IMG/VR virus record: IMGVR_UViG_3300028581_000010
Strand: one strand, 5' to 3'
Length of the DNA stretch: 64,000 nt
From: a virus
Lineage: Duplodnaviria > Caudoviricetes
This document shows positions 1 to 64,000 of this stretch, one piece after another. Below the pieces are notes generated by a model that was given only the letters and a program-made list of their open reading frames with translations, was not told the DNA's origin and did no database searches. Positions within the stretch are counted from its first letter, which is position 1. Each line of letters begins with the position of its first letter. Position numbers and translations under genes: made by a program.

Positions 1-549
1 CATGTTTGCGGCGATATGGTAGCACACGATGCCCTCAGGGTTCATGAAGCCTGGTGCGGCTGCGCTGCCGTTTTCCTTTAGCTTGGCTAGCGTATCGTCA
101 CATGCTTCTGTTGTAAATGGTCCCCTGTATAACACAGGCGCCAAGTGGCAGCAGGCAGGCAGCACTTCCTGGAGCTTGCTACCAACCAAAGCGGGCTCTG
201 TGCCGTGAGCGCACCATCTGGAGACGTTGAATAGGCTCCAGCGCTTTTCCTTCATGTTGTATTTTCTCTGAATACCCAAGCCCCACCATTCTCCAAAGTG
301 GCGGCCAGGCCCAAGAGTAATGAGCTCGTCACGGTGCTCTGTTACCCAGCGGGCAAACCCAGCATTATCATCCTGAGGTGTAATCCACCTCGTACGGGAG
401 CCGATCAACAGCTTGCCCTCGTCAGTGATGTACACACAGGCGTTGGTCCCATCGATTTTTTCACTAATTATTACTTCTCTTGACAATCTCGCCATCTTTG
501 GGAAAGCAAGAAACTCGTCATTTATTGTTGTTTGATTTGTGTTTTCCAT
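1..549 (-). CDS. RNA ligase, Rnl2/phage family (3' end runs off the window)
   Basis: Not in the ORF track because it is truncated by the window edge. Manual translation: MENTNQTTINDEFLAFPKMARLSREVIISEKIDGTNACVYI...HFGEWWGLGIQRKY...FMNPEGIVCYH. It has nucleotidyltransferase motif I (KIDG), FGEW and EGIV. Confidence 0.85.
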   Translation of the reverse strand, partial: MENTNQTTINDEFLAFPKMARLSREVIISEKIDGTNACVYITDEGKLLIGSRTRWITPQDDNAGFARWVTEHRDELITLGPGRHFGEWWGLGIQRKYNMKEKRWSLFNVSRWCAHGTEPALVGSKLQEVLPACCHLAPVLYRGPFTTEACDDTLAKLKENGSAAAPGFMNPEGIVCYHIAANM

Positions 550-991
550 GTCCTGTTTTACGATCTCGTGTTCTTATTCTATGGCAGTTGGCGCAAACTA
601 AGTCACACTTGTCTAGTTCCATCTGGATTAGCTCTCGGCTATAATGGTGTGCAAACATAGTACCAACATTGTACTTTTTCTTTGCACCGCGGCAGTGATC
701 AAAGTCCATGCAGCATGTTGGGAACTTTCCGCCGCAGTCTATGCACACCTTAGATTTTAGCTCTATCATCCACGTTTTGAGTGCCTTAGCCTTATCCCCC
801 TCCTCTCGCCAGTTCCCCTCTGCAGCGTAACGCCTTGCACGATATTTTCGTACTGCTTCATTAAGCTTATCTCTATTGTTTTTCCTCCAATACTTGTGTC
901 GGCAACGTGCAGAGCAGAATTTTGGCGGATGACTACGATATTTGCGTACTGACTTATTTAAGCATTCGGGGCATATTAGCGTTATTTCCAT
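518..991 (-). CDS. HNH homing endonuclease
   Basis: CIDCGG..DFDH..CDLVCANCHRIRT HNH/Zn signature plus an N-terminal CxxC/FCS-CR motif. The start is placed at MEITL (991), just downstream of a promoter. Confidence 0.85.
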   Translation of the reverse strand: MEITLICPECLNKSVRKYRSHPPKFCSARCRHKYWRKNNRDKLNEAVRKYRARRYAAEGNWREEGDKAKALKTWMIELKSKVCIDCGGKFPTCCMDFDHCRGAKKKYNVGTMFAHHYSRELIQMELDKCDLVCANCHRIRTRDRKTGHGKHKSNNNK

Positions 992-997
992 ATATGC

Positions 998-1026
998 ATT
1001 ATGGTTCAAACGCTAAATTATGTCAA
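998..1026 (-). promoter_or_regulatory. sigma70-like promoter TTGACA-N17-CATAAT for the HNH gene
   Basis: -35 at 1026-1021 and -10 at 1003-998. The ATG at 991 lies 6 nt further downstream. Confidence 0.7.
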
Positions 1027-1043
1027 TAAGTATTTGGGCTTAA

Positions 1044-1775
1044 CTAGACTAGTAGTTTTTTGTAGGCCCTCTTACAGATGTCGACTGCGACATCAGTGTC
1101 GAAGGTCATTACAACACCTGGGGCTTTTCTAGCCTCGTCGAATTCGTTCATGGCTCCTGTCGCCCAGACCTGCAGCTCCTCCACACTGAATAGCTCAGGG
1201 TTTGTTCTTATCTTAAGTAGTTGGTCCGCCAATGCAGGCTTCCACTTGCGCACATGCACAGGATAGACACCGGTTCTTAGAAACTCAGCGCTGCATAGCA
1301 ATATGCGTATAGCGTGCGCTACGTTCTTCGGAGAGAAGCCGTATTTGGCTAGGAGCTCTTTTCTACTCGCGCCTAGGTCACCAGCCTTCTGGCCGAAGCC
1401 CACCATGATCTCGTTTGAGGCATACCCCATCGAGGCATGGCCGTAGTGGTTGGTGTCTATGAGCTGCGACCTGTGTTGGAGTATGTCCTTCAGCACGTCG
1501 CTGCTATAGAGCCACGTATCGTTGAACATCAGCTCGACGGTCTTGACCGTTGATCTGCGACACAGATGTAGAAAGTGGCGCAGTTCCCAGTACGACTCGT
1601 TCTCCGTTGTAGTGTTGTGCACCCAGCTATCGTCTGTGGCTAGGCCGAACAGTGCGCCTGGTTTGTCTGTGAGGTATATACCAGCATAGTCATGATCGCT
1701 GTCCTCGGTATTGATCCCATACATTCGAGATCCGTTTAGGTAAAGTCCTACGTAATTAAGTTTTTCATTTGGCAT
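1044..1775 (-). CDS. Pol-beta-like nucleotidyltransferase, RlaP/YcgL-like
   Basis: GSRMYGINTEDSDHDY (GS..YG....SD.D) and a C-terminal K...HA.R.L helix. Confidence 0.85.
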   Translation of the reverse strand: MPNEKLNYVGLYLNGSRMYGINTEDSDHDYAGIYLTDKPGALFGLATDDSWVHNTTTENESYWELRHFLHLCRRSTVKTVELMFNDTWLYSSDVLKDILQHRSQLIDTNHYGHASMGYASNEIMVGFGQKAGDLGASRKELLAKYGFSPKNVAHAIRILLCSAEFLRTGVYPVHVRKWKPALADQLLKIRTNPELFSVEELQVWATGAMNEFDEARKAPGVVMTFDTDVAVDICKRAYKKLLV

Positions 1776-1817
1776 ATTGTCAATAGCTAAGACTTGCTCG
1801 GTGCAGACTACAATGCT

Positions 1818-2321
1818 TTATGGCTCTTGTAGTAAATACTGCGTCATCTCTTCGATCGAGTAGCAAATCACACCGTTGTAACCAAAACAGGCAGCTCGAA
1901 CGATAACTTCTTGCCCGTATTGGTAGGTCATAGGAAAGCCGACCACCAGCTTCTGCTTTACAGCGTCCACTTCATGGGACTCGCTGACACACTCCTGCCT
2001 TTGTAAAATAGCACCTAGCTCAAACATAGCCAGGTCTTTACAAAAGTCATCCTCGAACCACAGCACTACAGTAGATGCGCTCTTGCATCTCTTGTGCTGC
2101 CATTCTATATCCGTGTACTGCTCCTCCGCGGTCTGACGATGCAGAACCTGCCAAGTGGGTTTGGGTACATAGATTGTTGTTGCGGTGTGTTGCAACCCTC
2201 CGTTGACTAGCCTGTCTCTCCAGTTGTCTTCCACATACTGTGAGGGGCTGCCGCCTAGGTATATTGTCTTAGGAAATCTCGCCTTCTCGTAGTTCGGGCT
2301 TACTATTATCTGTGCTATCAT
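1818..2321 (-). CDS. nucleoside 2-deoxyribosyltransferase-like protein
   Basis: IYLGGS..NWRDRL..EWQ..VVLWF..FELG pattern. Confidence 0.7.
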   Translation of the reverse strand: MIAQIIVSPNYEKARFPKTIYLGGSPSQYVEDNWRDRLVNGGLQHTATTIYVPKPTWQVLHRQTAEEQYTDIEWQHKRCKSASTVVLWFEDDFCKDLAMFELGAILQRQECVSESHEVDAVKQKLVVGFPMTYQYGQEVIVRAACFGYNGVICYSIEEMTQYLLQEP

Positions 2322-2709
2322 GATTGAATATTATGCGCATGTGATTGTCGAGTATATTTGAGGCCTCTTCCTTGGTTACCCATAGAAAGCTGTCCAGCTC
2401 GGGCTCGCCGTTAGGGCACAAGGCTATGCACCTTATATCCTCGGGGACCTCCTGCAGCTCTGCAGCAAATACGACAATCTCCTTCTTGTGGCGCTTGGTT
2501 GTGTAGCGCATTATCGGCGTTACACCAATGTCGCCAGGCTGGAGAGTTATGTTCGTCTCCTCCTTGAGCTCACGCAGGGCAGTCTCGGCCTCTGTCTCGC
2601 CTTCCTCTTGCTTACCTTTAGGTATGCTGTAGCTCTTGAAAGTACCGCTGGCTCTACCCAGCAGGTACTTGTCCTTCACCTTCAGCAGAACCCCACACGA
2701 CTTTATCAT
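2269..2709 (-). CDS. NUDIX hydrolase
   Basis: Full Nudix box: PKGKQEEGETEAETALRELKEETNI. Confidence 0.95.
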   Translation of the reverse strand: MIKSCGVLLKVKDKYLLGRASGTFKSYSIPKGKQEEGETEAETALRELKEETNITLQPGDIGVTPIMRYTTKRHKKEIVVFAAELQEVPEDIRCIALCPNGEPELDSFLWVTKEEASNILDNHMRIIFNHDSTDNSKPELREGEIS

Positions 2710-3499
2710 TTTTGTATTTGATTATGTTGATGGTACCGTTTTCGATTGTCAGATACTCCTCACCCAGAGTATCTATGAAGTAGCCGTTAGCGATGCTATC
2801 CTTCTTGTTTGGAAACCAGCTCTGTACCACGTGCCTGTTCGGCGTATGGCCCATGATCTGGTCAATGCCGCGGATTGGTGTGAACTGTGTCATGTGTAGC
2901 CAGTACGGCCCGCCATGACCAGGTTCTCCGCACCTGTAGCCTTGATACATGAAGTGATGGTAGCCGCTCTTCTCCGCCGCTTCGCGCCACCTCGGCTCCT
3001 GCTTCTTCATCTCAAAGAGATGCTCGTCCACAGTGAGGTCCATCAGGTGCCTAAACTTGCCACCCTTCTTCACGTACTCCATGTGGCGGAATCCGTATAG
3101 GTTGGCTAGCGTGAAGCCTGCGTGGCTTATGACTATGGGCCGCTCGTCTCTACCGCGTTGAATCTCGTAGTAGAGCCTCAGCTGCCGGAAGTCCAGCTCG
3201 TTTATAATGCTTCGTATGGCCCTGTTCTTCTCTGGGCTGTATCCTGGACACCACAACGCACTATTATGACAGAAGGCGTAGGCTGCGTCGTGGTTGCCTA
3301 GGAGATGTATGCGGTTTGGCCTGGTAAGAGACCTCTTGAGCCAGTTGGCCGTCTTTCTTGCTATGTGCTCGTCATCTCCCCAGCCGTCGAAGTAGTCACC
3401 ACAAAATATGATCTTGTGAGTGTCCTCGTACTTGGAAGCAACGTGCTCAGCCGCATCTATTCTGTTGTGTATGTCTCCGTATACGAGGTACTTATCCAT
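2654..3499 (-). CDS. calcineurin-like metallophosphoesterase
   Basis: GDIHN, GDYFD, GNHD, SHAG and GHT motifs in canonical order. Confidence 0.92.
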   Translation of the reverse strand: MDKYLVYGDIHNRIDAAEHVASKYEDTHKIIFCGDYFDGWGDDEHIARKTANWLKRSLTRPNRIHLLGNHDAAYAFCHNSALWCPGYSPEKNRAIRSIINELDFRQLRLYYEIQRGRDERPIVISHAGFTLANLYGFRHMEYVKKGGKFRHLMDLTVDEHLFEMKKQEPRWREAAEKSGYHHFMYQGYRCGEPGHGGPYWLHMTQFTPIRGIDQIMGHTPNRHVVQSWFPNKKDSIANGYFIDTLGEEYLTIENGTINIIKYKNDKVVWGSAEGEGQVPAG

Positions 3500-3705
3500 T
3501 ATGTGGCCATTGCTGCCCGCCGCTCCTTGTTTCTTCTGCGCAGCTTGATCGTATCCTTGCGGTCGCGCTTGCCTCTGTATGGGCGCGGAGGGTCAACTCT
3601 AATGAGAGAGCCGTCTACCATGCGCTCGTACGAGCTGTTGGAGAATGTCACGGTCTCTACGGCCGTATTCTTGTCAATGTAGTCAAAAGGGAATTGTCTT
3701 TTCAT
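3499..3705 (-). CDS. hypothetical protein (basic C-terminus)
   Basis: Abuts its neighbours in a tightly packed minus-strand run. Confidence 0.55.
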   Translation of the reverse strand: MKRQFPFDYIDKNTAVETVTFSNSSYERMVDGSLIRVDPPRPYRGKRDRKDTIKLRRRNKERRAAMAT

Positions 3706-3706
3706 G

Positions 3707-3940
3707 TTATCTTGGTCCTTTCGGGCTGTATAGCTCGCTATGTATTTCGGAGTCTTTTAGCAGTGCAGCTATCTCCACGTATGGCTGCTTGGCTAGAAAA
3801 GAGCCGTTGGTTGTAAAGATCCACGTGTGGTTCTCAAACGTGTCAGAGGCCGTGGCGGACACGATTGAATCTAGGTTCAGGCATACGCGTTCGTCTGTCT
3901 GTGTGACTATCTCAATAAATCTTGGTCGTCTTATGCTCAT
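3707..3940 (-). CDS. hypothetical protein
   Basis: 1-2 nt spacing to its neighbours. Small beta-rich phage-like ORF. Confidence 0.6.
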   Translation of the reverse strand: MSIRRPRFIEIVTQTDERVCLNLDSIVSATASDTFENHTWIFTTNGSFLAKQPYVEIAALLKDSEIHSELYSPKGPR

Positions 3941-3941
3941 G

Positions 3942-4163
3942 TTAGTCTCCTATGTAAGGAAAGGCTCGCTGGAGCATACGCAAGGCGTATTCGCCCTCGT
4001 TCAGTATTTCTCCGTCAGTTCCCTCAGCTTGGTCATAGTCCGTGCGCTGCATAAATAGCGCAACCACGGAGTTAGAGATTACTTGTAAGTTGTGGGCGAT
4101 TTCATCGGGAGTTAGCTCCAGCCCTGCATCAATTTCTGCATCAGTTCTTATGATTGCTTTCAT
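3942..4163 (-). CDS. hypothetical protein
   Basis: Tight packing in the operon. Confidence 0.55.
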   Translation of the reverse strand: MKAIIRTDAEIDAGLELTPDEIAHNLQVISNSVVALFMQRTDYDQAEGTDGEILNEGEYALRMLQRAFPYIGD

Positions 4164-4608
4164 TTATGAATGTTTTGTTGTTGAATACCGTTATGTGCGT
4201 GCCGTCCCAGTCCGGATAGTCTGGGTGCTGGTAGCTGTCTTCCACTACTCCTACGAGCTGTTTTATATCATTGATCAATTGGCAATGAACAGGTAGGTAA
4301 AAATTTAGAAAGCCTCTTGACCTTCCCCCGTATACGCCGTCGGGGTAGTAATGAAAGGTTACCTGCATATCATGTAGGTGTAGAATAGGTGTTGTATCTA
4401 TTCCTGGATGCAGCCGCTCATTGATTATCGTTATGTGCCCGTCATGGGCAGGAGACCCCACCTTAATCGTGTTAAAGGAGGCCTTCCTGAATAACCATAT
4501 GTAGTACTTGCAGAAGTCTACACCCACATAGATGCGTATGTCTCCGGTTGTTACCCGGAGTGTGCCGGTCGCTTCTATCCAGCTGCCGTCTATAGGAAAA
4601 GGCGCCAT
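4141..4608 (-). CDS. 2H phosphoesterase family protein
   Basis: Two HxT-hydrophobic motifs (DGHITII and GTHITVF) about 80 aa apart in a 155-aa protein. Confidence 0.7.
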   Translation of the reverse strand: MAPFPIDGSWIEATGTLRVTTGDIRIYVGVDFCKYYIWLFRKASFNTIKVGSPAHDGHITIINERLHPGIDTTPILHLHDMQVTFHYYPDGVYGGRSRGFLNFYLPVHCQLINDIKQLVGVVEDSYQHPDYPDWDGTHITVFNNKTFINESNHKN

Positions 4609-4697
4609 ACCATGAACGTCAGATACTCAGCCAGATACATGGTTGTCACCATTATCGGTACAACTACTGTCAAATATAGCTTTGTTAGAATTCGCAT
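4590..4697 (-). CDS. 35-aa single-transmembrane peptide (not in the ORF track)
   Basis: MRILTKLYLTVVVPIMVTTMYLAEYLTFMVWRLFL. Its ATG overlaps the upstream TAA and it fills the gap between two ORFs. Confidence 0.45.
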   Translation of the reverse strand: MRILTKLYLTVVVPIMVTTMYLAEYLTFMVWRLFL

Positions 4698-4927
4698 TAT
4701 TGTTCCTCTCTGAAGCCGAACATTATGCGGGCCATCTCTCTCATCTTCTGTTCGGCGTAGTACATGCCTCCCTCGGTGAGTTTGTACCCATGCGGAGCAT
4801 CAGCATCCTCCTCGATGAAGCCCTCCGCTAGGAGGTACTTCTTCTTGGTCTCAAAGTAGGCCTTTGCCTGTTCGAGTTGCTGGTCCTCTGAGCCACCCTG
4901 CGACGCTTGTTCCTCCGGATCTTCCAT
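4697..4927 (-). CDS. hypothetical protein, possible winged-helix
   Basis: LLAEGFIEE..GYKLTEGG resembles a wHTH wing. The start is taken at MEDPEE. Confidence 0.45.
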   Translation of the reverse strand: MEDPEEQASQGGSEDQQLEQAKAYFETKKKYLLAEGFIEEDADAPHGYKLTEGGMYYAEQKMREMARIMFGFREEQ

Positions 4928-5051
4928 TTTTAAGTGCTTTCTTTCCAGCTGCGGTGATTTTGTAGCTGAGCTCGCCGCCCTTCTCGCAGACGGCGACGTG
5001 GCCGGCAATGATAAGGTTGCTGAGTGCTGTTTTTATTTCCTTGATGTTCAT
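4851..5051 (-). CDS. hypothetical small winged-helix-like protein
   Basis: ALSNLIIAGHV..SYKITAAGKKAL is a PadR/ArsR-like wing pattern. Confidence 0.45.
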   Translation of the reverse strand: MNIKEIKTALSNLIIAGHVAVCEKGGELSYKITAAGKKALKNGRSGGTSVAGWLRGPATRTGKGLL

Positions 5052-5359
5052 GTGGTTGTTCCTGTCTTGAGTTGTAGCAGTGCTTTAGCCCGCCTTTTTG
5101 CAGGTGCGAACCATAGCCATACCAGGCTTGTGCGCCCCACTATGTCGTTGTACTTCATACGCTCGTCATAGGTGAGTGCGGCTTCTTCCTCGCAGATCGC
5201 ATCAAGGTCCGTGCAGAAGTTCTTCACTTCCTTCAGCCCTAATGCAGCGGATAGCTCTTTGTTGATCTGTGCTTCTTCCTGCTTGTTTGTTTGTTTAGGT
5301 TTTTTGTTTTTCGAAAACATGGCTCCAATATTGGCTGCTGTTTTGTCCTTGCTTTGCAT
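5048..5359 (-). CDS. hypothetical protein
   Basis: ATGA-type overlap with the downstream ORF. Confidence 0.5.
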   Translation of the reverse strand: MQSKDKTAANIGAMFSKNKKPKQTNKQEEAQINKELSAALGLKEVKNFCTDLDAICEEEAALTYDERMKYNDIVGRTSLVWLWFAPAKRRAKALLQLKTGTTT

Positions 5360-6083
5360 CCCAGTACAGGCATCTAGCGATATATGGAGGGATATTCCAC
5401 ATCTTGGACATCTCTACCCAGTGGCGTTCCAGATCTGCGTACTGCCTGGCATGCTTGGTTTGATCCAAACCATAGGCCTGAAACATGTGCGTGTCCAGGC
5501 AAACTACATTTGTTTCGTTAGGGTAGCACATCTCTATGGCAAAGCTCGTCTTAGCCTTGCCTAGCCCTAGAGTGACGCGCTCAAGTCTATCGCGGTATTG
5601 CACCCACGTTTCATTGTCACCCTTGCTATAAAATTTTGGGTTCTTCCAAAAGCTTGTAGCAAAGGTGTTCAGATACTTGGCCCGATTATTCTGCATGCCC
5701 ACTCTGGAGTCAACCAGGCGGTCCTGCAGCTCGGTTGCGTTGTTAATCCACTCCCACCAGTTCTCTATCGCTTTATAGCCCGTTACGTTTGCCTTCCATG
5801 ACGTGTGTACGCTCATAAAGGCAAACAGAAAGCGCTTAAAGACCTCAGACAGATCCTTTGGTGATATGTGTGTCCAGTAGCCTGTGTAATCTCCTACAAG
5901 GCTTGGGTTTATGTTGACGAAGAACGGCTCCACTCCTGTGTAATCAGGCTTGGCGCTATAGTCAACGACGGACAGAAGCCCGTCAAAGATTTCATACTGC
6001 TCCTCTACTCTGGGGGGTAGGTAACCCCCCAGAAAGTCGAGTTGAGGAATGCTATTCCGTTGGTCCTCTATATATTTTTCCAT
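5295..6083 (-). CDS. HhH-GPD-type DNA glycosylase (Ogg/endonuclease III-like)
   Basis: Helix-hairpin-helix LGLGKAKTSFAI followed by VVCLDTHM, which contains the catalytic Asp. Confidence 0.7.
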   Translation of the reverse strand: MEKYIEDQRNSIPQLDFLGGYLPPRVEEQYEIFDGLLSVVDYSAKPDYTGVEPFFVNINPSLVGDYTGYWTHISPKDLSEVFKRFLFAFMSVHTSWKANVTGYKAIENWWEWINNATELQDRLVDSRVGMQNNRAKYLNTFATSFWKNPKFYSKGDNETWVQYRDRLERVTLGLGKAKTSFAIEMCYPNETNVVCLDTHMFQAYGLDQTKHARQYADLERHWVEMSKMWNIPPYIARCLYWDAKQGQNSSQYWSHVFEKQKT

Positions 6084-6450
6084 ACTTTTTTCTGAATGCT
6101 TTCTTCTTCATCGTGAGCAGCGCTTCCTTTAGCTCGGTCTCTAGTTTGCCGTGCTGCTCCATCATGCGCTTCTCGATTAGTTCGTCTGACCACTCCACGG
6201 TGGCTACTATCTCGTACTTTGTACTCCATGAGCCTCCGTGGTTTACCGTCACGCTTATGATATTCTCCGCATCATCGCGCTTGTCTATTTCATGCAGTAG
6301 CTCCTGGAGCTTCTCCGTAAGTACTTTGTTCTTGGCGATTTCGTTGTTGATAACGTCGCTGGGCCGTGAGAATAGTGTTGAGGTAGGCCAGGCTGCTGCT
6401 GTGATCCATGTGTTCTCTTTCTGTACGTAACGGGGTTTCCGTGCGGCCAT
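6052..6450 (-). CDS. hypothetical coiled-coil protein
   Basis: ORF track. Charged helical composition. Confidence 0.5.
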   Translation of the reverse strand: MAARKPRYVQKENTWITAAAWPTSTLFSRPSDVINNEIAKNKVLTEKLQELLHEIDKRDDAENIISVTVNHGGSWSTKYEIVATVEWSDELIEKRMMEQHGKLETELKEALLTMKKKAFRKKYGKIYRGPTE

Positions 6451-6591
6451 TCGGCTAGCCTCTTGTTCGTAGTTGGCCTGTTCTTGTAGAAGTATGCGCG
6501 CTCCTTCTCCAGGCGCTCCATACCTCTCTGGCGCTTCTTGTCAAGCGCCTGATAGTCAGTCAGCCTGAGCTCTATGTTGTCGAACAGTATT

Positions 6592-7290
6592 TTAGCGTCT
6601 AATTCGTTCATTTATAAGCTCGCTTATGTTGATGAAGTCCTTCAGCTGAGGCACGTTCCAGTAGTCGTAGTCGACTTCCGCCACATATGCCACTTTGTTC
6701 TTTTGTTTGTACAGCGCAGCTAGTTCCTTACGCAGCTCGTGTCGAATGAGCTTATCGAACGAGATGGCCATCTTCTCTATTCTTGCACGAAACTTATCCG
6801 CGGACTCCTTGTTGGCTACAGCCCTGGTTTCATACTCGATAAAGATATTGATGTCGCGGTCGTTGTCTTCGTAAGTTAAAGCCGCGTCGACCATATCCTT
6901 ATCATCGAGATCCTTGAACTTATCGTTGATCGCTTTGATGAGCCCTGCAGCGCGCTCCTTGGTCTTAGCTACGGTGAGCATGACGCCGGACTCGAGAAAT
7001 GGGCGAATGTTAAGCTCCATGCGCTTGGTTCCTCTAGTAGTGGTCTGGCCTGCCTCGATAGCCTTCTTAAGCTTGGACACGTAGTTCTCTATGTACTTGG
7101 CTAGCTTCTGGTGCAGCTCGGCATGAATCACCGTCTGCTTCACCAGCATGGCTTGCTGTACCTTAGCCGCGTCCTCGATGAGCTTGCTCAACTTTTTTAT
7201 CGACCCTGGCTTACCAGCCCAGGCACCTCCTACAACCTTGGCGTCGATCATCTGCCGCAGGAGCTTGTCTACATCTAGTTGTTCGTTCAT
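6592..7290 (-). CDS. hypothetical protein
   Basis: 232-aa ORF with an A-rich leader and phage-like codon usage. Confidence 0.65.
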   Translation of the reverse strand: MNEQLDVDKLLRQMIDAKVVGGAWAGKPGSIKKLSKLIEDAAKVQQAMLVKQTVIHAELHQKLAKYIENYVSKLKKAIEAGQTTTRGTKRMELNIRPFLESGVMLTVAKTKERAAGLIKAINDKFKDLDDKDMVDAALTYEDNDRDINIFIEYETRAVANKESADKFRARIEKMAISFDKLIRHELRKELAALYKQKNKVAYVAEVDYDYWNVPQLKDFINISELINERIRR

Positions 7291-7396
7291 AGTTTACGAT
7301 TTTGTTGCTTTCGCATAAACTCAGCCAGCAGTAAGCCGTCTGCGTCTCCTGTTAGTTTCAGTTTCTTGTTTTCATTTTTGATTGTTGAATTAATAC

Positions 7397-7424
7397 TTGA
7401 CAGTTCTTGGGGTTCAGCTATTCT
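7397..7424 (+). promoter_or_regulatory. sigma70-like promoter TTGACA-N16-TATTCT
   Basis: -35 at 7397-7402 and -10 at 7419-7424. The ATG at 7433 lies 8 nt further downstream. Confidence 0.55.
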
Positions 7425-7432
7425 AAGCTAAT

Positions 7433-8002
7433 ATGAAACCTATGCAAAAAGTTAAACTACACCACAATTGCAAAGATCTTACCGGCAAGCGCTTTGGTAA
7501 ACTGTGGGTGGTAGCATACACTCCACAAAGGAATAGAACACACTCAGTGCTATGGAGGTGTATGTGTGGATGCGGCAATGAAAAGCTTTTATCTTCAGCA
7601 GCATTACTGCACGACAAAACGCGCTCTTGCGGATGTGTGCGCAAAGCTGTAGGCCGAAACAGTATAAAATGGCAAGGTTGGGGCGAGATCAGTTTATCGT
7701 ATTTCAATAAGATTAAACGCGAAGCTACTACCCGTGGGCATGTCTGGAGCCTAGATATAAAGTATGTCTGGAGGTTGTTCCTAAAGCAGGGAGGAAGGTG
7801 CCGGTTTTCGCGTCAGCCGTTAACATTCGACGTTAGCCAAAGCGCACACGGACGCACGGCCTCATTGGACAGAATTGACTCAATGGGCGGCTATACCAAG
7901 GGAAACGTACAGTGGTGCCATACTAAATTAAATATGATGAAAGGTGCATTATCTGACCAAGAATTTATTGACCTTTGCAAAGCAGTGGCGAATAATAACT
8001 AA
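7433..8002 (+). CDS. homing endonuclease-like protein (DLTG.RFG N-terminal domain plus HNH-like C-terminus)
   Basis: DLTGKRFGKLWVV..WRCMCGCG..SCGC and SLDRIDSMGGYTKGNVQWCHTKLNMMKG. Confidence 0.8.
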   Translation: MKPMQKVKLHHNCKDLTGKRFGKLWVVAYTPQRNRTHSVLWRCMCGCGNEKLLSSAALLHDKTRSCGCVRKAVGRNSIKWQGWGEISLSYFNKIKREATTRGHVWSLDIKYVWRLFLKQGGRCRFSRQPLTFDVSQSAHGRTASLDRIDSMGGYTKGNVQWCHTKLNMMKGALSDQEFIDLCKAVANNN

Positions 8003-8003
8003 C

Positions 8004-8507
8004 ATGAAAACTATATTTATTGGTGTCGATAATGGTGTTTCAGGTGGGGTAGGCATACTCACACCAACTGAGTCTTTTTATTATCGCACTCCGACAATAA
8101 AGCAGCGCAGCTACACTAAAGAGAAAAAGTTTATCAGCAGGCTGGATGTAGAGAAATTCAAAGATCTATTAAAGGCACATGTGCAAGACCCGCGTGATGT
8201 GCTTCTCATGTTTGAGAGGCCTATGGTCAACCCTAGAAGATTTGCGGCCACAATGTCGGCAGTTAGATGTGCGGAAGCTGCGCTCATAGTGGTTGAGGCT
8301 TTGGGGTATACCTACGAGTGGATAGACTCGCGCAAATGGCAGCATGCGCTTTTACCGGATGGAATAACCGGGTCATCTGCGTTGAAAGCAGCTAGTTTAG
8401 CTTTTGGAAAGAAAACATTTCCACAACTAGCTGAGGAGCTTAAAAAAGACGCCGACCCCCTGGCTATAGCATGGTATTTGAAAAAGATGGAGCACCGTAC
8501 ATTATAG
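8004..8507 (+). CDS. ruvC: RuvC-like Holliday junction resolvase
   Basis: IFIGVDNGVSGG, FERP, KWQ and DADPLAIA supply the D-E-D-D catalytic pattern. Confidence 0.85.
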   Translation: MKTIFIGVDNGVSGGVGILTPTESFYYRTPTIKQRSYTKEKKFISRLDVEKFKDLLKAHVQDPRDVLLMFERPMVNPRRFAATMSAVRCAEAALIVVEALGYTYEWIDSRKWQHALLPDGITGSSALKAASLAFGKKTFPQLAEELKKDADPLAIAWYLKKMEHRTL

Positions 8508-8583
8508 CTTTCAATCGCTAAGAATAACATGTGTTAAAATGGATCCCGGAGAGCAGCCGTAGCCACTCTCCGGGACGATTGGG

Positions 8584-9084
8584 TTACACGTTCGAGACGA
8601 GCTCGGTGAGCTCATCCTTCGTGAGGTGTTCGAGAGCCTGCCGCACGCCCTCCTTGTAGCAGTAGTTGTCCTGCGCGGAGCATTCGGCAGACACGAAGTA
8701 CACCTTACCGGTGGTCTTGTGTTTGATCTGGATATGCGTGTACCCGCCGAACGGGTCCAGGTCATAGTCCATACTCTTCTTGAAGCCGGCGGGAAGAACG
8801 ACGCTGTGGCGCCCGTCCTCGTGCATCGCGAATCCATGGCCGTATTGCAGGCCCTGGCGCAGATACACACCCCACCGCTGGTGCATCACTCGGACCTTGT
8901 GGCCGAGCTCGAGCAACCGCTTCATTGATACCCCGTGTGAGGGTACGTAGTTGCGACGGGTGGTCTGGGGGTCCTTTGCAGGCCAGATCCACTGACGTCC
9001 TGTTCCAACTTCCGTGCGGACGAACTGTTTGTTAACAGAGTCCAGCACCGTTTCATACCCTTCCGATTTACTTGTTTGTGTCAT
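8584..9084 (-). CDS. hypothetical protein
   Basis: 166-aa ORF directly downstream of recA. Confidence 0.6.
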   Translation of the reverse strand: MTQTSKSEGYETVLDSVNKQFVRTEVGTGRQWIWPAKDPQTTRRNYVPSHGVSMKRLLELGHKVRVMHQRWGVYLRQGLQYGHGFAMHEDGRHSVVLPAGFKKSMDYDLDPFGGYTHIQIKHKTTGKVYFVSAECSAQDNYCYKEGVRQALEHLTKDELTELVSNV

Positions 9085-9099
9085 TTGTAGTGTGAAACG

Positions 9100-10323
9100 C
9101 TAGGAGCCGTCGAGATCCTCCTCTAGATTCGACTTCTTCTTGCGCTTCTTTTTGTTTGTTTGTTCGATTTCTCGCCTAGCGGCCTCACTAGGCATGTCGG
9201 GTAGCCCGAAGGCTTGCCGGCATATTTCCTTGGCCTGAGGACTGTTCTGGATGAGGAAACCCAGTTCGCCCTCCCTATATTTTTTGATCTTCTCTTCACC
9301 ACCCACGACGTGCTTAGTCTGGATGACACCTACCGCACCTGTTTCTGGGTCGATATACTCCGTTCCTTCTGTCTTCCAAGAGTAGTATCCACCTGCGTGC
9401 GAGCCCACGATATGTGGGTAATTAGGAGCCAGTGTGGCTCTTACGAGTGGGGAGTACCAATCTATGCCTCCCTCGATGTGGATGTCGAACTCGATCTTCT
9501 GGCTGTTGCCTTCTCTACCGAGCTTATTCCGCTTGACGGTCAATGTATGTATCGACCCTGACTTTCTCTGGACGCCGTTGCTATCCGGTGAAGTAACGTC
9601 CTTAATTCGAGCGACCTTGAATTGATAGGTCGAATTAAAGCGTTGAGCCTCACCACCGATGAGCGCCTCGGGCTTCTCTGTGCCGAACCCCTGCATGCCA
9701 CCAATCTGCTCGCGCAGCTGGTTCGTGGCTACAAAGATGACCTTTTCTGTTTCCAGGTATGGAATGACGTTCCTGTAGAAGTTAGCCATAAGCTTGGCAT
9801 GTTCGCCAACCTTTGTCTCACCAACCATGTCCTTGTCGCGTTCGTACTCTGTGCAAGTACCGGCGATGGAGTCAAGCGCCACCATAATGGGAGTGGTCTG
9901 CTCAGGATCGAACTTGGGCACGTTCATGATGATATTCTTACATAATGTCAGTGCCTGCTCTAGCGTGCGCGGATTGTGGTAGTGCACACGCTCATCATCT
10001 ACACCCTGCTTACGCATATAGTCGAAGTCTGGGGCCGACTCCGTCTCAATCCAGAACATCATGCCACCAGCCTTCTGGAATATCTTAGCCAGATCGAACA
10101 GAAGCGTCGTCTTAGAGCAACCCTTCTTGCCATAGATCAGGTAGCACCGACCGTAGGCCATAAACCTACGGTCAAATGCATACTCCAATAGAGGGTTGTC
10201 CAGCACTATACCAGTAGCTGGTGGCTCCTTCGATACCGGATTGAGGTCCATCTTCTCGTCAAACTTCTTATTGAACGAGGTCTTAATGGTCTCCAGGTAT
10301 TTCTTGAAGTTGTCTGGGTCCAT
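9100..10323 (-). CDS. recA: RecA/UvsX-like recombinase
   Basis: P-loop GKKGCSKTT, IETE, LDSIAG, FVATNQLR, GGEA.RF and VKRNKL. Confidence 0.9.
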   Translation of the reverse strand: MDPDNFKKYLETIKTSFNKKFDEKMDLNPVSKEPPATGIVLDNPLLEYAFDRRFMAYGRCYLIYGKKGCSKTTLLFDLAKIFQKAGGMMFWIETESAPDFDYMRKQGVDDERVHYHNPRTLEQALTLCKNIIMNVPKFDPEQTTPIMVALDSIAGTCTEYERDKDMVGETKVGEHAKLMANFYRNVIPYLETEKVIFVATNQLREQIGGMQGFGTEKPEALIGGEAQRFNSTYQFKVARIKDVTSPDSNGVQRKSGSIHTLTVKRNKLGREGNSQKIEFDIHIEGGIDWYSPLVRATLAPNYPHIVGSHAGGYYSWKTEGTEYIDPETGAVGVIQTKHVVGGEEKIKKYREGELGFLIQNSPQAKEICRQAFGLPDMPSEAARREIEQTNKKKRKKKSNLEEDLDGS

Positions 10324-10324
10324 C

Positions 10325-11383
10325 TTATTCCTCTGGTGTCTCTAGCAGTCTACGTGCCTGTTCCCGTGACAACCCTGCTATGGGGTTGGCTGGCAGCTTA
10401 GAAGCCTTTTTAGGGGCAACTGGGGCCGCAGGCTTGGGTGCTGAGAATGTGGGCTTCGCGACCTCGAAGTCGTCTTCCTCCTTAACTTCTTCCTCCACTA
10501 CACGCACAGGAGGGCTGACGTAGTCAACTTCTTGCTCTTCCTCGTATTCAGGTTCCGGCGGTCTAGCCAGAGGTTTCCTCGCAGGTGCCTTAGGGGCTAC
10601 CTTGATGACCTCTCTGGGCAAACCATCATAACCATCCATGCACTCGTTAAATACCTCACGCGAGTACATTTTGCGCAATCCTGCAATGATCTCTTCCGTG
10701 CTCTTGAACTGGAGTACGTCGTCCAAGTTATACAGATAGTCCGCATCTGCGAGCTTATCTGGTAGCTTGATCGCTTGACTTGGATCAGGTGCGATCGACC
10801 ACGGGTTGGAGCTATTCTCTTTCAGCTTCACGTGTACCGCTAGACAGCGCTCGGGATCATTGATGAGCGGGCGGTCATTACCATGCAGATCTTTCTCTGC
10901 CAGCCAGTTATGGAGCGAGTCCGCACCATTCTTTAGCGGTAGGTCGAGGACGTGGGCCCCTGCCTTTAGGTTGTTTGCGAACGCGACATTATATAGCACG
11001 CGCTGCGTGATTCTCCCGAAGTTGGGATACTTCTTGAACTTCTTACCATTCACATCTACCTCGCCTACAGCGGCTTCATCTGGATAGAGTAGCTTGAAGT
11101 TATTTGCAAAGTACTCGGCTGGATCTTCCGCCTTGTTGAGTACGATATATTTCTCTTTGTAGTTGTCGCCGAAGTTATCACGAATCGTGATCACCTTGAA
11201 CCACACACCGTTGCCGGCACCGTCATCTGTATAGCCGGGCAGGAAGTAAAGATATGCACCTTCCTGGTTTGTTGTCTTATTGAATACCGCGCGGCGCACA
11301 CCCTCGCGGATATACTGCGCACTATTGGAGCCTAACTGCATTTCCGACCCCTGGAATGTTTTCGATGGTTTTATAATCGCCAT
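10325..11383 (-). CDS. putative single-stranded DNA-binding protein (gp32-like)
   Basis: Directly upstream of recA. It has an aromatic-rich N-terminal domain and an acidic/Pro-rich low-complexity tail. The assignment is largely positional. Confidence 0.45.
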   Translation of the reverse strand: MAIIKPSKTFQGSEMQLGSNSAQYIREGVRRAVFNKTTNQEGAYLYFLPGYTDDGAGNGVWFKVITIRDNFGDNYKEKYIVLNKAEDPAEYFANNFKLLYPDEAAVGEVDVNGKKFKKYPNFGRITQRVLYNVAFANNLKAGAHVLDLPLKNGADSLHNWLAEKDLHGNDRPLINDPERCLAVHVKLKENSSNPWSIAPDPSQAIKLPDKLADADYLYNLDDVLQFKSTEEIIAGLRKMYSREVFNECMDGYDGLPREVIKVAPKAPARKPLARPPEPEYEEEQEVDYVSPPVRVVEEEVKEEDDFEVAKPTFSAPKPAAPVAPKKASKLPANPIAGLSREQARRLLETPEE

Positions 11384-11536
11384 TTTGTATTACTGTCGTC
11401 TGTCACTGTCTTTTTGCTTGTTTGCTATGTTTGCTATGTGCACTATTCCCGATAGCAAGCGGGATGTCAACCACATTATTTGCCCCTGGCCCGGCTCTGT
11501 TTTTCACAGAGCCGTAAGCCGGGCAGCATCAATGTA

Positions 11537-12142
11537 TTATACCATCAGAATCTTTTTATCTGTGCGTTGACCACGCAGATAATTCAGGAAGGTTTGTAGC
11601 ATCATACCTGAGATGATGATGGGCAATGCATGCGAGATGTTCTCCTCTTTCTCCCATGCGAGCAGGCAGCCGCCTGTCTCCTTCGAGTCGTCGATGTACG
11701 GCTCCAGCTGGTTCTTAGGCAGTTCCGAGTTGAACAGCGCACCGGTACGTGACGTACAGCGGCCGTCGATCCAGAACGGAGCATCCTTGCCATGCTTCCA
11801 GCCATAGTTGTAGAGCATCTTGCGGAACTCCATGGAGTCCACACACGAGAACACAACATCATATTTCTTCAAGTCCTTCTCAGTCATGAATTTGGTGATA
11901 CCATTGACCACGAACTTCTCCTCGAGCACCTTCACCTTATGCTTGCCGACATCGTCGAGCGTAAAGCGCTGGTGCAGCAGGTTGGATGTATCCACAACGT
12001 CGTCGTCATAGATGTCAACCTCCATGCCGGAGTAGTCAAACTGCTTTCTGTTGTAGCCGTAGTCGAACAGGACCGCAAGCAAATTGCTTCCAATCCCTCC
12101 CGCTCCAGCAATGCCGATTTTCTTGATTTTCTTAATGTCCAT
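11537..12142 (-). CDS. ThiF/MoeB/E1-like activating enzyme
   Basis: KIGIAGAGGIGS, DDDVVDTSNLLHQ, SCVDSMEFRK, WIDGR and a candidate catalytic Cys in TGGCL. The start is at MDIKK. Confidence 0.93.
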   Translation of the reverse strand: MDIKKIKKIGIAGAGGIGSNLLAVLFDYGYNRKQFDYSGMEVDIYDDDVVDTSNLLHQRFTLDDVGKHKVKVLEEKFVVNGITKFMTEKDLKKYDVVFSCVDSMEFRKMLYNYGWKHGKDAPFWIDGRCTSRTGALFNSELPKNQLEPYIDDSKETGGCLLAWEKEENISHALPIIISGMMLQTFLNYLRGQRTDKKILMV

Positions 12143-12581
12143 TTGATAGGAGAGCCTCCATGGAGCTCTTGGGTAGATAGTAAATGTACAGGTCCTCGTA
12201 GGCCTCACCCATCCACTCGGAAGCAGAATAGTATCCGCGCTCCGTAGCATAGATGTAGTTGTACTTGAACCCCATAAACAGTTTGTTTAGGTCCAGCGAG
12301 CTTGGAGACGGGCTGAACGACGGGTGAGTGTGAAAGCTGCCGTGCAACTTCCATCCTTCCTGCACACGCGGTACGATCAGCTCACCGAAGTCTCCCTCGT
12401 GGGCCTCATATAGCCCAAGCGCTGTGGTCGAACCTGTGTATATGTTACGCAACTTGACAAACTCGAAGTCTTCGTCGCGATGCAGGAGTAATCCGCCCTC
12501 TTCTTCCGAGGACTTGCTGCACAGAGCAGCTGCTCTGTATAATTCTTGGGCTAGGTTGTAACTGATTCTTTCTCTAAGCAT
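12132..12581 (-). CDS. JAB/MPN+ (JAMM) metallo-isopeptidase
   Basis: EEEGG plus an exact H-x-H-x7-S-x2-D motif (HTHPSFSPSPSSLD). Confidence 0.92.
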   Translation of the reverse strand: MLRERISYNLAQELYRAAALCSKSSEEEGGLLLHRDEDFEFVKLRNIYTGSTTALGLYEAHEGDFGELIVPRVQEGWKLHGSFHTHPSFSPSPSSLDLNKLFMGFKYNYIYATERGYYSASEWMGEAYEDLYIYYLPKSSMEALLSNGH

Positions 12582-12643
12582 TATAGGTTTGGTTGTTGGT
12601 TATGCTGGGCCGCGGAGTCTCACCACGGCCCAGCCTGTCTCGT

Positions 12644-13021
12644 TTAGTACGCAGGGTATTCCTGCTTCTTGTGAACACCCATCTCTCCAAGGTGCTCATC
12701 GCCCAGTCCTTCCGGGTCAAACTCCTCGTCGTCGAATGCTGTGTCCCGTATTGGGTCGAACAGCAAGGCTTCGATGTCAGGATCGTCCATAATCTCCTTG
12801 TCAGCATTCTCGAGCTCCACAGCCACCGGCTGCAGTACGCTGGCATCTTCTTCTGCCGCGTAGATGCGATCCAACGCCTTCTCGAGGAACAACGCCAAGG
12901 CGTTCTCCACTTCGACTGGGTTGGTCTGCAGCCGCTCAAGCGCCTGTGTTATGGTTAGGGTTTCATCCAAGGCTGCTGTAAGCACCTCGGCCAATAGGTC
13001 GTCTTGTATTTCGATTTGCAT
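12644..13021 (-). CDS. highly acidic hypothetical protein
   Basis: D/E-rich 125-aa ORF between the 730-aa gene and JAB. Confidence 0.65.
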   Translation of the reverse strand: MQIEIQDDLLAEVLTAALDETLTITQALERLQTNPVEVENALALFLEKALDRIYAAEEDASVLQPVAVELENADKEIMDDPDIEALLFDPIRDTAFDDEEFDPEGLGDEHLGEMGVHKKQEYPAY

Positions 13022-15213
13022 TATGCTGGAATTAGGTTGTCTTTAATCTTAGCGATGTCTTCGATAACTGCGTCATCCGGCAGGGCAGCGAGAGCTGCAA
13101 GGCCGTTGTCACGTTCAGGGTGATAGTCATCGTGGGCGTTCTCAGCACCTGGCTGAGCATGACCCTTGAGCGTACCGATCTTGTTCTGAACTGCAGAATC
13201 ATTCTTTAGGGCGAGTAGCCGAGAAGCGATGTCATCGTAGCCAGCACCTTTGTAGTGATAGTCATTGACGATACATCTGTATTGCTGAGTGTCATAGTCA
13301 TACACCTTAGCATTCTCAACCACAACTGCATACTTGCGCAGCTTGCCTTGGACGATATACGCGTCCTTGCCCTTGAACTTCTCCATCACGGCACCAGTCA
13401 TCTTGATCGCAGCGTTCAAGAACTCCTTCGAGCGCTCGATAGCCTTGCTCTTGTTCTCGATAACCAGACCAACCACTTTCTCAATGTCCTTGAGTGTGAT
13501 CTTTGCCTTAACGACTTTGTTGCCGTCCTCATCCTTGGTAGTCTCGGACGTGGTATCGATCAGTGCCTGAGCGGTCTCCTTCCTGGCCCACTCGAAGTCA
13601 CGACGTTTGTAATCGTAGCCCTGGCGGCCGTACTGATTGTTCGTGCGCTTGTTGACGCTGTTGACCTTGGCAATGAGCGAGCGCAGCGATACACGCAGGC
13701 TACGTTCCTTATCAACCTCCAGCATGATGTGATGCTTCTCCGCATCGAAGTAGAACTTGAGCGCAGGTGCATTCAGCCCTGGTATCTCGTCGTTGTACTC
13801 ATCGTTCGTGATGTTCTTGTGAATCTTCACCGGCAGCCCGTTAGCGATGACGTCATGCCACTTGATGGACATGCGACTGGTCGCCTTGAGGAACAGCTTG
13901 TAGTCCTCTGCACTGCGGTAGCAGGACGCACGATGGATAACCTGCCCAATCTCGTCCTTGTTGATGCGCGTTCCGTTAACCTTGCGCTGGTGATCCTTCG
14001 TAATGGAGGCCTCGATGTCGATGCCGTTGATCTTGATTGCCGGTAGCTTGTACTCCTTGGGAGCCTCTTCGCCGGCTTTCTTCGCGGTAAACGCGTCAGC
14101 AGGGAGTGCTCCGTTGGCGAGCTTCGCCGTCAGCTCTCCACCAACCAGGTCGACGATCGTGTAGATGTCGAACTCGCCGTTGAAGTTCAGCTTGTTGTAG
14201 AGCACGTCGATCAGGTTTGGATACTCGACCGATACGTTCTCATATGTAGCTGTATCTTGCTTGATGGTGATGTCGTTGATCTTGATCTGCTGGATCTCAC
14301 CTGCCTTGAGCTTACCCACGACCACGAGGTTGGAGCTTCTGCGGTAGTCGTTCTCCATCTTTACATGGGCAGCGGCATACGCCTCCTTAACCTTCTTGGT
14401 CAGCTTCTTTTCCATACGCAGGCGTAGAATATCTCCGTCGTGCGAGTTGATGAAGCACTTCTTAACAAGCAGCTTGGTCAGCGCAGGCTGCAGCAAGCAC
14501 ATCAGCATGATGTGGGCTGTGTTGATGTCGTAGTTGTTCGTGACAATATACGACGGCTTGCCTAGCCGTGTTGCCGATGGCGCCTTCATGAGGAAGAAGC
14601 CCTTGTCTAGGTAGTCGTACAGCGGCTCAGTCTCCTTCACCATCATACACAGCATCGGAGAGTCACCGGAGTAGCTCACCTCAGTCCTGTTTGTGTCGAA
14701 GTGCTGACCTGTCAGAATACGATATGTATTTCCCTTGGACAGATGCTCAATAGGCTCGTGCTGAATCAGCGTCGGCGTATAGGCGATGTCCAGCTCCTGT
14801 GGCACCAGCTTGATGCTCTTGTGCAGGGCCGGTAGATCTTTCCGAATGTGCGTCAGCGTGAGGTTCTTCTGCGGAGCAGGGTAGTTCGTATTGGTGTTCT
14901 CATAGAACCCGCGTACGCCATACTCCACACCTCCGCCACCAGCGCTCTTGCGAATCTTGTCAGGAAGCTCCCTGTCGGCGGTTGTGAGCTTTAAATTGTG
15001 CAGAAACAGCGGTGAGCCGCCTGCTGCGAAGTATGCATGCATCTTGTGCGCGTCGGCAAAAGAGGCAGCCTCGAGATACAACACGTGAGATAGCCCGCCC
15101 TGCACTGTGTTGTTGTACTTAAAGTCAAAAACTACAGCGCCGTCAGACAACGCCCCTGAGGACTTGCTGAACGAGCTGATTAGCTTTTTAAATTCTGGTA
15201 ATGTTAATTTCAT
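13021..15213 (-). CDS. 730-aa hypothetical protein of the Ubl operon (candidate E2/E3-like or substrate)
   Basis: Long ORF between the Ubl and JAB genes. The C-terminal domain contains YRCIV...DDIASRLLALKND. Confidence 0.8.
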   Translation of the reverse strand: MKLTLPEFKKLISSFSKSSGALSDGAVVFDFKYNNTVQGGLSHVLYLEAASFADAHKMHAYFAAGGSPLFLHNLKLTTADRELPDKIRKSAGGGGVEYGVRGFYENTNTNYPAPQKNLTLTHIRKDLPALHKSIKLVPQELDIAYTPTLIQHEPIEHLSKGNTYRILTGQHFDTNRTEVSYSGDSPMLCMMVKETEPLYDYLDKGFFLMKAPSATRLGKPSYIVTNNYDINTAHIMLMCLLQPALTKLLVKKCFINSHDGDILRLRMEKKLTKKVKEAYAAAHVKMENDYRRSSNLVVVGKLKAGEIQQIKINDITIKQDTATYENVSVEYPNLIDVLYNKLNFNGEFDIYTIVDLVGGELTAKLANGALPADAFTAKKAGEEAPKEYKLPAIKINGIDIEASITKDHQRKVNGTRINKDEIGQVIHRASCYRSAEDYKLFLKATSRMSIKWHDVIANGLPVKIHKNITNDEYNDEIPGLNAPALKFYFDAEKHHIMLEVDKERSLRVSLRSLIAKVNSVNKRTNNQYGRQGYDYKRRDFEWARKETAQALIDTTSETTKDEDGNKVVKAKITLKDIEKVVGLVIENKSKAIERSKEFLNAAIKMTGAVMEKFKGKDAYIVQGKLRKYAVVVENAKVYDYDTQQYRCIVNDYHYKGAGYDDIASRLLALKNDSAVQNKIGTLKGHAQPGAENAHDDYHPERDNGLAALAALPDDAVIEDIAKIKDNLIPA

Positions 15214-15244
15214 TGGTTAGGTTGGTCTCCATGCCTCGGCATGA

Positions 15245-15279
15245 TAAAACAAAAAGGGTGGGGAAGTTATCCCCACCCT
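15245..15279 (-). terminator. intrinsic terminator downstream of the Ubl gene
   Basis: 10-bp stem AGGGTGGGGA/TCCCCACCCT with a 5-nt loop, followed by TTTTGTTTT on the minus strand. Confidence 0.8.
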
Positions 15280-15370
15280 CTTGTTCAAAAACTCACCCCC
15301 GATTACGCATAGCTGCTTGATACAGCCAGAGGCGGGGGGTGACGTAGTCAGTGGCCCTTAGGGCCGTACA

Positions 15371-15667
15371 TTAGAGCTTGTACAGAGCTGTGTAGAAGTC
15401 GTACGCCTCCTGGGCAGTACCACCAACCAGCACACCAGTCAGAAGGATCATCGGATCATTCTCGGCAGCGAGCTTGTTGCGGAGCTTATTGACGTTTGCG
15501 TTGTCGCGCACGTCAGCGCCCTCGAACTCGAACTTCTCACCGTTGATGAAGACCCAGCGTTGGTTCTTCTCGGCGTTATCGCAGATTGTGTCGACGGCGG
15601 CGTCGAGTTCTAGATCTGCTACTGTGGTGTGACCAGTGCGGTCAGCGATGTCGATTTTGTATGTCAT
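15371..15667 (-). CDS. ubiquitin-like (ThiS/MoaD beta-grasp) protein with a GG motif and a 15-aa C-terminal extension
   Basis: 98 aa from MTYKID. WVFINGEKF and a final strand DPMILLTGVLVGG are followed by TAQEAYDFYTALYKL. Confidence 0.78.
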   Translation of the reverse strand: MTYKIDIADRTGHTTVADLELDAAVDTICDNAEKNQRWVFINGEKFEFEGADVRDNANVNKLRNKLAAENDPMILLTGVLVGGTAQEAYDFYTALYKL

Positions 15668-15723
15668 ATTACTTTTCTCTTTGGTTTGGTTTGTCTTTAT
15701 ACTAACGCTTAAGTTCGTTGAAC

Positions 15724-16464
15724 TCAAGATTTAAATAGCACAATCGCGAGGTTGTGCAGGTCACTCAAAAGCCCAGCTTTTGCCACTAGATTCACGTATG
15801 CTTCCGTGCTATCTGTTTGGTGAAAGCCAAGGTTGAGCTTGTTAATGCTGTGCCCGGTTTTTGCAAGCTTCCGCGTTAGCAACCGGTCGAACTCTCTATA
15901 TAGAATGTAATAGGGTTCTCTGTAGGCCCACTTGTCCGTCTTCTCGATGTAGGCCTTAGTCATTGGGTGAGCTGCAAGCTGCTTCTTTGTGTAAGCAGTG
16001 CATATGCGTTTGATATCCGCCTTTAGTACAGCCTCTTGAACACGACTGAACCGCTCGCCAGGATATTTTGTGGCCCTGACAACCACCTTTTTCTTCTTAG
16101 CCTTTCGCGCTACTTTCTTGGGGCGTTTCTTCAACTTTCCCTTTGCAGCTACGATGTGCGGCAGCTTGGCCCAGGCAGGAAGCCGCTCTCTAACTCCGGC
16201 TACCGTCTTCTTCTCCGCGGCGTGAATCTTCGGGTAGGTCTTCAGCTGCCGTGTGTTCAGGTGCAACGGGCTTGCGATGACCACATTTCTAACTACGTTT
16301 GGCCTACGCAGCGCGCCGTTCTTGCTCTTGTCATACAGGTTGTTAGTGGATAGCACCCCTTTCACCGCCTTTGTTACGGACGGGTTGGTGTAATCGGCCC
16401 TAAGGTCGCTGATGACATAGCACCTAACTCCATTCATAAGATAGTAAGGTTTTGTCTTTATCAT
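15724..16464 (-). CDS. hypothetical basic protein
   Basis: 246-aa Lys/Arg-rich ORF in the same strand run. Confidence 0.6.
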   Translation of the reverse strand: MIKTKPYYLMNGVRCYVISDLRADYTNPSVTKAVKGVLSTNNLYDKSKNGALRRPNVVRNVVIASPLHLNTRQLKTYPKIHAAEKKTVAGVRERLPAWAKLPHIVAAKGKLKKRPKKVARKAKKKKVVVRATKYPGERFSRVQEAVLKADIKRICTAYTKKQLAAHPMTKAYIEKTDKWAYREPYYILYREFDRLLTRKLAKTGHSINKLNLGFHQTDSTEAYVNLVAKAGLLSDLHNLAIVLFKS

Positions 16465-17196
16465 TTATTTGTGGATAGGGAATCTTATATGCCGTATGGA
16501 CCCATCTTTCAGAGTTCTGTCTACGCAGGCACGGCATCTCAAACACGCACCACTATCCTTTGTGTTCTTCATCTTGCCTGTAATTTCCGGACAGACCAAC
16601 ACAGGCCTGTCGTTGAGTTGGGCAGGAAACTCGTCGCCCATGAACGCCACAGATATGTTCTTACAATCCTTATACTTCTCGTTATACTCAGCCAGCACCT
16701 CAGCTTGATTCACAGGGTCGCAGCTCAGCAGTATTGTAAGGTGCTCGCAGTCCTTCAGGGCATGGACAGCAAAAAGACTTCTGGTATACAGCCAAAACCG
16801 TATATCAGAATTCTTTTTGATGACCCTGCTCCAGGCGTGCGCATATGCGTCGTTGAATAGGTCTCCAGATGTGTGCAGCCTGAAATATGGTGAGCGGTCG
16901 CCGCCGTTTAAACGCCACTTTGTTACAGTGTTGTCCAGTATCTCAAACAGCTCCTCTGCCGTTTTATCTTGCAGTAGTGCAGTATTCTCGTCTTCAACCG
17001 CAGCGTAGCCCTTGTAGCGCTTTCGTAGAGAGGCTGCGTAGCATACCTTGAGGCAGCCACCTTTACCTTCTGTAGCACATGGACAGCTTCCTCCATCTTC
17101 TGGCTTGCCAGAACGTAAGCTGAACGTATTGAAGTGTCCGTCGTAACTTCTTACTTTTGAATTATTTGTTAATTTTAATGACTTGTATTTTTCCAT
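16465..17196 (-). CDS. GP88-like phage protein (Cys-rich, radical-SAM-related)
   Basis: TFSL..SCP....C...CYA, YFRLHTSGD, WLYTRS and C-terminal CP..C..C..C. Confidence 0.75.
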   Translation of the reverse strand: MEKYKSLKLTNNSKVRSYDGHFNTFSLRSGKPEDGGSCPCATEGKGGCLKVCYAASLRKRYKGYAAVEDENTALLQDKTAEELFEILDNTVTKWRLNGGDRSPYFRLHTSGDLFNDAYAHAWSRVIKKNSDIRFWLYTRSLFAVHALKDCEHLTILLSCDPVNQAEVLAEYNEKYKDCKNISVAFMGDEFPAQLNDRPVLVCPEITGKMKNTKDSGACLRCRACVDRTLKDGSIRHIRFPIHK

Positions 17197-17296
17197 AAGC
17201 TATTTTAATAAGCCCATTTTTATTGTGTTTAAATCAATATCGTGTACAATGTTTATATGGTCTCTATTTATAGTTTAAAGCACCCATGGCGGGGAA

Positions 17297-17737
17297 ATGA
17301 TAGACCCCCTCTTTGCTAGGCTTGGAGGCTATAATGCGCGAGGCATAAAGCCCACCACGCGACAATTTACATCTAAGTTTGTTGGAGTGCGCTGGCACAC
17401 ACAAAGAAAAAAGTGGCAAGCATATATTAGCTTAGGGAAGAAGCAGCTGCACCTCGGTATGTACGCCACAGAGGATGAAGCCGCCCGCGCATATGATAAA
17501 GCTACATTGCTTTTTGTGAAAACCGGCGTCATTAACCTTAACTTCAGTAAAAAGGACTATGCCGCGCTTGATCTAGCGGCATGGTACGCCTCCATTCAGC
17601 GTACATATACCTCCAAGCATAAACACGTTAGTTTCTGCCACACTCATAAGCGCTGGCTTGTAAAATACCCTCCAACGAAGGTGCGCCGCTTCAAAACGGA
17701 GGCTGAGGCAGTTAGCTATGCCTCTACCCTAGCTTAA
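17297..17737 (+). CDS. AP2-domain DNA-binding protein (homing endonuclease-associated type)
   Basis: SKFVGVRWH..KKWQAYI..LHLGMY.TEDEAARAYDKA, plus a partial second AP2 repeat. Confidence 0.85.
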   Translation: MIDPLFARLGGYNARGIKPTTRQFTSKFVGVRWHTQRKKWQAYISLGKKQLHLGMYATEDEAARAYDKATLLFVKTGVINLNFSKKDYAALDLAAWYASIQRTYTSKHKHVSFCHTHKRWLVKYPPTKVRRFKTEAEAVSYASTLA

Positions 17738-20460
17738 TCATCCCACACCCATAGCCCGTTCTTAAAATCCCACTTGGTAGCTTTGTCGAATACCGCATCT
17801 TTCCCTTTCCAAGCGTTCGCAGCTACTATCTCGCAGCCAAGCGCGTCGCCGGTGACCAGCCGCACTTTATCGCAAAACATATACTTTAAAACCTCCGGAA
17901 AGTAGTTGTCTTTAAACAGAGCTTTGTGCACTATCCATATTGCTGCGTCATGAATAGTGTTAACTGGATACACGTATTTCATCCAGAGCCCTTCTTTTTT
18001 TAAAAAGGTCCTTAACTGCACTAAAGCATCCCATAGGTAGCAGGCGAGCTCTGATGCTATAGGAAATGCAAGAGATTCATTCAGCCAACCGGCTTTGATG
18101 CCGAAGTTGTCTGTATCCTCGTACAGCAAGCGCATTCCTCGCGCATTGGTTATACGGTTGTGTGCCTCCACTTCATGTGTACACTCCTCACGGTACGCCA
18201 TGTAGCGCTCATACCTTCTCCAGGTACCTAGCGCATATTTGATTGTTTCGATGTCCACCATCAGCCCGTTCTCGGCATAGATGTCTGCCTTGATAGGCTC
18301 GGCAGCAAAGTCTAGTCCTGCTGTGTAGGACACGCGGAATGTAATCCCCTTCGAGATAACATACTTGGCGATATCCTTCTTTGTCAGCTCCGGATCGTTG
18401 AAGTACTCCCGCATCTTTGTTTGGTGGAAGTTGCCCGCACGTATGTCTGCAATGAACAGCGGGTCTTGTGAGATAAACGCCATGATAGCAAGGTCTGCTC
18501 CTGCTATGTCTAGCTCCACCCAGTGAAAGTCAGGGTCTCCTGGGTAGAAGATCTGCCTGATGTTGTTGGGTAGGAACTTCTCCGCGGCCTTTAACTCTGA
18601 GCCGGAGAGCTTCGATATGCCTGGCACAAATATCTCTGGTATATACGACAAAACCTTCGAAGCAGGATTCTGTACGTTAGGCGAGCTCGACGACCTAAAG
18701 TTTTTCAAGAGCTCGAAGAACGAGGCATGTATTCTACCATCTTTTGCGATCGCTGCCCAGTAACTTTGCTTTAAAGGAACCTCCAGATTAGCTAGCTCCT
18801 CCTCGTCGTCCTCTTCCTCTTCCTGCTCAACATCTAGTACCAAACCCTTCTTGGATAAGAACTTAGTGGCAAAGACGCTTACTCGGTTGAAGTTAAGCAT
18901 CAACGAGATGAGATCTAATTTATCTTGTAGGTCTCTATTATGTGGCATGAATTCCAGTTGTTCAGCCAGATTAAACTTGATCGTCGCCAGTGACTTACCG
19001 TTCGACGACGGCGCAAATTGCGCCTGTATGTTTTTCTTCTGCTTGTTGTACCAAGCAGCAGATTTCGGGGATTTGCCGGCCTTAGTGTAATACGCAGGCT
19101 CTAATTCCAAGGTTTTGAACAGAAGCTCTCTTTTCTGTATCGACGAGTTCGGGTTGAACTCCTCTATACCGTAGCGCTCCTTGAGCAATCCCGCGAGCTG
19201 CATCTTCAGCTCCATGTACTTCTCCATGTACTTGTTAGTGACGTCATCGAGAAGTTCCTTATCCACTGGTATGCCGGTATACTCCATGTCTGTGAAGTAA
19301 CTCGTCAGCGGAAGATATACGTTGAAATAGTAATCCTGTAAATGCTCGGGAAAGGCACGCATCATCTTGAGGCAGGCCCTGCGGTGAGATACTGCGTCAC
19401 CAGCACAATAATCATAGTAGACTTCTGGCTCGAGAAATTTCATCTTGGCCATCTCTTTCTTATTGATCTTATGCTCCTTCATCTTTCTAGCAAACTCGAC
19501 GTAGTAGGGCTTGTAGCTGGTGAACAGCCTAATGCCGGTCTCCAACCCTTTACCTAGTCGTGAGTCAAAGAAGGCCACTGCCTTCATGCCGTCGAACGCC
19601 AGCGTTTCATCTGGAAGCTTGAAGCCTCTATGCATGAGCCGCAGGTCGTCAGCGCGGATGTTCCATCCAAGCCTCTCTGCCTGTGGGTGCTCCAATATCA
19701 TCTTCATCGTATCGAGCAGCTCTCTGTTCTCGGTCTTACCGTCTGGAGAGATGTTCAGTATGACGGCGACGTGATCTTCACAGCTATACTGGAACTCATA
19801 CATCACTTCATCGTCAGCCCACTTCTCACCACACCACTCAGCGTCATACCCAATCTTAAACGCACCCTTGTCGATGTAGTCTTGAAGAATCTTCTTGTTC
19901 TCCTCTGGGTCGTTGATGATCCTGTACGTGTAGGGCACGAAGTGCAGGTCGTCGTCGAGCAGTCGTGTGACCATCTCGAAGCTTCTCCGGAACGCGGGTC
20001 TCTTTGTCGGGTCCTGTGCAACAATGAATCCTGGGGCATAGGTAGGCATGAGCTTACCGTAGGGTGAGTCAACAAACTCACCTATGTAGTCGCCCATCTT
20101 GATGTTGGTCTTCATCATTCGCTTGAATACCTCTGCCCCTAGAGTAATGATCACTTTTGGGTTTACATCCTTGACCTCCTGGTCGAACTCCTCTGCAAAG
20201 AACTCTATGTCCTCTGCTGTGGGTTTCTTACCTGCTCCCAACCCACATTTAACCATTCCAGTGAAGTAGACCTTCTCCTGTGGAATGCCAGCCAGATCCA
20301 GTGCTTGGTGCACCTCTGCTGCTGCAAACCCTGCCACACCAAATGCACGCTCTGTTAGGTCATCTGGACTAGGGTGTGAGAAGACTACCATTACCTCAGC
20401 CTCCTCAGGGTCGCCGTTAGGCTCCACTCTTACTTTATCCTCTATAGGTATTCCTGCCAT
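17734..20460 (-). CDS. polA: family A DNA polymerase with an N-terminal UDG-like domain and a 3'-5' exonuclease
   Basis: UDG family-4-like N-terminus (VNPKVIITLG), ExoI YDAE, ExoII WNIRADD, ExoIII YCAGDA, motif A ELDIAGADL, motif B SKGITF..SY and motif C IHDA. Confidence 0.92.
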   Translation of the reverse strand: MAGIPIEDKVRVEPNGDPEEAEVMVVFSHPSPDDLTERAFGVAGFAAAEVHQALDLAGIPQEKVYFTGMVKCGLGAGKKPTAEDIEFFAEEFDQEVKDVNPKVIITLGAEVFKRMMKTNIKMGDYIGEFVDSPYGKLMPTYAPGFIVAQDPTKRPAFRRSFEMVTRLLDDDLHFVPYTYRIINDPEENKKILQDYIDKGAFKIGYDAEWCGEKWADDEVMYEFQYSCEDHVAVILNISPDGKTENRELLDTMKMILEHPQAERLGWNIRADDLRLMHRGFKLPDETLAFDGMKAVAFFDSRLGKGLETGIRLFTSYKPYYVEFARKMKEHKINKKEMAKMKFLEPEVYYDYCAGDAVSHRRACLKMMRAFPEHLQDYYFNVYLPLTSYFTDMEYTGIPVDKELLDDVTNKYMEKYMELKMQLAGLLKERYGIEEFNPNSSIQKRELLFKTLELEPAYYTKAGKSPKSAAWYNKQKKNIQAQFAPSSNGKSLATIKFNLAEQLEFMPHNRDLQDKLDLISLMLNFNRVSVFATKFLSKKGLVLDVEQEEEEDDEEELANLEVPLKQSYWAAIAKDGRIHASFFELLKNFRSSSSPNVQNPASKVLSYIPEIFVPGISKLSGSELKAAEKFLPNNIRQIFYPGDPDFHWVELDIAGADLAIMAFISQDPLFIADIRAGNFHQTKMREYFNDPELTKKDIAKYVISKGITFRVSYTAGLDFAAEPIKADIYAENGLMVDIETIKYALGTWRRYERYMAYREECTHEVEAHNRITNARGMRLLYEDTDNFGIKAGWLNESLAFPIASELACYLWDALVQLRTFLKKEGLWMKYVYPVNTIHDAAIWIVHKALFKDNYFPEVLKYMFCDKVRLVTGDALGCEIVAANAWKGKDAVFDKATKWDFKNGLWVWDD

Positions 20461-20463
20461 ATG

Positions 20464-21975
20464 TTATTTCTTCTTTCCTTTTTTCTTAGTTTCCCAGCCG
20501 TCTGCCTCTGGAAGATTACCAACCTTCTCCCTTCCGGGAATGTTGGCGAATAGCCCGTCTGCTCCTGCAGCGGCCTTGCGCTTTCGTTCTTTAATAGCGG
20601 TGTTGATGCGCTCGTCGGCAGCCTTGTCGTATGGCTCAAAGCACATGAACTCCAGCTCAGCGCGGTAGTCCTTGGCGAAGGCCGCTCCGTGACGTACCTT
20701 CAACGAGAAGATGTTTACAATCTTGTCGGTAGGGGCGTCCTTGCCTATACCTATCATGTAGTCAGCTGGTTTCAGAATTCCCTTGAAGCCTGATATCTCG
20801 TTATTGCTGAATGTTCTACGCATCTTACCAGTAGCCTGGTGTACAAGCCATACCGCAATAGGATGCTCTCCACCTGTCTTATGTTGGCGTGCCATCTGTT
20901 GCACCTCATTAGACAAGCTCTCGTAGTTCTGCCATCTATCATCTACAGGATTTGCAGCTTCGAGAAAGTCCATCTGGTCAATATATACAAGGTCTGGATA
21001 CCAGCCCGTAGCTTGATACTCCTCCTCAATGGCATCCCTAAGCGTGTCCACTCGGATAGGAGCGGCCATGCTTAGGTCCTTCAAACGAAAGTTATCACCG
21101 AGGGCTTCTATCAACTTAGGGTCGGCAAACTCCATGGCCTGCTTCAGCTCTTCCTGTACTGCGAAGTTGCCTTTGTGCAACTCTGTGTACGGCAGCTTAA
21201 ATATATGAGCGTATGCTCTGTTGTTTAGGTTCTCGCCAGGTTCCTCAATAGAGAAGTAGAGCACCTTGGTACCCTGCATAGCTCTGCGGACCGCAGAGAA
21301 TACAGCCAGCGCAGTCTTACCTGTGCCTGAGTAACCGATCATGATTCCAAACTCGGAGTACTTGAGCCCGTAGGAGACTTCATCAATGGTAGGTAGCCCA
21401 AGCCCCATAGTCTGTTCTAGCTTCTTGAACGTTAGTTTTTTAAATGGCTCGAAGCTACGCATCTGCGCCCACTTGTCCACTCCAGCTAAATCCTTGTCAA
21501 GCTGAATAGCCTTCATGGCCACCTCCTTGGCGGTCGAGGAAGACTCGCGGATAATGTCGAAGCGCCTTACTTCTAGAAACGGCTTTATCTGCTTCAACAT
21601 GTAATCCTCGTTGTTCAGCTCATCGGAATACATGAAGGATAGCAGCTCTGCTACTTCATCTATCTGCTCCCGCAGTATCTCGCCGCTCTTAATCGCCTCT
21701 TTGATCTGCATGGCGAGTAGCTCCTGATCCACAGGGGCTGCGCCTATATCCAGAATGAGTTTGGTCAGCACTCGGTATACGTTAACGCTACCAACGTCTG
21801 CTGGTGCTAGCTTGGAGGCTCTGGCTAACTCAAATACCTTGGGGCTGCGAGCTATGTACTTGAGCAATAGCTCGATGAAATCTGCTGAATTGTATGTTGC
21901 TTCTATCATTTGAAGAATAACCTTTCTGTGTCGTAACCTTTGCTGTCCAGGAACTTTTTTAACTCGGGAGTACAT
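20464..21975 (-). CDS. dnaB: DnaB-like replicative helicase
   Basis: GYSGTGKT, YFSIEE, YIDQMD, VHQ and KVRHG. Confidence 0.9.
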   Translation of the reverse strand: MYSRVKKVPGQQRLRHRKVILQMIEATYNSADFIELLLKYIARSPKVFELARASKLAPADVGSVNVYRVLTKLILDIGAAPVDQELLAMQIKEAIKSGEILREQIDEVAELLSFMYSDELNNEDYMLKQIKPFLEVRRFDIIRESSSTAKEVAMKAIQLDKDLAGVDKWAQMRSFEPFKKLTFKKLEQTMGLGLPTIDEVSYGLKYSEFGIMIGYSGTGKTALAVFSAVRRAMQGTKVLYFSIEEPGENLNNRAYAHIFKLPYTELHKGNFAVQEELKQAMEFADPKLIEALGDNFRLKDLSMAAPIRVDTLRDAIEEEYQATGWYPDLVYIDQMDFLEAANPVDDRWQNYESLSNEVQQMARQHKTGGEHPIAVWLVHQATGKMRRTFSNNEISGFKGILKPADYMIGIGKDAPTDKIVNIFSLKVRHGAAFAKDYRAELEFMCFEPYDKAADERINTAIKERKRKAAAGADGLFANIPGREKVGNLPEADGWETKKKGKKK

Positions 21976-22442
21976 TCAAGCCTGGCTATCTCCCTATATT
22001 TATCCAGAATCTCCTGATCGTTCTTGTTCGATGCTATGATTCTGAACCAGCCGTACAGGCCGTTTTCCGGATATAGCAAGACTTCTCGCTCGCTCCAACC
22101 ACTCTTAATTACGTAGTTGCTTACTATCTCTAGCTGGTTGGCTATCATTCCAGCGAAGCTCTCCTCATCCACGGTCGCCATCTTATTGGCCGGGTTCTTG
22201 CCGTGAGCTACCAGCGTGATGTTGTCCGGAGAGAACTTCATCTTGTTAGGTGCATCATTCCACGCAGCCTGTATGTAACCATCAGCTGGTAGGTCGTTAT
22301 CGATACAGATCTTAGCCATCTTCTCAAACAGCTTATCGTATCGCGGAGAGCTTACATATTGGTATTGTGGGTTGGCTATGCGCTTCTTCTCCACGTAGTA
22401 CTCGATTAACTCTGTTTTGACTTGTTCGATATCTCTTTCCAT
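21906..22442 (-). CDS. hypothetical protein between primase and helicase
   Basis: Its position suggests a replisome accessory factor. No motif was recognised. Confidence 0.6.
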   Translation of the reverse strand: MERDIEQVKTELIEYYVEKKRIANPQYQYVSSPRYDKLFEKMAKICIDNDLPADGYIQAAWNDAPNKMKFSPDNITLVAHGKNPANKMATVDEESFAGMIANQLEIVSNYVIKSGWSEREVLLYPENGLYGWFRIIASNKNDQEILDKYREIARLECTPELKKFLDSKGYDTERLFFK

Positions 22443-23347
22443 TCTTCCTCGATCATGAACTGCAGTTGTTCTGTTGTGGCTTCATCCGGAGATGGGAAGC
22501 CGTATTCCATCGGATTTACGTTGACACAGGTGCGCCCACTGAACGTGAACTCTCGCTGCAGTTGTCTTGCGAGTAGCTGCGTCTTATCGTCTCCATCTAG
22601 AATCAACGTAATCTTTTTCCATCCTAGAATCAACTGTTTTTGTGTGTCTGCTATTCCCTTACCGAGCGTTGCAACCGCATTGGGTAGTTTAAGAGCCTTC
22701 TTAACTCCCTCCACCACAACAACGTTATCGTGCTTCTTGGCCTCATCATAGTTGAATAAATAATTTCCCTTTGGAAACAGGTGCATGTATCTCATGAACT
22801 GAAATCTATCACCGTTCCATGTTCCAGGAATAAACCTAAGCTGCCAGCCTACGAACTCGCCCATGTGGTACACGGGAAAGAACAAGCTCTCTGACGTATT
22901 AAGCGTAAACCCTGAGTCGAATTGAATATTCTCACCGCCGCCACACGGTATGTAGCCTATACCCAGGCTCGAGTAATATTTCATCTTGTACAGCCAGTCT
23001 TTTGTAAGGAACTGGATCACGGGCTCGTCGAAGTCTAGCTCGTGGAGCTGCACAATGTTCTTGTACGGAAGCTTTCTTGCAAAAGGGTGTTCCGTTACCT
23101 CCTTGTCCTCCGCGGATACCTCGAAGCGGAGGGCGAGCTGATCATCGCTCAGCAGTTCCCGTATAGGAACCACCTTGTTGCAGATGAAGCAGTTGCTCAC
23201 AGTCCAGGCTGGAGATAAATATCTTTTCATCTTCTTTGCGTCATGTGCCGTGCAAGTGGGACACACAATGCGGTAACCGCCTCCGGTCACCATCTTTGCC
23301 TTACCAAATTTATCCCGTAGGGATTTTAGTACTGTTGTGTTTCCCAT
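22406..23347 (-). CDS. dnaG: DNA primase (Zn-ribbon + TOPRIM)
   Basis: CPTC..CFIC, GWQLR, VVVEG and LDGD. Confidence 0.88.
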   Translation of the reverse strand: MGNTTVLKSLRDKFGKAKMVTGGGYRIVCPTCTAHDAKKMKRYLSPAWTVSNCFICNKVVPIRELLSDDQLALRFEVSAEDKEVTEHPFARKLPYKNIVQLHELDFDEPVIQFLTKDWLYKMKYYSSLGIGYIPCGGGENIQFDSGFTLNTSESLFFPVYHMGEFVGWQLRFIPGTWNGDRFQFMRYMHLFPKGNYLFNYDEAKKHDNVVVVEGVKKALKLPNAVATLGKGIADTQKQLILGWKKITLILDGDDKTQLLARQLQREFTFSGRTCVNVNPMEYGFPSPDEATTEQLQFMIEEEWKEISNKSKQS

Positions 23348-23370
23348 TTGTTATTAGCGTTGTCCTCGGC

Positions 23371-24840
23371 TTATAGCAGCCTTTGCTCAAATGAATGCCA
23401 GTCTATTTCATCTGGTGTATTCACTATCTTAATCGTCCACCCCTGCTGCTTGTAGTATTCCATGCGCTTCTTGGCCATAGACTCGAGGACCGTATCATGG
23501 TTATCCATGAAGTCCACAAGCACGAAGTGTGTTTTTTCTGGAAGGTCGAACTTCTCTCTTTGCTCGGTTGTTAGTATGCGGCTGCCTCTGTAGGCCTCCT
23601 GCAGCACCTCAACCTTGGAGGAACCTCCCGATGCCTGTATCACTACACGGCAGTTAGGAATGTCCACACCTGCTCGGAAAGCGTCTGACGCCACCAGAGT
23701 CTCAAACCTATTGTTCGAAAAGTCGTCAATGGTTTGGTTTTGTTCCTTCGGACTCAGCGCAAACGTACCAACATTCTTCTTGCTCGTCTCCCTGTGCAAA
23801 TACCTGGCCCCTTTGGGTAGATACTTGAACAGAGGTACAAGATGATCTTTCACATGATCTATGAATACGATTGCCTGCCATTTATCAGGTATCTTGCTGC
23901 ATACCTTGCCGATGAGCTCGTTGCGTGTGGCGTTTCTCTTAATGCCGTTGCGCAGCCTCGTCTCTATGCTCATCTGGCTGTCTGGTAGGAATATGTTTGG
24001 CATACGCACCATGTATACCACGCCTGGCACTACAGCACCGGCATCTTCCGCCTCGTCGTAGGGAAAGTAGATTAAGTCATCGCCGAAAATACCCTTCAGC
24101 AACTTATCTGTATTGTTGAACATGCCTTCAGTCGTCGCAGAGTAACCGAATATTCTATACGGCTTTATCTGGTTGAGACACGACTGGAACGTAGGCTGCC
24201 CTGCCGACTGCATCTCGTCTACTAGGAGCAGTTCGCACTTCTCGAGGGCGCAGTTCTTTAGTGACCTAAACGTTGCGATGGTTATGTCGCTGCTTATGTC
24301 ATTTTTACCGTCACCAACTATACCGATGTGCTTGTCGGGAAATAGCTGCTTAAACTTCTCGTAGGTCTGTATGACCACCTGCTTAAGCGGAATGGTGAGG
24401 ATTGTGTTCAGGTTGTTCCAGGCTGCATATGTAATGGCCTGTAGATATGTCTTGCCCGAGCCTCCTGTGGCGTTGACCACGCCACTGTCTGCCTGCCCTT
24501 TGAAGAGCATGTCGAGCACCATATCCACCTGGTAGTCGCGCAGTTTGATCTGTTTGACCCGTGCCCAGTCCGGTGCCGGCATGGGAGTGCGCAGGTCTAT
24601 CATCTTGCACGTATCTAGATTCTTCTCGATGAGCGCCTGTATAGCATGCGCAAATCCTGGAAACGTGTACAGGTCATTCTCGCTGCCGACAGTATAAAGT
24701 AACCGTTGCTCGAAGACACATTGCCGCTTCCAATTAACCGTCTTCATCTCACGATGCTGATACTTCAGAAACTTCTGTATGTATGGTGGGCCGGGCTTGA
24801 TCCGCAGCCCACCGTCGAACCTGGTTACCTCAATGTTCAT
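23371..24840 (-). CDS. uvsW: SF2 helicase, UvsW/XPB-like
   Basis: LRDYQ, ATGGSGKT, VDEMQ, SAT and GVDIP. Confidence 0.85.
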   Translation of the reverse strand: MNIEVTRFDGGLRIKPGPPYIQKFLKYQHREMKTVNWKRQCVFEQRLLYTVGSENDLYTFPGFAHAIQALIEKNLDTCKMIDLRTPMPAPDWARVKQIKLRDYQVDMVLDMLFKGQADSGVVNATGGSGKTYLQAITYAAWNNLNTILTIPLKQVVIQTYEKFKQLFPDKHIGIVGDGKNDISSDITIATFRSLKNCALEKCELLLVDEMQSAGQPTFQSCLNQIKPYRIFGYSATTEGMFNNTDKLLKGIFGDDLIYFPYDEAEDAGAVVPGVVYMVRMPNIFLPDSQMSIETRLRNGIKRNATRNELIGKVCSKIPDKWQAIVFIDHVKDHLVPLFKYLPKGARYLHRETSKKNVGTFALSPKEQNQTIDDFSNNRFETLVASDAFRAGVDIPNCRVVIQASGGSSKVEVLQEAYRGSRILTTEQREKFDLPEKTHFVLVDFMDNHDTVLESMAKKRMEYYKQQGWTIKIVNTPDEIDWHSFEQRLL

Positions 24841-25046
24841 CTAGGTGCCCGTTGCTTTGCTTTCTTTTTCTTCTTAGGCGGACGGTTTTGCTGCTGCTTA
24901 GGCGCGCGTTGACCAGTCTCCTGATCAACAACGCGCCCAACAGCAATCTTAGCTAGGTCCGCCAGGCTATTGCCTTGCCGCTTGATACCGAAGTATACTG
25001 CGGCCCCAGTCAGTAGTGCTGGAATTATGGGTGTTTCGTCTGGCAT
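24837..25046 (-). CDS. small membrane-anchored basic protein
   Basis: Hydrophobic N-terminus IIPALLTGAAVYFGI and a Lys-rich tail. Confidence 0.5.
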   Translation of the reverse strand: MPDETPIIPALLTGAAVYFGIKRQGNSLADLAKIAVGRVVDQETGQRAPKQQQNRPPKKKKKAKQRAPR

Positions 25047-25189
25047 ATTTCATATGTGGTATGTATGTGGTCGAAGTGTTGCAGCTTTCTGTCGAGCGCG
25101 GCTATAGCATCCTGTTCGGTGTAAGCCTGCCCAAAGATCTGGAACTTGTTAACTCCGTCCTCTGATACGGTGCATCCTGCTCTAAACAT
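25025..25189 (-). CDS. 54-aa hypothetical protein (not in the ORF track)
   Basis: MFRAGCTVSEDGVNKFQIFGQAYTEQDAIAALDRKL... fills the gap directly after sbcC. Confidence 0.45.
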   Translation of the reverse strand: MFRAGCTVSEDGVNKFQIFGQAYTEQDAIAALDRKLQHFDHIHTTYEICQTKHP

Positions 25190-25191
25190 AC

Positions 25192-27255
25192 CTATAGACG
25201 CAGGACGTTGTCAACAGCATCTTCCAATGCTGGATCGTGGTCAATTACTATGATCTGTTTCAACTTGCTCATGTTTTTGAGGTTACGTATGATGTCAAAG
25301 TATTGTTTTTTTGCTGAAGGAGCCAGCCCGTCGGAGCCCTCGTCTACAATCATAAACGGAAAGGATCCACCGAACAGCTCGTGAACGGCTAGCCGCATAC
25401 TCATGCCGACCATAACTTCCTGTCCCCCTGATACAGAGGGCAGTTTGTTACCGGACGAGTCGAATACGTCTATACCGAAGTTATCATTGACTTCCACCGT
25501 ATAAGGGAAGTCGAACGCCGTTAGTATGTTACTCATGCCGACAGACACGTTATTGGCGTATGTCTGAATGAGTAGCCTGGGCAACTTAGATGTGTGGAGC
25601 ACATCGTAGATCTCCTCAAGTACCTTAGCGTAGCGCTGTCTGCGCGCATTGATCTTCACGTCTGTGGCGTGCTTCTCTATCAGGCTGTCGAGCTTATCCA
25701 GCTCTCTCAGTGTCACAGACTCCTGTACCACAAGCTCGGAGCGCTGCTTGTTTTGCTCCTTATACCTAGCTAGCCGTGCCTCGACGCTGAGCAGCTCCGC
25801 ATGCGCGGTGGTGTCTCTGTTGTCGTACGCTGTCGTGCCTGCCAGCTCCACAGTAATGTTCACCTTATGGTTCTCTTCGTTGCGCAACTCAGCCTCAAGC
25901 CTATTCTTCTTCTCTAGCAGCTTGTCGAACACGCCTAGAGTATCGGCGTATTCCTTGTGCGTGTCTGCGTCATACTCGAGGTCTTCAAGAGCATCTAGAG
26001 ATGATTGCTTCTCGCGCCACGAGTTCTGCAGCTGATCCAGTATAGTCAGGTTACGCTTCATTATCTCCAAAGCACGCTTATCGTTCTCAAGCTGCGCTCT
26101 TAGCTCGGAGCCATGGGCCTGCTGCTTAGCAAGGTCCTCCTGTATGTGCGCGATCACGGTTTTGAGATCGTGTATCTCGCTACCACAAGTAGGGCAGGAT
26201 TCAACTTCTGCGCTAAGCCCTTTGCTAGCGTAGCCAGCGAGTCTATCCTTGTCCTTGTTGTACTGCGCCCGAAGTGCAGTTAATATAGCCTCGTCGCCAC
26301 GGATCTTCTGGTCCAAGACAGCGTACTCATCGCGCGTCTGTTCTGTAGCTTCGCATTCAGCCAATCCGCGCTCAATGTTACGCATCGACGCCTGCAAGGC
26401 CTCTTTCTTAGCTACTCTAGGCTTCAGTAGGTCCAGCGTGTAGACCTCCTTCTTGATCAGCTCGTGCTGCTCGGCGTTGTAATAAGCGGACACGGCGGTG
26501 ACCTCCGCCTGCAGCTGCGCAATGGTTTCCTCTAAGCGCGCCAAGCTAGCTTCATGAATGGCTACTGTGAATTCCGACCCAAGGCACTTTTGCAGATAGG
26601 CCTGGCGCACCAACGCCTCCTCCATATCTACTGTGTTATCAGGTGTTGCGGCGAGCTGCGCACGTATAGCAGTCAATGAGGCGGTTGTCTGTGTCTTGGT
26701 CTGCTCCAACGAGCCTGTGGGATGCACTGGTATAAGCGGCGGGGCATTCTTGATGTAATCCTTCCAGACTATATCCCTGAGCCTGGTTGTGTTGGGGACC
26801 ATGAAGATCTTCTGAAAGAGCTTCTCTCTTACAGCAGCATCTCCTGAGAACAGTAGCGCGATGTCTTTCTGCTTGGAGATAACCACGTTCTTCATGATGT
26901 GCTTGTCTATCTGAAACAAGCTATCCCAGAGATCGTTGACCTCGCCGGACTTCTTCAACACCTTGCCATCGTACTTCAAGCTAACCTTGGATGTGTCCAG
27001 GTGTCGCTCGAGAATAGCCAGCTTGCCGTTGATCTTGAAGTGGCCAATGGCGTAGCCGGTGACCTCACCTGTGGTGATGACCGACTGCTTGCTCTCTCCG
27101 TAGTAATCCCCTGTGAGCAGGAACAGAATAGCTTCTACGATACTAGACTTTCCTGCTCCGTTTGTTCCGGAAATACCGGTAACACCGCTTGAGAAATTAA
27201 ACTCCGCCTTGCGATGGTTGCGGAAGTTTCTAAGTATCAGTTTCAGCAGTTCCAT
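25192..27255 (-). CDS. sbcC: SbcC/Rad50/gp46 SMC-like ATPase
   Basis: GTNGAGKSS, coiled coils, a CPTC zinc hook, signature SGGQ, and VDEG and DH motifs. Confidence 0.95.
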   Translation of the reverse strand: MELLKLILRNFRNHRKAEFNFSSGVTGISGTNGAGKSSIVEAILFLLTGDYYGESKQSVITTGEVTGYAIGHFKINGKLAILERHLDTSKVSLKYDGKVLKKSGEVNDLWDSLFQIDKHIMKNVVISKQKDIALLFSGDAAVREKLFQKIFMVPNTTRLRDIVWKDYIKNAPPLIPVHPTGSLEQTKTQTTASLTAIRAQLAATPDNTVDMEEALVRQAYLQKCLGSEFTVAIHEASLARLEETIAQLQAEVTAVSAYYNAEQHELIKKEVYTLDLLKPRVAKKEALQASMRNIERGLAECEATEQTRDEYAVLDQKIRGDEAILTALRAQYNKDKDRLAGYASKGLSAEVESCPTCGSEIHDLKTVIAHIQEDLAKQQAHGSELRAQLENDKRALEIMKRNLTILDQLQNSWREKQSSLDALEDLEYDADTHKEYADTLGVFDKLLEKKNRLEAELRNEENHKVNITVELAGTTAYDNRDTTAHAELLSVEARLARYKEQNKQRSELVVQESVTLRELDKLDSLIEKHATDVKINARRQRYAKVLEEIYDVLHTSKLPRLLIQTYANNVSVGMSNILTAFDFPYTVEVNDNFGIDVFDSSGNKLPSVSGGQEVMVGMSMRLAVHELFGGSFPFMIVDEGSDGLAPSAKKQYFDIIRNLKNMSKLKQIIVIDHDPALEDAVDNVLRL

Positions 27256-27396
27256 TTATTTATCCAAGTATAGAATGACACCCTTCTCAGTGATGTCTGC
27301 GGGCAGCGCAGGCCCAGGCTTCTTAGCCGTGTGTGAACATGCTGTGCCCAACAACAGCAAGCCTACTAGCGCGATTATATTTCTTGTTCTGTGCAT
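27256..27396 (-). CDS. 46-aa putative lipoprotein (not in the ORF track)
   Basis: MHRTRNIIALVGLLLLGTAC-SHTAKK...: basic N-region, hydrophobic h-region and a Cys lipobox. It ends 1 nt before the sbcC ATG. Confidence 0.65.
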   Translation of the reverse strand: MHRTRNIIALVGLLLLGTACSHTAKKPGPALPADITEKGVILYLDK

Positions 27397-28496
27397 GGTT
27401 CTAACAGTTTATGTTTCAGTTCGTCGAGTACGGATTTGGGGTCCTCGGTGCCAAGCATTCTGTGCAGGGCATCGTAGAGCATATCCGGCTCGCTCGTGGG
27501 TTTAACCAACTCTTTCAGCACCGCGGTAATGCGGTCACCTGTCTTGAGCTCGGAGCGTATGTTGATTAGCTCCGCACCCAGTGCGCTGTCGTCCTTTATG
27601 CGACTCATCTTTACAAAGCCGTATTCATACAGGAAGTCCAGGCGCCCTGCTACGTTGACTCCGTGCAGCAGGCATAGAAAGACCGGTCTATTGGCCTCTC
27701 CAGTATACTCTGCAAAGTCTTGCTCTGTAACCTTTTGCAGATACTCTTCAGTCACGTCTATGCGGACAAACTTTCTAGGCAGCTCGTAGTCAATCAGGTT
27801 CAGCGTCTCGCCGTTCCAGTAATACAAACCCTCCTTGTTAGTCTCGTTCGAGGCTGTTACGCCAAGCGAGCCGCAGTAGCCTGCAAATATCTGCTTGTCG
27901 CAGTTTGTGTCGAAGAACTTCGTCTCCTTGCGAATGTGTATGTCCCCCAACATCAGCCCTACCAGTGACTCACAATGATTGGAAAAGTCCATGTCTTTCA
28001 TGGAGATCTTCTTCTTGTCGTCACAGAAGGGCCAAAGCTCGGGAAGCTGTGCGTGCAGAAATACAAACCTTACTGTGTTGTTAGGTCTGCTGTTCAAAGT
28101 GTTGTTGAGCTCCTCTAGAACAACGGCTGGATTGTCGTTGTAGTTTACACCGACGAAGCTCTGGTGCCCATCGGAGATATTCTCGAAGCCGCAGATCTTC
28201 TCCCAGGTGACGCCGTGCACCGCCTTGGAGTGGTCTCCGCAGATGGCCAGCGGTTTAATACCGGCCTGCTTCAAGCGTACTAGCTCTGAGCGCACGAAGT
28301 CCACGAGCTCGGAGGTAGGCTCGTTGTCGTCGAACAGATCTCCAACGGAGATCAAATAGTCTACCTTAAGTTCTATCGCAGTGTCCACCACTTGAGAGAA
28401 AAGCGACCTGTTATCCTGCTCCAGCTCAGGAATGTTGTACAGCTTTGCTCCCAGATGCTCGTCTGCGAACGCTATGAAGCGTGGGTTGTCTGTCAT
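27375..28496 (-). CDS. sbcD: SbcD/Mre11/gp47 nuclease
   Basis: ADEHLG, GDLFD, GDH, LHA and GDIH motifs. Confidence 0.92.
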   Translation of the reverse strand: MTDNPRFIAFADEHLGAKLYNIPELEQDNRSLFSQVVDTAIELKVDYLISVGDLFDDNEPTSELVDFVRSELVRLKQAGIKPLAICGDHSKAVHGVTWEKICGFENISDGHQSFVGVNYNDNPAVVLEELNNTLNSRPNNTVRFVFLHAQLPELWPFCDDKKKISMKDMDFSNHCESLVGLMLGDIHIRKETKFFDTNCDKQIFAGYCGSLGVTASNETNKEGLYYWNGETLNLIDYELPRKFVRIDVTEEYLQKVTEQDFAEYTGEANRPVFLCLLHGVNVAGRLDFLYEYGFVKMSRIKDDSALGAELINIRSELKTGDRITAVLKELVKPTSEPDMLYDALHRMLGTEDPKSVLDELKHKLLEPCTEQEI

Positions 28497-29044
28497 TATA
28501 TTGGTAATTTGCGGTGTTCCGCCTCGTGCTCGAGTTTGCTAGCTTTCTCCTGTGCTTTCTTGGCGACCATAAGCTCCTCTGTTGCTCTGCTTAGCATATC
28601 TTCGAGCTCCTCGATTTTTCTCTGTTCCGGTGAGCGTATGTCCAGCACACCGGAGTATACCCGCAGCCCATTGGTGGCTGTTGTTACCATACCTGTGGTA
28701 ACCCCAAATCCGTCATACTGACCTGGCTCCGACCACTGCACAAACCTATCTCCGTTGGCGTTGATATACGTTACCTCATTGGTCTGCATCCAGTTCATAG
28801 GAGCCGGAATAGTAACGTTCGCTGTTACCACATTATTCACCACGTTCATCATGGACTGATCTATCTCCACACCAGTGACCTCGGTCATGGCTTCTGCTGT
28901 TTGTGCGCGCACGTCGACCGTATTCGGCTGGCCTATATAAGGGCGCAATCGTTCTTGTAGTGCCTCTTCTATCACTTGCAGATAACCCTGCGGTTGCTCT
29001 TCGTTCATATCCGCTGATACTATACACAGCCCGACGGCTGTCAA
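28496..29044 (-). CDS. hypothetical protein
   Basis: Abuts sbcD. Confidence 0.55.
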   Translation of the reverse strand: MTAVGLCIVSADMNEEQPQGYLQVIEEALQERLRPYIGQPNTVDVRAQTAEAMTEVTGVEIDQSMMNVVNNVVTANVTIPAPMNWMQTNEVTYINANGDRFVQWSEPGQYDGFGVTTGMVTTATNGLRVYSGVLDIRSPEQRKIEELEDMLSRATEELMVAKKAQEKASKLEHEAEHRKLPI

Positions 29045-29046
29045 GA

Positions 29047-29430
29047 TTAAACAGGCAGTCTTCTGACTGTTTCCTCTGCTCCGGCAGGAGAATCTTCTAC
29101 GTTCTTCTTGCCAGCTTGTTTCATACGTCTTTCGCTATCCTTGGCCGCAGCCAGAATAGCGGGAAAGCCAGGTATGTCTAACGCGGCTCCTTGTCTGACC
29201 TGATCGTAGCCTTCCCGCGTCTTGGAGGCCACGATGCTGTTGAACTCTGCCAATGCAGCAGCATATGAACTCGTCGTAAGCTTAAGCTGCTTGATGAGGT
29301 TCTTCATAGCACGCTTGCCGTAGTTGGCATAGACGTAGTACGCGTCGTCCACCTGCAGCAATTCGACGATATAAACTTTATCGCTACTACCTGCCTTGTA
29401 ATGCAGTATTTCTAGTTTCTTGTGTTTCAT
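29047..29430 (-). CDS. WGR-domain protein
   Basis: SSDKVY..V...YGKR....A..EFN....K.REGY. Confidence 0.85.
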   Translation of the reverse strand: MKHKKLEILHYKAGSSDKVYIVELLQVDDAYYVYANYGKRAMKNLIKQLKLTTSSYAAALAEFNSIVASKTREGYDQVRQGAALDIPGFPAILAAAKDSERRMKQAGKKNVEDSPAGAEETVRRLPV

Positions 29431-29671
29431 CCGCTTCGAGTTGCTTGTTTAGGTAATTGCGCTCGATAAGAATCAGGGAGGCACGATCTGTGTGCCTCCC
29501 GATTTCCACACCATCCTTCGTGGTAGCCACCCATTCCTGGGCGACCTCATCGAACTCTATATCTGACACGCGGCGCACTTCTCTGCGCCCTAGAACACCA
29601 AGCTTGTCGAAAAGCTCGTCTGACAGTCCAGTAATGTTCCCCTCGGTGTCGATGTAGAGAGTCGACTCCAT
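29387..29671 (-). CDS. conserved small protein of the Ycf46-associated module
   Basis: LYID.EG.I.GL..E....LG...VRRVS.IEFD...QEW pattern, recalled from neighbourhoods of this module. Confidence 0.55.
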   Translation of the reverse strand: MESTLYIDTEGNITGLSDELFDKLGVLGRREVRRVSDIEFDEVAQEWVATTKDGVEIGRHTDRASLILIERNYLNKQLEADETQETRNTALQGR

Positions 29672-29871
29672 TAGATTCTTATGCCGTCCGGCTTAACCTC
29701 TACAGGCTCGTTGTATTCCTCTGTGAACTTCCTCGAGGATTCGTCTGGTATGCCCATACGCTTCTCGAGCGGGGCTGTAAAGTCAGCGCAGCCCTCGCCA
29801 AAGCCTTCCAGCTTATCAATCGACAGGTTGCCTTCCTTGTCGATTGTGAACTCACCGTATTTATCAGACAT
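29671..29871 (-). CDS. DUF2997 family protein
   Basis: FTIDKEGNL..EGF.G.GC...T..LE..MG. Confidence 0.8.
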   Translation of the reverse strand: MSDKYGEFTIDKEGNLSIDKLEGFGEGCADFTAPLEKRMGIPDESSRKFTEEYNEPVEVKPDGIRI

Positions 29872-30133
29872 AGGTCATGGTGCTGCGCAAGAACTTGCCC
29901 GAGGGATTCTCGTACTTGAACTTGATGTTCACGGTGTGCACCTTCCGCCCTGGGCAGTTCACGACATACGTGACGCGTGCTGTGGCTGTGTCCTCTTCGT
30001 CCGGGACCGGATGAATTGCCGCATACGGAATGCGGAGCTCATCAGGCGGAGGATTGTTCTCCCGATACAGTGTGTTGTACAAAGACCGGGCCATTACTGA
30101 TTTGATTTGATCAAACGTTAGCGTTTTTTTCAT
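29864..30133 (-). CDS. hypothetical protein
   Basis: Packed in the operon. Confidence 0.55.
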   Translation of the reverse strand: MKKTLTFDQIKSVMARSLYNTLYRENNPPPDELRIPYAAIHPVPDEEDTATARVTYVVNCPGRKVHTVNIKFKYENPSGKFLRSTMTYV

Positions 30134-30773
30134 GATGTTCTGCTGTTGCGTTTAAGGTTACTCTGTCGATGCCCCATCTCTGGGCAATATCCGTCTTCTC
30201 CGGAATATAATTCAGCTGCAGGCAGGCCTCCTTACACAGCGTCCTGCGCCAGCCGTGGCCTGTGCCGTCGTTGGGTAGGCACAGGGCAGTATTTGATGCG
30301 CCTGTGACCTCGCAGGTAAATGAGGCTTTGCGCTCATAATGGTCTAAGACTGCCCGAAAGATCGGATATATCTCCTTTGGTAGATGGTGGTTTCCCTGCC
30401 ACACCATACTCCCGAACTTCTCCTTGAAGATGAACCCGTGAATGTAGTATTCCTGCGGGGAGGTCGCAGAAGGCAACCCACAGGCGGGCTGACCGCGTAC
30501 AAGCTCTATAAGCGTAGATAGTTGTTCGGAGAGGTCGGCTGCTATGGGAAGCCAACCCGCACCAAACTCAAAGCCATATCTCAGGTTGACGTAGCTGCCA
30601 TCCTGCTGCATCTTTGCAGCCACTGCCGCACCGAGAATGGTCTCTATCTGCGTGTCCATCTCGGTGTAGATCAATGGGTTGTCCTCTACAATCTTGCGCC
30701 CTGCCTCGGCCAGGTGTATCTTGTCAAACTCAATCATACGGCTAAGCCCGCGCGATAACTTTAAGCTTTCCAT
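30111..30773 (-). CDS. phage hypothetical protein (GW...KEKFG...CE.TG...GW.RTLC type)
   Basis: Motif pattern common in phage hypothetical proteins. Confidence 0.6.
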   Translation of the reverse strand: MESLKLSRGLSRMIEFDKIHLAEAGRKIVEDNPLIYTEMDTQIETILGAAVAAKMQQDGSYVNLRYGFEFGAGWLPIAADLSEQLSTLIELVRGQPACGLPSATSPQEYYIHGFIFKEKFGSMVWQGNHHLPKEIYPIFRAVLDHYERKASFTCEVTGASNTALCLPNDGTGHGWRRTLCKEACLQLNYIPEKTDIAQRWGIDRVTLNATAEHHEKNANV

Positions 30774-31128
30774 TTGGAAGCTCCTGTATCTCGCAGCTCA
30801 TCTCCTGCTCTCGCAGGAACTTCTTGAGCTCGAGCTTTGTGTAACCCTGCTTGACCTTGCTGAGACCGTTGCCCAGCTGACGCTCGATGGAGGCATCCCA
30901 CGGATCGTACTTGAACGATGCGCAGCCGTCCTCCATGTTAACACCTATGTCGAACTTGCCCGCAGGGTTAATTGCGACCAGGTCATAGGTCAGTGTGCCG
31001 GCTACGTCCGAGGAATACATTCTTGCCTTGGAGTTAACCGCAAACTTTGTCCATCCGCTCTCGGCGAATGCCTTCTTAAGCACTTCTATATTTTTGAATT
31101 GTGTCTTTACTGCTACAGCGTGACTCAT
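30742..31128 (-). CDS. DUF1257/Ycf35 family protein
   Basis: MSHAVAVKTQFKNIEVLKKA..D..W..Q.Y..G pattern. Confidence 0.82.
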   Translation of the reverse strand: MSHAVAVKTQFKNIEVLKKAFAESGWTKFAVNSKARMYSSDVAGTLTYDLVAINPAGKFDIGVNMEDGCASFKYDPWDASIERQLGNGLSKVKQGYTKLELKKFLREQEMSCEIQELPNGKLKVIARA

Positions 31129-31436
31129 AGTATTTTGATCTGGTCGTATGTTTGTTTGACCTGAACACTCAGCTTGATTATGTCTTTTGTGGCGAAGCTC
31201 TTCTCGATCAACGCCGTGAACTCCGCGCAAGATAGCTTGATCGGAGGTACATCTTGATTGGCGGACTTGATGCAGATCTCGTCCAACTCGGCGTTTACAG
31301 AGAAGATGTCTCCGTTAGCCACTTCACAATATGGTAGTATCGTCGGCGTTGTGTCGCCCCTGAACCACACGTATAACATGTCGTTCTGGGGCGTATCGGC
31401 CAACGTATCACCTGATTCGAATTCGTTCATTTCCAT
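31125..31436 (-). CDS. hypothetical protein
   Basis: Packed in the operon. Confidence 0.5.
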   Translation of the reverse strand: MEMNEFESGDTLADTPQNDMLYVWFRGDTTPTILPYCEVANGDIFSVNAELDEICIKSANQDVPPIKLSCAEFTALIEKSFATKDIIKLSVQVKQTYDQIKIL

Positions 31437-31439
31437 GGT

Positions 31440-32447
31440 TTAAACCGCAAGTCTTCTGAAGTACTCACCAGAGATGTCTCTGACATCCGACAAGTCCTCG
31501 GCTTCTTTGATCAGGTCTTCAAGGTGAGTGCGCAGTACAACTGCTGCTTCCTTGTCGTCCTGTACCGCACTGTCCTTGGTCAACAGCGTCTCAATCTCGT
31601 TGAGCTTGTTGTTGATCTTTGTGTCCTCCACAAAGTTGAGAGTGCGAAACTCGGATATGTGCTGTAGCAGCGTCTTTACGCTGGCCTCGGAGGCTACCTC
31701 CTTTTTCTTTAGCTTGTCTACAACAACCGTGCAGTGCTCGACTACCTTGCCGCGCAGTTCTGCAACAACGTCCGCAACGAACGTATTGATCTTGCCCAGG
31801 TGGTTATCCAGCTGCTCCTGGTAGATGTCGGCGTACTTAGCCTGCTCCTCCTGCTTGGCCTGGTCGGCTGCGCGCTCTCTGTCGATCTCCTTGTGGACAT
31901 CAACAGCAGCGAACTCCGTAGGCATTGCAATCTCGTAGGAGATGATCTCGAAGTAGAACTTGGTCCGGACGTCTTCCTTGGAAGGATAGAGTGTGTCCAG
32001 TGCGCCTACGTCGACGAGCTTGGAGTTGTTCTTGTAGAAGTCGATCGCCTCTTTCTTGTAGTCTTCGTACTTCTCAACGAACTCATCTACAAGGGCGTAG
32101 AACTCATTCTTGTATTTCTCCAGCTCCTTATACACTGCAAGGAACATCTTCTTGGATACGAAGTGCGACTGAGGTACCGTAGGCAACCTGTGAGAGTTGC
32201 CATATAGGTAGTTGCGCGCCCGTCCCTGAAGGCTCTTGAACTTGTTGTATACTTCCGGCTTGATCAGCATCTTCTTACCTAGCTTGATCACATCCGGAAG
32301 CTTGTTGTCCAGCTTGATATCACCCTCTGTGAGGGAGTAACTCATCCCCCACATACCGATGCTGACGCAGACCAGCTTTCCATCCTGGAATAGGCGGTCG
32401 TAATACTTCTGTAATGTCTTAGTCGTATCCTGTTGGATATCTATCAT
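31440..32447 (-). CDS. DUF3150-like protein
   Basis: ..FYALVDEFVEKYEDY...YPSKEDVRTKFYFEI pattern. Confidence 0.6.
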   Translation of the reverse strand: MIDIQQDTTKTLQKYYDRLFQDGKLVCVSIGMWGMSYSLTEGDIKLDNKLPDVIKLGKKMLIKPEVYNKFKSLQGRARNYLYGNSHRLPTVPQSHFVSKKMFLAVYKELEKYKNEFYALVDEFVEKYEDYKKEAIDFYKNNSKLVDVGALDTLYPSKEDVRTKFYFEIISYEIAMPTEFAAVDVHKEIDRERAADQAKQEEQAKYADIYQEQLDNHLGKINTFVADVVAELRGKVVEHCTVVVDKLKKKEVASEASVKTLLQHISEFRTLNFVEDTKINNKLNEIETLLTKDSAVQDDKEAAVVLRTHLEDLIKEAEDLSDVRDISGEYFRRLAV

Positions 32448-32947
32448 GATATGTCTATTTTGAGTTGGCGCATGGTTTCCTCGAAGCTCTCTGCTTGCCC
32501 CTCGGTTGTGACCATGACGAGCTTGCCTCTGGCGCGCTTGCGCATGACGTCGAGATCCTCGGCGTGTGAGGCTGCGAATGGAATGAACGACCCCAGCGTA
32601 TTGATGATGTGCTCATCTTTAACTTCTTTGCCCTCGGAGAAGGCATTGAACATGGAGTCCTTGAATACTTCCTCGATCTCCGCACCTGTGAAGGTGTCTG
32701 TGGAGCGGACGAACTTCTTAATTGAGAAGTCAGCCGGAGAGCGACCATACTTGTTAACGACCACGTCCCAGATCTCCTTGCGGTCCTCGGCAGACGGTAG
32801 ATCCATCCAGAACAGCTGGTCGAATCTTCCCTTACGGATTAGCGCCGGAGGCAGGATTGTGTGGTTGTTGGATGTGGCTACGATGAAGGCCGGGTTATTG
32901 CGGTCGTTGAGCCAGGTCAGAAATGTACCAAATATACGGGAGCTTAC
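32444..32947 (-). CDS. ycf46: Ycf46-like AAA+ ATPase, exon 2
   Basis: VSSRIFGTFLTWL..FIVATSN..LPPALIRKGRFDQLFW.DLP. Confidence 0.9.
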   Translation of the reverse strand, partial: VSSRIFGTFLTWLNDRNNPAFIVATSNNHTILPPALIRKGRFDQLFWMDLPSAEDRKEIWDVVVNKYGRSPADFSIKKFVRSTDTFTGAEIEEVFKDSMFNAFSEGKEVKDEHIINTLGSFIPFAASHAEDLDVMRKRARGKLVMVTTEGQAESFEETMRQLKIDIS

Positions 32948-33081
32948 CAATTATGTTATCTTGCAGGCTTTTTATCCCACAAATCTGCAGCTTGTATTCG
33001 CTGCAGTTCAGCATATCTTTTCAACCCATAAGGTTGCCGAGGACTCGTGGCTAAGTTATATTCCTTCACAGGGTTCATTAG

Positions 33082-33990
33082 CTATGCGTTGCGCGTGTCC
33101 AGCCTTTTATGTCTAGACTTCCGCTCTGATTCCCGTTGCAGGGTTCCAGATTTTTTCCTCAGTTTTACAACAGGAATCTCTTCCTGAAGCGGCCAATATT
33201 GGCAATAACGTTCAAATTTTCTATCTAACCATACGCGAGCATCCTTATACATAAAGTCCATGACGGCCTTGGCTGCTTTTCTTCCACCTTTTGCATAAGT
33301 TTTTACCGCTCCGCATGTAGCAAGTTTTGTTCTAGTGTAGCCCTCGACATGTTGTTCGAAGACATCTTGAAGCATATTTAGGAATTGTTCCGTTCCAATA
33401 ATTGTAAGTCCTGGAGTCTTAGTTGCTGTATTGTACTTCAAACTACCGTCACCGTCAAAGTAACCTCGAATGAAATGCTTGAGTAACTTTGTTGGAACAA
33501 TTTCTGTGCTTGGAAAAACAACTTTCTCTGATTTAGCTGGTATACAGCCTAGTTTGATAAGTTGGTCGGACAGCCCTCTGTGGCATACCCGGAGTCTGCA
33601 ATACTCTTTATACTCGAATTTACGTTTCTTTTTGCAAAACGTAATTCTAGCATCCGGAGCGATCGCTTTCTTAAACTTTTCCAAGTGGTTAAGATCCTTA
33701 CTGTTAAGCTCTATTGAGATTTGTCCGCCACAATTCGAGCCATCTGCATATAAAAATCCTAACCAGTATGCTTTCTCTTCAGAGTCTATTACATCGAAGA
33801 AGTCTTCTACGTATTTATGTGTGGCGTACGCCGTGCATGTTCGTATAGGAATTCCTCTTGAAGTTATGACTCTAGACACCACATTACTGTCGTGCCTGAA
33901 CTTTTTTGCTATTTTTTTGATAGATAACTTGTCTACGTTGTATGCATGCAAGATCTTTTCTTCGTCTATGTTATTACTGTATTGGTTCAT
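33082..33990 (-). CDS. intron-encoded double-motif LAGLIDADG homing endonuclease
   Basis: AYWLGFLYADGS and FIRGYFDGDGS. The 3' end of the ORF runs into the intron core. Confidence 0.95.
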   Translation of the reverse strand: MNQYSNNIDEEKILHAYNVDKLSIKKIAKKFRHDSNVVSRVITSRGIPIRTCTAYATHKYVEDFFDVIDSEEKAYWLGFLYADGSNCGGQISIELNSKDLNHLEKFKKAIAPDARITFCKKKRKFEYKEYCRLRVCHRGLSDQLIKLGCIPAKSEKVVFPSTEIVPTKLLKHFIRGYFDGDGSLKYNTATKTPGLTIIGTEQFLNMLQDVFEQHVEGYTRTKLATCGAVKTYAKGGRKAAKAVMDFMYKDARVWLDRKFERYCQYWPLQEEIPVVKLRKKSGTLQRESERKSRHKRLDTRNA

Positions 33991-33996
33991 ACAGCA

Positions 33997-34024
33997 AACA
34001 TAGCAGATCTTACGCGCTTGTCAA
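33997..34024 (-). promoter_or_regulatory. intron-internal promoter TTGACA-N16-TATGTT (extended TGn)
   Basis: Lies in the first 40 nt of the intron. The LAGLIDADG ATG is 6 nt after the -10. Confidence 0.65.
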
Positions 34025-34035
34025 TACTTTTATCA

Positions 34036-35103
34036 ACCGGTGTCTCCCCTGCCCGATGTAGCGTCTGTGCTAAGGCTTTTCTCTACCTCATCCAGCAGAA
34101 TAACGCACTTGCCAATAGACTCGATGGTCTTGATGAGCTCACGCATGTTGCGCTCGGAGTCACCTACGAGGGACCCGAAGACCTTGCCGATGTCCAGATA
34201 GAACAGCGGGCAGTCGAACTCTTTGGCAATTGCTTTAGCCAACAGCGTCTTACCTGTGCCCGGAACCGAGGCGAGCAGAATGCCCTTCGGTAGAGGTAGC
34301 TTGTAGGCTCGGGCTGCTTTCGAGAATGCTTTCTTACGGGACTCGATCCATTTCTTGAGCCCGCTGAGCCCTCCAACCTGCTTGAAGCTGACGTCTGTCT
34401 CGATGTAGTCCAGCAGTTCTGTCTTCTTGAGCTGTGCGATCTTCTCTGTAAACACTGATGCAACAAACTTGTTGTCGAAGGCCATGTTCTCTACGTAGGC
34501 CATACTGAAGGCGTTCTCTACCTCAACGTGGGTCATGCCCTTGGCGGCCTCCACGGCAGCCTCGCGCACCTCGTTTGTGATGACCAGCTTGTCTTTCTTG
34601 GCGTCTTCCTTGGCTTTATTGACCGACTCCAGAATGAAGTTGAGCCGCTCGTTGATGGCCTCCTCAGTGGGAAGCGCGTAGTCTACGAGCTGTATCTCCT
34701 TCTCGAGCTCGGGAGGTATCGCAAACGTATGGCCAACGAATATGACCATGTTGCTGCGCGCCTTGAGGTTGTTCCAGGCGTTTCTGAACAGCCGAGTGAT
34801 GATAGGCTTGTCGAAGTGCTTGTGAAAGTCCTTCAGAATGAACACACAGTCCGTAGCCTTGTAGCTCTGGAGGTAGCGCAGCAGGTCCGCTGGCACGATA
34901 GTCTCCTCAGGATGCTCGTCGCGGGCACCCTCTGAAATCTCTTGTAGTCCTGTCTGGCAGTCCCATTCATGTATGCGCAGTTGTTTATCCTGCTTCATGA
35001 GGGAGATGATGTCCAGTCGAGCCCGCTGCTCTTCATGCGTCATTACCCATACGGCGGAATATGATGCATTCTTGTAGTTCTTAATCTTTGTTACGAAGTC
35101 CAT
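34036..35103 (-). CDS. ycf46: Ycf46-like AAA+ ATPase, exon 1
   Basis: FKQVGGLSGLKKWI, PKGILLASVPGTGKTL and LLDEVEK. Confidence 0.9.
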
Positions 35104-35548
35104 TAGAGGTGTTGATGATTGATTTGTTACGTTTTATGTTCTCGCAGATATCCGCATTCTGGACGTTAAAGAAACCCAGCATGTCTGATATGACTGCATT
35201 GACTAGCGGCACGTTTTTCTGACGTGCCAGTTTGCGATAGTATGCTACTTCGCTTGCGTACATCCACTTGATAAGCCACAGCGCTGCTGCGTATAGTGGG
35301 TGCTTGGCCAAGGTTTTATCCGGAATCCCGGTTTCTTCAACCGGGAGTTCCAGATCCTTTAGTTCTTCCGCAAACGCTGTTGCGGTTGATAGCCGTCTAC
35401 TGAGCGCCTTGTCCAGGAGCGGCGTTGTCAGTTTTGCCTTAGCGACTCTCTTCTTCGGAGTCTTCTTGATACCTGGCTCAGGCTTTTTCTTGGCCTGGCG
35501 CTTCTTCCGTTCTTTCGAGGTTACTCGTTTTGACGACTTTTCTGTCAT
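35081..35548 (-). CDS. hypothetical protein
   Basis: Overlaps the ycf46 start. Its own start is uncertain. Confidence 0.5.
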   Translation of the reverse strand: MTEKSSKRVTSKERKKRQAKKKPEPGIKKTPKKRVAKAKLTTPLLDKALSRRLSTATAFAEELKDLELPVEETGIPDKTLAKHPLYAAALWLIKWMYASEVAYYRKLARQKNVPLVNAVISDMLGFFNVQNADICENIKRNKSIINTSNGLRNKD

Positions 35549-35853
35549 GTGACTTGCTGACCTGCGTATAGTATTTGTCCTGCAGCTCGTGAGCTGGGAC
35601 GCGGCTATACCGTCTGTTTGAATCTCGCACGACGTAATACTTGACAGTGTTTTCCATAAACCTATTGTAACAGGTCCACAGAAGAGTTCAAATATTATGT
35701 CCTACGAGCTTATAGGTTTGTGAATACTTTGAGCTCCGCCCGCTTTTTCTTCTTGCGTTTGGGCTTAGGATGTAAAATAATGGTGTAGGCTTTAAATGAA
35801 TCACTTACGTAAGTCAGAATTGATTCCGCCACCATGTCCTTAGTTACTAATAT

Positions 35854-37557
35854 ATGTTTGACCATGCTGATATTGAAAAGGCTGCAGCCCAGCTGTTTTC
35901 AAAGAAAACTGCCAAAGCTACATTCCTGGCGCGGCAGCTGATGTTGTCTACGCTGCCTGCGTCGTATTTTGTTGAGAATTATTTGTATGACAACGAGGGG
36001 CGTCTCCAGAGTCTGGAAGCGTTCCCTATGCTGAAGCAGGTTTATGACAACATGCCCCAGAAGTTGGTGCTGAAGTGCAGTCGTAAAACACTTAAGTCTA
36101 CGCTGATCAGCAATTTGATTTGTCTCAATTTGGTCAGATGGAACTATTATAAAATGATGTACGTGGGCCCCCAGGAGCTTACTGTGAAATATTTCTCGAG
36201 TAACTATTTACCCCCACGATTTGAAAGCCCGCGAGTCAAGAGACTGCTGGTTCAAGGGTGGGAAAAGAATGATGTCTTTGAAAAGATTCTCGGCGATACT
36301 AGGAGCAGCGTACTTTTTAGATACGTGAAAGATGATGCGACACGAACTCGTGGCCCCGCCATTGACTGTGTTGTGTACGATGAGGTTCAGGACATATTCT
36401 ATGACCAGATACAGATCGTACAGGAAACCATGGCGATGTCTCCGTTTAAACGTGAAATATTTGCAGGTACTCCGCTCGATACTACTAACACACTCACAAG
36501 GATCTGGAAACAGTCCAATCAGCTTGAGTGGATGATGCGGTGCAGTTGCAAACACTGGAACTCCCTCACCGAGGGAAATGAGCCGCTGCTGATGATTCAG
36601 CCCCACGGGCTTAGCTGCTCTAAATGTCTAAAGAAATTGAACTCCAGAGAGGGTGAGTGGGTTGCCACCAACCCCTCGGGCCACCTTCTGACAGGCTACC
36701 ATTTGGCACAGCCTATTCTACCACACTACAATGAGAGTGAGAAGGAATGGAAGGAAATCTACGATAAGGTGCATAGCGGTAGCAAGGATCTCAAGACAAT
36801 CATGAATGAGACCTTCGGGTTGACCTACGACATAGGCACCAAGCCGATTACCGAAGAAGAATTGCGCAAGCTATGTGTGCTTGGGCCTGTAGAGACCGGC
36901 ACAGACAAGCTTGCCATATGGACCAAGAACAAATCTAAATATAAGATCTACACTCTTGGTGTCGACTGGGGCGTATCTATGCACCAGTCAAGAACTGTCG
37001 TAACGGCAGGGGCGTTGCGCAATGACGGCGTCTACGAGGTCTACTTCTCTAAAATTTTCAAGGGATTTGATCATGAGGCGCATATTAAACAGATAGCTGA
37101 GTTGGCCAACAAGACAAAGTCTTATTGTGTTGCTGACTCGGGTCCCGACCCTATTCGGGGCATTAGTTTGTGCGAGCAGACCAGTCCGACAAGGTCTCAG
37201 CTCGCAGCGTATCGCAGGTCCAAGGTGATTCAATACACGGACCTGGGTGATTATGACTGGAGGCAGAACCGCTGGGTGCTGCACAGGTCGGACGTAATCT
37301 CTCTGGTTATGCGGCAACTTAAAGCCGGCAAGATTATCTTTCCTCAGTGGGACGACATGTCTGAATACATGCAGGACGTCCTCAACATCTATATCGAGGT
37401 CAAGGATGGCCTGTATGGGCAGGAACTAGTGTATGACCATCACGCCAAGCAGCCAGACGACGCTATGCACAGTCTTGTGTTCGCAGTCTGTGCGGCTTAT
37501 ATGGCTGCTGGTGATGCCTGCCTACTAGGGTCCAGCTCGTCCGCCAAGGAATTCTAA
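35854..37557 (+). CDS. terL: terminase large subunit (GpA-like)
   Basis: CSRKTLKST, YDEVQD, HLAQ, TFGL, GVDWG, DSGPD and PDDAMHS. Confidence 0.88.
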   Translation: MFDHADIEKAAAQLFSKKTAKATFLARQLMLSTLPASYFVENYLYDNEGRLQSLEAFPMLKQVYDNMPQKLVLKCSRKTLKSTLISNLICLNLVRWNYYKMMYVGPQELTVKYFSSNYLPPRFESPRVKRLLVQGWEKNDVFEKILGDTRSSVLFRYVKDDATRTRGPAIDCVVYDEVQDIFYDQIQIVQETMAMSPFKREIFAGTPLDTTNTLTRIWKQSNQLEWMMRCSCKHWNSLTEGNEPLLMIQPHGLSCSKCLKKLNSREGEWVATNPSGHLLTGYHLAQPILPHYNESEKEWKEIYDKVHSGSKDLKTIMNETFGLTYDIGTKPITEEELRKLCVLGPVETGTDKLAIWTKNKSKYKIYTLGVDWGVSMHQSRTVVTAGALRNDGVYEVYFSKIFKGFDHEAHIKQIAELANKTKSYCVADSGPDPIRGISLCEQTSPTRSQLAAYRRSKVIQYTDLGDYDWRQNRWVLHRSDVISLVMRQLKAGKIIFPQWDDMSEYMQDVLNIYIEVKDGLYGQELVYDHHAKQPDDAMHSLVFAVCAAYMAAGDACLLGSSSSAKEF

Positions 37558-37874
37558 TCCGCCACCAGAGGGGGATAGAGCAACAGACCGGCGGTCTCGT
37601 GCTGCCTTATCAGCTCCGCTACTTCTTTCGCGGATAGTATTCTATGTGGAGCTACCGAGGAGAAGAACACTCCGGCGCAGTGGCACAGTGTGCGTTTTAG
37701 GTAGGAGCGTGCTGTGGCCGCGGAGGTCCACGTCATTTCTCCTTTTTTACCGTAGACACGGATGCCTAACCACACTATGCCAACGCGCTTCTTATCCGTG
37801 GCGTTGTTCTGCTGGAGCTCCTTTACAAGCATTGCCAGCCTGTCCACCAACTTTTGCGAGATGTAGTCTTCCAT
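37554..37874 (-). CDS. hypothetical protein, paralogue of 37876-38184
   Basis: Shares VWLG.R......W...A......TL.H and EL...HE.AGLLLY with its neighbour. Confidence 0.7.
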   Translation of the reverse strand: MEDYISQKLVDRLAMLVKELQQNNATDKKRVGIVWLGIRVYGKKGEMTWTSAATARSYLKRTLCHCAGVFFSSVAPHRILSAKEVAELIRQHETAGLLLYPPLVAD

Positions 37875-37875
37875 A

Positions 37876-38184
37876 CTAAGGGTTGAGCTCTATGTACAGC
37901 AGCAGCCCAGCCGCCTCGTGGGCGTTCATAAGCTCACGGATATCGGACCGACGCAGTCGTCTAGGCGGCATCTGCTGCGGGTCCAATAGGCTGCGGTGCA
38001 GTAACGTCTTTACAATAGCCTCTTTAGCCCTGCCTATATGCGACCAGAAGCACTGTCCTGAGCCGCTAACGAACCTGTGCCCCAACCAAATCACCTGATA
38101 ACATTTGGCTAGAGGAGTAGGCAGAGTCTCCAGTATGCGTGCTACACTATACGTATAGCCTGGTGCGAGATAATCTTCAGCCAT
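37876..38184 (-). CDS. hypothetical protein, paralogue of 37554-37874
   Basis: Shares the same motifs with the 37554-37874 ORF. Confidence 0.7.
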   Translation of the reverse strand: MAEDYLAPGYTYSVARILETLPTPLAKCYQVIWLGHRFVSGSGQCFWSHIGRAKEAIVKTLLHRSLLDPQQMPPRRLRRSDIRELMNAHEAAGLLLYIELNP

Positions 38185-38186
38185 GA

Positions 38187-39359
38187 CTATGCCTTTCCAA
38201 AGCCCACGATTACCTTGTCCTCGTTCTGAATGCCGTGTTTGGGAGCATCCAGGTTATAGATCTCTGCCAGAGACATTGGGTCAGTGGCGGTGAACTGCTT
38301 GCCGAGGTGGTCGATCAACTTCTGGGCGTTCTCCTTGGAGAGTAGCTCGAACTCATGGCTGGCTTTGAGCCGACCCTGGCGCAGAAGCGCAGCGTCTATC
38401 TTCTCTCTGTCGGTGTTGAAGGTGGCTATTACAGATACCCCCAATGCCGAGCCTATAAAGCCGTCTGTGAGGTTTAGCACAGCCGACACTAGGGACGAGT
38501 TACCCTGGTCGTGATTACGGGCAAGGAGAGCCTTTTCCGCGTCTTCAATGACTAGTATGAGCCCCTTGTTGCCCATCAGCAACGGAAGCATCTCTGGGCT
38601 TGTCAGCGAATCGATCAGCCCTACTGGAACGTAGGCGATCTTGCGCTTGATATCACCGTTGAGGAGCTTCCTTATATAGGTGCTCTTGCCTGTGCCTGGT
38701 GCCCCGTAGAACAGATACAACCCGGAGTTGATCTTGTTGAGGCAGTCCACGATGTATTCGTCTTTCTCAACGAAGTCCTCACCGTAGTTCAGGGCGATAT
38801 CCAGCCCCTCCGTGCCTTGCATATCAATAGGCTGCAGCACCAACTCACCGTAGCTCTGCACGAGCATATACAGCAAGTTAGGCTTCTCCACGATGCGCCC
38901 ACCTACAAGGTCGATCAGCGTCGTCATGTCGAAGTTGAGCGGCACTGCGAAGTGTATGTTGGTATCGAAGTTACCCATATCCAGGTCGACCTCTTGGCTG
39001 GGAGGTAGCTCAGGAGCGTCCTCTTCCCCATAGAAGGCCGCCATACCTGCTTGAAAGCCTGTGCGGCTCTCCAGGTGTACACCAAGAATGCAGCGCTCGA
39101 AGGGTGTTCCCTCCTTGCCGACATACATGCCTTGGTCGATATAGATGTTTTCTACCTTTGTCACCTTTCTACCACATCCTCCATATATGGCAGAGACTAA
39201 CTCGAAGTGCGGAAGAAGCTTCTCCAGCACGTTCGTTTCTCGCCCAGGAAACCGGATCGTCTTGGGCAGTTCACCGAATAGTTTGTTAAAGAGGAAGTCG
39301 GGCGATACATGTCGTAACGCAGCTGCATTTTCGATACAATTTGCTAGGTTATAGCCCAT
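38187..39359 (-). CDS. AAA+ ATPase
   Basis: GAPGTGKS, VIEDAE, ATFN and ALLRQGRL. Confidence 0.9.
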   Translation of the reverse strand: MGYNLANCIENAAALRHVSPDFLFNKLFGELPKTIRFPGRETNVLEKLLPHFELVSAIYGGCGRKVTKVENIYIDQGMYVGKEGTPFERCILGVHLESRTGFQAGMAAFYGEEDAPELPPSQEVDLDMGNFDTNIHFAVPLNFDMTTLIDLVGGRIVEKPNLLYMLVQSYGELVLQPIDMQGTEGLDIALNYGEDFVEKDEYIVDCLNKINSGLYLFYGAPGTGKSTYIRKLLNGDIKRKIAYVPVGLIDSLTSPEMLPLLMGNKGLILVIEDAEKALLARNHDQGNSSLVSAVLNLTDGFIGSALGVSVIATFNTDREKIDAALLRQGRLKASHEFELLSKENAQKLIDHLGKQFTATDPMSLAEIYNLDAPKHGIQNEDKVIVGFGKA

Positions 39360-39913
39360 TAGTCTATTTTGTCTAAGTATTGTTTAACATGTTCAACACG
39401 AGCAGCAAAGAGCTCATTCAAGCTCGCGTTCTTCTCGTCGTTGTTGCACTCCACCTTCTCAGCCACGGCTGGAAGAATGGCATCCGGACACATGTCCGGC
39501 GGAGCACTGAAGCCGTAATCATAGAACAGCCGGCCTGCATATGCGCGCACCTCGGGAGAGAATTCTATCTTCTCGTGGCGTGTGAGATATGCGTCAGCCA
39601 TTCCAGAGACCATTTCCTCTACCTCCAGCGGCTCCAACGCATCAAACGTGGCGTGCTTGCCGTTGAAGAGATGCGTCATTGTTTCAAACGCATTAGGATT
39701 GTTCTCGTATTTGTCTGTCGTGAGCAGCAGTATCGCGGCCTGTATGCGGTCGGATTGCTGCTCTGTGAGCTCCATGTCGAACTCTTCGTTTAGTTGAAAG
39801 CGCAACATCTCGGGCTCCCAGTGGTAGCTTTCTACGCCGAGTTGGTGTGTCACCACCAGCAAAAGAGCCACGATTGGAGCGGATTGATCTTCTAGTACTT
39901 GTTTGTAGGTCAT
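39359..39913 (-). CDS. hypothetical protein
   Basis: Packed in the operon. Confidence 0.65.
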   Translation of the reverse strand: MTYKQVLEDQSAPIVALLLVVTHQLGVESYHWEPEMLRFQLNEEFDMELTEQQSDRIQAAILLLTTDKYENNPNAFETMTHLFNGKHATFDALEPLEVEEMVSGMADAYLTRHEKIEFSPEVRAYAGRLFYDYGFSAPPDMCPDAILPAVAEKVECNNDEKNASLNELFAARVEHVKQYLDKID

Positions 39914-39914
39914 G

Positions 39915-40520
39915 TTATTTCTTTGCGTAAGTTAGGTTTTTTACTACCTCGTACACGTCCAATGCTATGGCGTGTATTGTGGGCATGGCGAAGAGAGGTA
40001 TTGAGACGCTCGAGTATTTACCCTCCTCTGCCAGAATAGGTTCGGAGGTAACCGCCGAAGGATACCAGTCTGTCTGATAGCAGGCGTATCTGCCTACGCT
40101 TGGTTTGTTGCCGTCTCTCGGTAAGCGCAGCTCCAGTACACACCGCATATTTTGTTGCGGGCGTAGATGGTTGTGCTCGTCTTGAGCCTTAGCAAGATAG
40201 GCCTCCGCTTGCTTTCTGTGCTTATCCGGAGCTTTATCGTTGGCCACTGTTTCCTCGGCCGCTTTGACACGGGCTATCCAAGCGCGCTCCATATCCTCTG
40301 GCGACTGTTGGCCTAACACGGAGATGACGGGGCATATATGCTTGCCGTCCTCGATCTTTGCATGCACCTGAGCGATGATGCTTACGCCGGGATTTTTCTC
40401 CCACATCTGGTGCGGGCCCCATGAGTAGTTATCCCTAACGATAGGGTACACCACATTCTGCTTCTTTGCGATTTGTTCGATGGCTGTTGAATGCAGCCAG
40501 CATATGCTATAGTTTTCCAT
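39915..40520 (-). CDS. hypothetical protein
   Basis: Packed in the operon. Confidence 0.6.
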   Translation of the reverse strand: MENYSICWLHSTAIEQIAKKQNVVYPIVRDNYSWGPHQMWEKNPGVSIIAQVHAKIEDGKHICPVISVLGQQSPEDMERAWIARVKAAEETVANDKAPDKHRKQAEAYLAKAQDEHNHLRPQQNMRCVLELRLPRDGNKPSVGRYACYQTDWYPSAVTSEPILAEEGKYSSVSIPLFAMPTIHAIALDVYEVVKNLTYAKK

Positions 40521-41148
40521 TGTTGTTTGTAATCATCTCCAGATACTCGATGGTGGGCGCAAGAATATTACGCAGATACGTAATGTCTTCCTGAGTCACC
40601 TCCGTGCAATCTATCTTAGTTATTCCCTTGCCAGGTGTTAGTCCTGTGGGAAGATACGGGCGTACGCGAAAAATAGCTCCGTTTCCTGTATATTTGTGCA
40701 TGAGCACAGCAGCCGGACAGTAACGCACCCAGGCAAGGTTATACATGGCTTTCGCAGCAAAGCTGGCTATTGCTCGGTCGAATACATCGTTGTAATAACG
40801 ATCACCAGCTTCCGCCGCGGCATCTCTACGGTCTCCTATGAGTTTCAGCTGTGCGTCTATGCGCTCAACTTGCTCTGCTTGAGAAGGTAGAAACAAGGCC
40901 TGTGCGGACATAGTCGCGGTGTGTAACTGCCCTGACAACGTGACGCATACAAGTAGCTCCAAGCCTGCTTGCGCGGCATATTGAGCCTTAGCGGACAGTG
41001 TGTACTTCGAGGACAGATAGTTCTCAGCGTTGACACCCGCCACACCCATACTCTTCATGGGTACAACCATCTGATGTGGTATGAAATTATTAGCTTTGAC
41101 AAGCTTCTTAACTAAAGGAGTCTCTGCGTAGTATAGTAGGCTGTTCAT
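40507..41148 (-). CDS. hypothetical protein
   Basis: The start is taken at MNSLLYY. The upstream part of the track ORF overlaps a terminator and a tRNA-like sequence. Confidence 0.6.
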   Translation of the reverse strand: MNSLLYYAETPLVKKLVKANNFIPHQMVVPMKSMGVAGVNAENYLSSKYTLSAKAQYAAQAGLELLVCVTLSGQLHTATMSAQALFLPSQAEQVERIDAQLKLIGDRRDAAAEAGDRYYNDVFDRAIASFAAKAMYNLAWVRYCPAAVLMHKYTGNGAIFRVRPYLPTGLTPGKGITKIDCTEVTQEDITYLRNILAPTIEYLEMITNNNGKL

Positions 41149-41175
41149 AAAAGAAAACCCACCATTGCGGTGGGT
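41149..41175 (-). terminator. intrinsic terminator closing the tRNA cluster
   Basis: ACCCACC-GCAAT-GGTGGGT followed by TTTCTTTT. Confidence 0.75.
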
Positions 41176-41185
41176 GTTGTTGAAA

Positions 41186-41257
41186 TGGAGGCGTCCGTGG
41201 CTTGCGAGCACACAACTCCAACCGCAAAGTTGGTATTTTTCCTTAAACTATCGCGCC
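41186..41257 (-). pseudogene. degenerate tRNA-like sequence ending in CCA (isotype unclear)
   Basis: GGCGCGA..TAGTTTAAGGAAAAATA..CCAAC-TTTGCG-GTTGG..GACGCC-T-CCA. Only 4 bp of the acceptor stem pair, the anticodon loop is 6 nt and the T-arm is broken. Confidence 0.4.
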
Positions 41258-41317
41258 ATGTTGAGATTAATTTGGTTCAAGCTTTACAGAGAGTCGAACT
41301 CCTGTTAAATTGTTGAA

Positions 41318-41710
41318 ATGGACACATTACAACAAAAAATAACGCTCTTGCGTAAGGCAGGTAAGTCTTATAATGCAATAAGCGCGGAGCTAGGCTGCAG
41401 TAAGGGGACAGTATCCTATCATGTCGGCAAAGATGTTAAGCCTAAGCAGTACCGACGGATGCAGGAGCGTAGGGTATCGAACATAACAAAAGTAAAGCAA
41501 GCGCATGGAGGGAAATGTAGTGTTTGCGGCTACGCGCGTTGTCTAGCTGCCTTAGATTTCCACCACATAGATCCTTCTGTCAAAAAACATGAAGTGAGCT
41601 ACTCTCGGTATAGCGTCGAAAGGATGGCTACCGAGGCAGCTAAATGCGTACTGTTGTGCTCCAACTGTCACAGAGAGCTACACGCTGGGTTTATAGCATT
41701 ACCCAAATAA
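41318..41710 (+). CDS. HTH + HNH endonuclease inserted antisense in the tRNA cluster
   Basis: KSYNAISAELGCSKGTVSYH, CSVCGY..LDFHHIDP and CVLLCSNCHRELH. Confidence 0.9.
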   Translation: MDTLQQKITLLRKAGKSYNAISAELGCSKGTVSYHVGKDVKPKQYRRMQERRVSNITKVKQAHGGKCSVCGYARCLAALDFHHIDPSVKKHEVSYSRYSVERMATEAAKCVLLCSNCHRELHAGFIALPK

Positions 41711-41713
41711 GGT

Positions 41714-41786
41714 TGGTGTCGGGGCGTGGAATCGAACCACGAAAAGCGAGCTTATGAAACTCGCTGGGGTGCCAACCCTCCCCGAC
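41714..41786 (-). tRNA. tRNA with CAU anticodon (elongator Met or Ile2), reduced D-arm
   Basis: Acceptor GTCGGGG/CCCCGAC-A-CCA, anticodon loop TT-CAT-AA and T-arm CGTGG-TTCGATT-CCACG. Confidence 0.85.
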
Positions 41787-41792
41787 ATAAAT

Positions 41793-41868
41793 TGGCTGTT
41801 CGTCTTGGACTCGAACCAAGAACCTTCGTCTTAACAGGACGAGACTCTGCCAATTGAGTTAACGAACA
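41793..41868 (-). tRNA. tRNA-Asn(GUU)
   Basis: Canonical 76-nt cloverleaf, loop CT-GTT-AA, G73 and encoded CCA. Confidence 0.95.
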
Positions 41869-41871
41869 GTG

Positions 41872-41991
41872 TTTACGGCTCAGGTCGTTAAGTACTTGCG
41901 TTAGGTGCGGTTTAAGCCCTCTGCTTTGGGCGCGCGCCCGTCCGAGAGCTGTTACGCTGGCCTCCGCTTTCCTCCCCTCAATGACCGTAAA
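41872..41991 (-). ncRNA. unassigned 120-nt rod-like structured RNA
   Basis: Nested helices TTTACGG/CCGTAAA, TCA/TGA, AGG/CCT, GCGG/CCGC, AGGCC/GGCTT and CTC/GAG. Confidence 0.55.
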
Positions 41992-42004
41992 GTTTTTGAA
42001 AGTC

Positions 42005-43051
42005 TTAGATGGGTCTAACGCCGGACAACTCTTCGAAGAGTTTGACGTCGGATCTTGGCATCGTGGGAAGCACGTCGGCCAGTTTATTGAAGTCGTTCGG
42101 ATCAAGTTCCATACCAAAGGCTTCCTCGTATGTATCCTTGCCAACCTTGCACAGGTCGTCGAACTTGTATTTATTGCCGCTCATCTCGATGTAGTTCAGC
42201 TCGGAAGCTGTCTTCTCGATAGAGAGCGTGAAGATTTTATCAACAGGGTCGCCTAGCAGCGATGCCACCTTGACGTTGTCGTAAGCTCCCTCCATGTTCT
42301 CGACATGGTAGAGCACCTCAGCAAGCTTCATAACCTCATCCATGCTGGTCATGTTGGACAGATCAGCGCGAATGTCGTTATACAGCTTCACGTTGGCTTG
42401 TTTCTTAAGCTTCGTGGATCTACGCCAAATCTCTGCGTCTAGCCCGCCGAGGTCAGGGTAAAACATGCCCGCATACTTACACACCAAGTCAGGCAGGTCA
42501 TCCACGTTGAGATCCTCTGCCGCCTTAACCATGTTTTTACAGGTGTCGACGCGGGTCTCAAAAGGGAAGTTTCTGATGTTACTGACAAAGTCTTCTGCTG
42601 CTTTCTCCAGGTCGGAGGCGGTCTTAACCACGTACAAGTCAAAGGATTGGTCTCCAACCTTGAAGTTGCACATTGTTTTGGGTTCGTAATCTGCTGCTGT
42701 TTTCTGGTTGCGCTCGGCGCTGTAGGCCTCCAGGTCTTCGGTAATTCCGAAGATGTCTGCGGCCTCTTTTATACGATTTTCGAGCTTGCAAACGTAGGCT
42801 TCTCCGTATATCTTCTTAATATCCGCCTGCTTGTCCAGAAAGTAGGCGTTAGAAACAAATACTCTAGATGGACTGTTTAATGGATAGATACGACGCTCTG
42901 AATCCGCAAAGGCCTCTTTTGGGAGCCCGCCGAGGGTCAGCATGTCGTCCACTTCTGCAGTCTTTACATACTCCGGAAGCTCTGCGTCCGCAAGGAACGA
43001 GTACAGCTGCTTGCTGGAATAGTCTGTTTGTTGGTCAAATGATAGTCGCAT
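42005..43051 (-). CDS. hypothetical protein (possible virion protein)
   Basis: Starts at MRLSFDQ, 7 nt after a TGTG-TATAAT element at 43068-43059. Confidence 0.7.
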   Translation of the reverse strand: MRLSFDQQTDYSSKQLYSFLADAELPEYVKTAEVDDMLTLGGLPKEAFADSERRIYPLNSPSRVFVSNAYFLDKQADIKKIYGEAYVCKLENRIKEAADIFGITEDLEAYSAERNQKTAADYEPKTMCNFKVGDQSFDLYVVKTASDLEKAAEDFVSNIRNFPFETRVDTCKNMVKAAEDLNVDDLPDLVCKYAGMFYPDLGGLDAEIWRRSTKLKKQANVKLYNDIRADLSNMTSMDEVMKLAEVLYHVENMEGAYDNVKVASLLGDPVDKIFTLSIEKTASELNYIEMSGNKYKFDDLCKVGKDTYEEAFGMELDPNDFNKLADVLPTMPRSDVKLFEELSGVRPI

Positions 43052-43067
43052 ATCCATAATTATACAC

Positions 43068-44357
43068 ATGAGTCCTAACGTCTTCAACTCCAAAATCAAC
43101 CTTCCGAGCGTAGTTTCCAAGCTAGGTTTCTCTACCTCAGACTACGAATTTATCCGTATGCCTGTCTTCGGGTGGTTCGCCAAGTCCAAAAACTCCGACT
43201 TCATAGGCAATATCTTCAACTTCTTCGAGCCCGAGCAGTGGCCCAGGCTGTTCAGAATCATCAGCAAGGACTTCTCCGACTGCTACGACTTCAAGCTGCC
43301 CTACTCAGAGTATGCCGAGAGAAAGCTCTACAAGGAGCAGCTGACGCTCATGGAGTACCAGTCTGCCTGGCTGCTATCCAAGCACGAGGCCCGGACGCAT
43401 AGAATACGCCACAAGGGCGACGTCTGGTACGTGGAGGACGTCCTCAAGGATGTAGGCCTTCCTGCTCTACTGGAGAACGAGATAGGCTACCTGAGCGACA
43501 CGGTCATAAAGACCTTTCCTAAGCTGGACCTTACTACCAAGCAGCGCTACCAGAAGGTTATGGTTGTGCCCACGTTCTGCACGCCCAAGCATATAGCGTC
43601 TCTGGAGGTCTGCCGCATCAAGTCCATGGACGAGAGGGAGCTGGTCATAGAGAACGCCGAGAAGGGCTGGTACGGTAAGCACAACGTCGAAATCGTCAAG
43701 AATATGGACGAGCTCAAGATCAAGGTGGGTAACACCTGGGATTACAAGTGTGATTACTGGAACACCAAGCCTATAGAGATCTCGGATTCCATTGAAACAC
43801 ACCAACTTATAAAGATCTGGAGCGAAGCCAACCATACAGCCTTCACAAGAAGTCCGATCGATCTTTTAGTGGGCAAGGAAGGCACGGGCGATATAAAGCA
43901 CCATGTCGCACTCCTCAGCCATGCTCAAATACAGGAGCTAGAAAAAAAGACCGACCAGAAGTTGCTGGACTTCTGGGTGAAGTCCAAGGAGCAGCAGTTT
44001 GTTGTACACGACAATACGTTCATCAAGAGAGGAACAGCGTATTACATCATCAAAAAGAACAAGGATGAGGAGCAAATCTCCAACTTCTGCCTGGATATAG
44101 ACAAGATCAAGAAAAAGACGGATGCGGATGGCGAGGAGACATTCTACTGGTGCGGCAACATTCTGCACAACCAGGACGTTATTCCGTTCGAGATGAGCGA
44201 TCGCTACTTCACGTCGTGCTATCTCTTCGCCAAGGGCATGCGCAAGCAGTTCATGTCACTAGGCATAGGCATCCCGTTCATCAACGAGAAGTACATTAGG
44301 CAGCTGCTCAGTCTTATACAGCTGACGTGCTTCAACGTCAAGATAGAGAACGATTAG
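43068..44357 (+). CDS. hypothetical protein (weak primase/DUF927-like resemblance)
   Basis: 429-aa ORF with good coding character. The family call is tentative. Confidence 0.7.
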   Translation: MSPNVFNSKINLPSVVSKLGFSTSDYEFIRMPVFGWFAKSKNSDFIGNIFNFFEPEQWPRLFRIISKDFSDCYDFKLPYSEYAERKLYKEQLTLMEYQSAWLLSKHEARTHRIRHKGDVWYVEDVLKDVGLPALLENEIGYLSDTVIKTFPKLDLTTKQRYQKVMVVPTFCTPKHIASLEVCRIKSMDERELVIENAEKGWYGKHNVEIVKNMDELKIKVGNTWDYKCDYWNTKPIEISDSIETHQLIKIWSEANHTAFTRSPIDLLVGKEGTGDIKHHVALLSHAQIQELEKKTDQKLLDFWVKSKEQQFVVHDNTFIKRGTAYYIIKKNKDEEQISNFCLDIDKIKKKTDADGEETFYWCGNILHNQDVIPFEMSDRYFTSCYLFAKGMRKQFMSLGIGIPFINEKYIRQLLSLIQLTCFNVKIEND

Positions 44358-44438
44358 GCGCAGCAGGACTCGAACCTGCACGTCCTGATGGACAAGGGAT
44401 TTTAAGTCCCTTGCGTCTGCCAATTTCGCCATGCGCCC
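44355..44438 (-). tRNA. tRNA-Leu(UAA)
   Basis: GGGCGCA/TGCGCCT-A, loop CT-TAA-AA, long variable arm. No encoded CCA. Confidence 0.95.
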
Positions 44439-44447
44439 GAGTTATTG

Positions 44448-44954
44448 CTAGCCTGGAGCTACCCACCAGTAAGGTGTGTTATTGATCTTTGCCCATTTCG
44501 CAAAGCGCCACTTCTCACCGATGTAGTAGTTTCTGTAGGCCTCGACTACGTCATCGGCGTTTTTGTACTGGGCTGGCATAGCCTGATGGAATGGCGTTAG
44601 CTCGCCTTCCGGAAGCATATGAATCATTTTCCGCAGGTGGTCAATACCAGCCTCACAGAAATGCGCCCTGTCGTATCTGGCGGTATACTCCCAGCATAGA
44701 CCGAGTGCGTGCTCCGAGGCCCACTTGAAGTTAGCCTGGTTAGTACCCACCCATAGCGTGCAAGGATGATGAGGATAGCTCTCCTTGAGAGGCGCTCCTT
44801 TAGCTGTCAGCGGCATCTGCGCCGGAGTGGCTCCGTACCGTATTACGGCCGAGCCGAGCTGCTGGTATAGCTCGACACACATCTTGACCACGTGCTTATC
44901 ACAGTGATAGTGCGCGGCCAGAATAGGGTCTTTGTCTAAGACGAATATGTTCAA
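44448..44954 (-). CDS. denV: pyrimidine-dimer DNA glycosylase (DenV/endonuclease V-like)
   Basis: TTG start gives (M)NIFVLDKDP..AA..HCDKHVVKM..E..Q, HHPCTLWV, and YR.YY..EK. Confidence 0.82.
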   Translation of the reverse strand: MNIFVLDKDPILAAHYHCDKHVVKMCVELYQQLGSAVIRYGATPAQMPLTAKGAPLKESYPHHPCTLWVGTNQANFKWASEHALGLCWEYTARYDRAHFCEAGIDHLRKMIHMLPEGELTPFHQAMPAQYKNADDVVEAYRNYYIGEKWRFAKWAKINNTPYWWVAPG

Positions 44955-45295
44955 CGCGGTGAGTATCCCTTGCAGCGAGCACACTGATCCATACGCAGCC
45001 CTCCATCCAGCACGCTCCTCTGTTCACCAACGAAGCCGCAATGAGGGCATACAGGACCTAGTGGTCCTACATCATTGCGACAATCCATGCAGAGTTCTGC
45101 TACGTCAAGTATCATTTTAGCGTTATAGACGGTGTCGCGGACGGTACCATCCTCAAGAACATCGTGGCGAGTAAACGTATACTCGGGAAATCGGTGAGCG
45201 ATCTCCACCATAGCTTCAAAGTTTGACGTTCTGCCGCAGGAGAGCGCATGCTCTATATGTTTTTCTAAGTTTATTGGGTCGATAATTATGTTCAT
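44951..45295 (-). CDS. hypothetical Zn-ribbon protein
   Basis: Three CxxC pairs. Begins 5 nt after tRNA-Ser. Confidence 0.55.
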   Translation of the reverse strand: MNIIIDPINLEKHIEHALSCGRTSNFEAMVEIAHRFPEYTFTRHDVLEDGTVRDTVYNAKMILDVAELCMDCRNDVGPLGPVCPHCGFVGEQRSVLDGGLRMDQCARCKGYSPR

Positions 45296-45300
45296 AGTTT

Positions 45301-45390
45301 TGGCGGAGACAAAGAGCGTTGAACTCTTAGTAGTCTTTAGCTACGGCGCTTTAGCAAAGCGCTACGAAAAACCGATATTCGTGTCGTCTC
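45301..45390 (-). tRNA. tRNA-Ser(GCU)
   Basis: GGAGACG/TGTCTCC-G-CCA, loop TT-GCT-AA and a long variable arm. Confidence 0.92.
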
Positions 45391-45413
45391 CAAGTTATTT
45401 GATACTGGAAAAA

Positions 45414-45488
45414 TACCCCAATCGAGGCTCGAACTCGAAGTCTCCAGGTTGAAAACCTAGCGTGTTAGACCAGTTACACTATTGGGGC
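45414..45488 (-). tRNA. tRNA-Glu(UUC)
   Basis: GCCCCAA/TTGGGGT-A and loop TT-TTC-AA. No encoded CCA. Confidence 0.92.
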
Positions 45489-45496
45489 AAAAGCTT

Positions 45497-45613
45497 CCTA
45501 CCGATTACTACGAAGGCGCCGATCAAGTTTGGACCTCTCTCGACATTGCCTTCCTGTTATTGTATTGGGCGAGCTACACATACTCAGTGTAACGGCCACA
45601 GGCGGATGGTAGG
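45497..45613 (-). ncRNA. unassigned ~117-nt structured RNA
   Basis: Closing stem CCTACC/GGTAGG, CGCC/GGCG and hairpin GTTACAC/GTGTAGC. Confidence 0.45.
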
Positions 45614-45640
45614 TTTACAACCGTGAACCAAAGTGTAGTA

Positions 45641-45762
45641 TGAGCGCGGCAGGATTTGAACCTGCATGACTAGCGACTGTTAGTGAATCCCAATATATAG
45701 CTAATACTATATACCCGTCTTTGTCTTATTATTTAGCGTCTTTACATTCCGCCACGCCGCTC
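45641..45762 (-). ncRNA. tRNA-like RNA with Leu-type D- and T-arms but an expanded non-canonical anticodon region
   Basis: TGGCGGAATGTAAAGACGC D-arm, GCAGG-TTCAAAT-CCTGC T-arm, GAGCG/CGCTC-A acceptor and a ~65-nt insert. Confidence 0.7.
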
Positions 45763-45786
45763 AAACTAACCACAGCAAAAATGTTT

Positions 45787-45892
45787 TGGCGGGGCTTCCG
45801 GTAGGGGCTTGGTAATCTCTAGCAACTTAAACCAATGATCCCCGCTTTACCGATGCTACGACCCGAAGCACTCGTGCTGGCCATGCCACGCC
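45787..45892 (-). ncRNA. unassigned ~106-nt rod-like RNA ending in CCA
   Basis: GGCG/CGCC, GCTTC/GAAGC, CGGTA/TACCG, GGGG/CCCC and TGGT/ACCA nested helices. Confidence 0.5.
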
Positions 45893-45909
45893 ACCAAATA
45901 ACTAAAAAG

Positions 45910-46430
45910 TTGTTGACCAAGATTAAAAGGTCCTGTTTACCCACGACAGGACAGGCTTCGGCTCCTTTCGGATAATGGCGCTATTTCCGCCTTACGCCTT
46001 GTCAGCAGGAGCCTAGGCTCCTGAGATTCTTACAAACATAAACTGATGAAACACCTCGATTTGACATACCTATACACCCGGAAGCGCCATAAGAGATTAC
46101 TCCGACCACTGGTGGCCGGTTGTATAACTCACACCTGCGTACAGGTGTACTTTGCAACTGGCGCAGTGTTACCTACGCCAGCTCTTTAAGCTTAGCTATG
46201 GACTTTAAATGAGCCTTCCTTACTTATACCTTGCAACCATAACGGATATGAGCCTTACTACCTTGCGAACTTGAGCCTTCAGCCTTGAGACATAGCACTC
46301 TGATGAGTGATATACCATAGGTTTGATACACGCTGAGAAAGCATGTTAGGTTTACAATTCCATGTAAGTTTCATATTGTCGATTATGAGTTCGCCAGATG
46401 AAAGCCACAAGGGCCTCCTCTAGTCTTTTC
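45910..46430 (-). ncRNA. candidate large (~500 nt) multi-hairpin ncRNA
   Basis: No ORF of 60 aa or more. It has at least five clean hairpins, an 8-bp long-range helix and repeated AAGG motifs. Boundaries are approximate. Confidence 0.55.
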
Positions 46431-46433
46431 TCT

Positions 46434-46605
46434 AACTGATTACGGATATGTCAAATCGAACTGTTTCAAATTGTGCAGGGCTATGTCCCTGCTGGGAGGT
46501 CTGTCGGCCTCATCCAAGGGGTTCTCTCCCCCTGTCAACTCTGGTATTAGCAGGTCTTGAGTTTTCCCTGTTTTAAACTGAGAACGACTACATGCCTGAT
46601 CAGTT
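46434..46605 (-). ncRNA. 6S-RNA-like 172-nt rod with a central bubble
   Basis: AACTGAT/ATCAGTT, ATGT/ACAT, AGTCG/CGATT, CAGGG/CCCTG, then a bubble, then CCTGCT/AGCAGG and an apical AGGGG/CCCCT. Confidence 0.55.
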
Positions 46606-46613
46606 TGAAAGTC

Positions 46614-46701
46614 TGCGCGAGGCGGGACTCGAACCCGCATGCTACTGTTATTTCGCGTCCGCCTCTAAAACGGAATTGTCTACCAATTTCAACACCCGCG
46701 C
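46614..46701 (-). tRNA. tRNA-Leu(UAG)
   Basis: GCGCGGG/CTCGCGC-A, loop TT-TAG-AG and a long variable arm. No encoded CCA. Confidence 0.92.
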
Positions 46702-47385
46702 GTTTAAACTTATACCATAACTCCTACACCATTTTCTAACTGCGTTATCAGAAACTCCGAAGGTTTTCCCTATCTGCACAAAAGATGCCGTACGTATGAG
46801 CCGTTGCAATTCGTCTTTCTCCGGGCGCACAACTTTGCGAAAGCTTGGTTTTGGTTTAGTTCTCCAGTGCGGATCTCCTTTTATTTTCTCCTTTTTAGTC
46901 CTTGTCGGCTTGGGAGGCATTTTCTGTTCGCGTCTGTCAACCAGCCTACGCCTAGTCTCCATAGCATGACAGTTAGGGCAAAGAAGCTGTAAGTTCTCTA
47001 GTCGGTTATCGAAGTGGTCAGAATTTATATGATCCAACTCCAAAATAGCGGGAGCACCTTGCCAGTCAGTTAAGCCGCATAGTTCGCATTCTTGCTTTTT
47101 GAACCCTTCCTTAATAAGCCTCTTTTTAATGTAGTTGCTATTGCATGGTGAGTTGGCCACCAGATATTTCTCTATAGGCTGCTTAGGTGGGAAAGTTTTA
47201 CCCTTATTCCAAGCTTTGCCAGTAAAGTGAGTGGTCGGCAAGTCATAAGCTTTAGCAACTTTTGCAATATAGCTTTGGGCGCCTGTCCGAGAAGATACTT
47301 CTAATTTTCGACATACCTCTGCCCACGAGCGGCACTGTTCGACAATAGGCCCCAATAATTGCTTTGTGTATTTGGTTCTTAGCAT
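46648..47385 (-). CDS. HNH endonuclease within the tRNA/ncRNA island
   Basis: CELCG..LELDHINSDHFDNRLENLQLLCPNCH and a C-terminal HTH (IGKTFGVSDNAVRKW). Confidence 0.9.
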   Translation of the reverse strand: MLRTKYTKQLLGPIVEQCRSWAEVCRKLEVSSRTGAQSYIAKVAKAYDLPTTHFTGKAWNKGKTFPPKQPIEKYLVANSPCNSNYIKKRLIKEGFKKQECELCGLTDWQGAPAILELDHINSDHFDNRLENLQLLCPNCHAMETRRRLVDRREQKMPPKPTRTKKEKIKGDPHWRTKPKPSFRKVVRPEKDELQRLIRTASFVQIGKTFGVSDNAVRKWCRSYGISLNARVLKLVDNSVLEADAK

Positions 47386-47393
47386 ACGCATAT

Positions 47394-47423
47394 ATCTTAA
47401 GGCAAGTGCGTATGCCAAGTCAA
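47394..47423 (-). promoter_or_regulatory. sigma70-like promoter TTGACT-N18-TAAGAT for the HNH gene
   Basis: The ATG at 47385 lies 8 nt after the -10. Confidence 0.5.
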
Positions 47424-47437
47424 CTAGATATGTAAAG

Positions 47438-47613
47438 TTTTCCTACGAGTGGGATATGATCCCACACTCCGCGCATGTACCGGTGAACGCGGGTGCTATT
47501 TATCGGACTCGACCACTTCGGAAGCGATCCGTCGTGCGCCCAATGCCTCGCCCTGTGTGTCTAGAAACACAGCAGTTGCCCATATTAATTTTGGGTTACA
47601 CTATCGTAGAAAA
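47438..47613 (-). ncRNA. unassigned ~175-nt multi-stem junction RNA
   Basis: Closing stem TTTTCTACGA/TCGTAG(G)AAAA enclosing about five hairpins, e.g. GTGGGATCATATCCCAC and CCGCG/CGCGG. Confidence 0.5.
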
Positions 47614-47621
47614 GTTAAAGA

Positions 47622-47655
47622 GATGGGGACGCCGTGGTTTTGCGGCGCCCCCATC
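47622..47655 (-). terminator. strong GC hairpin (terminator or processing stem)
   Basis: GATGGGGGCGCCG-CAAAACCA-CGGCGTCCCCATC followed by TCTTTAACTTTT. Confidence 0.55.
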
Positions 47656-47851
47656 CTGATGTTACCAGGCCAACTTTTTGTGGACAGGATGCCAAGCCTG
47701 CTTTACGAGATTCATCGAACAAGGTGATTTAGGCCTGTTCGATGCACTCACCACCCCCGCAGAAAAACGGCCCACACCCTCAAGCGCCACTCAACCTCCA
47801 GGCCTAGGAAGGAGGTATGGTTGTGACTCTGTTTTGTAATGTGGGACCAAA

Positions 47852-48271
47852 TGGTGGAGGTAGCGGGAGTCGAACCCGCGTGTTCAATACTTCTCTAACA
47901 CCTCTACGTGCGTAGTTTGATATTATTTTCGACTGTGGTCTGCTATCAAACAAACGGTGCCACAGCTTAGGCAGACCCGTCTGCCAGGGTGCGGATTACC
48001 GCCATCTTTTACCACGATTGACGCCGAGCGCTTTTCTTCACTCAGCCAGGTTACGTGACATCCTGAGTTCGATGACTGTTACAGTCCGCTTACGCGGCGA
48101 GCAGTTCGCGATCAACGCTCCCGAAGGAGGCGATCATCGCGTCAGCTTCTGCAACCGTCATTGCTTGATCCATAGGATTAGCATTTAGTTTTTGTTAGCT
48201 TTCAAGGTGCCCCGCTAACGAACCCACACGCAGTGCTTCAATACATATTGAGTCGAAGCCAGTATACCCCC
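47852..48271 (-). ncRNA. ssrA: tmRNA (420 nt), tag ANPMDQAMTVAEADAMIASFGSVDRELLAA*
   Basis: 5' GGGGGTA..GGCTTCGAC and 3' GCGGGTTCGACTCCCGC-TACCTCC-A-CCA with G3.U70. Resume codon GCT at 48182 follows AAAAACTAAAT, and the tag ORF ends in AA*. Confidence 0.95.
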
Positions 48272-48322
48272 GAAAATGTGTGCGTGGTGCACTGTTTTAA
48301 TTGTACACCACGCACGAAAACG

Positions 48323-48868
48323 CTACAACTCCAAAAGTGGCGTGGTCGCATTGACCGTCTCGAGGATCGAGTCGATCAGGTGTGGCTCGCGCCGGAAGTT
48401 TGTGACTTTTTGATCCCGGACTTGCGGATCAAAGTAGCGACGAACCTTCACGGTTGCAGACCCTCCAGTCGATGTGGGCACGGTCTTGTCTTTCAGGTTC
48501 CTGTCGTTCAGGAGACCCCAAGCGAGCTGCTCATGGTTGGCAAGATCCCGCCGGCGCAACACCCAAGCGGCGATCGTCTTCTCGACTGTTCGTGATGGCT
48601 CGATTTCAATCGTAACCTTTGTCTCCAGATTTGTCTTTTGGATACGCAAGGACAGCTCTTCGATCTTTGAGAGCTTGTCATGGATGGCTTGGAGCCAGCC
48701 TTCCACGGTTTTGCGCTGAGTCACCTCATCTGTGTAAACAGGTGCCTCGTTGTCCAGATCAGCCGCATGCGCGTTGATCTTTGCTTTGAGCTCCTCGATG
48801 TCTGCAAGGAGCAACTTCCGCTGCTTCATTGCCTGAATTAACGTCAGGCTCGCTTTGTTCTCGGTCAT
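48323..48868 (-). CDS. DIP1984/DUF6847-like coiled-coil protein
   Basis: L.QA...R..L...IEEL..KI...LS.RIQKTN..T..ID..L...N pattern. Confidence 0.55.
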   Translation of the reverse strand: MTENKASLTLIQAMKQRKLLLADIEELKAKINAHAADLDNEAPVYTDEVTQRKTVEGWLQAIHDKLSKIEELSLRIQKTNLETKVTIEIEPSRTVEKTIAAWVLRRRDLANHEQLAWGLLNDRNLKDKTVPTSTGGSATVKVRRYFDPQVRDQKVTNFRREPHLIDSILETVNATTPLLEL

Positions 48869-49144
48869 AAACCTTTAGTGGGTTTGTCTTAAAGGGTGTG
48901 GAGGGAATTCCCGGAAAAGGGCCGGGTGCCAGCCTTACGGTACTGGCCCTCCACATTTTACGCACTGCAACAGAAGAGTCTCTCCTACAGTACTCGCCTG
49001 AGCCTAGGGTCAAATTTTACTCATCCGGCTCCAGCTAGAAAGGGTGGACGCTGAATCTGGGGCGACAAGGGTCAGGAATCAGCCGGCACTTGCCGACAGT
49101 GAACAACGTCCATATGTGTGAACGCGAAAGCGCTCTATCAATGT

Positions 49145-49153
49145 ATTATACCA
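49145..49153 (-). promoter_or_regulatory. extended -10 promoter TGGTATAAT
   Basis: Perfect TGnTATAAT upstream of a ~270-nt ORF-free leader. An identical 9-mer occurs at 49870-49878. Confidence 0.65.
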
Positions 49154-49171
49154 AAAAAGGCACCTTTAAGC

Positions 49172-49618
49172 TCACTGTGGAAGCTGTTTTTGTACCTCTT
49201 TGGAAAGGAGCTGGCCTGGTATATTTCCACCGGACATTTCCTTGGCGAGCTTCATCACATCGCCCATCTGTTTGCGTGAAGTAGCCTCGAGCTTCGATAT
49301 TGCCTGAGAGACGATTGTCTCGATCTCTCCCTCGGTTGGGACCGGAGGCATGTAGGCAGCGAGCATAACCTTCTCCATTCCCTCCTTGGCGGCCCGTGCC
49401 GTTTCTCCGACTTTTACATAGGAGTCGATGGAGTCCTGTCTCTTCTTGCACTCCTTGGCGACCACCTGTAAAAACTCGGTCTGGTCGAGCTCGTGGCGCA
49501 GTTCGATAGCCTTGTTTACCATCGCGCTCTTGAGCATGCGCAATACGTCGCGCTTCATACGGTCGCCAGTCATCATGGCAACCTTGATATCCTCGTCGAT
49601 TTTTTGTGAGGGTAGCAT
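49172..49618 (-). CDS. yqeY: GatB/YqeY domain protein
   Basis: D.K.AM..GD....VLRMLKSA..KE.KKR.DSI..Y..E...L..YMP..Q..G.VMK. Confidence 0.88.
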   Translation of the reverse strand: MLPSQKIDEDIKVAMMTGDRMKRDVLRMLKSAMVNKAIELRHELDQTEFLQVVAKECKKRQDSIDSYVKVGETARAAKEGMEKVMLAAYMPPVPTEGEIETIVSQAISKLEATSRKQMGDVMKLAKEMSGGNIPGQLLSKEVQKQLPQ

Positions 49619-49622
49619 ATTG

Positions 49623-49820
49623 TTAGCAGGGTTGAACAATCAGCTGGTTGTGGTTGAATTCAGGGCAAGTTGCTTCCGCAGCAGTTTGCTCCAGTGGTTT
49701 GTCCGAAGGCTGCCCAGCTAGCCTTCTCGTCTCTGAGCGCTCGCACTCGATCATACACCCACATTGGGGGCATTCGCCGCGCATCTTCTGTCGTGTGTTT
49801 CCGTTTTTTAAGATTTGCAT
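49623..49820 (-). CDS. small Zn-ribbon protein
   Basis: ECPQCGCMIEC...TCPE. Confidence 0.55.
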   Translation of the reverse strand: MQILKNGNTRQKMRGECPQCGCMIECERSETRRLAGQPSDKPLEQTAAEATCPEFNHNQLIVQPC

Positions 49821-49869
49821 GTTGGTTGTATTTAGTTAAAGAAAAGGCTATGAACACCTTCTTCATAGT

Positions 49870-49878
49870 ATTATACCA
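49870..49878 (-). promoter_or_regulatory. extended -10 promoter TGGTATAAT
   Basis: Upstream of the 49820 ORF. Confidence 0.6.
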
Positions 49879-49989
49879 ATTTTACAGAGTGGCTGCTGGC
49901 TAAGAAAAAGTGGCCGTCCAGGATCCTTGTGCAGGCCGAGTTACCATCATTTTCTTCCAACCGTATACAGCGGCTGGTCTGGTTAATTG

Positions 49990-50298
49990 TTAGAGCTCCT
50001 CGTCCGCCAGGAAGGTGTCGAGTGTGGCCGCCATGCGGCCGGTGGCGTTAGCCGAGCACTGGAGATAGTGCTGGGCTGCACGGAGCACATTGTTGACAAT
50101 GCGGCGGTGGCGCGCCAGAAGGGCGAGAAACCGCGGAGCCAGTTCCATGACGAGGGCGTGCACGTCCTCGCGGAGTGCCTTATCCTCTTCGATGGTTGGC
50201 TCGAGTGGTTTGGTAACCGCCTCGAACCGTTCCACTTCCTCGACAATAATGCCTTTGCAGCTTTCGAGAAGGCCAATGACCTTTTGATTTGTTGACAT
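49990..50298 (-). CDS. hypothetical helical protein
   Basis: ORF track. A-rich leader. Confidence 0.55.
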   Translation of the reverse strand: MSTNQKVIGLLESCKGIIVEEVERFEAVTKPLEPTIEEDKALREDVHALVMELAPRFLALLARHRRIVNNVLRAAQHYLQCSANATGRMAATLDTFLADEEL

Positions 50299-50361
50299 GG
50301 TATTTGTATTTTCTTTGCCAAGAGCACAACGCCCTCAGCAATAGATTATACCTCAAATACC

Positions 50362-51039
50362 TTAAATCGTGGCAGGGGGTTCCTGCTCTAGAGAAGGATG
50401 ACGAGAAACAGTGCTTGCTCGGTTGGGCCAAGTGCGTTCGATATCTGAACGGCTTAGACCACCAGTACCCGAAGCCTGCGTCTCGGGGTGAGAAGAATAC
50501 ACGGAGTATTCTACGGAAAATGGAACGGTCTTTAGCACCGTCGTATAGGTTCTGCGACCCATGTTGGCTCCAAACTTACTGCGAGCAACAATATCCATAT
50601 AATATGTGCCCGCTGGCCATGTTGCAGTAGCGTCGGCCGGAATCCAGATCTCGTAGTAGCCTGGGCGCCCTGGCTGCACATATAGCCCCACGTTGAGCTC
50701 AGCCGACCATGTCTTGGTCAGACTACGTACGCTAGGCTTGACGACTACCACAATCTCAAAATCTTCTGTAGTAATAGGAGCGCCGAAGTCATACAGAAAG
50801 GCCTCGAATACGAAGTCTTCACCCTGGTAGAACAATGGTGGCTCCTCCGGGCCTGATTCGAATGGCGAGCCGGGAATACCAAACTTGGTAAGCGGATTGT
50901 CTCCTATTATTGCTCTACCGCTGTGCTTGGCAACGACCATAGTCTGAAGCGTCTGCATATTGCCATTTACCAAAATCTCGGGTAAAGGGGCAGACTCTCC
51001 GCTTTGTGTCAGGCTATGGATATTAATGTCGTTGCTCAT
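50362..51039 (-). CDS. putative virion protein (BppU-N/Ig-like beta-sandwich)
   Basis: QGEDFVFEAFL..GYYEIWIP..T...GTYYMDI. Sits at the end of the tail-gene run. Confidence 0.5.
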   Translation of the reverse strand: MSNDINIHSLTQSGESAPLPEILVNGNMQTLQTMVVAKHSGRAIIGDNPLTKFGIPGSPFESGPEEPPLFYQGEDFVFEAFLYDFGAPITTEDFEIVVVVKPSVRSLTKTWSAELNVGLYVQPGRPGYYEIWIPADATATWPAGTYYMDIVARSKFGANMGRRTYTTVLKTVPFSVEYSVYSSHPETQASGTGGLSRSDIERTWPNRASTVSRHPSLEQEPPATI

Positions 51040-51059
51040 CTTTCTATTGTATCAAGCCG

Positions 51060-51383
51060 TTACGTACAAACCAATTCTAATTTATTGCCAGGCTTGCGTA
51101 CATAGTAGCAGAGCTCGTCGAGCCCAAGCACGCGTTTCATATCTAGAAAGTCCTGGTTGCTGAGCGAGGACAGAATGTTCTCGATCACTTGCTTGTTGGC
51201 GTCTGTGACCGCAAAGTTGTACTTCGACCCACAGTTGCAGTTCTTCTTGGGGGCAGCACTCGTGCCCATGTCTCTAAGCGGGGCGAATCTTGGAAGCCCC
51301 ATCAATGCATCATTTCCTTTAGCCACGTTGATCACTTGATTAACGCTGGTCAATACTAGTCTTTTTTTAGGTGTCTCAGGCAT
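51060..51383 (-). CDS. hypothetical protein with a CNCG motif
   Basis: Packed in the structural run. Confidence 0.55.
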   Translation of the reverse strand: MPETPKKRLVLTSVNQVINVAKGNDALMGLPRFAPLRDMGTSAAPKKNCNCGSKYNFAVTDANKQVIENILSSLSNQDFLDMKRVLGLDELCYYVRKPGNKLELVCT

Positions 51384-52260
51384 TTACTTCTGGTGTTAGG
51401 TTTACAGGTGAGCATAAATCAGTCTGCAGGAATGTCAAGCCTACAAACAGCGTATGCAGATTGGAGTTCTCCAAACTGGCCCCTGCGTCGTATTGATCGT
51501 ATTGTGCAGGTTCCACTGTTATACCGTCAATTATATTAATATTCGTGCCGGCTACAAGCGAAAACTTGTTGTCAGCGGCAGGAGGTATGCCGTTAATGTA
51601 GGATACGATCTGGGCACAGTCCTTTAGCGCGTCTGCTATGAACGAGGTAGTACAACTTAGCTTCAAACCCAAGCCGGCTGCAGCCTGTAGGTCTATAAGG
51701 TTGCCAGATATACCTATTCTGAAGTTATAACCTGCGCGCACACGCACATTTCCAGTCAGCGGTGGTGTATCAGTAGTTTGTAGCCCCAACATGCTCAATG
51801 TCTTAGGGGCATAACCAACAGAGTCGTACGTTGCGATTGCGGGGGATATATCTATCGAGCTGACGCCCAGCCACTCGTTACAAAACTCAAATACCGTGCA
51901 GGGCTCTACCGGAATAGCGTATGTATAAGTCCCAGCCGTAAACGCCTTGGCCCCCTCTCCGATTACAGCCAGGCTACCGGACTCCAAGCGTATATAGGCA
52001 GGATAGGCCTCCGCGGCGGTATCTGCTATGTGGAACTGGTCTCCGGTAGAAAAGGTCACCACGAGGCTCCTAGGAGCCATAACGGCCACTTCTGTAAGCG
52101 TGGTTGCCTGCGTTAGTGGTGAGGAGCTCACCAGAACCAGGTCTAGTAGGAAATTATCCGGCAGGGCGGTAGCGGGGCTGCTGGTCGACCACTTGCTTGC
52201 CTCCTCTAACAGGGGGTAGCCACGCAGCGCGTTCTCGTTAAGCCATTCTAGTACTTCCAT
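51376..52260 (-). CDS. tail/baseplate-associated paralogue 5
   Basis: N-terminal EWLNENALRGYPL and later INGIPPAADNKFSL. Confidence 0.7.
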   Translation of the reverse strand: MEVLEWLNENALRGYPLLEEASKWSTSSPATALPDNFLLDLVLVSSSPLTQATTLTEVAVMAPRSLVVTFSTGDQFHIADTAAEAYPAYIRLESGSLAVIGEGAKAFTAGTYTYAIPVEPCTVFEFCNEWLGVSSIDISPAIATYDSVGYAPKTLSMLGLQTTDTPPLTGNVRVRAGYNFRIGISGNLIDLQAAAGLGLKLSCTTSFIADALKDCAQIVSYINGIPPAADNKFSLVAGTNINIIDGITVEPAQYDQYDAGASLENSNLHTLFVGLTFLQTDLCSPVNLTPEVNA

Positions 52261-52261
52261 A

Positions 52262-52954
52262 TTATGCAGCCAGTGTAGTCGGCAGTAGGTTCGTTGTGGG
52301 GGTTGTTCCACCAACCAAGGACAGCATCAAACCCGCATTGCTGGTGTTGATCACCTTGACTACGTCGTTATCGGCAATAAAGATGTTGTTTTTAACTGGT
52401 TTTACCAAGTTTATCTGTTTTAGCGCATTTACTGCTCTGGAGGCATCGTACCTGTGATTGGATACTGCGTTAAAAGTTATTGAGTTCAGCTCGGTGTTAA
52501 CATTGTAGAACACGCATGTGTCATCCACTGTTCTCGACAGTAGTACATTTCCAAACAACCCGTCAAATGTGTAAACTGCGTCGCCAGATGGTATACTTTT
52601 CACCAGCGTTGGTACGAACGCCGCGTTTACCGGTAGCTGGCGGCCCTGGTATTCATTAAACAGCTGTTGCTTGCTTCCACCAAACACAACGCGCCCCAGA
52701 TAGCGCGTGCCATCATAAAATGTTACATACTTATCTTCTGCGGAGGCTGTGACGATCTGGTCACCTGTATCGAAGGTGATGCACACATCCGCAGAGTCGT
52801 CATACAACGCAAGATAACGTAGCTTGGGTATAAAACCATCAAACTGTATGAACGAAGCGTCGACGATAACACCTGACAAGCCGGTGTCGGAGCTGAATGG
52901 GTAGTTTCTAAGCAGATTCTCATTCTGCCAGGCTAGCGTGGTAAAGGTGGCCAT
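52262..52954 (-). CDS. tail/baseplate-associated paralogue 4
   Basis: AWQNENLLRNYPF and INLVKPVKNNIFI. Confidence 0.7.
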   Translation of the reverse strand: MATFTTLAWQNENLLRNYPFSSDTGLSGVIVDASFIQFDGFIPKLRYLALYDDSADVCITFDTGDQIVTASAEDKYVTFYDGTRYLGRVVFGGSKQQLFNEYQGRQLPVNAAFVPTLVKSIPSGDAVYTFDGLFGNVLLSRTVDDTCVFYNVNTELNSITFNAVSNHRYDASRAVNALKQINLVKPVKNNIFIADNDVVKVINTSNAGLMLSLVGGTTPTTNLLPTTLAA

Positions 52955-52955
52955 A

Positions 52956-53903
52956 TTATGGTTTAAATTGGTCCCATAGATTAAACTCAGGAGAGTTAAC
53001 TCCTATGAGAGAGGATGGTGGCGTTGCGGACCTTGAGTAGTATAGCTGTACCTTATCTGCCGACAAGTACGTAGGATTAATTGGAGGTATCAGCTTGCTG
53101 CGTGCGGTGCACAGCGAGTCTAATGTTAAATTCTGCGAAGAGTCGTCCCAACCTACCGTTGAGATGGCCATAACTCCATCGTCCTCGGAGATTCCGCTGA
53201 CGTTTCCTATAAACGTAACCGGTGTAGCGCCGACCAGATAGATATTACCCTCATTCTCCGGAGTTGCATCTGCCGGATATGGTGCCGTGAGGTTGATGGT
53301 CTCGATGATAGGTGTGAGACAGTTGCCGAAGAAGGTAGCGCGATCAGCGTTATTCTCCAAGCCAGAGGTAGAATCAACCTCCAATGCCACTGTGTTTGTA
53401 CTTATGGACTTAAACAGGTTTGTCAACAACCCGTAGCCTGTGAAACCGCGCACAGCGTCGCGTCCATCGGTTATGCTCAAAACGCCAGGTACGGTATAGC
53501 AAAATATACGGCTCTCCTCGACTGGTGTAGATGCGGGGCTAAAGATATATCCGCCCGGCGGAAACAAATCCAATATCGATGCTTTATTGCCAAAGGCTAT
53601 GGCACCATACACATACTTTGTGTAACGCGTCATACCTACGGACCAATTCTCCGCGGAGAAGTCTGTCTGAAATTTACCAAGGCACTGCGTTGCTGAGCTA
53701 ACGGTGACAGCCAACTCCTCGCCGTTATGCCAGAGCTGGCTTACATAAATGCCTAAATTATCGACAGTTGTTGTAATGGATAAGTCTACGATGAAGTCGT
53801 TGGGTAGAACAGTTCCCATGTCTGCTGCAAGGGTCGTGCCTGCCTTAAACGGAAAGCGTCTATACTGGTTCTTGTTGAAAAACTCTAAGGATGTAATGCC
53901 CAT
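52956..53903 (-). CDS. tail/baseplate-associated paralogue 3
   Basis: LEFFNKNQYRRFPF and INLTAP..EGNIYL. Confidence 0.7.
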   Translation of the reverse strand: MGITSLEFFNKNQYRRFPFKAGTTLAADMGTVLPNDFIVDLSITTTVDNLGIYVSQLWHNGEELAVTVSSATQCLGKFQTDFSAENWSVGMTRYTKYVYGAIAFGNKASILDLFPPGGYIFSPASTPVEESRIFCYTVPGVLSITDGRDAVRGFTGYGLLTNLFKSISTNTVALEVDSTSGLENNADRATFFGNCLTPIIETINLTAPYPADATPENEGNIYLVGATPVTFIGNVSGISEDDGVMAISTVGWDDSSQNLTLDSLCTARSKLIPPINPTYLSADKVQLYYSRSATPPSSLIGVNSPEFNLWDQFKP

Positions 53904-53904
53904 G

Positions 53905-56900
53905 TTACGCTGCCTCAAAAGTTAGTTTACATACACATGAGTCTGATGCTCCTCGTGTATTGATGGCTCTGATTATGAAGGTGAATGACGTTTCCGCTGT
54001 AGTAACCGTTGACCAAGTGCCGGACAACACTCCATCCGCGCTTATCGTTATGCCTGGAGGAGGAGTGCCGATTAGCCCGTATGAAGTAGGGTAGAACGCG
54101 GCTGAAACCCTGCCTATAGTGGCGTACGCGTGGTTCCTTATCAACTCACTTATGACATAAGTTGAACCGCTTTTCGTAGCATTTGTTATGCTTGTTACAA
54201 CCGGTATACCTCCATCCTTAGGGCGCAGCTTGAAGCTGACGGGTGCGGATGCTCCTGCAGAGTTAGAGGCTACCACTACAATGTCGGCCTGCAGTGCGTA
54301 GATGGTCGTCCCATATATTTCACCAGACGGCGCCAGTTTTAAACCTGTAGGCAGTTGTTCACCGGAATCGTCGATTGCAAACGTGGTAGCTGTATCGGCA
54401 GCCTTGCAGGTATCCAATGGTTGAGCAAGGCTGTATTCAGCGCCACGATAGAAGTCGATGTAGACTCCTTCGCCAGGCGAAAGAATTGTCGGCACAACCG
54501 CCTCGACATTTAAAAAGAATAACTGCGAAGAGCTTCCGACAGAGTTTGTTGCGGTAACCACAACGCTATATGTGCCTGCCGAAGCAGTGCTGCCTGTGAT
54601 CCTGCCGTAGGAGTCTATAGTCAAGCCTGTTGGAAGTCCTTCCGCTGTGTAGGCTGCCGCGAACGTGGAGGAGAGTACGGCACAGACAGGCTCGCTTTCA
54701 GGGTACTCTTGAAATGCGGCCAGCGTGATATATAACCCAACCGTAGGATATGTTATGTTAGGCGCCACACCTGCCACAGTCTGTATTGCTGTGGTGTGCT
54801 GGTCCGTGCCTGTATCGTTACTAGCAATGAACGTGCACATATAGGAAGTTAGCTCCTTCACAGTTACAGCGCCAGTTACAGCGCCAGTTACACTGTCGAG
54901 GAGCAGCCCTGGAGGCAGGTTAAGGGCGGTGTAAGCGCTCACATGCGTGCCAGTTACACGCAGCAATGGCTCAGCTTCCGTATAAGTTATATCCAGCAGC
55001 GCAGCCTGGGTCATAGGTGCCTCGATAGTTGGCGGAGTAGCGTGGGCGTAGCGTAGCAACACGTGCACCGTGTCTGAGCGCCAAGGAGACCCATCGTCAA
55101 GCATGGAAGTCGCGGTTAATGTGACAGGTGTATCTTGAATGGGTGCGGTCAGTTTACCCTTGATCCTACCTTCAGTGCTGAGCGTTAGCCCGCAGCTAGG
55201 GTCTAGTGATATGCTGACTTGCGCTTGTGGGTCACTGACGGAGATCGTCAACAATGGGTTTTCGTCGGTGTACTCACGCCCTCCGAATACGGTGATTTCT
55301 TGCCCGTCGACGGGGTTGGTAATTACCGGAGCCGCCATAAAGACTAATTTGTATCTTTTAGGGCGAGAGCTAACATAGCGCGTCTCCTCAAACCGCACCG
55401 AACGGACATCAATGAACATATAGGAAGTGCTTGCCCCAGACACCGCCGTATACCGTCCAGATAGTGTGAGCGATACAGGATTCACATCTGCTGTTTTGGT
55501 TATGAAAGAGGGCATGGCGTTCCCAGCATGTATCTCGATGAGCCCCAGATCGAACGCTTGCCCTGATGCGTCCTTTCCGTCGAACCGATGCCGGGCGTAT
55601 ACGCCATCACGAAATATTAACGCAGGAGGCTCGCCGTCAGGATCTACTGGTTGGTCGTTGAGGTAGACGCTGCCGGGCTTTGGTGCGGTCGGCACAGCTA
55701 GTACTCTTGTAAAGGTCTCAGTACCAAGCTGCACCTCTAAAGACGCTCCGAGTGGCTCCCCGGTTGCCTGCGCCTCCAAAACTATTTCTGAAAATGCGTA
55801 ATCTCGACAACCAAGAATACCGCTTGCCACGTTGTATTGTACTTGCGGGCGGGTGCTGTTGGCATCTGCAAAACGCAACTTAACAGATCCAGGCGTGAAC
55901 GAAGTCCCGCTTGCTGGTGTATATGCTACTACGAACGCAACTGGCGTTCTTCCTGGGTTGTATAATCCGACGGACACCCCCATGAAAGTCGTGTACGCCC
56001 CGCTTTGCGACCATGCCTCACTTGTGTTCGCGACTACCTCAATGTAGGGCTTAGAATTTGCCTCGACCGATAATGTGTTGTACTCGCTGATGGTATGCGC
56101 AAAAGTCGCTCCCACGCCAAAGTCTTCTACTCGGAAGTAGAATGGTCCATCTGCAGTTGTTGCGGCAGGAATACCGTCCAGTATAACTGTTGTAGACTCA
56201 AGCTGTTCCGGAGTATCCGTTACAACTTCCACAATTTTATGCTTTCTAACATCACCTGCAGCGTAGCGTATGAGTAAGTTGCGCCCTTCATGAAAATACT
56301 TGGAAAAGCTCCCATTACATTTTATACCGGAGCGCGCCCAGTCTGCGGGTAGTGTGGCACAAAATGAACTAGCTACAAAGGTAGTTGTTGTGGGAATCGC
56401 TGTGATTAGTCCTCTGGTTTCACTAGCATTCTTAACAAAGTCCACGATATCCTGCAACCCATCTGCAAGCCGGTTCATGTAACCCGCTGTAGCGTTCACA
56501 GCTTCTGGCGGGCACTTCGGCTTACAATTGTTCGAAATTAGTATCGTATTGCTGATGTCCGTAGCGCCTGCGAAGGTATCACCGTTATAAAGAGGAAATA
56601 GATAGTATGGACGCAGCGGGCTTGGATCGGAGCTGTCGTACTCCAGCTTCTTACTATACGTCAGCAACGATAGCGAGTAACAACTGCTGGTGGCCAGATA
56701 TATATGCCCCCGGTCATCAGGGGCCAACTTGTTTATAGAGTATATACCAGTTCTATTAGAGCAGGGGTCGTACAGGCCCAGCCCAAGACCCCGGCCAACA
56801 TACATGCCGATTCCGGCTGAAGGCTCACCTAAAAACTTAGTGTTTGTGCCTCTCGCGATATAGGGGGCGAGAGTATCAGTGCTGGCGTAACTGTGAGCTG

Positions 56901-57378
56901 CCGCATATGTATTATCGGCTTGTACGTTTGAAAATGTAAGGCTTTTTACAACAGGCGCGTAAAGTGCAATAGCTCCCGAGGAGACCTCTGCTTCTTCCTT
57001 AGTATACGTATAATCGAAGGCTGCGCCAGCGCATAGCGTAACTAAACCTGCACCAAAAACGAGCTTAGCACTCAACGCTTCGTTAGAGAACGCGTAGAAC
57101 GCCACATCTTTATTGTTCAGGTGGTCGACGACGTCGGCATGGTTCACCTCGATTGTTGCCAGCGTTGCTGCAGCTAGGCAGTCCTTGAAAGTGATATGCA
57201 ACAGACCGCCGTCGGTGCGTATGCGCTGCATGTAGATGCGCTTTACACTCTTGCTCTTGGGGGCAAGAAGCATGTCTAGAAACCAGCTCTCTTGAATCGG
57301 GTTGGCAGCAACGGCGACAGCATCCTTAAACGGATATGCTATCAAACTGTTGTTCGTAAGATACTCAAGGGCAGCCAT
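53905..57378 (-). CDS. tail/baseplate-associated paralogue 2 with C-terminal putative Ig (He_PIG-like) repeats
   Basis: LEYLTNNSLIAYPF and SINKLAPDDRGHIYL, plus about five (L)PxGL.l...G.i.G repeats. Confidence 0.75.
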   Translation of the reverse strand: MAALEYLTNNSLIAYPFKDAVAVAANPIQESWFLDMLLAPKSKSVKRIYMQRIRTDGGLLHITFKDCLAAATLATIEVNHADVVDHLNNKDVAFYAFSNEALSAKLVFGAGLVTLCAGAAFDYTYTKEEAEVSSGAIALYAPVVKSLTFSNVQADNTYAAAHSYASTDTLAPYIARGTNTKFLGEPSAGIGMYVGRGLGLGLYDPCSNRTGIYSINKLAPDDRGHIYLATSSCYSLSLLTYSKKLEYDSSDPSPLRPYYLFPLYNGDTFAGATDISNTILISNNCKPKCPPEAVNATAGYMNRLADGLQDIVDFVKNASETRGLITAIPTTTTFVASSFCATLPADWARSGIKCNGSFSKYFHEGRNLLIRYAAGDVRKHKIVEVVTDTPEQLESTTVILDGIPAATTADGPFYFRVEDFGVGATFAHTISEYNTLSVEANSKPYIEVVANTSEAWSQSGAYTTFMGVSVGLYNPGRTPVAFVVAYTPASGTSFTPGSVKLRFADANSTRPQVQYNVASGILGCRDYAFSEIVLEAQATGEPLGASLEVQLGTETFTRVLAVPTAPKPGSVYLNDQPVDPDGEPPALIFRDGVYARHRFDGKDASGQAFDLGLIEIHAGNAMPSFITKTADVNPVSLTLSGRYTAVSGASTSYMFIDVRSVRFEETRYVSSRPKRYKLVFMAAPVITNPVDGQEITVFGGREYTDENPLLTISVSDPQAQVSISLDPSCGLTLSTEGRIKGKLTAPIQDTPVTLTATSMLDDGSPWRSDTVHVLLRYAHATPPTIEAPMTQAALLDITYTEAEPLLRVTGTHVSAYTALNLPPGLLLDSVTGAVTGAVTVKELTSYMCTFIASNDTGTDQHTTAIQTVAGVAPNITYPTVGLYITLAAFQEYPESEPVCAVLSSTFAAAYTAEGLPTGLTIDSYGRITGSTASAGTYSVVVTATNSVGSSSQLFFLNVEAVVPTILSPGEGVYIDFYRGAEYSLAQPLDTCKAADTATTFAIDDSGEQLPTGLKLAPSGEIYGTTIYALQADIVVVASNSAGASAPVSFKLRPKDGGIPVVTSITNATKSGSTYVISELIRNHAYATIGRVSAAFYPTSYGLIGTPPPGITISADGVLSGTWSTVTTAETSFTFIIRAINTRGASDSCVCKLTFEAA
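54861..54892 (+). repeat. 12-bp tandem repeat (CAGTTACAGCGC x ~2.7) encoding GAVT repeats
   Basis: Read directly. In frame within the Ig-repeat region. Confidence 0.8.
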
Positions 57379-57397
57379 AACACAATTCTACACCAAC

Positions 57398-58300
57398 TTA
57401 CGGTGTTGGGCAATTGCAATTGGCGTTTGTAGTGCTTAGATACGTGGTAAGCTGTACGTTGAGGTTATCGTAGTAGTTCTTGAGACTCAGGAAGTTATTC
57501 TCGAGGCTTACCAGCCTGCCTGTGAGGTCGGCTAGGTCGTCGCACCCAGAGCATGGTGTGCAGCAAGTGTCTGTAAAGCTCAGCGTGTAGGCAGCGGTAT
57601 TGGTGACACTTAAACAGTTCAATCCAAGTAGATTTATGTTCCCTTCGGCGTCTGGGCCTACACCGTCGATTGTCTTAACACATGTGTCGTAAACACATGC
57701 TTTATTAAGACCTAGCCCATCGCCAGCGTCCAGTATCACGTAGTTCTCAAGCTCGTCGAAGGTGAAGCGTAGGTTAGTTCTTGAGGCGAGCGTTACATTG
57801 CCAGTGATAGAGGTCTCTCCGTTCACGTCATCTGTAAAGCGTATGCGTGATATACCCTTCATGGAAGGTATCGCTGCACGCGCCTCAAACTCAGTAGCTG
57901 CTAATTCAAACGTAAACTCTCCTGTGGGTTGCTCTTGGAGGTCAGCTACGCGGCCAATAGTAATCTTACCGTTCGCTCCAGCGAAAGCAGCCGTCTCTTC
58001 AAGATAGTAGTCGTCGTTGATGGTATGCGTGTTTAAATCCACCTGCACGTAGCCAACTACAGAGGTAGTTCCTGCCAGATCTGCGGAGATCTCTAATACA
58101 AAGCTCGTGAGCTTGTTAAATAGGCTCGAGATGAAGTATCTCTCCTGAATATCTCCGCCCACTGCCAGGGTGGCATCTACCAACAAGGAGTCCGGTATGA
58201 CAAAGTTGCCGTCGGTGCTAGTTGCCGATGATCCCTCGCGCAAAGGATAGCGCCTTACCGAGTTAAGGTTAAGATAGTCGAGCGAATCAATGAAGGGCAT
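57398..58300 (-). CDS. tail/baseplate-associated paralogue 1
   Basis: LDYLNLNSVRRYPL and TIDGVGPDAEGNINL, with a Cys-rich C-terminus. Confidence 0.7.
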   Translation of the reverse strand: MPFIDSLDYLNLNSVRRYPLREGSSATSTDGNFVIPDSLLVDATLAVGGDIQERYFISSLFNKLTSFVLEISADLAGTTSVVGYVQVDLNTHTINDDYYLEETAAFAGANGKITIGRVADLQEQPTGEFTFELAATEFEARAAIPSMKGISRIRFTDDVNGETSITGNVTLASRTNLRFTFDELENYVILDAGDGLGLNKACVYDTCVKTIDGVGPDAEGNINLLGLNCLSVTNTAAYTLSFTDTCCTPCSGCDDLADLTGRLVSLENNFLSLKNYYDNLNVQLTTYLSTTNANCNCPTP

Positions 58301-58301
58301 G

Positions 58302-60221
58302 TTAGATGCTCCAATAGATACCAAGCAGGCCTATGTCTCCAGTATAATCTCCGCTTCCAAGTAATGCACGAGTAAGTTTGAAGTTAACTATGGCGTCAGC
58401 AGTCAGTGCCGCCTGCGGTACAACAAGTGTTGGACTGCTTACCTTGACAATAGTGTTCAGCGTGTAGCTGGTTGGCGTAGCTGTGAGCGGAAAGCTGGCG
58501 GTTACCGGTGAAGAGGCGGCGCTTGTAATAGCCACTCCCAGCTTGCTAACAGCATACTGAAAGGTGAGCGCTACGTTTCTAGTTGTCTCTGTTCCGTATG
58601 AGCGCGAACCGAACAAATGAAGCGTTAACTTAAGGTTAGATGTTATTGCGTAGCTGCTTGGCAGGATTATCTTACCGATCAGTGCATATGGTGTGCTGAT
58701 TGTGGCGAAGTATGGCAGCTTGATATAGGAGTTAAGCCCCATAAACTCCAGAGAAGCATTGACGGGTTCTATGGAGTCTACAAAGCCGGTTAGGCCTTCG
58801 TCCTTATAAGATACCTGGTATTTGCCTTCGCCAGATCCTACTTCTGTGACCTTGATGTCTCCTGCGCCTGTAAGCTGCGAGACCACAGGCGTCACCCCCT
58901 TGAGAAACTTACCCGTATTGTCGTCGAATGTCAGCGATGATACCGCGGTACCTGTGTTTGCCTCAGTCACGGTGAACTCAGGCACGATCTTCGCATACAG
59001 GTCGCCAGTGAAGGCCTCCTCTGTGGGATTGTCCTTGCTATAGAACCTAATCAAGGATGTGCCTCCATAGAAAGGTCTCAGTGAGCTAACCAGCTGCGTG
59101 CGCAGGGCTGGGTTAAACTTGGAAAAGCTTATGAATGTACGTGGACGTAGTTCGTCCGATCCTTTCGTGGTAGGCCAGTCGGTAGTCTCCCACACGCCGC
59201 TAGCTAAATCCGAAGCCCAGGGCTGTTTACCGTCCTCATCTGAGTACCACCACAACCCATACTGGTCCACGCTGTAGATACCGTCCGGCGTATAATCATC
59301 CATCAACCTCTGGGTGATACCGTTTACAGTTATCTGCACAAAATTAGAAGGAATTGGCGGTAAAGCTGCCTTGAGTTCACTAGCCTCAATCTTCTCATTA
59401 TCGGTCAAATTGTCATCGTACTGGTAGTCTCCACCAGGAATATAGTAAAAAAACTTAGCCCCTGCCGGAATAGCTACACCAGGTAGCACTGTTGCAGACG
59501 CTGTGACCCACCCCAGTTTACCGACAGCGCTAGCCGCAGTTGTATCAGGCAGCGTCCATGTGCCGGTTGTGAGCAATGGGGTGCCGGCCGGTCTATCTAG
59601 TACGTTGTAGCGATAGTTGATAAAGAACTGAGAGAACTCGTCTACGCTTGGCTGCAATAGAAAGGATGTTTTTGACAGCGCATAACCCACATATACAGGA
59701 ATACCTGCAGGGTTCTTGGTGATCTTGCCCGGATATCTGCGCGACAAGTAATACGGGCCCACCTCGAATGTTTCTGGCGAGGAAGCGTCCTGTTCTATCA
59801 GCCCATACACGGCATCATCCAGGTTGTAGCTTAGCTCGCAAAGCCCGTGAATGTATAAGTCGGCCTTCGTACCAGAGGCGTTGAGGCCGCGCACAATACC
59901 AAATGTAAAGTTTGAGTCAGTCGGAGCATACATCGAGCGCGCGTTAGAGGAAGAAAAGCCAGTAATAGCTTTGTCCAACCCAGTACCATTCACATCCTCT
60001 TTATAATAAGCCACGCTTAGCCCTACACCAAAAGTAGCGTCGGGATGTACTGGTTGGTCGAAAGCAAGCAGCACAGATTTACCGAGCAGCTCGTTGAACT
60101 TCTCGTAAAGATGTTGGTCGCGCTGAATAAGTTGATCCAGCGGCGGATTAACGGTAGACTGCTCTACAGTCTCACCGTCTTTAATTTTTCTTACAGCGGG
60201 TACCCATGGTGTAGCTGACAT
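58302..60221 (-). CDS. putative tail fibre/baseplate protein
   Basis: N-terminal NPPLDQLIQRDQHLYEK resembles tail-fibre attachment helices. Confidence 0.55.
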   Translation of the reverse strand: MSATPWVPAVRKIKDGETVEQSTVNPPLDQLIQRDQHLYEKFNELLGKSVLLAFDQPVHPDATFGVGLSVAYYKEDVNGTGLDKAITGFSSSNARSMYAPTDSNFTFGIVRGLNASGTKADLYIHGLCELSYNLDDAVYGLIEQDASSPETFEVGPYYLSRRYPGKITKNPAGIPVYVGYALSKTSFLLQPSVDEFSQFFINYRYNVLDRPAGTPLLTTGTWTLPDTTAASAVGKLGWVTASATVLPGVAIPAGAKFFYYIPGGDYQYDDNLTDNEKIEASELKAALPPIPSNFVQITVNGITQRLMDDYTPDGIYSVDQYGLWWYSDEDGKQPWASDLASGVWETTDWPTTKGSDELRPRTFISFSKFNPALRTQLVSSLRPFYGGTSLIRFYSKDNPTEEAFTGDLYAKIVPEFTVTEANTGTAVSSLTFDDNTGKFLKGVTPVVSQLTGAGDIKVTEVGSGEGKYQVSYKDEGLTGFVDSIEPVNASLEFMGLNSYIKLPYFATISTPYALIGKIILPSSYAITSNLKLTLHLFGSRSYGTETTRNVALTFQYAVSKLGVAITSAASSPVTASFPLTATPTSYTLNTIVKVSSPTLVVPQAALTADAIVNFKLTRALLGSGDYTGDIGLLGIYWSI

Positions 60222-60222
60222 A

Positions 60223-60777
60223 TTATAGATCGATCTTAATTCCCCAAACAATGTTCAAGTTGTAATTGGCATTGTAGACAATGCTGTTAAACTGCGTGCG
60301 CGAAAACACAAGGTCTTGAGCAGCTGTGGTTGGGTCCATAGCAGCCACCAACCCCACCTCAAACAGCTTACTCACATCAGTTTCAAGACTAGCACCTACT
60401 GTCTCATTAGCGGAGGTGACCATAGTTGAAAACAGCACTATGTTATCTTCGTAGCCGGCGTCTGATAAGTAGGTAGGCTCGAATGTGAGCGGCTCACGTA
60501 TGTAGCCGAAGTCTACAGATGACTTAAATGGATCAGAGTAGTTCTCGTCGATGTTCGGGGCAGTGAAGCTTCCGCTTGCATTATTGTAGCCTATGTACAT
60601 TCCCCAAATCTTAGCGTTCAACTTTCCAGCAAGAGCGTAGGCCATAATTTTTGCGCCAGCCTTGAGAATCATATTGGGCTGGTCTACGAGCAAGTGCTGA
60701 GCGCCGCTGGAGGGCTCCACCTCAAATATTTTAACAAAGCCGGACATGGTGTGCTTGGGCATAGATTCAAAATTCAT
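60223..60777 (-). CDS. putative baseplate/tail-fibre-attachment protein
   Basis: N.IL..G...A..EVGL..VFSR..F.......NIVWGI pattern. Confidence 0.55.
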   Translation of the reverse strand: MNFESMPKHTMSGFVKIFEVEPSSGAQHLLVDQPNMILKAGAKIMAYALAGKLNAKIWGMYIGYNNASGSFTAPNIDENYSDPFKSSVDFGYIREPLTFEPTYLSDAGYEDNIVLFSTMVTSANETVGASLETDVSKLFEVGLVAAMDPTTAAQDLVFSRTQFNSIVYNANYNLNIVWGIKIDL

Positions 60778-60798
60778 ACGATTATTTTATTATATAGC

Positions 60799-62823
60799 TT
60801 ACGAAAAGTCGATCAATAAGAGCGTGGATACCTCTTTAGTCGTCGCGCCGGTCGGAATGCTGCCGTACAGCGCCCCATCGCGCAGCTTGGTCCCAACGCT
60901 GCCCTTGAGTTTTATGTTGCTTGGTACCATGTGCAACGGTGTATCACCTGTACCAAATGTGAGATCAGGCGCTAGATCCGCGCTCCAGGTTGGGCACTGA
61001 GCCACGCAGAACAATCTACGCGTATAGTCGCGGTAATAGTCCGGGTCCACCTGCTGCGTGGGGCGGCCACCGGGCGCAAACGTGTCAAACCAGTATGTGC
61101 CTGTAGGTTGAGTTACGTCGGTATCAAGCGTAACCACCGACCCAACTATGTTAGAAATAGTGTATAGCGAGTTTGTACCCCTAAAACGCAGCTGCTGCCC
61201 CACCCGCAGCCCTGCCTCTTCTCCGCTGTTAGCTATGGTTATGTCCGCCTCACCCTCCGTAGCTGTGGCCTCCACATTATACGCCGATGGAACAGCTGCG
61301 TAGCTGGCAGTGCTGCCATCAGCAGCGAAGGTACCAGCAAGGCCCTCCACAGCTATTGAAGAATTTAACCTGTCTAGGTGCTCCTGCGGCATGCCAAGGT
61401 CAATCAGATATAAAAGGTAAACATGCGCGGGTAGATGCTTTCTAAGTAAGCTGTTAAGCCCAAAAAAGTATTCGAACTGGCTGATGTTCAGGAATTTAAG
61501 CTTTAGCAGCGTGGTATTATTTTTAAAAAAGTTGGCGAATAAAAAGTCAACAGGCTTGATAAAAGTCTTGGCCACACCTGTAAGCCCCAGCGCAGCCTTG
61601 GCCTTCTCCTTGTTTGCAGGTAGGTTCATATGCTTATGAAACTCGGCGACGTCTGGTCCACGCCCCTCTACAGGAAAAACGATGTCGCCGGCCGCATTCA
61701 CAGACACCGGTTCTAGCGCAGTAGAGAAAAATAGCTGGTACTTGTAGTTACCGACGAACATATGGTTGGGTAGGCCTAACTTAGGAACAGCCAGGTCTGA
61801 CGTCCACCACTCGCTGCGACGTGCAGCATCCACCATGAGAATAGCGTCTACCAGCTGATCTCCAGCATGCACCACAGTGCCGGGCGCCAGGCCCGAAGCC
61901 AACGTATAACCAACGTCGAATAGATATGCAGATTTATCTGTTATAACGTGCAGTCCCAGTGTGTCCGTATATGAGGATTCCAACGTCTCAGCTGCCATAC
62001 GCACCTGGTCTACACCCATTAAAGCTGAGAGGAGCTGCGCAACCTGCTTAACTGTAGGACCCGAGGCACAAAGTCCTACTGCGGCCTCCATAATCTTCTT
62101 ATAAGCGTCGCTGCTCTCCAGCTTAAGCTCGAAGATTGTGCCAAAATTGTTCTGAATGAGCTGTGTGTCTTCTCCTGCGTTGTACAACCATAGAATTATG
62201 AACTCGTCTGCTTGAACAACCCCAGATTTATCCACAAACGTAATTGGTGCACCAAAGTCAGAGATGAGCGCTGACTTAGCGAAGCCGGCGTTGTCAAATG
62301 GGTTGCTATTGAGGTAAAGTACGCCACGCTCCAGCACCGCGTCCACTCCGTTAAGATACATCACAGTTGGGTCTAATACTCTATCAGCGATAATGGAAAA
62401 TGACTTTAGCTCTGTTGGTAGACTTACACTAAAAATGCTGCCAGATGTGTCTTTTGGGTACCCAAACTGAAAGATTTTACCCGCATAAAAAACATCTAGC
62501 TCAGGCTGCGTACCAAACACAGCGCCGTCAGGTGCAAAGCGGAATGGAGCTAGATTAAGCTCGGACTTCTTCACTATAACAGGAAGCCAGCGCTCTCTAT
62601 GCAGAATCGGTATGTCGTGTACCGAGTACGAGGCTACGGTCTCCACAAGGTTGTAATAGCTTTGTATGAGTTCCTCAGCCATACCGATAGTGTAACCCTT
62701 GATAAACTCCTTGTCAGCAAAGATGCTGGTCCAAAAAGATCCTAACCCGCGAGTGAGCCGCCTATAGTTCGTCCTATAGTCTCCAACTCCGTAAGTTTCT
62801 GGAAGCGTTTGTGCGTAGTCCAT
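60799..62823 (-). CDS. putative baseplate wedge protein
   Basis: Follows the baseplate J-like gene. LGSFW N-terminus and ..LRKHLPAHV.. pattern. Confidence 0.5.
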   Translation of the reverse strand: MDYAQTLPETYGVGDYRTNYRRLTRGLGSFWTSIFADKEFIKGYTIGMAEELIQSYYNLVETVASYSVHDIPILHRERWLPVIVKKSELNLAPFRFAPDGAVFGTQPELDVFYAGKIFQFGYPKDTSGSIFSVSLPTELKSFSIIADRVLDPTVMYLNGVDAVLERGVLYLNSNPFDNAGFAKSALISDFGAPITFVDKSGVVQADEFIILWLYNAGEDTQLIQNNFGTIFELKLESSDAYKKIMEAAVGLCASGPTVKQVAQLLSALMGVDQVRMAAETLESSYTDTLGLHVITDKSAYLFDVGYTLASGLAPGTVVHAGDQLVDAILMVDAARRSEWWTSDLAVPKLGLPNHMFVGNYKYQLFFSTALEPVSVNAAGDIVFPVEGRGPDVAEFHKHMNLPANKEKAKAALGLTGVAKTFIKPVDFLFANFFKNNTTLLKLKFLNISQFEYFFGLNSLLRKHLPAHVYLLYLIDLGMPQEHLDRLNSSIAVEGLAGTFAADGSTASYAAVPSAYNVEATATEGEADITIANSGEEAGLRVGQQLRFRGTNSLYTISNIVGSVVTLDTDVTQPTGTYWFDTFAPGGRPTQQVDPDYYRDYTRRLFCVAQCPTWSADLAPDLTFGTGDTPLHMVPSNIKLKGSVGTKLRDGALYGSIPTGATTKEVSTLLLIDFS

Positions 62824-64000
62824 TACAGTAACGATATGCCTATACTATCGATAGTCTGTGCGCCTGCTGCGTCAGACTGATAGTAGTCTATGAAATATTG
62901 CGTTGTCTTTGGTGATATGCCTTTAGCTAAATTTGTCGGAATTATGAGCTCGTCATCACTATCAATATATAGGCTAGTGCCATCATTACACAAAATAGCC
63001 CCATGCATCTCAATAGGAAGGTCGACGCGCTTGATATTGTAATTGTGGCATATGTCTATAATTCTAGACGCCTCCAGCGTTTCACCAAACGGAATAGTAT
63101 TTACATAGTTAAAGATGCTTTGCTTTAAAGCGGACAGCCCGAGCGACTCGACAGTGTCACCTATATTCTTACGCACCAGTGATATGTTTAACGACACAAA
63201 ACAAGGCAGGGCTGCTTTAACAAGATAGTCTGCGCACAGTACGCGAGAGTCGTCGGCGAGGAACATGTCTTGTATATCACCTACATATGGCATGTGGCTG
63301 ACGAGCACGTTCAAGCTCTGATGTGCACCGACCAATGCCGTAGGTACCTCAGAGTAATTAAAGGTCACCTTAGCTGTCTGGTAGCGCGTAAAGCGCGCCT
63401 CTGTGGCGTTGTTGACCTCGTTGTTACGGGCAGTTGGAGTGAAGCTATACCCGTATTCTACGTTTGTAACTTCAAGTGACCCTCCCAGCAGAATACTTGT
63501 GTCAATTGGGAGTACGGACACTATCTTGTAAAAACCTGGCGCGTCAGTTGCATCTAGCTGCAGCTCCCAGGTACCGGGAGCCGTCTTAGTCGCTGTCTTC
63601 ACCAGCTCTAGAAGAGCTGCATTGACGTTGGTCCGGACATATATGTCGGCTTTACCAAGCGTGGCTATTCCGAGCGCATTCTGCTTGTCGCGCAAGAGTT
63701 CGCTGTCAGCTGCACCACAGGCTGATAATGTCTGGAAGGTTGGGTATATCTGCTTAAGTTTTGTTTGAATACCTGCCGGGGAATCTAGCCTATTCGAACC
63801 AAAGTCCACCTTGATCTTGTTCAGCAGGGCCAGATCATCGTCCTTTTCCAGCCCTCCAGTAAAATTACCATAAGCGACAGCCTTAACGAAATTTTGGATG
63901 TACCCAAAAGAGGACAGCTGTAGTACAGTGCCGGACGAAATTGCGTACTTACTGCCGACCTCAGCAGCGACCACATCTACAATGAAATAGCTGAGGCTTC
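62823..64000 (-). CDS. baseplate J/gp6-like wedge protein (5' end beyond the window)
   Basis: Frame open to the window edge. GGLEKDDD..L..I, S..G and ..L.RDK..G.ADIYVRT pattern. Confidence 0.55.
   Translation of the reverse strand, partial: SLSYFIVDVVAAEVGSKYAISSGTVLQLSSFGYIQNFVKAVAYGNFTGGLEKDDDLALLNKIKVDFGSNRLDSPAGIQTKLKQIYPTFQTLSACGAADSELLRDKQNALGIATLGKADIYVRTNVNAALLELVKTATKTAPGTWELQLDATDAPGFYKIVSVLPIDTSILLGGSLEVTNVEYGYSFTPTARNNEVNNATEARFTRYQTAKVTFNYSEVPTALVGAHQSLNVLVSHMPYVGDIQDMFLADDSRVLCADYLVKAALPCFVSLNISLVRKNIGDTVESLGLSALKQSIFNYVNTIPFGETLEASRIIDICHNYNIKRVDLPIEMHGAILCNDGTSLYIDSDDELIIPTNLAKGISPKTTQYFIDYYQSDAAGAQTIDSIGISLL

What the first reader, a model, noticed from the sequence alone, without database searches (positions are those of the whole stretch)
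45301..48271. Dense 3-kb ncRNA island: tRNAs and tmRNA interleaved with at least six unexplained folded RNAs
Seen: apart from one HNH gene there is no credible ORF. The space is tiled almost end to end by discrete elements, each closed by its own terminal stem and separated by short A/U-rich linkers. Known: large phages place tRNAs, tmRNA and large RNAs such as GOLLD/ROOL in such arrays and process them via tRNA maturation. Inference: a polycistronic RNA arsenal targeting translation, ribosome rescue and RNA polymerase.
Basis: partly seen in the sequence, partly recalled or inferred. Interest (0 to 1): 0.8.

Follow-up and report, generated by a model that had tools for sequence, protein, structure and literature searches.

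The report
Phage tRNA island hiding partner RNA
This gene-poor stretch of a lake-water jumbo phage is mostly an ordinary tRNA/tmRNA island broken up by a selfish nuclease gene, but one of its "mystery RNAs" belongs to a widespread, uncatalogued RNA family that always travels with a small protein gene of unknown function, which points to an undescribed protein-RNA pair.

Summary
Everything lies on the minus strand.

**Confirmed**
- tmRNA, tRNA-Leu(UAG) and tRNA-Glu.
- One HNH gene, and no other credible ORF.

**Added here**
- A near-threshold tRNA-Ser(GCU) at 45391-45301.
- A strong terminator (47656-47621) and a promoter-like site for HNH. The array is therefore unlikely to be one transcript.
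- A tRNA-Leu-derived relic at 45762-45641.

**Main result**
- 46291-46207 is a "rail" of AAGG units spaced 7-8 nt apart.
- It matches (E 9e-16) the 5' domain of an RNA family that lies beside DIP1984/DUF6847-like genes. It is present in 69-78 of 83 viral loci, always on the gene's strand.
- All 11 closer homologs in genome bins also have it.
- The family's 3' helix covaries strongly.
- No Rfam family matches, and I found no paper.
- In this window the partner gene (48868-48323) sits 2 kb upstream, and the canonical 3' domain is not detectable.

**Other elements**
- The 6S-like element has one homolog. It is an indel cassette in a related phage.
- The remaining elements have only modest folding scores.
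- The 6S, GOLLD and ROOL readings are not supported.

This scan has found DIP1984-plus-partner-RNA pairs before on other DNA. The mechanism, protein protomers docking on the rail, is inferred and not shown.

The parts
48323..48868 (-). DIP1984/DUF6847-like gene (181 aa), the presumed protein partner of the rail RNA
   Evidence: Pfam DUF6847 E 7e-4, below cut-off. NCBIfam DIP1984_fam E 1e-6, below cut-off. AF2 pLDDT 95. Best solved fold is 3KDQ: Foldseek E 5e-5, and VIA Z 12.7 over 150 residues. 91 homologs were found.
48280..48315 (-). 10-bp hairpin followed by ACAUUUUC. It fills the gap between the gene's stop codon and the tmRNA 5' end
   Evidence: Read from the sequence. The scan's loop limit excluded it.
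47852..48271 (-). tmRNA with a 30-residue tag ending in LLAA
   Evidence: ARAGORN. Rfam RF00023, 93 bits.
   Evidence: MFE z -3.0 including the terminator. No homolog and no Rfam hit.
47621..47656 (-). Intrinsic-terminator-like hairpin: 14 pairs (10 G-C) plus a U-rich tail
   Evidence: z -6.8.
47438..47613 (-). Unexplained spacer (the '175-nt junction RNA'). It lies after the terminator and before the HNH promoter
   Evidence: z -2.85 on the minus strand and -2.81 on the plus strand. No homolog was found. A tRNA-like fragment appears only at ARAGORN's 80% threshold. Similarity to tRNA-Leu is not above shuffles.
47394..47423 (-). Sigma-70-like promoter: TTGACT, 18-nt spacer, TAAGAT
46648..47391 (-). 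HNH endonuclease gene. The ATG is at 47391 or 47385; the longest frame starts at TTG 47418. Its last 54 nt are also the 5' part of tRNA-Leu(UAG)
   Evidence: Pfam HNH E 4e-7 and phrog_10822 E 6e-45. Public gene calls give 245 or 247 aa. The overlap was read.
46614..46701 (-). tRNA-Leu(UAG)
   Evidence: ARAGORN. Rfam 44.5 bits.
46434..46605 (-). Its conserved core is 46568-46517
   Evidence: 85% identity over 53 nt to L127 13738-13790 (E 4e-9). nhmmer E 1e-6 over about 110 nt. It is absent at the orthologous junction of L126. No 6S hit. z -2.7.
46296..46309 (-). Small hairpin (CACUC/GAGUG) just upstream of the rail. It sits where family members have a hairpin or a tRNA
46207..46291 (-). AAGG rail: eight to nine AAG(G) units spaced 7-8 nt apart. 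This is the 5' domain of the DIP1984-associated RNA family
   Evidence: Profile of 45 homologs: E 8.8e-16, 54 bits, the only hit in the 64-kb window. It has the highest AAGG density in the window. blastn and nhmmer match 11 loci. It folds less than shuffles, z +1.9.
46040..46206 (-). Post-rail region with three hairpins. It may be a diverged or expanded 3' domain, but it does not match the family's 3'-domain model
   Evidence: R1 covariance model scores 6 bits or less here with filters off. z -2.5. The tentative CCAUAG/CUUAUGG closing helix was read by eye only.
45919..45952 (-). 7-bp hairpin plus CUUUUAAUCUU. A possible 3' end of the rail transcript
   Evidence: Read from the sequence. Not listed because the loop has 9 nt.
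45641..45762 (-). tRNA-Leu-derived element. The D arm, T arm and acceptor are kept, and the anticodon arm is replaced by an AT-rich insert
   Evidence: Its 3' part aligns to both tRNA-Leu genes (0-1 of 500 shuffles score as high). The Rfam tRNA model gives only 16 bits, E 1.8.
45413..45489 (-). tRNA-Glu(UUC)
45301..45391 (-). Probable tRNA-Ser(GCU): a type-II cloverleaf with G73 and an encoded CCA
   Evidence: ARAGORN finds it at 97% of its default threshold and draws a full cloverleaf. The Rfam tRNA model does not report it.

Best explanation
The stretch is the tRNA/tmRNA island of an uncultivated freshwater jumbo phage of about 215 kb, read on the minus strand. It holds a tmRNA with its own terminator and an HNH homing-type endonuclease gene with its own promoter. 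The end of that gene overlaps tRNA-Leu(UAG). Further along are a tRNA-Leu-derived relic, tRNA-Glu and a near-threshold tRNA-Ser. Embedded among these is the 'rail' domain (46291-46207) of an uncatalogued RNA family that accompanies DIP1984/DUF6847-like genes. Here that gene is 48868-48323. It is separated from its RNA by about 2 kb of inserted tmRNA, HNH and tRNA. Proposed mechanism (inferred, not shown): the RNA is transcribed on the gene's strand. It is often released from a preceding tRNA or tRNA-like module by tRNA-processing enzymes. Its largely unpaired row of AAG(G) units, spaced 7-8 nt apart, serves as a docking track for several protomers of the DIP1984-like protein. The result would be a protein-RNA particle of unknown cellular target. 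The remaining spacers are a mix of a tmRNA trailer, tRNA debris, one small cassette shared with a related phage, and sequence without evidence of function.
For: Island content. Rail membership: a profile of homologs hits only 46289-46211(-) in the window, at E 8.8e-16. Gene linkage: at E<=1e-3 the 5' domain is found in 69 of 83 IMG/VR loci that carry a homolog. All 69 are on the gene's strand and 65 lie within 700 nt. Adding the 3'-domain model R1 gives about 78 of 83. Reverse test: of 33 IMG/VR matches to a 3'-domain pattern, the 14 that also have a rail all have the gene, one is cut off by the locus end, and 18 are chance matches with neither. Independent collection: all 11 genome-bin homologs with >=37% identity have both RNA domains. 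RNA structure: the long-range helix is 92-96% paired. It has 115 double-change cells against 30+-8 in shuffles, and pairing collapses when the partners are slid. G-U pairs number 32 against 12 A-C, which fits an RNA on the gene's strand. A hairpin of unrelated sequence is present at the same place in 80% of members. The rail folds less than shuffles in the window (z +1.9) and on average in 51 homologs (mean z +0.5). Unit spacing is 7 nt (45 times) or 8 nt (41 times), or multiples of these. A tRNA ends 4-57 nt upstream of the rail in 23 of 59 distinct members, and 14 more have a T-arm-like motif. More distant DIP1984 homologs (24-30% identity) carry strict 7-nt CAAGRCU rails in two blocks. No Rfam family matches.
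Against: No binding, expression or processing data exist, and no RNA-seq run holds this phage. The window's copy lacks the family's canonical 3' domain and lies 2 kb from the gene, so it could be decaying. The nearest relatives (L015, L030) have only a degenerate rail. Relatives L124-L129 show no DUF6847 homolog by tblastn. Predicted unpaired probability of the rail across homologs is only slightly higher than that of the rest of the RNA (0.45 against 0.40). The protein fold (a helical bundle with a small sheet) is not a known RNA-binding fold, and the fold searches give no function.
Confidence: 0.6

Rival explanations
1. In this particular phage the rail is a decaying remnant. Insertion of the tmRNA, HNH and tRNA-Leu separated it from its gene, the 3' domain has been lost, and it no longer functions. 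The family is real, but this copy is a relic.
For: The canonical 3' domain is not detectable anywhere in the window. The gene-to-rail distance is 2,032 nt against a family median of 195 nt. Relatives L015 and L030 have degenerate rails, and L124-L129 have no detectable gene.
Against: The rail itself is very well preserved (54 bits, E 9e-16), better than in L015 and L030. The protein gene is full-length and keeps the invariant residues of the family alignment. The region is 100% identical in seven independent assemblies, although that only shows recent common origin.
Confidence: 0.2
2. The rail RNA is a sponge for a host factor rather than for the phage protein. Candidates are 30S subunits, through the Shine-Dalgarno-like AAGG units, or a host RNA-binding regulator, in the way CsrB titrates CsrA.
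For: AAGG is complementary to the 3' end of 16S rRNA (established knowledge). There are many repeated, mostly unpaired units.
Against: The base after GG is mostly U or C, with A in only 52 of 252 units. The GGA core needed by CsrA is therefore not conserved. The tight, strand-specific linkage to one protein gene across very different phages is better explained by a co-encoded partner.
Confidence: 0.12
3. The repeats act at the DNA level, for example as iterons of an origin or as binding sites of a DNA-binding protein, or the element is merely a cis-regulatory untranslated region of the DIP1984-like mRNA.
For: The element can lie either downstream (59 loci) or upstream (10 loci) of the gene, as operators and UTRs can.
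Against: The orientation relative to the gene is fixed (69 of 69). Compensatory changes and a G-U excess occur in a helix that spans a 25-35-nt loop. tRNAs frequently lie between the gene and the element. In this window a terminator, a promoter, an ORF and a tRNA lie between them. These argue for a separate RNA, not a UTR or a duplex DNA site.
Confidence: 0.05
4. One reading: six or more distinct functional ncRNAs are made as one precursor and cut out by tRNA-processing enzymes. Among them are a 6S-like RNA polymerase mimic and a GOLLD/ROOL-like large RNA.
For: Coding density is low and folding z-scores are moderately negative for several segments. tRNA-adjacent RNAs are a real pattern in this family.
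Against: A terminator and a promoter lie inside the array. There are no Rfam matches. Most segments have no homologs in 140 related loci. z-scores are similar on the opposite strand for two of the segments.
Confidence: 0.08

Closest known systems
DIP1984 family / Pfam DUF6847 (crystal structure 3KDQ, Corynebacterium diphtheriae)
   Same: The upstream protein has this fold (Foldseek E 5e-5; VIA Z 12.7 over 150 of 152 residues). It also gives weak profile matches.
   Different: The profile scores are below the curated cut-offs. The family has no known function, and no paper in the searchable library mentions DIP1984 or DUF6847, so the name explains nothing.
HutP on hut mRNA and TRAP on the trp leader (Bacillus): oligomeric proteins that read rows of NAG triplets
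   Same: A row of short purine units at a fixed spacing on unpaired RNA. HutP sites also have a 7-nt period and come in two blocks, as the rails do (the HutP/TRAP facts are from established knowledge).
   Different: The protein fold is unrelated, and the unit here is AAG(G). There are about nine units followed by a conserved structured 3' domain. The element is a separate RNA, not an attenuator in an operon leader. Binding is untested.
CsrB/RsmZ-type sponge RNAs
   Same: Many repeats of a short G-rich motif in a non-coding RNA.
   Different: CsrA needs GGA, usually in hairpin loops. Here GG is followed mostly by U or C, the units are not in loops, and the RNA is linked to its own protein gene.
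Ro60 (Rsr) with Y RNA / YrlA
   Same: A protein gene with an adjacent non-coding RNA that often carries a tRNA-like module, found in bacteria and phages.
   Different: There is no Ro60 homology. The YrlA model gives only a weak sub-threshold hit on a tRNA in L015. Y RNAs have no periodic rail.
tRNA regions of T4 and T5 (small stable RNAs co-transcribed with tRNAs; SegB and F-Tfl homing endonucleases inside the tRNA cluster)
   Same: A tRNA cluster that also holds unexplained small RNAs and a homing-type endonuclease gene (from established knowledge). The same HNH family sits in tRNA arrays of L063 and L087.
   Different: There is no sequence relation to T4 or T5. Here the HNH reading frame runs 54 nt into a tRNA gene.
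6S RNA, GOLLD, ROOL
   Same: Only the genomic niche: large phage, near tRNAs.
   Different: No match to any of these Rfam models even at E 10.

Membership tests
tmRNA (RF00023) | tRNA-like ends, a tag reading frame and pseudoknots that match the covariance model above the gathering score | tested here: met
   93 bits against a gathering score of 47. ARAGORN reports a tag peptide ending in LLAA.
tRNA (RF00005) | Cloverleaf that scores above the gathering score or the ARAGORN default threshold | tested here: met
   tRNA-Leu(UAG) scores 44.5 bits and tRNA-Glu 61.8 bits.
tRNA (RF00005), candidate tRNA-Ser(GCU) 45391-45301 | Cloverleaf that scores above threshold | tested here: inconclusive
   ARAGORN finds it only at 97% of its default threshold, with a complete type-II cloverleaf, G73 and CCA. 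The Rfam model gives no hit at E 10.
tRNA (RF00005), element 45762-45641 | An anticodon stem-loop within a cloverleaf | tested here: not met
   16 bits, E 1.8. Only the T arm and acceptor align. Its 3' part is homologous to tRNA-Leu, so it is tRNA-derived but not a tRNA.
AAGG-rail RNA of DIP1984-like genes (defined here) | 5' domain: about nine AAG(G) units spaced 7-8 nt apart that match the family profile | tested here: met
   E 8.8e-16, 54 bits, the single hit in the window.
AAGG-rail RNA of DIP1984-like genes (defined here) | 3' domain: a variable hairpin, GAAYGNCC, a covarying long-range helix around a pyrimidine-rich loop, and the invariant AGGCUUCC | tested here: not met
   Model R1 gives no hit in the window and 6 bits or less with filters off. 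Only a loose resemblance (CCAUAG...CUUAUGG, then GCUUCC) can be read by eye.
AAGG-rail RNA of DIP1984-like genes (defined here) | Lies beside a DIP1984/DUF6847-like gene and on the same strand | tested here: met
   Same strand, but 2,032 nt downstream against a family median of 195 nt.
DIP1984 / DUF6847 protein family | Profile score above the curated cut-off | tested here: not met
   Pfam 19.9 bits against 27. NCBIfam 28.6 bits against 70.
DIP1984 / DUF6847 protein family | Same fold as the solved member 3KDQ over its whole length | tested here: met
   VIA Z 12.7 with 150 aligned residues. Foldseek probability 1.00. Many homologs carry a precomputed PF20935 hit.
6S RNA / GOLLD / ROOL | Match to the Rfam covariance model | tested here: not met
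   No hit at E<=10 in 41000-49000.
CsrB/Rsm sponge RNAs | Repeated (A)NGGA motifs, mainly in hairpin loops | tested here: not met
   A follows GG in only 52 of 252 units. The rail is predicted to be unpaired rather than a series of hairpins. No Rfam hit.
HNH homing-type endonuclease | HNH catalytic motif | tested here: met
   Pfam HNH 30.5 bits against 21.4. phrog_10822 E 6e-45. Mobility itself was not tested.

The most novel reading that the evidence does not exclude
DIP1984-like proteins and their rail RNAs form a previously unrecognised class of ribonucleoprotein. Several protomers would line up on a 7-8-nt-period track, and the RNA would be made through tRNA-linked processing. The class would be widespread in uncultivated phages and, in variant form, in bacteria. 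This window would show that the RNA can work in trans, 2 kb from the gene, across a terminator and a promoter.
Probability: 0.4. Interest if true: 0.85.

Novelty: categorically new. Interest (0 to 1): 0.68.

Why it matters
Most of the island is ordinary phage biology: tRNAs, a tmRNA, a homing nuclease and tRNA debris. The rail is different. It ties this phage to a conserved RNA family with clear covariation. That family is absent from Rfam and from the searchable literature, and it is almost always found with a protein family whose function has been unknown since its structure was solved in 2009. If the pair is a particle, it gives DUF6847/DIP1984 a first testable function, namely RNA binding on a periodic track. 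It would also add a new kind of phage-encoded RNP located next to translation RNAs. For annotation, the result shows that 'empty' stretches in phage tRNA islands can be sorted into real RNA genes and relics by comparing distant loci.

Tried and rejected
- blastn of the whole stretch against deposited phage genomes: no match.
- tblastn of two family proteins against deposited phages: no match.
- Single-protein scans of IMG/VR with the two flanking genes: nothing. An alignment query was needed.
- Seven contigs carrying the identical protein are 99.96-100% identical over the island, so they give no variation.
- RNAalifold on the raw MAFFT alignment predicted no pairs. The helix had to be read by eye and then counted.
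- The terminal hairpin CUUCC...GGGAG has no covariation.
- A pattern scan for the core of the 6S-like element found only the contig already known.
- The metagenome scan for the L015/L030-type RNA returned only near-copies of those two.
- nhmmer with the L015/L030 non-coding region found nothing in the window.
- Fold searches gave only DIP1984. Weak TasH, LidA and seryl-tRNA-synthetase-arm rows are generic helical hairpins.
- Literature searches for DIP1984, DUF6847, PF20935 and AAGG repeats found nothing relevant.
- No whole genome is held for this window.


Full report
**What is there**

All features lie on the minus strand. ARAGORN and Rfam agree on three RNA genes inside the finding:
- tmRNA at 48271-47852 (93 bits)
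- tRNA-Leu(UAG) at 46701-46614
- tRNA-Glu(UUC) at 45489-45413

Three more tRNAs lie further downstream. The only ORF of 100 aa or more inside the finding is an HNH endonuclease. Eight smaller ORFs have no Pfam or PHROG match.

The surrounding genes are phage genes: a UDG-PolA fusion, SbcC-like, He_PIG and others. They have no close cultured relative. The same DNA occurs, 99.96-100% identical, in seven assemblies from lake-water samples, the longest 215 kb. The observation of an ORF-poor RNA island is therefore correct.

**Transcription units**

- A 14-bp, G+C-rich hairpin with a U-rich tail lies at 47656-47621, about 195 nt after the tmRNA.
- A TTGACT-18-TAAGAT promoter-like site lies at 47423-47394, directly before the HNH start codon.
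- A 10-bp hairpin with ACAUUUUC fills the gap between the upstream gene's stop and the tmRNA 5' end.
- Another hairpin with a U-tract lies at 45952-45919.

These are consensus matches, not mapped RNA ends. Even so, they argue against a single polycistronic precursor.

**tRNA-related extras**

- At 97% of its default threshold, ARAGORN finds a complete type-II cloverleaf at 45391-45301. It has anticodon GCU, discriminator G73 and an encoded CCA. The Rfam model does not report it. I call it a probable, divergent tRNA-Ser.
- The element at 45762-45641 keeps a Leu-type D arm, T arm and acceptor. Its 3' part aligns to both tRNA-Leu genes far better than to shuffles. It has no anticodon arm and scores 16 bits. 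It is a tRNA-Leu derivative, not a tRNA.
- The HNH frame runs 54 nt into tRNA-Leu(UAG). I looked for a stranded tRNA-Leu 5' half upstream of HNH and found nothing above chance.

**The rail**

The first comparative signal came from blastn and nhmmer of the spacers against loci that encode homologs of the upstream gene. Only window positions about 46290-46212 matched, in 11 loci, and always just downstream of that gene.

The tract is a row of AAGG units and is the densest such tract in the 64-kb window. A profile built from 45 homologs finds exactly one place in the window, 46289-46211(-), at E 8.8e-16.

**The RNA family**

In other phages the element is about 170 nt long. From 5' to 3' it consists of:
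1. A hairpin or a tRNA.
2. About nine AAG(G) units spaced 7 or 8 nt apart (45 and 41 instances; longer gaps are multiples of these).
3. A hairpin of variable sequence, present in 80% of members.
4. GAAYGNCC.
5. A long-range helix around a 25-35-nt pyrimidine-rich loop.
6. The invariant AGGCUUCC.

The evidence for the long-range helix is strong:
- It is 96% paired in 33 seed sequences, with six pairs that change on both sides.
- In 65 distinct sequences aligned by the model it is 92-95% paired.
- It has 115 double-change cells against 30+-8 in shuffles, and pairing collapses when the partners are slid.
- G-U pairs outnumber A-C by 32 to 12, as expected for an RNA read on the gene's strand.

A proposed terminal hairpin has no covariation. 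The rail folds less than shuffles: z +1.9 in the window, and mean +0.5 in 51 homologs. No Rfam family matches any member.

**Linkage to the protein gene**

The upstream gene (48868-48323) is a remote DIP1984/DUF6847 member.
- Its profile scores are below the curated cut-offs.
- Its confident model (pLDDT 95) matches 3KDQ over its whole length, and nothing else above background.

The linkage holds in three tests:
- Of 83 distant IMG/VR loci with a homolog, 69 have the 5' domain at E<=1e-3. All 69 are on the gene's strand and 65 lie within 700 nt. In 59 the RNA is downstream (median 195 nt) and in 10 it is upstream. Adding 3'-domain hits raises the count to about 78.
- In the reverse direction, a 3'-domain pattern found 33 places in IMG/VR. 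Fourteen have a rail, and all 14 have the gene. One is cut by the locus end. Eighteen have neither, about what chance predicts.
- In genome bins, all 11 homologs with >=37% identity have both RNA domains.

Homologs with 24-30% identity (Synergistaceae, Desulfovibrionaceae and Acidobacteriota bins) have a related rail instead. It has a strict 7-nt CAAGRCU unit in two blocks split by a hairpin. This agrees with earlier notes of this scan on other DNA.

In 23 of 59 distinct members a tRNA ends 4-57 nt before the rail. It often has an odd anticodon (AUU, AAU, ACU, UUA). Fourteen more members have a T-arm-like motif at that place.

**How this window differs**

- The gene and the rail are 2,032 nt apart, with the tmRNA, a terminator, HNH and tRNA-Leu between them.
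- The canonical 3' domain is not found.
- True relatives of this phage are L015 and L030. They share two further genes and also have a tmRNA right after the gene. That tmRNA is followed by a roughly 750-nt non-coding region conserved between the two, which contains a degenerate rail.
- Relatives L124-L129 have a tmRNA with a similar long tag, but no detectable DIP1984-like gene.
- This lineage is therefore remodelling the system. The window's copy may be an expanded variant or a relic.

**Other spacers**

- The core of the '6S-like rod' (46568-46517) is 85% identical to a stretch of L127. That stretch is an indel of about 100 nt relative to L126.
- In this element a hairpin stem changes compensatorily (CAGG/CCUG against GGGG/CCCC). 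Its conserved loop (AACUC) could pair with a conserved GAGUU downstream. With only two sequences this is a lead, not a result.
- No further copy was found.
- The other segments (47851-47657, 47613-47438, 46433-46292, 46039-45770 and 45640-45490) have no homolog in about 140 related loci. Their z-scores range from +0.7 to -3.0, and two fold about equally well on the opposite strand.

**Mechanism**

Shown:
- A conserved structured RNA exists.
- It has fixed strand and close proximity to one protein family.
- It has a periodic, poorly folding track.
- It often has a tRNA in front of it.

Inferred:
- The protein binds the track, one protomer per unit.
- tRNA-processing enzymes set the RNA's 5' end.
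- The particle acts during infection near the translation apparatus.

No expression data could be obtained.

**Verdict**

The finding is partly right. The island is real and mostly ordinary. One of its unexplained pieces belongs to an uncatalogued RNA family that partners DIP1984-like proteins, which this scan has met before on other DNA. The 6S, GOLLD/ROOL and 'RNA arsenal' readings are not supported.

Noticed in passing
window 46648-46701: The HNH reading frame ends inside tRNA-Leu(UAG). Its last 54 nt are the tRNA's acceptor strand, D arm and anticodon arm, and the stop codon lies in the variable region.
   Followed up: partly
window 48090-48182; L124 13334-13768; L126 12815-13249; L128 13156-13589: The unusually long tmRNA tag (30-31 residues) is conserved as a peptide among related jumbo phages (...AEADA...G..D.ELLAA). 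This suggests selection on more than the C-terminal degron.
   Followed up: no
L012 6816-6891, L025 6608-6680, L018 1497-1572, L134 3570-3645 and others: tRNAs directly upstream of the rail RNA often have anticodons that normal decoding does not use (AUU, AAU, ACU, UUA), or malformed anticodon loops. They may be processing handles or RNA modules rather than decoders.
   Followed up: partly
L015 7560-8260 and L030 6030-6810: A roughly 750-nt non-coding region is conserved between two related phages (64% identity). It has blocks of near identity, and hairpins whose sequences differ but still pair. It has no Rfam match. It lies between tRNA-Met and a convergent gene and contains a degenerate rail.
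   Followed up: partly
L015 7450-7548: A 99-nt tRNA (Rfam 31.4 bits) whose anticodon arm is replaced by a long extended stem. It resembles the tRNA-Leu-derived element of the window.
   Followed up: no
L127 13737-13835 against L126 13326/13327: The homolog of the window's 46568-46517 core is a clean indel of about 100 nt between two otherwise collinear phages. This could be a small mobile cassette.
   Followed up: partly
L144, L145, L147, L148, L149, L151 (150-300 nt after the DIP1984-like gene): Distant DIP1984 homologs in Synergistaceae, Acidobacteriota and other genome bins are followed by strict 7-nt CAAGRCU repeats. The repeats form two blocks of four to five units, separated by a G+C-rich hairpin.
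   Followed up: partly
window 49172-49639: A YqeY-like (GatB C-terminal-like) gene (Pfam E 2e-31) lies just upstream of the DIP1984-like gene, so another tRNA-related protein sits beside the RNA island.
   Followed up: no
L063 2791-2952; L087 6898-7784: Homologs of the window's HNH protein also sit inside tRNA arrays of two unrelated phage contigs, so this HNH lineage seems to favour tRNA clusters.
   Followed up: no
   Followed up: partly

What the first reader, a model, noticed from the sequence alone, without database searches (positions are those of the whole stretch)
45641..45762. tRNA elbow mimic: Leu-type D/T arms with the anticodon arm replaced by a ~65-nt insert
Seen: an intact T-arm, a D-arm of the TGGCGGAA..AGACGC type, an acceptor stem with a bulge and A73. 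There is no anticodon stem-loop; instead there is an AT-rich insert with a GTATATAG/CTATATAT hairpin. Known: LeuRS recognises A73 and the elbow rather than the anticodon. Inference: a chargeable decoy for tRNA-sensing defences or synthetases, or a tRNA with a non-standard intron.
Basis: partly seen in the sequence, partly recalled or inferred. Interest (0 to 1): 0.6.

Follow-up and report, generated by a model that had tools for sequence, protein, structure and literature searches.

The report
Phage tRNA-shaped RNA with variable insert
This 122-base stretch is a member of a widespread, uncatalogued family of phage RNAs that keep the top half of a leucine tRNA but carry a different folded insert where the anticodon arm should be, most likely using the tRNA shape as a frame that gets the RNA cut out and protected rather than as a leucine carrier.

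Summary
Observation confirmed: minus strand, 45762-45641; the insert is 70 nt. It is neither a decayed tRNA nor an intron-containing one. The same D arm, T arm and acceptor frame occurs in over 100 phage contigs and 49 GTDB genomes, with unrelated inserts of 19 to over 200 nt. The acceptor stem pairs 7/7 in 56 of 56 independent lineages (control 2%). The window copy belongs to a subfamily whose D loop lacks G18G19 and whose T loop always has A57 (29/29); ten complete phages carrying it have no ordinary tRNA. Leucine charging is doubtful: no GG, A73 only about 73% (24/25 in true tRNA-Leu), encoded CCA rare. Inserts show compensatory changes within several lineages and no complementarity to their own genomes. 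Best reading: a host-processed tRNA frame displaying a folded, protein-binding cargo; rival: a top-half decoy. This copy alone has a one-base acceptor bulge and an insert without relatives, so it may be decaying. No expression data could be obtained. No Rfam family and no paper found. The scan noted this family before on other DNA (e1-130305, e1-3414005, e1-2912700).

The parts
45641..45762 (-). whole tRNA-shaped RNA gene, 122 nt, G1 at 45762 and discriminator A73 at 45641
45755..45762 (-). 5' strand of acceptor stem, 8 nt, one G more than the subfamily consensus (bulge)
45736..45752 (-). Leu-type D arm, 3-bp stem, 11-nt loop with A14 and A15 but without G18G19 (subfamily mark)
45666..45735 (-). 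70-nt insert in place of anticodon and variable arms; ends in U48 (Levitt partner of A15)
45692..45715 (-). AU-rich 10-bp hairpin with 4-nt loop inside the insert
45669..45684 (-). weak 4-bp hairpin at the variable-arm position
45649..45665 (-). T arm, 5-bp stem, loop with U54, U55, C56, A57, A58
45642..45648 (-). 3' strand of acceptor stem, identical to the subfamily consensus

Best explanation
It is a phage non-coding RNA gene of a large family built on the top half of tRNA-Leu. It is co-transcribed with the phage's tRNA/tmRNA island; the acceptor, D and T arms fold as in tRNA, so the host's tRNA-processing enzymes (RNase P at the 5' end, 3' trimming nucleases) cut it out and the compact fold protects it. 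The frame displays a lineage-specific folded insert, as the engineered tRNA scaffold does. The insert is the working part and most likely binds a protein (host defence or RNA-handling factor) rather than pairing with phage RNA. The RNA is not a translation adaptor and is probably not leucylated. Shown: family membership, covariation of the frame, tRNA-like 5' junction, structural selection on some inserts. Inferred: expression, processing, and any role of the insert.
For: Acceptor 7/7 in 56 of 56 true lineages versus 1.8% for swapped strands, several pair types at every position (the one 4/7 case, L062, is an ordinary tRNA). U48 in 55/57 though not in the search pattern. U(-1) 39/57 and G(+1) 43/57, like ordinary viral tRNAs (99/174, 131/174). 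A D-arm-only search gave 35 loci, and a matching T arm and acceptor follow the D arm in every lineage tabulated, at 32-223 nt (one at 505). Ten complete 46-63 kb carriers from at least three unrelated groups have no ordinary tRNA. Inserts fold slightly better than shuffles (mean z -0.69, n = 78) and show 16 compensatory pairs versus 5.5 expected (L229/L242 6 with none broken). In 13 Lachnospiraceae loci the same frame holds a conserved hairpin-plus-ACAGCA insert, in arrays before a DUF2828 gene in 9.
Against: The window's insert has no relative (best z = 3.1 among 116 comparisons), so selection on it is untested. Some members have inserts of only about 19-21 nt, too small for much cargo. No partner gene is shared: DUF2828 in 1 of 12 complete subfamily phages, no recurrent neighbour. 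The acceptor bulge is found in no subfamily relative. The covariation counts come from structures predicted on the same alignments and from few lineages.
Confidence: 0.45

Rival explanations
1. Top-half decoy: the frame itself is the working part. It soaks up host proteins that read the acceptor stem, T arm or elbow (tRNA-cutting defences, synthetases, elongation or modification factors); the insert is filler that removes the anticodon.
For: The frame is conserved in sequence beyond what pairing needs: 12 of 29 subfamily lineages share an identical acceptor although their phages share few proteins at 25-47% identity or none. Inserts shrink to about 19 nt. D and T loops covary (A57 in 29/29 versus 6/48). 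Cas12a3 grips T arm, acceptor and CCA without needing the anticodon (PMC12851939).
Against: Compensatory changes inside inserts show they are not always filler. The subfamily has lost G18G19 and tolerates changes at C56 (3 of 29 lineages, versus 3 loci among GG-type members), so its elbow is an imperfect mimic. Encoded CCA is rare. Identical frames could also reflect recent horizontal spread.
Confidence: 0.25
2. Cis-acting punctuation: the tRNA shape is an RNase P and 3'-nuclease signal that cuts a long phage transcript into units or stabilises neighbouring RNAs; the released RNA has no job.
For: Nearest long ORFs are co-oriented in 49/58 upstream and 61/66 downstream cases. In BS-TP2 it fills the gap between two replication-region genes with about 26 and 19 nt to spare. 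In the window it sits between other folded RNAs.
Against: It does not explain inserts of 150-220 nt with conserved structure or tandem copies. Co-orientation is expected of anything transcribed in a phage.
Confidence: 0.12
3. This particular copy is a decaying pseudogene of the family, recently acquired and no longer selected.
For: One-base insertion in the acceptor, absent from all 29 subfamily lineages and from IMG/VR; AT-rich insert with an unpaired 5' part and no homologue; absent from relatives of this phage.
Against: Apart from the extra G, every frame base equals the subfamily consensus, and the predicted fold survives the bulge. The bulge may also be an assembly error, which could not be checked.
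Confidence: 0.12
4. A leucylated RNA or a tRNA-Leu precursor with a non-standard intron that is removed to give a working tRNA.
For: A73, A14, A15-U48 and U54-A58 are present; E. coli tRNA-Leu lacking anticodon and variable arms can still be charged (PMC9976931). Relatives of this phage carry T arms preceded by sequence that looks like a group I intron 3' end (resemblance from my own knowledge).
Against: No single excision from the window insert yields a canonical anticodon arm; family-wide 2 of 72 versus 1.0 expected. 70 nt is far too short for a self-splicing intron (own knowledge). G18G19 is missing; A73 is 42/57 and 21/29 versus 24/25 in true tRNA-Leu, and G73, an antideterminant, occurs.
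Confidence: 0.06

Closest known systems
Bacterial class II tRNA-Leu (Rfam RF00005)
   Same: D-arm type, A15-U48, T arm, 7-bp acceptor, A73; clearly the ancestor of the frame.
   Different: No anticodon arm; 70-nt insert; no G18G19; A73 relaxed in the family; 16 bits against a cut-off of 29.
Engineered tRNA scaffold (Ponchon and Dardel; PMC3753655)
   Same: Acceptor, D and T arms with foreign RNA at the anticodon position, processed and protected by host machinery.
   Different: Artificial; it keeps a closing anticodon stem, which the natural inserts do not consistently have.
tmRNA (RF00023)
   Same: tRNA-like top half with a large insert in place of the anticodon arm.
   Different: No G3-U70 pair in any member; has a true D stem; no tag frame; the phage has a separate tmRNA at 47852-48271.
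YrlA and other bacterial Y RNAs (RF02553; PMC4201824)
   Same: tRNA mimic keeping D and T arms, encoded by phages too; one Lachnospiraceae branch of this family lies before a Ro60-like DUF2828 gene.
   Different: YrlA has T before D with the acceptor closed by a loop; here the order is that of tRNA. No Ro60-like gene among the window's proteins over 200 aa; DUF2828 in 1 of 12 complete subfamily phages.
Phage T4 species 1 and 2 RNAs (rnaC, rnaD)
   Same: Stable 120-140 nt RNAs of unknown function inside a phage tRNA cluster; rnaC ends in a T arm.
   Different: Neither has this Leu-type D arm or frame.

Membership tests
tRNA-Leu | Anticodon arm: 5-bp stem, 7-nt loop with U33 | tested here: not met
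tRNA-Leu | A73, A14, A15-U48, U54-A58 | tested here: met
   determinants from PMC9976931
tRNA-Leu | G18G19 in the D loop | tested here: not met
   single G in the D loop, as in the whole subfamily
tRNA-Leu | Charged with leucine | not testable with these tools
   needs an aminoacylation assay
Intron-containing tRNA | Removing one segment restores a canonical cloverleaf | tested here: not met
   0 products for the window; 2 of 72 versus 1.0 expected
tmRNA | G3-U70 alanine pair and RF00023 match | tested here: not met
YrlA / Y RNA | T-before-D order, RF02553 match, nearby Ro60 gene | tested here: not met
   only 64 kb of the phage was seen
Phage tRNA-frame RNAs with variable insert (uncatalogued) | Leu-type D arm, T arm, U48, U(-1)/G(+1), no anticodon arm | tested here: met
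Phage tRNA-frame RNAs with variable insert (uncatalogued) | Perfect 7-bp acceptor stem | tested here: inconclusive
   seven pairs form but with a one-base bulge not seen in the subfamily
Phage tRNA-frame RNAs with variable insert (uncatalogued) | Expressed and cut out as a discrete RNA | not testable with these tools

The most novel reading that the evidence does not exclude
Phages use the top half of tRNA-Leu as a general, exchangeable chassis: a near-invariant frame, processed by any host, into which different functional RNAs (protein-binding decoys against host defences) are swapped. The subfamily seen here has in addition rebuilt its D-loop/T-loop corner so that it is processed like a tRNA but not charged or read as one.
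Probability: 0.25. Interest if true: 0.8.

Novelty: new variant of a known kind. Interest (0 to 1): 0.55.

Why it matters
tRNA finders and Rfam miss or mislabel these genes, so a large class of phage RNAs is unannotated. If the frame-and-cargo reading holds, it is a natural version of a laboratory tool and a catalogue of phage RNAs that may act on host defences. It also offers a handle on the old question of what tRNA-like stable RNAs in phage tRNA clusters do. A cultured phage with an unannotated member (Bacteroides phage BS-TP2) makes it directly testable.

Tried and rejected
Rfam: only tRNA hits for the window and 37 related loci. BLAST of the region against GenBank phages: no homologue. 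Antisense targets in the phage's own DNA: none; longest matches 11.5 own versus 11.2 foreign, with G-U 15.5 versus 15.5. Intron excision: rejected. Orthologue in related phages: none in 58 loci around a neighbouring core gene or in 20 whole records, where the three D-arm hits were ordinary tRNA-Leu. Fixed protein partner: none; YqeY, though near in the window, is not near the other members fetched; DUF2828 is not enriched and the ACAGC handle is at chance level in phage inserts, 5 versus 5.8. A second copy with the same bulge: none. By inspection I found no Watson-Crick D-loop/T-loop 'kiss' that fits all three T-loop variants of this subfamily. No whole genome is held. Nine literature searches ran (one more failed on a short term) and found no description of the family; the library lacks most subscription journals.

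Full report
Setting. The window is part of a large bacteriophage: terminase, DNA polymerase A, DnaB helicase, primase and RecA-like genes; relatives reach about 200 kb. Between 41714 and 48271 lie five tRNAs and a tmRNA, all on the minus strand, with two HNH genes. The element sits in this island, about 150 nt upstream of tRNA-Glu.

Observation. On the minus strand G1 is 45762 and A73 is 45641. The D arm, T arm and acceptor all form in the predicted structure with high probability, the acceptor with one bulged G. The insert is 70 nt, with a 10-bp AU-rich hairpin and no anticodon arm.

It is a family. The D and T arms are conserved there by construction, so only positions outside the pattern count. 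After grouping by insert, 56 of 56 true lineages pair the acceptor 7/7, against 1.8% when strands are swapped between lineages, with several pair types at each position; U48 is present in 55/57, U(-1) in 39/57, G(+1) in 43/57 (the 57th, L062, is an ordinary tRNA). The 5' junction matches that of 174 ordinary viral tRNAs from the same loci, as expected for RNase P substrates. Most members stand alone, away from tRNA clusters, co-oriented with neighbouring genes.

The subfamily. Searching with the window's unusual D arm alone gave 35 loci. Among 29 independent lineages the T loop has A57 in all, versus 6 of 48 in GG-type members; 28 pair 7/7; inserts run from 32 to 223 nt, one 505. C56 varies in 3 of 29, whereas a search for GG-type members without C56 found 3 loci, consistent with loss of the G19-C56 pair. 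L058 and L188 share a homologous insert but have different D-loop types, so the two types are one family. Ten complete 46-63 kb carriers encode no ordinary tRNA and fall into at least three unrelated groups. Relatives of the window's phage lack the element, so it was probably gained horizontally.

Charging. E. coli LeuRS ignores the anticodon but needs A73, A15-U48, G18G19 and the D/T-loop pairs (PMC9976931). The window RNA lacks G18G19. A73 is 42/57 and 21/29 in the family versus 24/25 in true tRNA-Leu; encoded CCA is 2/57 and 4/29 versus 70/174. These controls come from other phages and hosts, so they are suggestive only, but leucylation is unlikely to be what is selected.

Intron. No single excision gives a canonical tRNA from this insert; family-wide the rate is at chance.

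The inserts. They fold slightly better than shuffles (mean z -0.69; window -2.1). Where related inserts exist, they show 16 compensatory pairs against 5.5 expected, mainly in three lineages. They are not complementary to their own genomes. In Lachnospiraceae the same frame holds a conserved hairpin-plus-ACAGCA motif in tandem arrays before a DUF2828 gene, the one case where a cargo has a candidate partner; that link does not extend to the window's subfamily. Very short inserts of about 19-21 nt also exist, which favours a role for the frame itself.

Mechanism. Most likely (0.45): a host-processed, nuclease-resistant tRNA frame displaying a lineage-specific folded RNA that binds a protein. Rivals: decoy by the frame alone (0.25; Cas12a3 shows that defences can read the top half only, PMC12851939), transcript punctuation (0.12), a decaying copy (0.12; the bulge is unique and the insert has no relative), charged or spliced tRNA (0.06). 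Family membership and selection on the frame are shown; expression, processing and function are inferred.

Comparison and novelty. It works like the engineered tRNA scaffold (PMC3753655) and resembles tmRNA, YrlA (PMC4201824) and T4 rnaC/rnaD in being a tRNA mimic, but fails the defining tests of each. No Rfam family covers it and I found no paper. Earlier notes of this scan describe the same family in other phages; I had reached the family reading before seeing them, and they are not independent support. New here are the GG-less subfamily with its fixed A57, the counts against leucylation, the negative antisense test on whole genomes, and cultured examples (BS-TP2; Vibrio phage 2.275.O). Verdict: real; a new variant of tRNA-mimic RNA; function unproven; interest 0.55.

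Noticed in passing
window 45900-46600 (-): ORF-free stretch that folds strongly (z = -3.85), with repeated AAGG modules; no Rfam match; only its first 110 nt resemble a stretch of L145.
   Followed up: partly
window 45780-45900 (-): End-paired unit of about 115 nt directly upstream of the element; folding no better than shuffles.
   Followed up: partly
window 45490-45640 (-): Spacer with weak similarity (E about 0.003-0.009) to L146, L147, L148 and L167 of related phages; possibly another small RNA.
   Followed up: no
L183:3560-4120 (-), also L177, L190, L194, L198, L200, L201, L206, L207: Lachnospiraceae arrays of tRNA-frame RNAs, each with a conserved hairpin-plus-ACAGCA insert, directly before a DUF2828/DUF7788 gene.
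   Followed up: partly
L241:1567-2125 (+): A frame enclosing 505 nt that appears to include a small open reading frame; could be a cargo with an mRNA or two half elements.
   Followed up: no
L230:9450-10520 (-): Four frame RNAs in one phage, two of only 69-71 nt with inserts near 20 nt.
   Followed up: no
L126, L152, L157 near 11910 (-); L136, L162 near 7325 (-): T arm preceded by sequence resembling the 3' end of an Azoarcus-type group I intron (resemblance from memory): probably intron-containing tRNAs in relatives of this phage.
   Followed up: no
window 47852-48271 (-): tmRNA with a 30-residue tag, longer than usual.
   Followed up: no
window 41318-41710 (+), 46648-47418 (-), 49172-49639 (-): Two HNH endonuclease genes at the tRNA island, the second running into tRNA-Leu(TAG), and a YqeY-domain gene nearby.
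   Followed up: partly
L324:1254-1290 (-), T4 rnaD 3' end: T4 species 2 RNA has a short stem followed by ACAGCA near its 3' end, reminiscent of the motif in the Lachnospiraceae inserts; may be chance.
   Followed up: no
L255:495-870 (+), Vibrio phage 2.275.O: Two unannotated tRNA-frame RNAs next to a YqeY-like gene in a cultured phage.
   Followed up: no

What the first reader, a model, noticed from the sequence alone, without database searches (positions are those of the whole stretch)
45910..46430. Candidate ~500-nt large structured RNA (GOLLD/ROOL-like niche) with a repeated AAGG module
Seen: hairpins at 45931-45951, 45963-45972 (GAAA loop), 46006-46023 (perfect 18-bp palindrome), 46102-46119, 46131-46148 and 46158-46181, plus an 8-bp long-range helix (45975-45982 with 46083-46090). 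The 5' half has AAGGCTCA x3 (46210, 46249, 46272) and GCAAGGTA x2 (46227, 46259), with seven AAGG in about 75 nt. Known: GOLLD and ROOL are large ncRNAs found beside phage tRNAs. Inference: a new or divergent large RNA with a multivalent protein-binding (sponge) or oligomerisation segment.
Basis: partly seen in the sequence, partly recalled or inferred. Interest (0 to 1): 0.75.

Follow-up and report, generated by a model that had tools for sequence, protein, structure and literature searches.

The report
Orphan stalk-closed RNA candidate in phage tRNA island
A 215-kb lake-water phage carries, between two tRNA genes, a gene-free stretch that probably makes a roughly 420-base folded RNA with a long closing stem and a cluster of AAGG repeats, but it matches no known RNA family, no relative was found, and no expression data exist, so its function is unproven.

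Summary
The unit is drawn differently, however.

**What stands out statistically**
- **Closing stem:** a 22-nt inverted repeat (46047-46068 / 46447-46468) forms a 23-bp stem around a 422-nt element.
- **Fold of the element:** on the minus strand the z-score is -5.4. Coding controls average -1.25 (minimum -3.14) and the phage's own tmRNA scores -3.56.
- **AAGG module:** AAGGCUCA x3 and GCAAGGUA x2. No 8-mer reached three copies in 2000 shuffles.

**What does not hold up**
- The 3' flank 45770-45991 folds no better than shuffles.

**Family and relatives**
- Rfam 15 gives no GOLLD, ROOL, OLE, HEARO, 6S or intron match, even at E<=10.
- No homolog turned up in the phage, IMG/VR, metagenome or GTDB searches, so covariation cannot be tested.
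- The nearest flanking-protein relative is only 66% identical, and all public copies are 100% identical.
- No RNA sequencing run is listed.

**Best reading (about 45%):** a new stable RNA processed out of the tRNA/tmRNA transcript.

**Side lead:** the same heptamer, AAGGCTC, forms dispersed tandem arrays in a family of Bacteroidales genomes. The first one found is a lake MAG.

The parts
46047..46468 (-). Element D: the best-defined unit, a 422-nt candidate RNA closed by a terminal stem
   Evidence: MFE -143.4 kcal/mol, z = -5.42 on the minus strand and -4.87 on the plus strand. 25 coding control windows: mean -1.25, sd 1.07, minimum -3.14. tmRNA control: -3.56.
46445..46468 (-).
   Evidence: Inverted repeat I1. 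Duplex of 23 pairs with one G.G mismatch and two U.G wobbles: -32.5 kcal/mol on the minus strand, -28.0 on the plus strand.
46047..46070 (-). 3' arm of the closing stem
   Evidence: Only 1 of 2000 shuffles of the gap reaches this inverted-repeat score.
46203..46291 (-). AAGG module: a degenerate heptamer-like array with AAGGCUCA x3 and GCAAGGUA x2. AAG starts are spaced 7, 7, 8, 8, 24, 7, 4 and 4 nt apart.
   Evidence: The 8-nt blocks are identical while the spacers differ (5 vs 14 nt). Unique among 1.75 Mb of loci. The thermodynamic model pairs much of it with 46356-46399.
46156..46183 (-). Hairpin of 11 bp with loop GUAACA
   Evidence: Present in the MFE, centroid and MEA structures.
46131..46148 (-). 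Hairpin of 7 bp with a UACG loop. It competes with the long-range pairing 46142-46150 / 46072-46080.
46102..46119 (-). Hairpin of 7 bp (one G.U pair) with loop CCAG
45992..46041 (-). Interrupted hairpin just 3' of element D. Its tip is the perfect 18-nt palindrome 46006-46023, with the self-complementary loop CUAG.
   Evidence: z = -2.07.
45919..45952 (-). 7-bp hairpin with a 9-nt loop, followed by CUUUUAAUCUU. This is a weak terminator-like site and a possible 3' end of the transcript.
   Evidence: Read from the sequence. One search did not report a terminator-like site here (its scan allows loops of 3-8 nt only).
46614..46701 (-). tRNA-Leu(UAG), the upstream boundary of the ORF-free gap
45641..45766 (-). 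tRNA-like element with a long insert, the downstream boundary of the gap
   Evidence: Weak Rfam tRNA match at 45641-45716 (16 bits). T-arm-like repeat D1. Not called by ARAGORN.

Best explanation
Window 46047-46468 (minus strand) most likely encodes a new, stand-alone structured RNA of about 420 nt that belongs to the phage's tRNA/tmRNA transcription unit.

Proposed mechanism:
- The island is transcribed on the minus strand together with tRNA-Leu(UAG).
- The 23-bp stem formed by the element's two ends works like the processing stalks of rRNA precursors. It is either a double-strand-specific (RNase III-type) cutting site that releases the RNA, or a terminal helix that protects its ends.
- The inner part shows several copies of AAGGCUCA and GCAAGGUA, which could serve as repeated binding sites for a protein or another RNA.

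Shown here: absence of ORFs, the strand context, the stem, the excess fold stability, and the repeat statistics.

Inferred only: transcription, processing, and any binding or sponge role.
For: - It lies in the largest ORF-free gap of a window that is 93.5% covered by ORFs of 75 aa or more.
- All neighbouring tRNAs, the tmRNA and the genes are on the minus strand.
- The 22-nt inverted repeat is 91% complementary. Only 1 of 2000 shuffles reaches its score.
- Strand asymmetry fits an RNA. The stem has two U.G wobbles on the minus strand that become A.C mismatches on the plus strand (-32.5 vs -28.0 kcal/mol). The core scores z = -3.0 on the minus strand and -1.3 on the plus strand.
- Whole-element z = -5.4, against coding controls of -1.25 +/- 1.07 and the real tmRNA at -3.56.
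- The 8-nt blocks are repeated exactly while the spacers between them differ. They fall in different reading frames of the only small ORF that covers them (my reading of the sequence).
- Contigs from two further samples show no length or sequence change in the module.
- There is precedent. T4 makes RNA C and RNA D from its tRNA region (PMC3014915), and GOLLD and ROOL lie near phage tRNA islands (10.1101/2024.12.08.627333).
Against: - No homolog was found anywhere, so there is no covariation.
- Most of the excess stability comes from the stem alone. The core z of -3.0 is within the tail of the coding controls (minimum -3.14).
- The plus strand also scores z = -4.9.
- The thermodynamic model pairs much of the AAGG module, so a single-stranded sponge is not predicted.
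- The module could be a decayed simple-sequence repeat.
Confidence: 0.45

Rival explanations
1. The stretch is non-functional spacer DNA. On this view the AAGG module is a decayed heptamer simple-sequence repeat made by replication slippage. The inverted repeat is a relic of a recombination or mobile-element event near the HNH homing endonuclease gene. The hairpins are incidental.
For: - AAG starts are spaced 7, 7, 8 and 8 nt apart, and AAGGCUG AAGGCUC are adjacent, as in a degenerate tandem heptamer.
- The same heptamer forms simple tandem arrays in unrelated genomes and phage contigs.
- An HNH endonuclease gene lies about 180 nt upstream of the stem's 5' arm.
- The core fold is not outside the coding-control range.
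- There is no detectable conservation.
Against: - Large phages seldom keep 840 nt of useless DNA. The rest of the window is 93.5% ORF-covered.
- The blocks are identical while their spacers differ, which is not what uniform decay would give.
- Independent samples show no length polymorphism.
- The inverted-repeat arms occur nowhere else in the window, IMG/VR or GTDB genomes, and I see no target-site duplication at their ends.
- Tandem Repeats Finder reports no array here.
Confidence: 0.25
2. There is no single large RNA. Instead the gap holds several independent short elements: processing hairpins, a terminator, and small RNAs released between tRNAs by RNase P, RNase Z or RNase E.
For: - The gap splits into parts of very different quality: 46469-46610 z = -1.9, element D -5.4, hairpin 45992-46046 -2.1, and 45770-45991 +0.7.
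- Three simple local hairpins stand in a row at 46102-46183.
- A terminator-like hairpin with a U-tract lies at 45919-45952.
Against: The 23-bp stem joins sequences 378 nt apart and is the most significant single feature. Independent short RNAs would not need it.
Confidence: 0.15
3. It is a DNA-level element, such as a replication origin or regulatory region. The repeated TGAGCCTT and TACCTTGC would be protein-binding iterons, and the palindrome and inverted repeat would be operator or cruciform sites.
For: - There are direct repeats of two 8-mers plus a perfect 18-bp palindrome.
- GC content is locally lower, 42-44% against about 50%.
- Cumulative GC skew reaches its window minimum at 48-52 kb, near the island.
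Against: - Repeat spacings (39, 23, 32 nt) do not follow the helical repeat.
- There is no strand switch of genes here.
- The U.G-versus-A.C asymmetry of the stem, and the better minus-strand core fold, favour an RNA.
- The palindrome has no second copy.
Confidence: 0.08
4. It is a very divergent member of GOLLD or ROOL that the Rfam models cannot recognise.
For: It occupies the same niche, beside phage tRNAs in a lake-derived phage (10.1101/2024.12.08.627333).
Against: - No match to either model even at E<=10 with relaxed filters on 1.7 kb.
- The element is 422 nt, whereas many GOLLD RNAs exceed 800 nt (same preprint).
- No related locus carries GOLLD or ROOL either.
Confidence: 0.03

Closest known systems
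GOLLD and ROOL large ornate RNAs of phages and prophages
   Same: All are large non-coding RNAs of unknown function encoded beside phage tRNA islands. GOLLD was first seen partly in lake metagenomes (10.1101/2024.12.08.627333).
   Different: There is no sequence or structure match to either Rfam model. This element is smaller (422 nt) and simpler in predicted architecture, with no covariation support. Its oligomeric state is unknown.
Phage T4 RNA C and RNA D (small stable RNAs from the T4 tRNA region)
   Same: They are non-tRNA RNAs encoded inside a phage tRNA cluster, presumably released by the same precursor processing, and their role is unknown (PMC3014915).
   Different: From memory, the T4 species are much shorter (about 120-140 nt). 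No sequence relation was tested or is expected.
rRNA-precursor processing stalks and other RNase III substrates
   Same: A stem of more than 20 bp is formed by sequences flanking a several-hundred-nt RNA. From general knowledge, that length fits a double-strand-specific nuclease.
   Different: Cleavage has not been shown. The stem could instead be a protective terminal helix, as in 6S, SRP or RNase P RNAs.
Dispersed heptamer direct-repeat arrays of bacteria (TAACTGA repeats of Beggiatoaceae, Cyanobacteria and Bacteroidetes)
   Same: The module is built on a 7-8-nt period. Its unit, AAGGCTC, is the unit of dispersed intergenic tandem arrays in a Bacteroidales family. Such arrays have been proposed as binding sites for post-transcriptional regulators such as S1, Csp or CsrA (PMC4679880).
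   Different: In the phage only two units are directly adjacent, and those differ by one base. The rest are degenerate and interrupted, embedded in a stem-closed element. No host link beyond the shared unit was found.
Protein-sponge RNAs such as CsrB and RsmZ
   Same: They carry many copies of a short purine-rich motif in one RNA.
   Different: From memory, CsrA sites carry GGA in hairpin loops. Only one of the seven AAGG motifs here contains GGA, and the motifs are not predicted to sit in loops.

Membership tests
GOLLD RNA | Match to the family covariance model (conserved 3' domain) | tested here: not met
   No match at the gathering score on the whole window, nor at E<=10 on 45300-47000, both strands.
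GOLLD RNA | Location beside tRNA genes of a phage or prophage | tested here: met
   tRNA-Leu lies 146 nt upstream of the stem. A tRNA-like element, tRNA-Glu and the tmRNA are nearby, all on the same strand.
GOLLD / ROOL | RNA-only homo-oligomeric cage | not testable with these tools
   Needs a native gel, SEC-MALS or cryo-EM of the transcript.
ROOL RNA | Match to the family covariance model | tested here: not met
   no match.
OLE RNA | Match to the family covariance model | tested here: not met
   no match.
HEARO / IscB omega-RNA (HNH endonuclease-associated RNA) | Match to the covariance model, and adjacency to a large HNH+RuvC (IscB-type) ORF | tested here: not met
   No Rfam match. The neighbouring HNH protein is a homing-type endonuclease of about 250 aa with an HNH domain only, and a tRNA gene separates it from the element.
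6S, Y RNA, RNase P RNA, SRP RNA, group I/II introns | Match to the respective covariance models | tested here: not met
   One search lists every match up to E = 10: only tRNAs and a 16-bit CRISPR-repeat chance match.
Stable non-tRNA RNAs of phage tRNA operons (T4 RNA C/D type) | Encoded within the tRNA cluster on the same strand | tested here: met
Stable non-tRNA RNAs of phage tRNA operons (T4 RNA C/D type) | Accumulates as a discrete stable transcript | not testable with these tools
   No RNA run is available.
Miniature inverted-repeat transposable element | Terminal inverted repeats | tested here: met
   22-nt arms, 91% complementary.
Miniature inverted-repeat transposable element | Several copies, and a target-site duplication | tested here: not met
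   The arm sequence occurs only at these two places in the window. It is found in no IMG/VR contig and no GTDB genome. The flanks (..ACTGA | .. | AATTG..) show no duplication (read).
Heptamer simple-sequence repeat array | Head-to-tail copies of one 7-nt unit | tested here: inconclusive
   AAGGCUG AAGGCUC are adjacent, followed by degenerate units at 7-8-nt spacing. Tandem Repeats Finder reports nothing.

The most novel reading that the evidence does not exclude
The phage makes a stem-closed RNA of about 420 nt that displays a degenerate array of the heptamer AAGGCUC. The same heptamer is scattered in tandem arrays through the genomes of a Bacteroidales family whose first-found member is a lake MAG. 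The RNA would act as a decoy or sponge for the still unknown host factor that recognises those arrays. If true, this would give dispersed bacterial heptamer repeats a trans-acting partner, and would predict the host of an unstudied jumbo-phage lineage.
Probability: 0.1. Interest if true: 0.75.

Novelty: new variant of a known kind. Interest (0 to 1): 0.4.

Why it matters
Large structured RNAs in phage tRNA islands, such as GOLLD, ROOL and T4 RNA C/D, are a small and poorly understood group. A further unrelated example, from a 215-kb uncultured lake phage, would widen that group and give a compact target for structure and processing studies.

The shared AAGGCTC heptamer offers a concrete but unproven lead. 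It could point to both a host lineage and a function for dispersed heptamer repeats.

For now this is a single-sequence prediction without conservation or expression data, so its value is as a candidate rather than a result.

Tried and rejected
**Known RNA families**
- Rfam 15 at gathering score and at E<=10: no family other than tRNA and tmRNA.
- Rfam on relatives' loci: no GOLLD or ROOL either.

**Homolog searches, all empty**
- GenBank phages by blastn at E 1e-5 and at E 5.
- blastn, nhmmer and tblastx against 161-168 syntenic loci from IMG/VR and metagenomes.
- Whole records of four related phages.
- A covariance model of the three-hairpin domain 46071-46190 over 1.42 Mb: only itself.
- Exact-pattern scans for the palindrome, the stem arm and the three-block motif in IMG/VR and GTDB genomes. 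The palindrome hit L081 was a chance match.

**Closer relatives via flanking proteins**
- The DenV-like protein's next relatives are at most 66% identical.
- The 181-aa and 114-aa neighbours have no IMG/VR relatives.
- All contigs carrying the same protein are 100% identical to the window.

**Sequencing runs**
- Twelve lake-water DNA runs hold the stretch, and no RNA holder is listed.
- Contigs from four runs showed no differences, so microdiversity gave no covariation.

**Other checks**
- No paralogs elsewhere in the island.
- No shared promoter-like motif in intergenic gaps.
- A scan for long stem-closed elements in relatives found only an unrelated repeat family.
- Host test: no CRISPR-spacer-like match of the first 60 kb of the window in the 29 genomes of the AAGGCTC-array family. 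The only matches were tRNA-Leu at 76-81% identity and a ClpX Walker-A stretch.
- The seven IMG/VR contigs with (AAGGCTC)3 are unrelated to this phage.

**Considered from the sequence and dropped**
- Shine-Dalgarno mimic: the motifs lack GGAGG, and this phage's genes show almost no SD.
- CsrA sites: only one GGA among the motifs.
- Type III antitoxin repeats: no regular tandem unit.
- Retron or DGR RNA: no reverse transcriptase nearby.
- RNase P or SRP RNA: a few short look-alike strings, but no model match.
- A 32-aa ORF over the module: the repeats fall in different frames.

Full report
**Context**

The window is part of a lake-water phage genome of about 215 kb.
- It is gene-dense, almost entirely on the minus strand.
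- It carries a family-A DNA polymerase, an HNH endonuclease, a YqeY-like protein and a T4 endonuclease-V-like protein.
- It has five tRNA genes and a tmRNA.
- Its polymerase is only about 25% identical to any isolated phage.
- Genes show almost no Shine-Dalgarno motif upstream.
- The finding lies in the largest ORF-free gap of the window: 45296-46647, 1352 nt, while the next gaps are 517 nt or less and 93.5% of the window is covered by ORFs of 75 aa or more.
- Within this gap, tRNA-Leu(UAG) at 46614-46701 and a tRNA-like element at 45641-45766 bracket 841 nt with no known feature.

**Checking the observation**

Every coordinate in the finding is exact.
- Hairpin 45930-45952.
- UCC-GAAA-GGA at 45963-45972, with only three pairs.
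- Perfect 18-nt palindrome at 46006-46023.
- Hairpins at 46102-46119, 46131-46148 (UACG loop) and 46158-46181.
- AAGGCTCA three times and GCAAGGTA twice on the minus strand.
- Seven AAGG within 73 nt.

The repeat cluster is far beyond chance.
- In 2000 dinucleotide shuffles of the gap, no 8-mer reached three copies within 100 nt.
- A density of seven AAGG per 90 nt occurs nowhere else in 1.75 Mb of related phage DNA.
- The two 8-nt blocks are identical between units, while the spacers between them differ completely (5 vs 14 nt).
- They fall in different frames of the only small ORF that covers them, so a peptide repeat does not explain them.

The strongest feature is an inverted repeat.
- The arms are 46047-46068 and 46447-46468: 22 nt, 91% complementary, 378 nt apart.
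- On the minus strand it extends to 23 pairs with one G.G mismatch and two U.G wobbles, at -32.5 kcal/mol.
- On the plus strand the wobbles become A.C mismatches, at -28.0 kcal/mol.
- Only 1 of 2000 shuffles reaches its score.

It closes a 422-nt element, called D here.
- Fold z-score is -5.4 on the minus strand.
- Twenty-five coding windows of the same length average -1.25 (sd 1.07, minimum -3.14), and the phage's own tmRNA scores -3.56.
- Without the stem, the core scores -3.0 on the minus strand and -1.3 on the plus strand. That favours the minus strand but is only at the edge of the control range.

- That 3' flank has two local exceptions: the palindromic hairpin at 45992-46041 (z = -2.1) and a 7-bp hairpin followed by CUUUUAAUCUU at 45919-45952, which could be a weak terminator.
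- The proposed 8-bp long-range helix 45975-45982 / 46083-46090 is expected about twice by chance in 500 nt (my estimate). It would have to cross the stem as a pseudoknot.

**Known families**

- Rfam 15 finds only the tRNAs and the tmRNA at gathering scores.
- On 45300-47000, at E<=10 with relaxed filters, it adds only a weak tRNA-like hit at 45641-45716 and a 16-bit CRISPR-repeat chance hit.
- GOLLD, ROOL, OLE, HEARO, 6S, Y RNA, RNase P, SRP and intron models therefore do not match.
- The neighbouring HNH protein is a homing-type enzyme of about 250 aa, not an IscB.

**Search for relatives**

This was the main effort, and it failed throughout.
- There was no nucleotide match in 50,697 GenBank phage records.
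- The flanking endonuclease-V-like protein has hundreds of relatives, but the closest are 63-66% identical.
- Their loci, 168 in all, share nothing with the gap by blastn, nhmmer or tblastx. Neither do four whole related phage records.
- Two other flanking proteins have no IMG/VR relatives at all.
- Every public contig that carries the same protein is 100% identical to the window.
- Twelve lake-water DNA runs hold the stretch, and contigs from four of them show no difference.
- A covariance model of the three-hairpin domain found only itself in 1.42 Mb.
- Exact-pattern scans for the stem arm found nothing in IMG/VR or in 185,579 GTDB genomes.

Transcription could not be evaluated either.

**An unexpected lead**

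A scan of GTDB genomes for the three-block motif gave one hit, in a lake MAG labelled Porphyromonadaceae bacterium PowLak16_MAG2. The contig is otherwise unrelated to the window.
- The hit is a tandem heptamer array of (AAGGCTC)n with variants such as AAGGCGC and AAGGTAC.
- That genome has 191 matches to (AAGGNNN)3AAGG, against none for the reversed control.
- The arrays are intergenic, lie in both orientations, often start at a TAA stop codon, and sometimes occur as inverted pairs.
- (AAGGCTC)2 occurs in 16 of the 29 species genomes of its GTDB family, about eleven of them with six or more hits.
- (AAGGCTC)3 occurs in only 1 of 201 genomes sampled across the order, and that one is the MAG itself.

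The phage module has AAG starts spaced 7, 7, 8, 8, 24, 7, 4 and 4 nt apart, and it contains AAGGCUG AAGGCUC side by side. It therefore reads as a degenerate array of the same unit. Dispersed heptamer repeats are known in a few lineages, including Bacteroidetes, and have been proposed as sites for post-transcriptional regulators (PMC4679880).

This lead cuts both ways.
- It suggests a decoy function and a Bacteroidales host, which fits the lack of Shine-Dalgarno motifs.
- It also offers a neutral origin, as a decayed slippage repeat.

Nothing further supports the host link.
- The first 60 kb of the window has no spacer-like match in the 29 family genomes. The only matches are tRNA-Leu at 76-81% identity and a ClpX Walker-A stretch.
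- Seven unrelated IMG/VR contigs of varied GC content also carry (AAGGCTC)3, so the unit is not exclusive to that family.

**Verdict**

The unit is 46047-46468 plus a short 3' tail, not 45910-46430.

The best-supported reading (about 45%) is a new stable RNA of the phage's tRNA/tmRNA operon. It would be released or protected by its 23-bp terminal stem and would carry a repeated AAGGCUCA / GCAAGGUA module. Its niche resembles that of T4 RNA C/D (PMC3014915) and of GOLLD and ROOL (10.1101/2024.12.08.627333), but it is not a member of any described family.

The rivals are:
- decayed spacer DNA (about 25%);
- several separate short elements (about 15%);
- a DNA-level origin or operator region (about 8%);
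- an unrecognisably divergent GOLLD or ROOL (about 3%).

With one sequence, no conservation and no expression data, this is a reasonable candidate of moderate interest, not an established RNA.

Noticed in passing
window 45641-45766 (-): tRNA-like element with a good T-arm and acceptor ends but a long insert in place of a normal anticodon arm. It gets only a 16-bit Rfam tRNA match and is not called by ARAGORN.
   Followed up: partly
window 46648-47418 (-): The HNH homing-endonuclease ORF ends inside the tRNA-Leu(UAG) gene (46614-46701), overlapping it by 54 nt. Public gene calls start it at 47385 or 47391 (245 or 247 aa).
   Followed up: partly
window 47852-48271 (-): Phage-encoded tmRNA with an unusually long 30-residue tag ending in LAA. 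Related phages carry standard or permuted tmRNAs in their tRNA islands (L005, L095, L166).
   Followed up: no
window 47420-47851 (-): A second ORF-free stretch between the tmRNA and the HNH gene also folds well (z = -3.95). It holds a 14-bp GC-rich terminator-like hairpin at 47621-47656.
   Followed up: partly
window, 34 gene starts: Almost no Shine-Dalgarno motif upstream of start codons, where the sequence is A-rich instead. This fits a host with SD-independent initiation, such as Bacteroidota.
   Followed up: partly
G005 (MAG Porphyromonadaceae bacterium PowLak16_MAG2) and its GTDB family; L175 4339-4380, L176, L180, L181, L184: Dispersed intergenic tandem arrays of the heptamer AAGGCTC. 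There are 191 pattern matches in one genome. The arrays occur in 16 of 29 family genomes, and in only 1 of 201 genomes sampled across the order. Some form inverted pairs.
   Followed up: partly
L192 12561-12658, L193 6884-6932: Two AT-rich IMG/VR phage contigs carry (GGCTCT)n directly followed by 14 or 7 copies of AAGGCTC, with the same downstream flank.
   Followed up: no
L051 131-963, L069 782-1607, L065 117-957, L047 606-1205, L055 129-691, L044 3775-4594: A group of distantly related phage contigs shares 28-31-bp inverted repeats (GTATTGTACGCGATCTTGTTGTGACTGCAGC) 530-800 nt apart, with extra internal copies of the core. The enclosed DNA contains ORFs.
   Followed up: partly
window 52065-52078: The palindrome GGCTCCTAGGAGCC uses the same two hexamers as the 46006-46023 palindrome (GGAGCC-TA-GGCTCC) in swapped order.
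   Followed up: no
window 46469-46610 (-): The stretch between tRNA-Leu and the stem folds only marginally better than shuffles (z = -1.9 on both strands), and it has no 6S match in Rfam. Another note's 6S-like rod (46434-46605) overlaps the 5' arm of the stem.
   Followed up: partly
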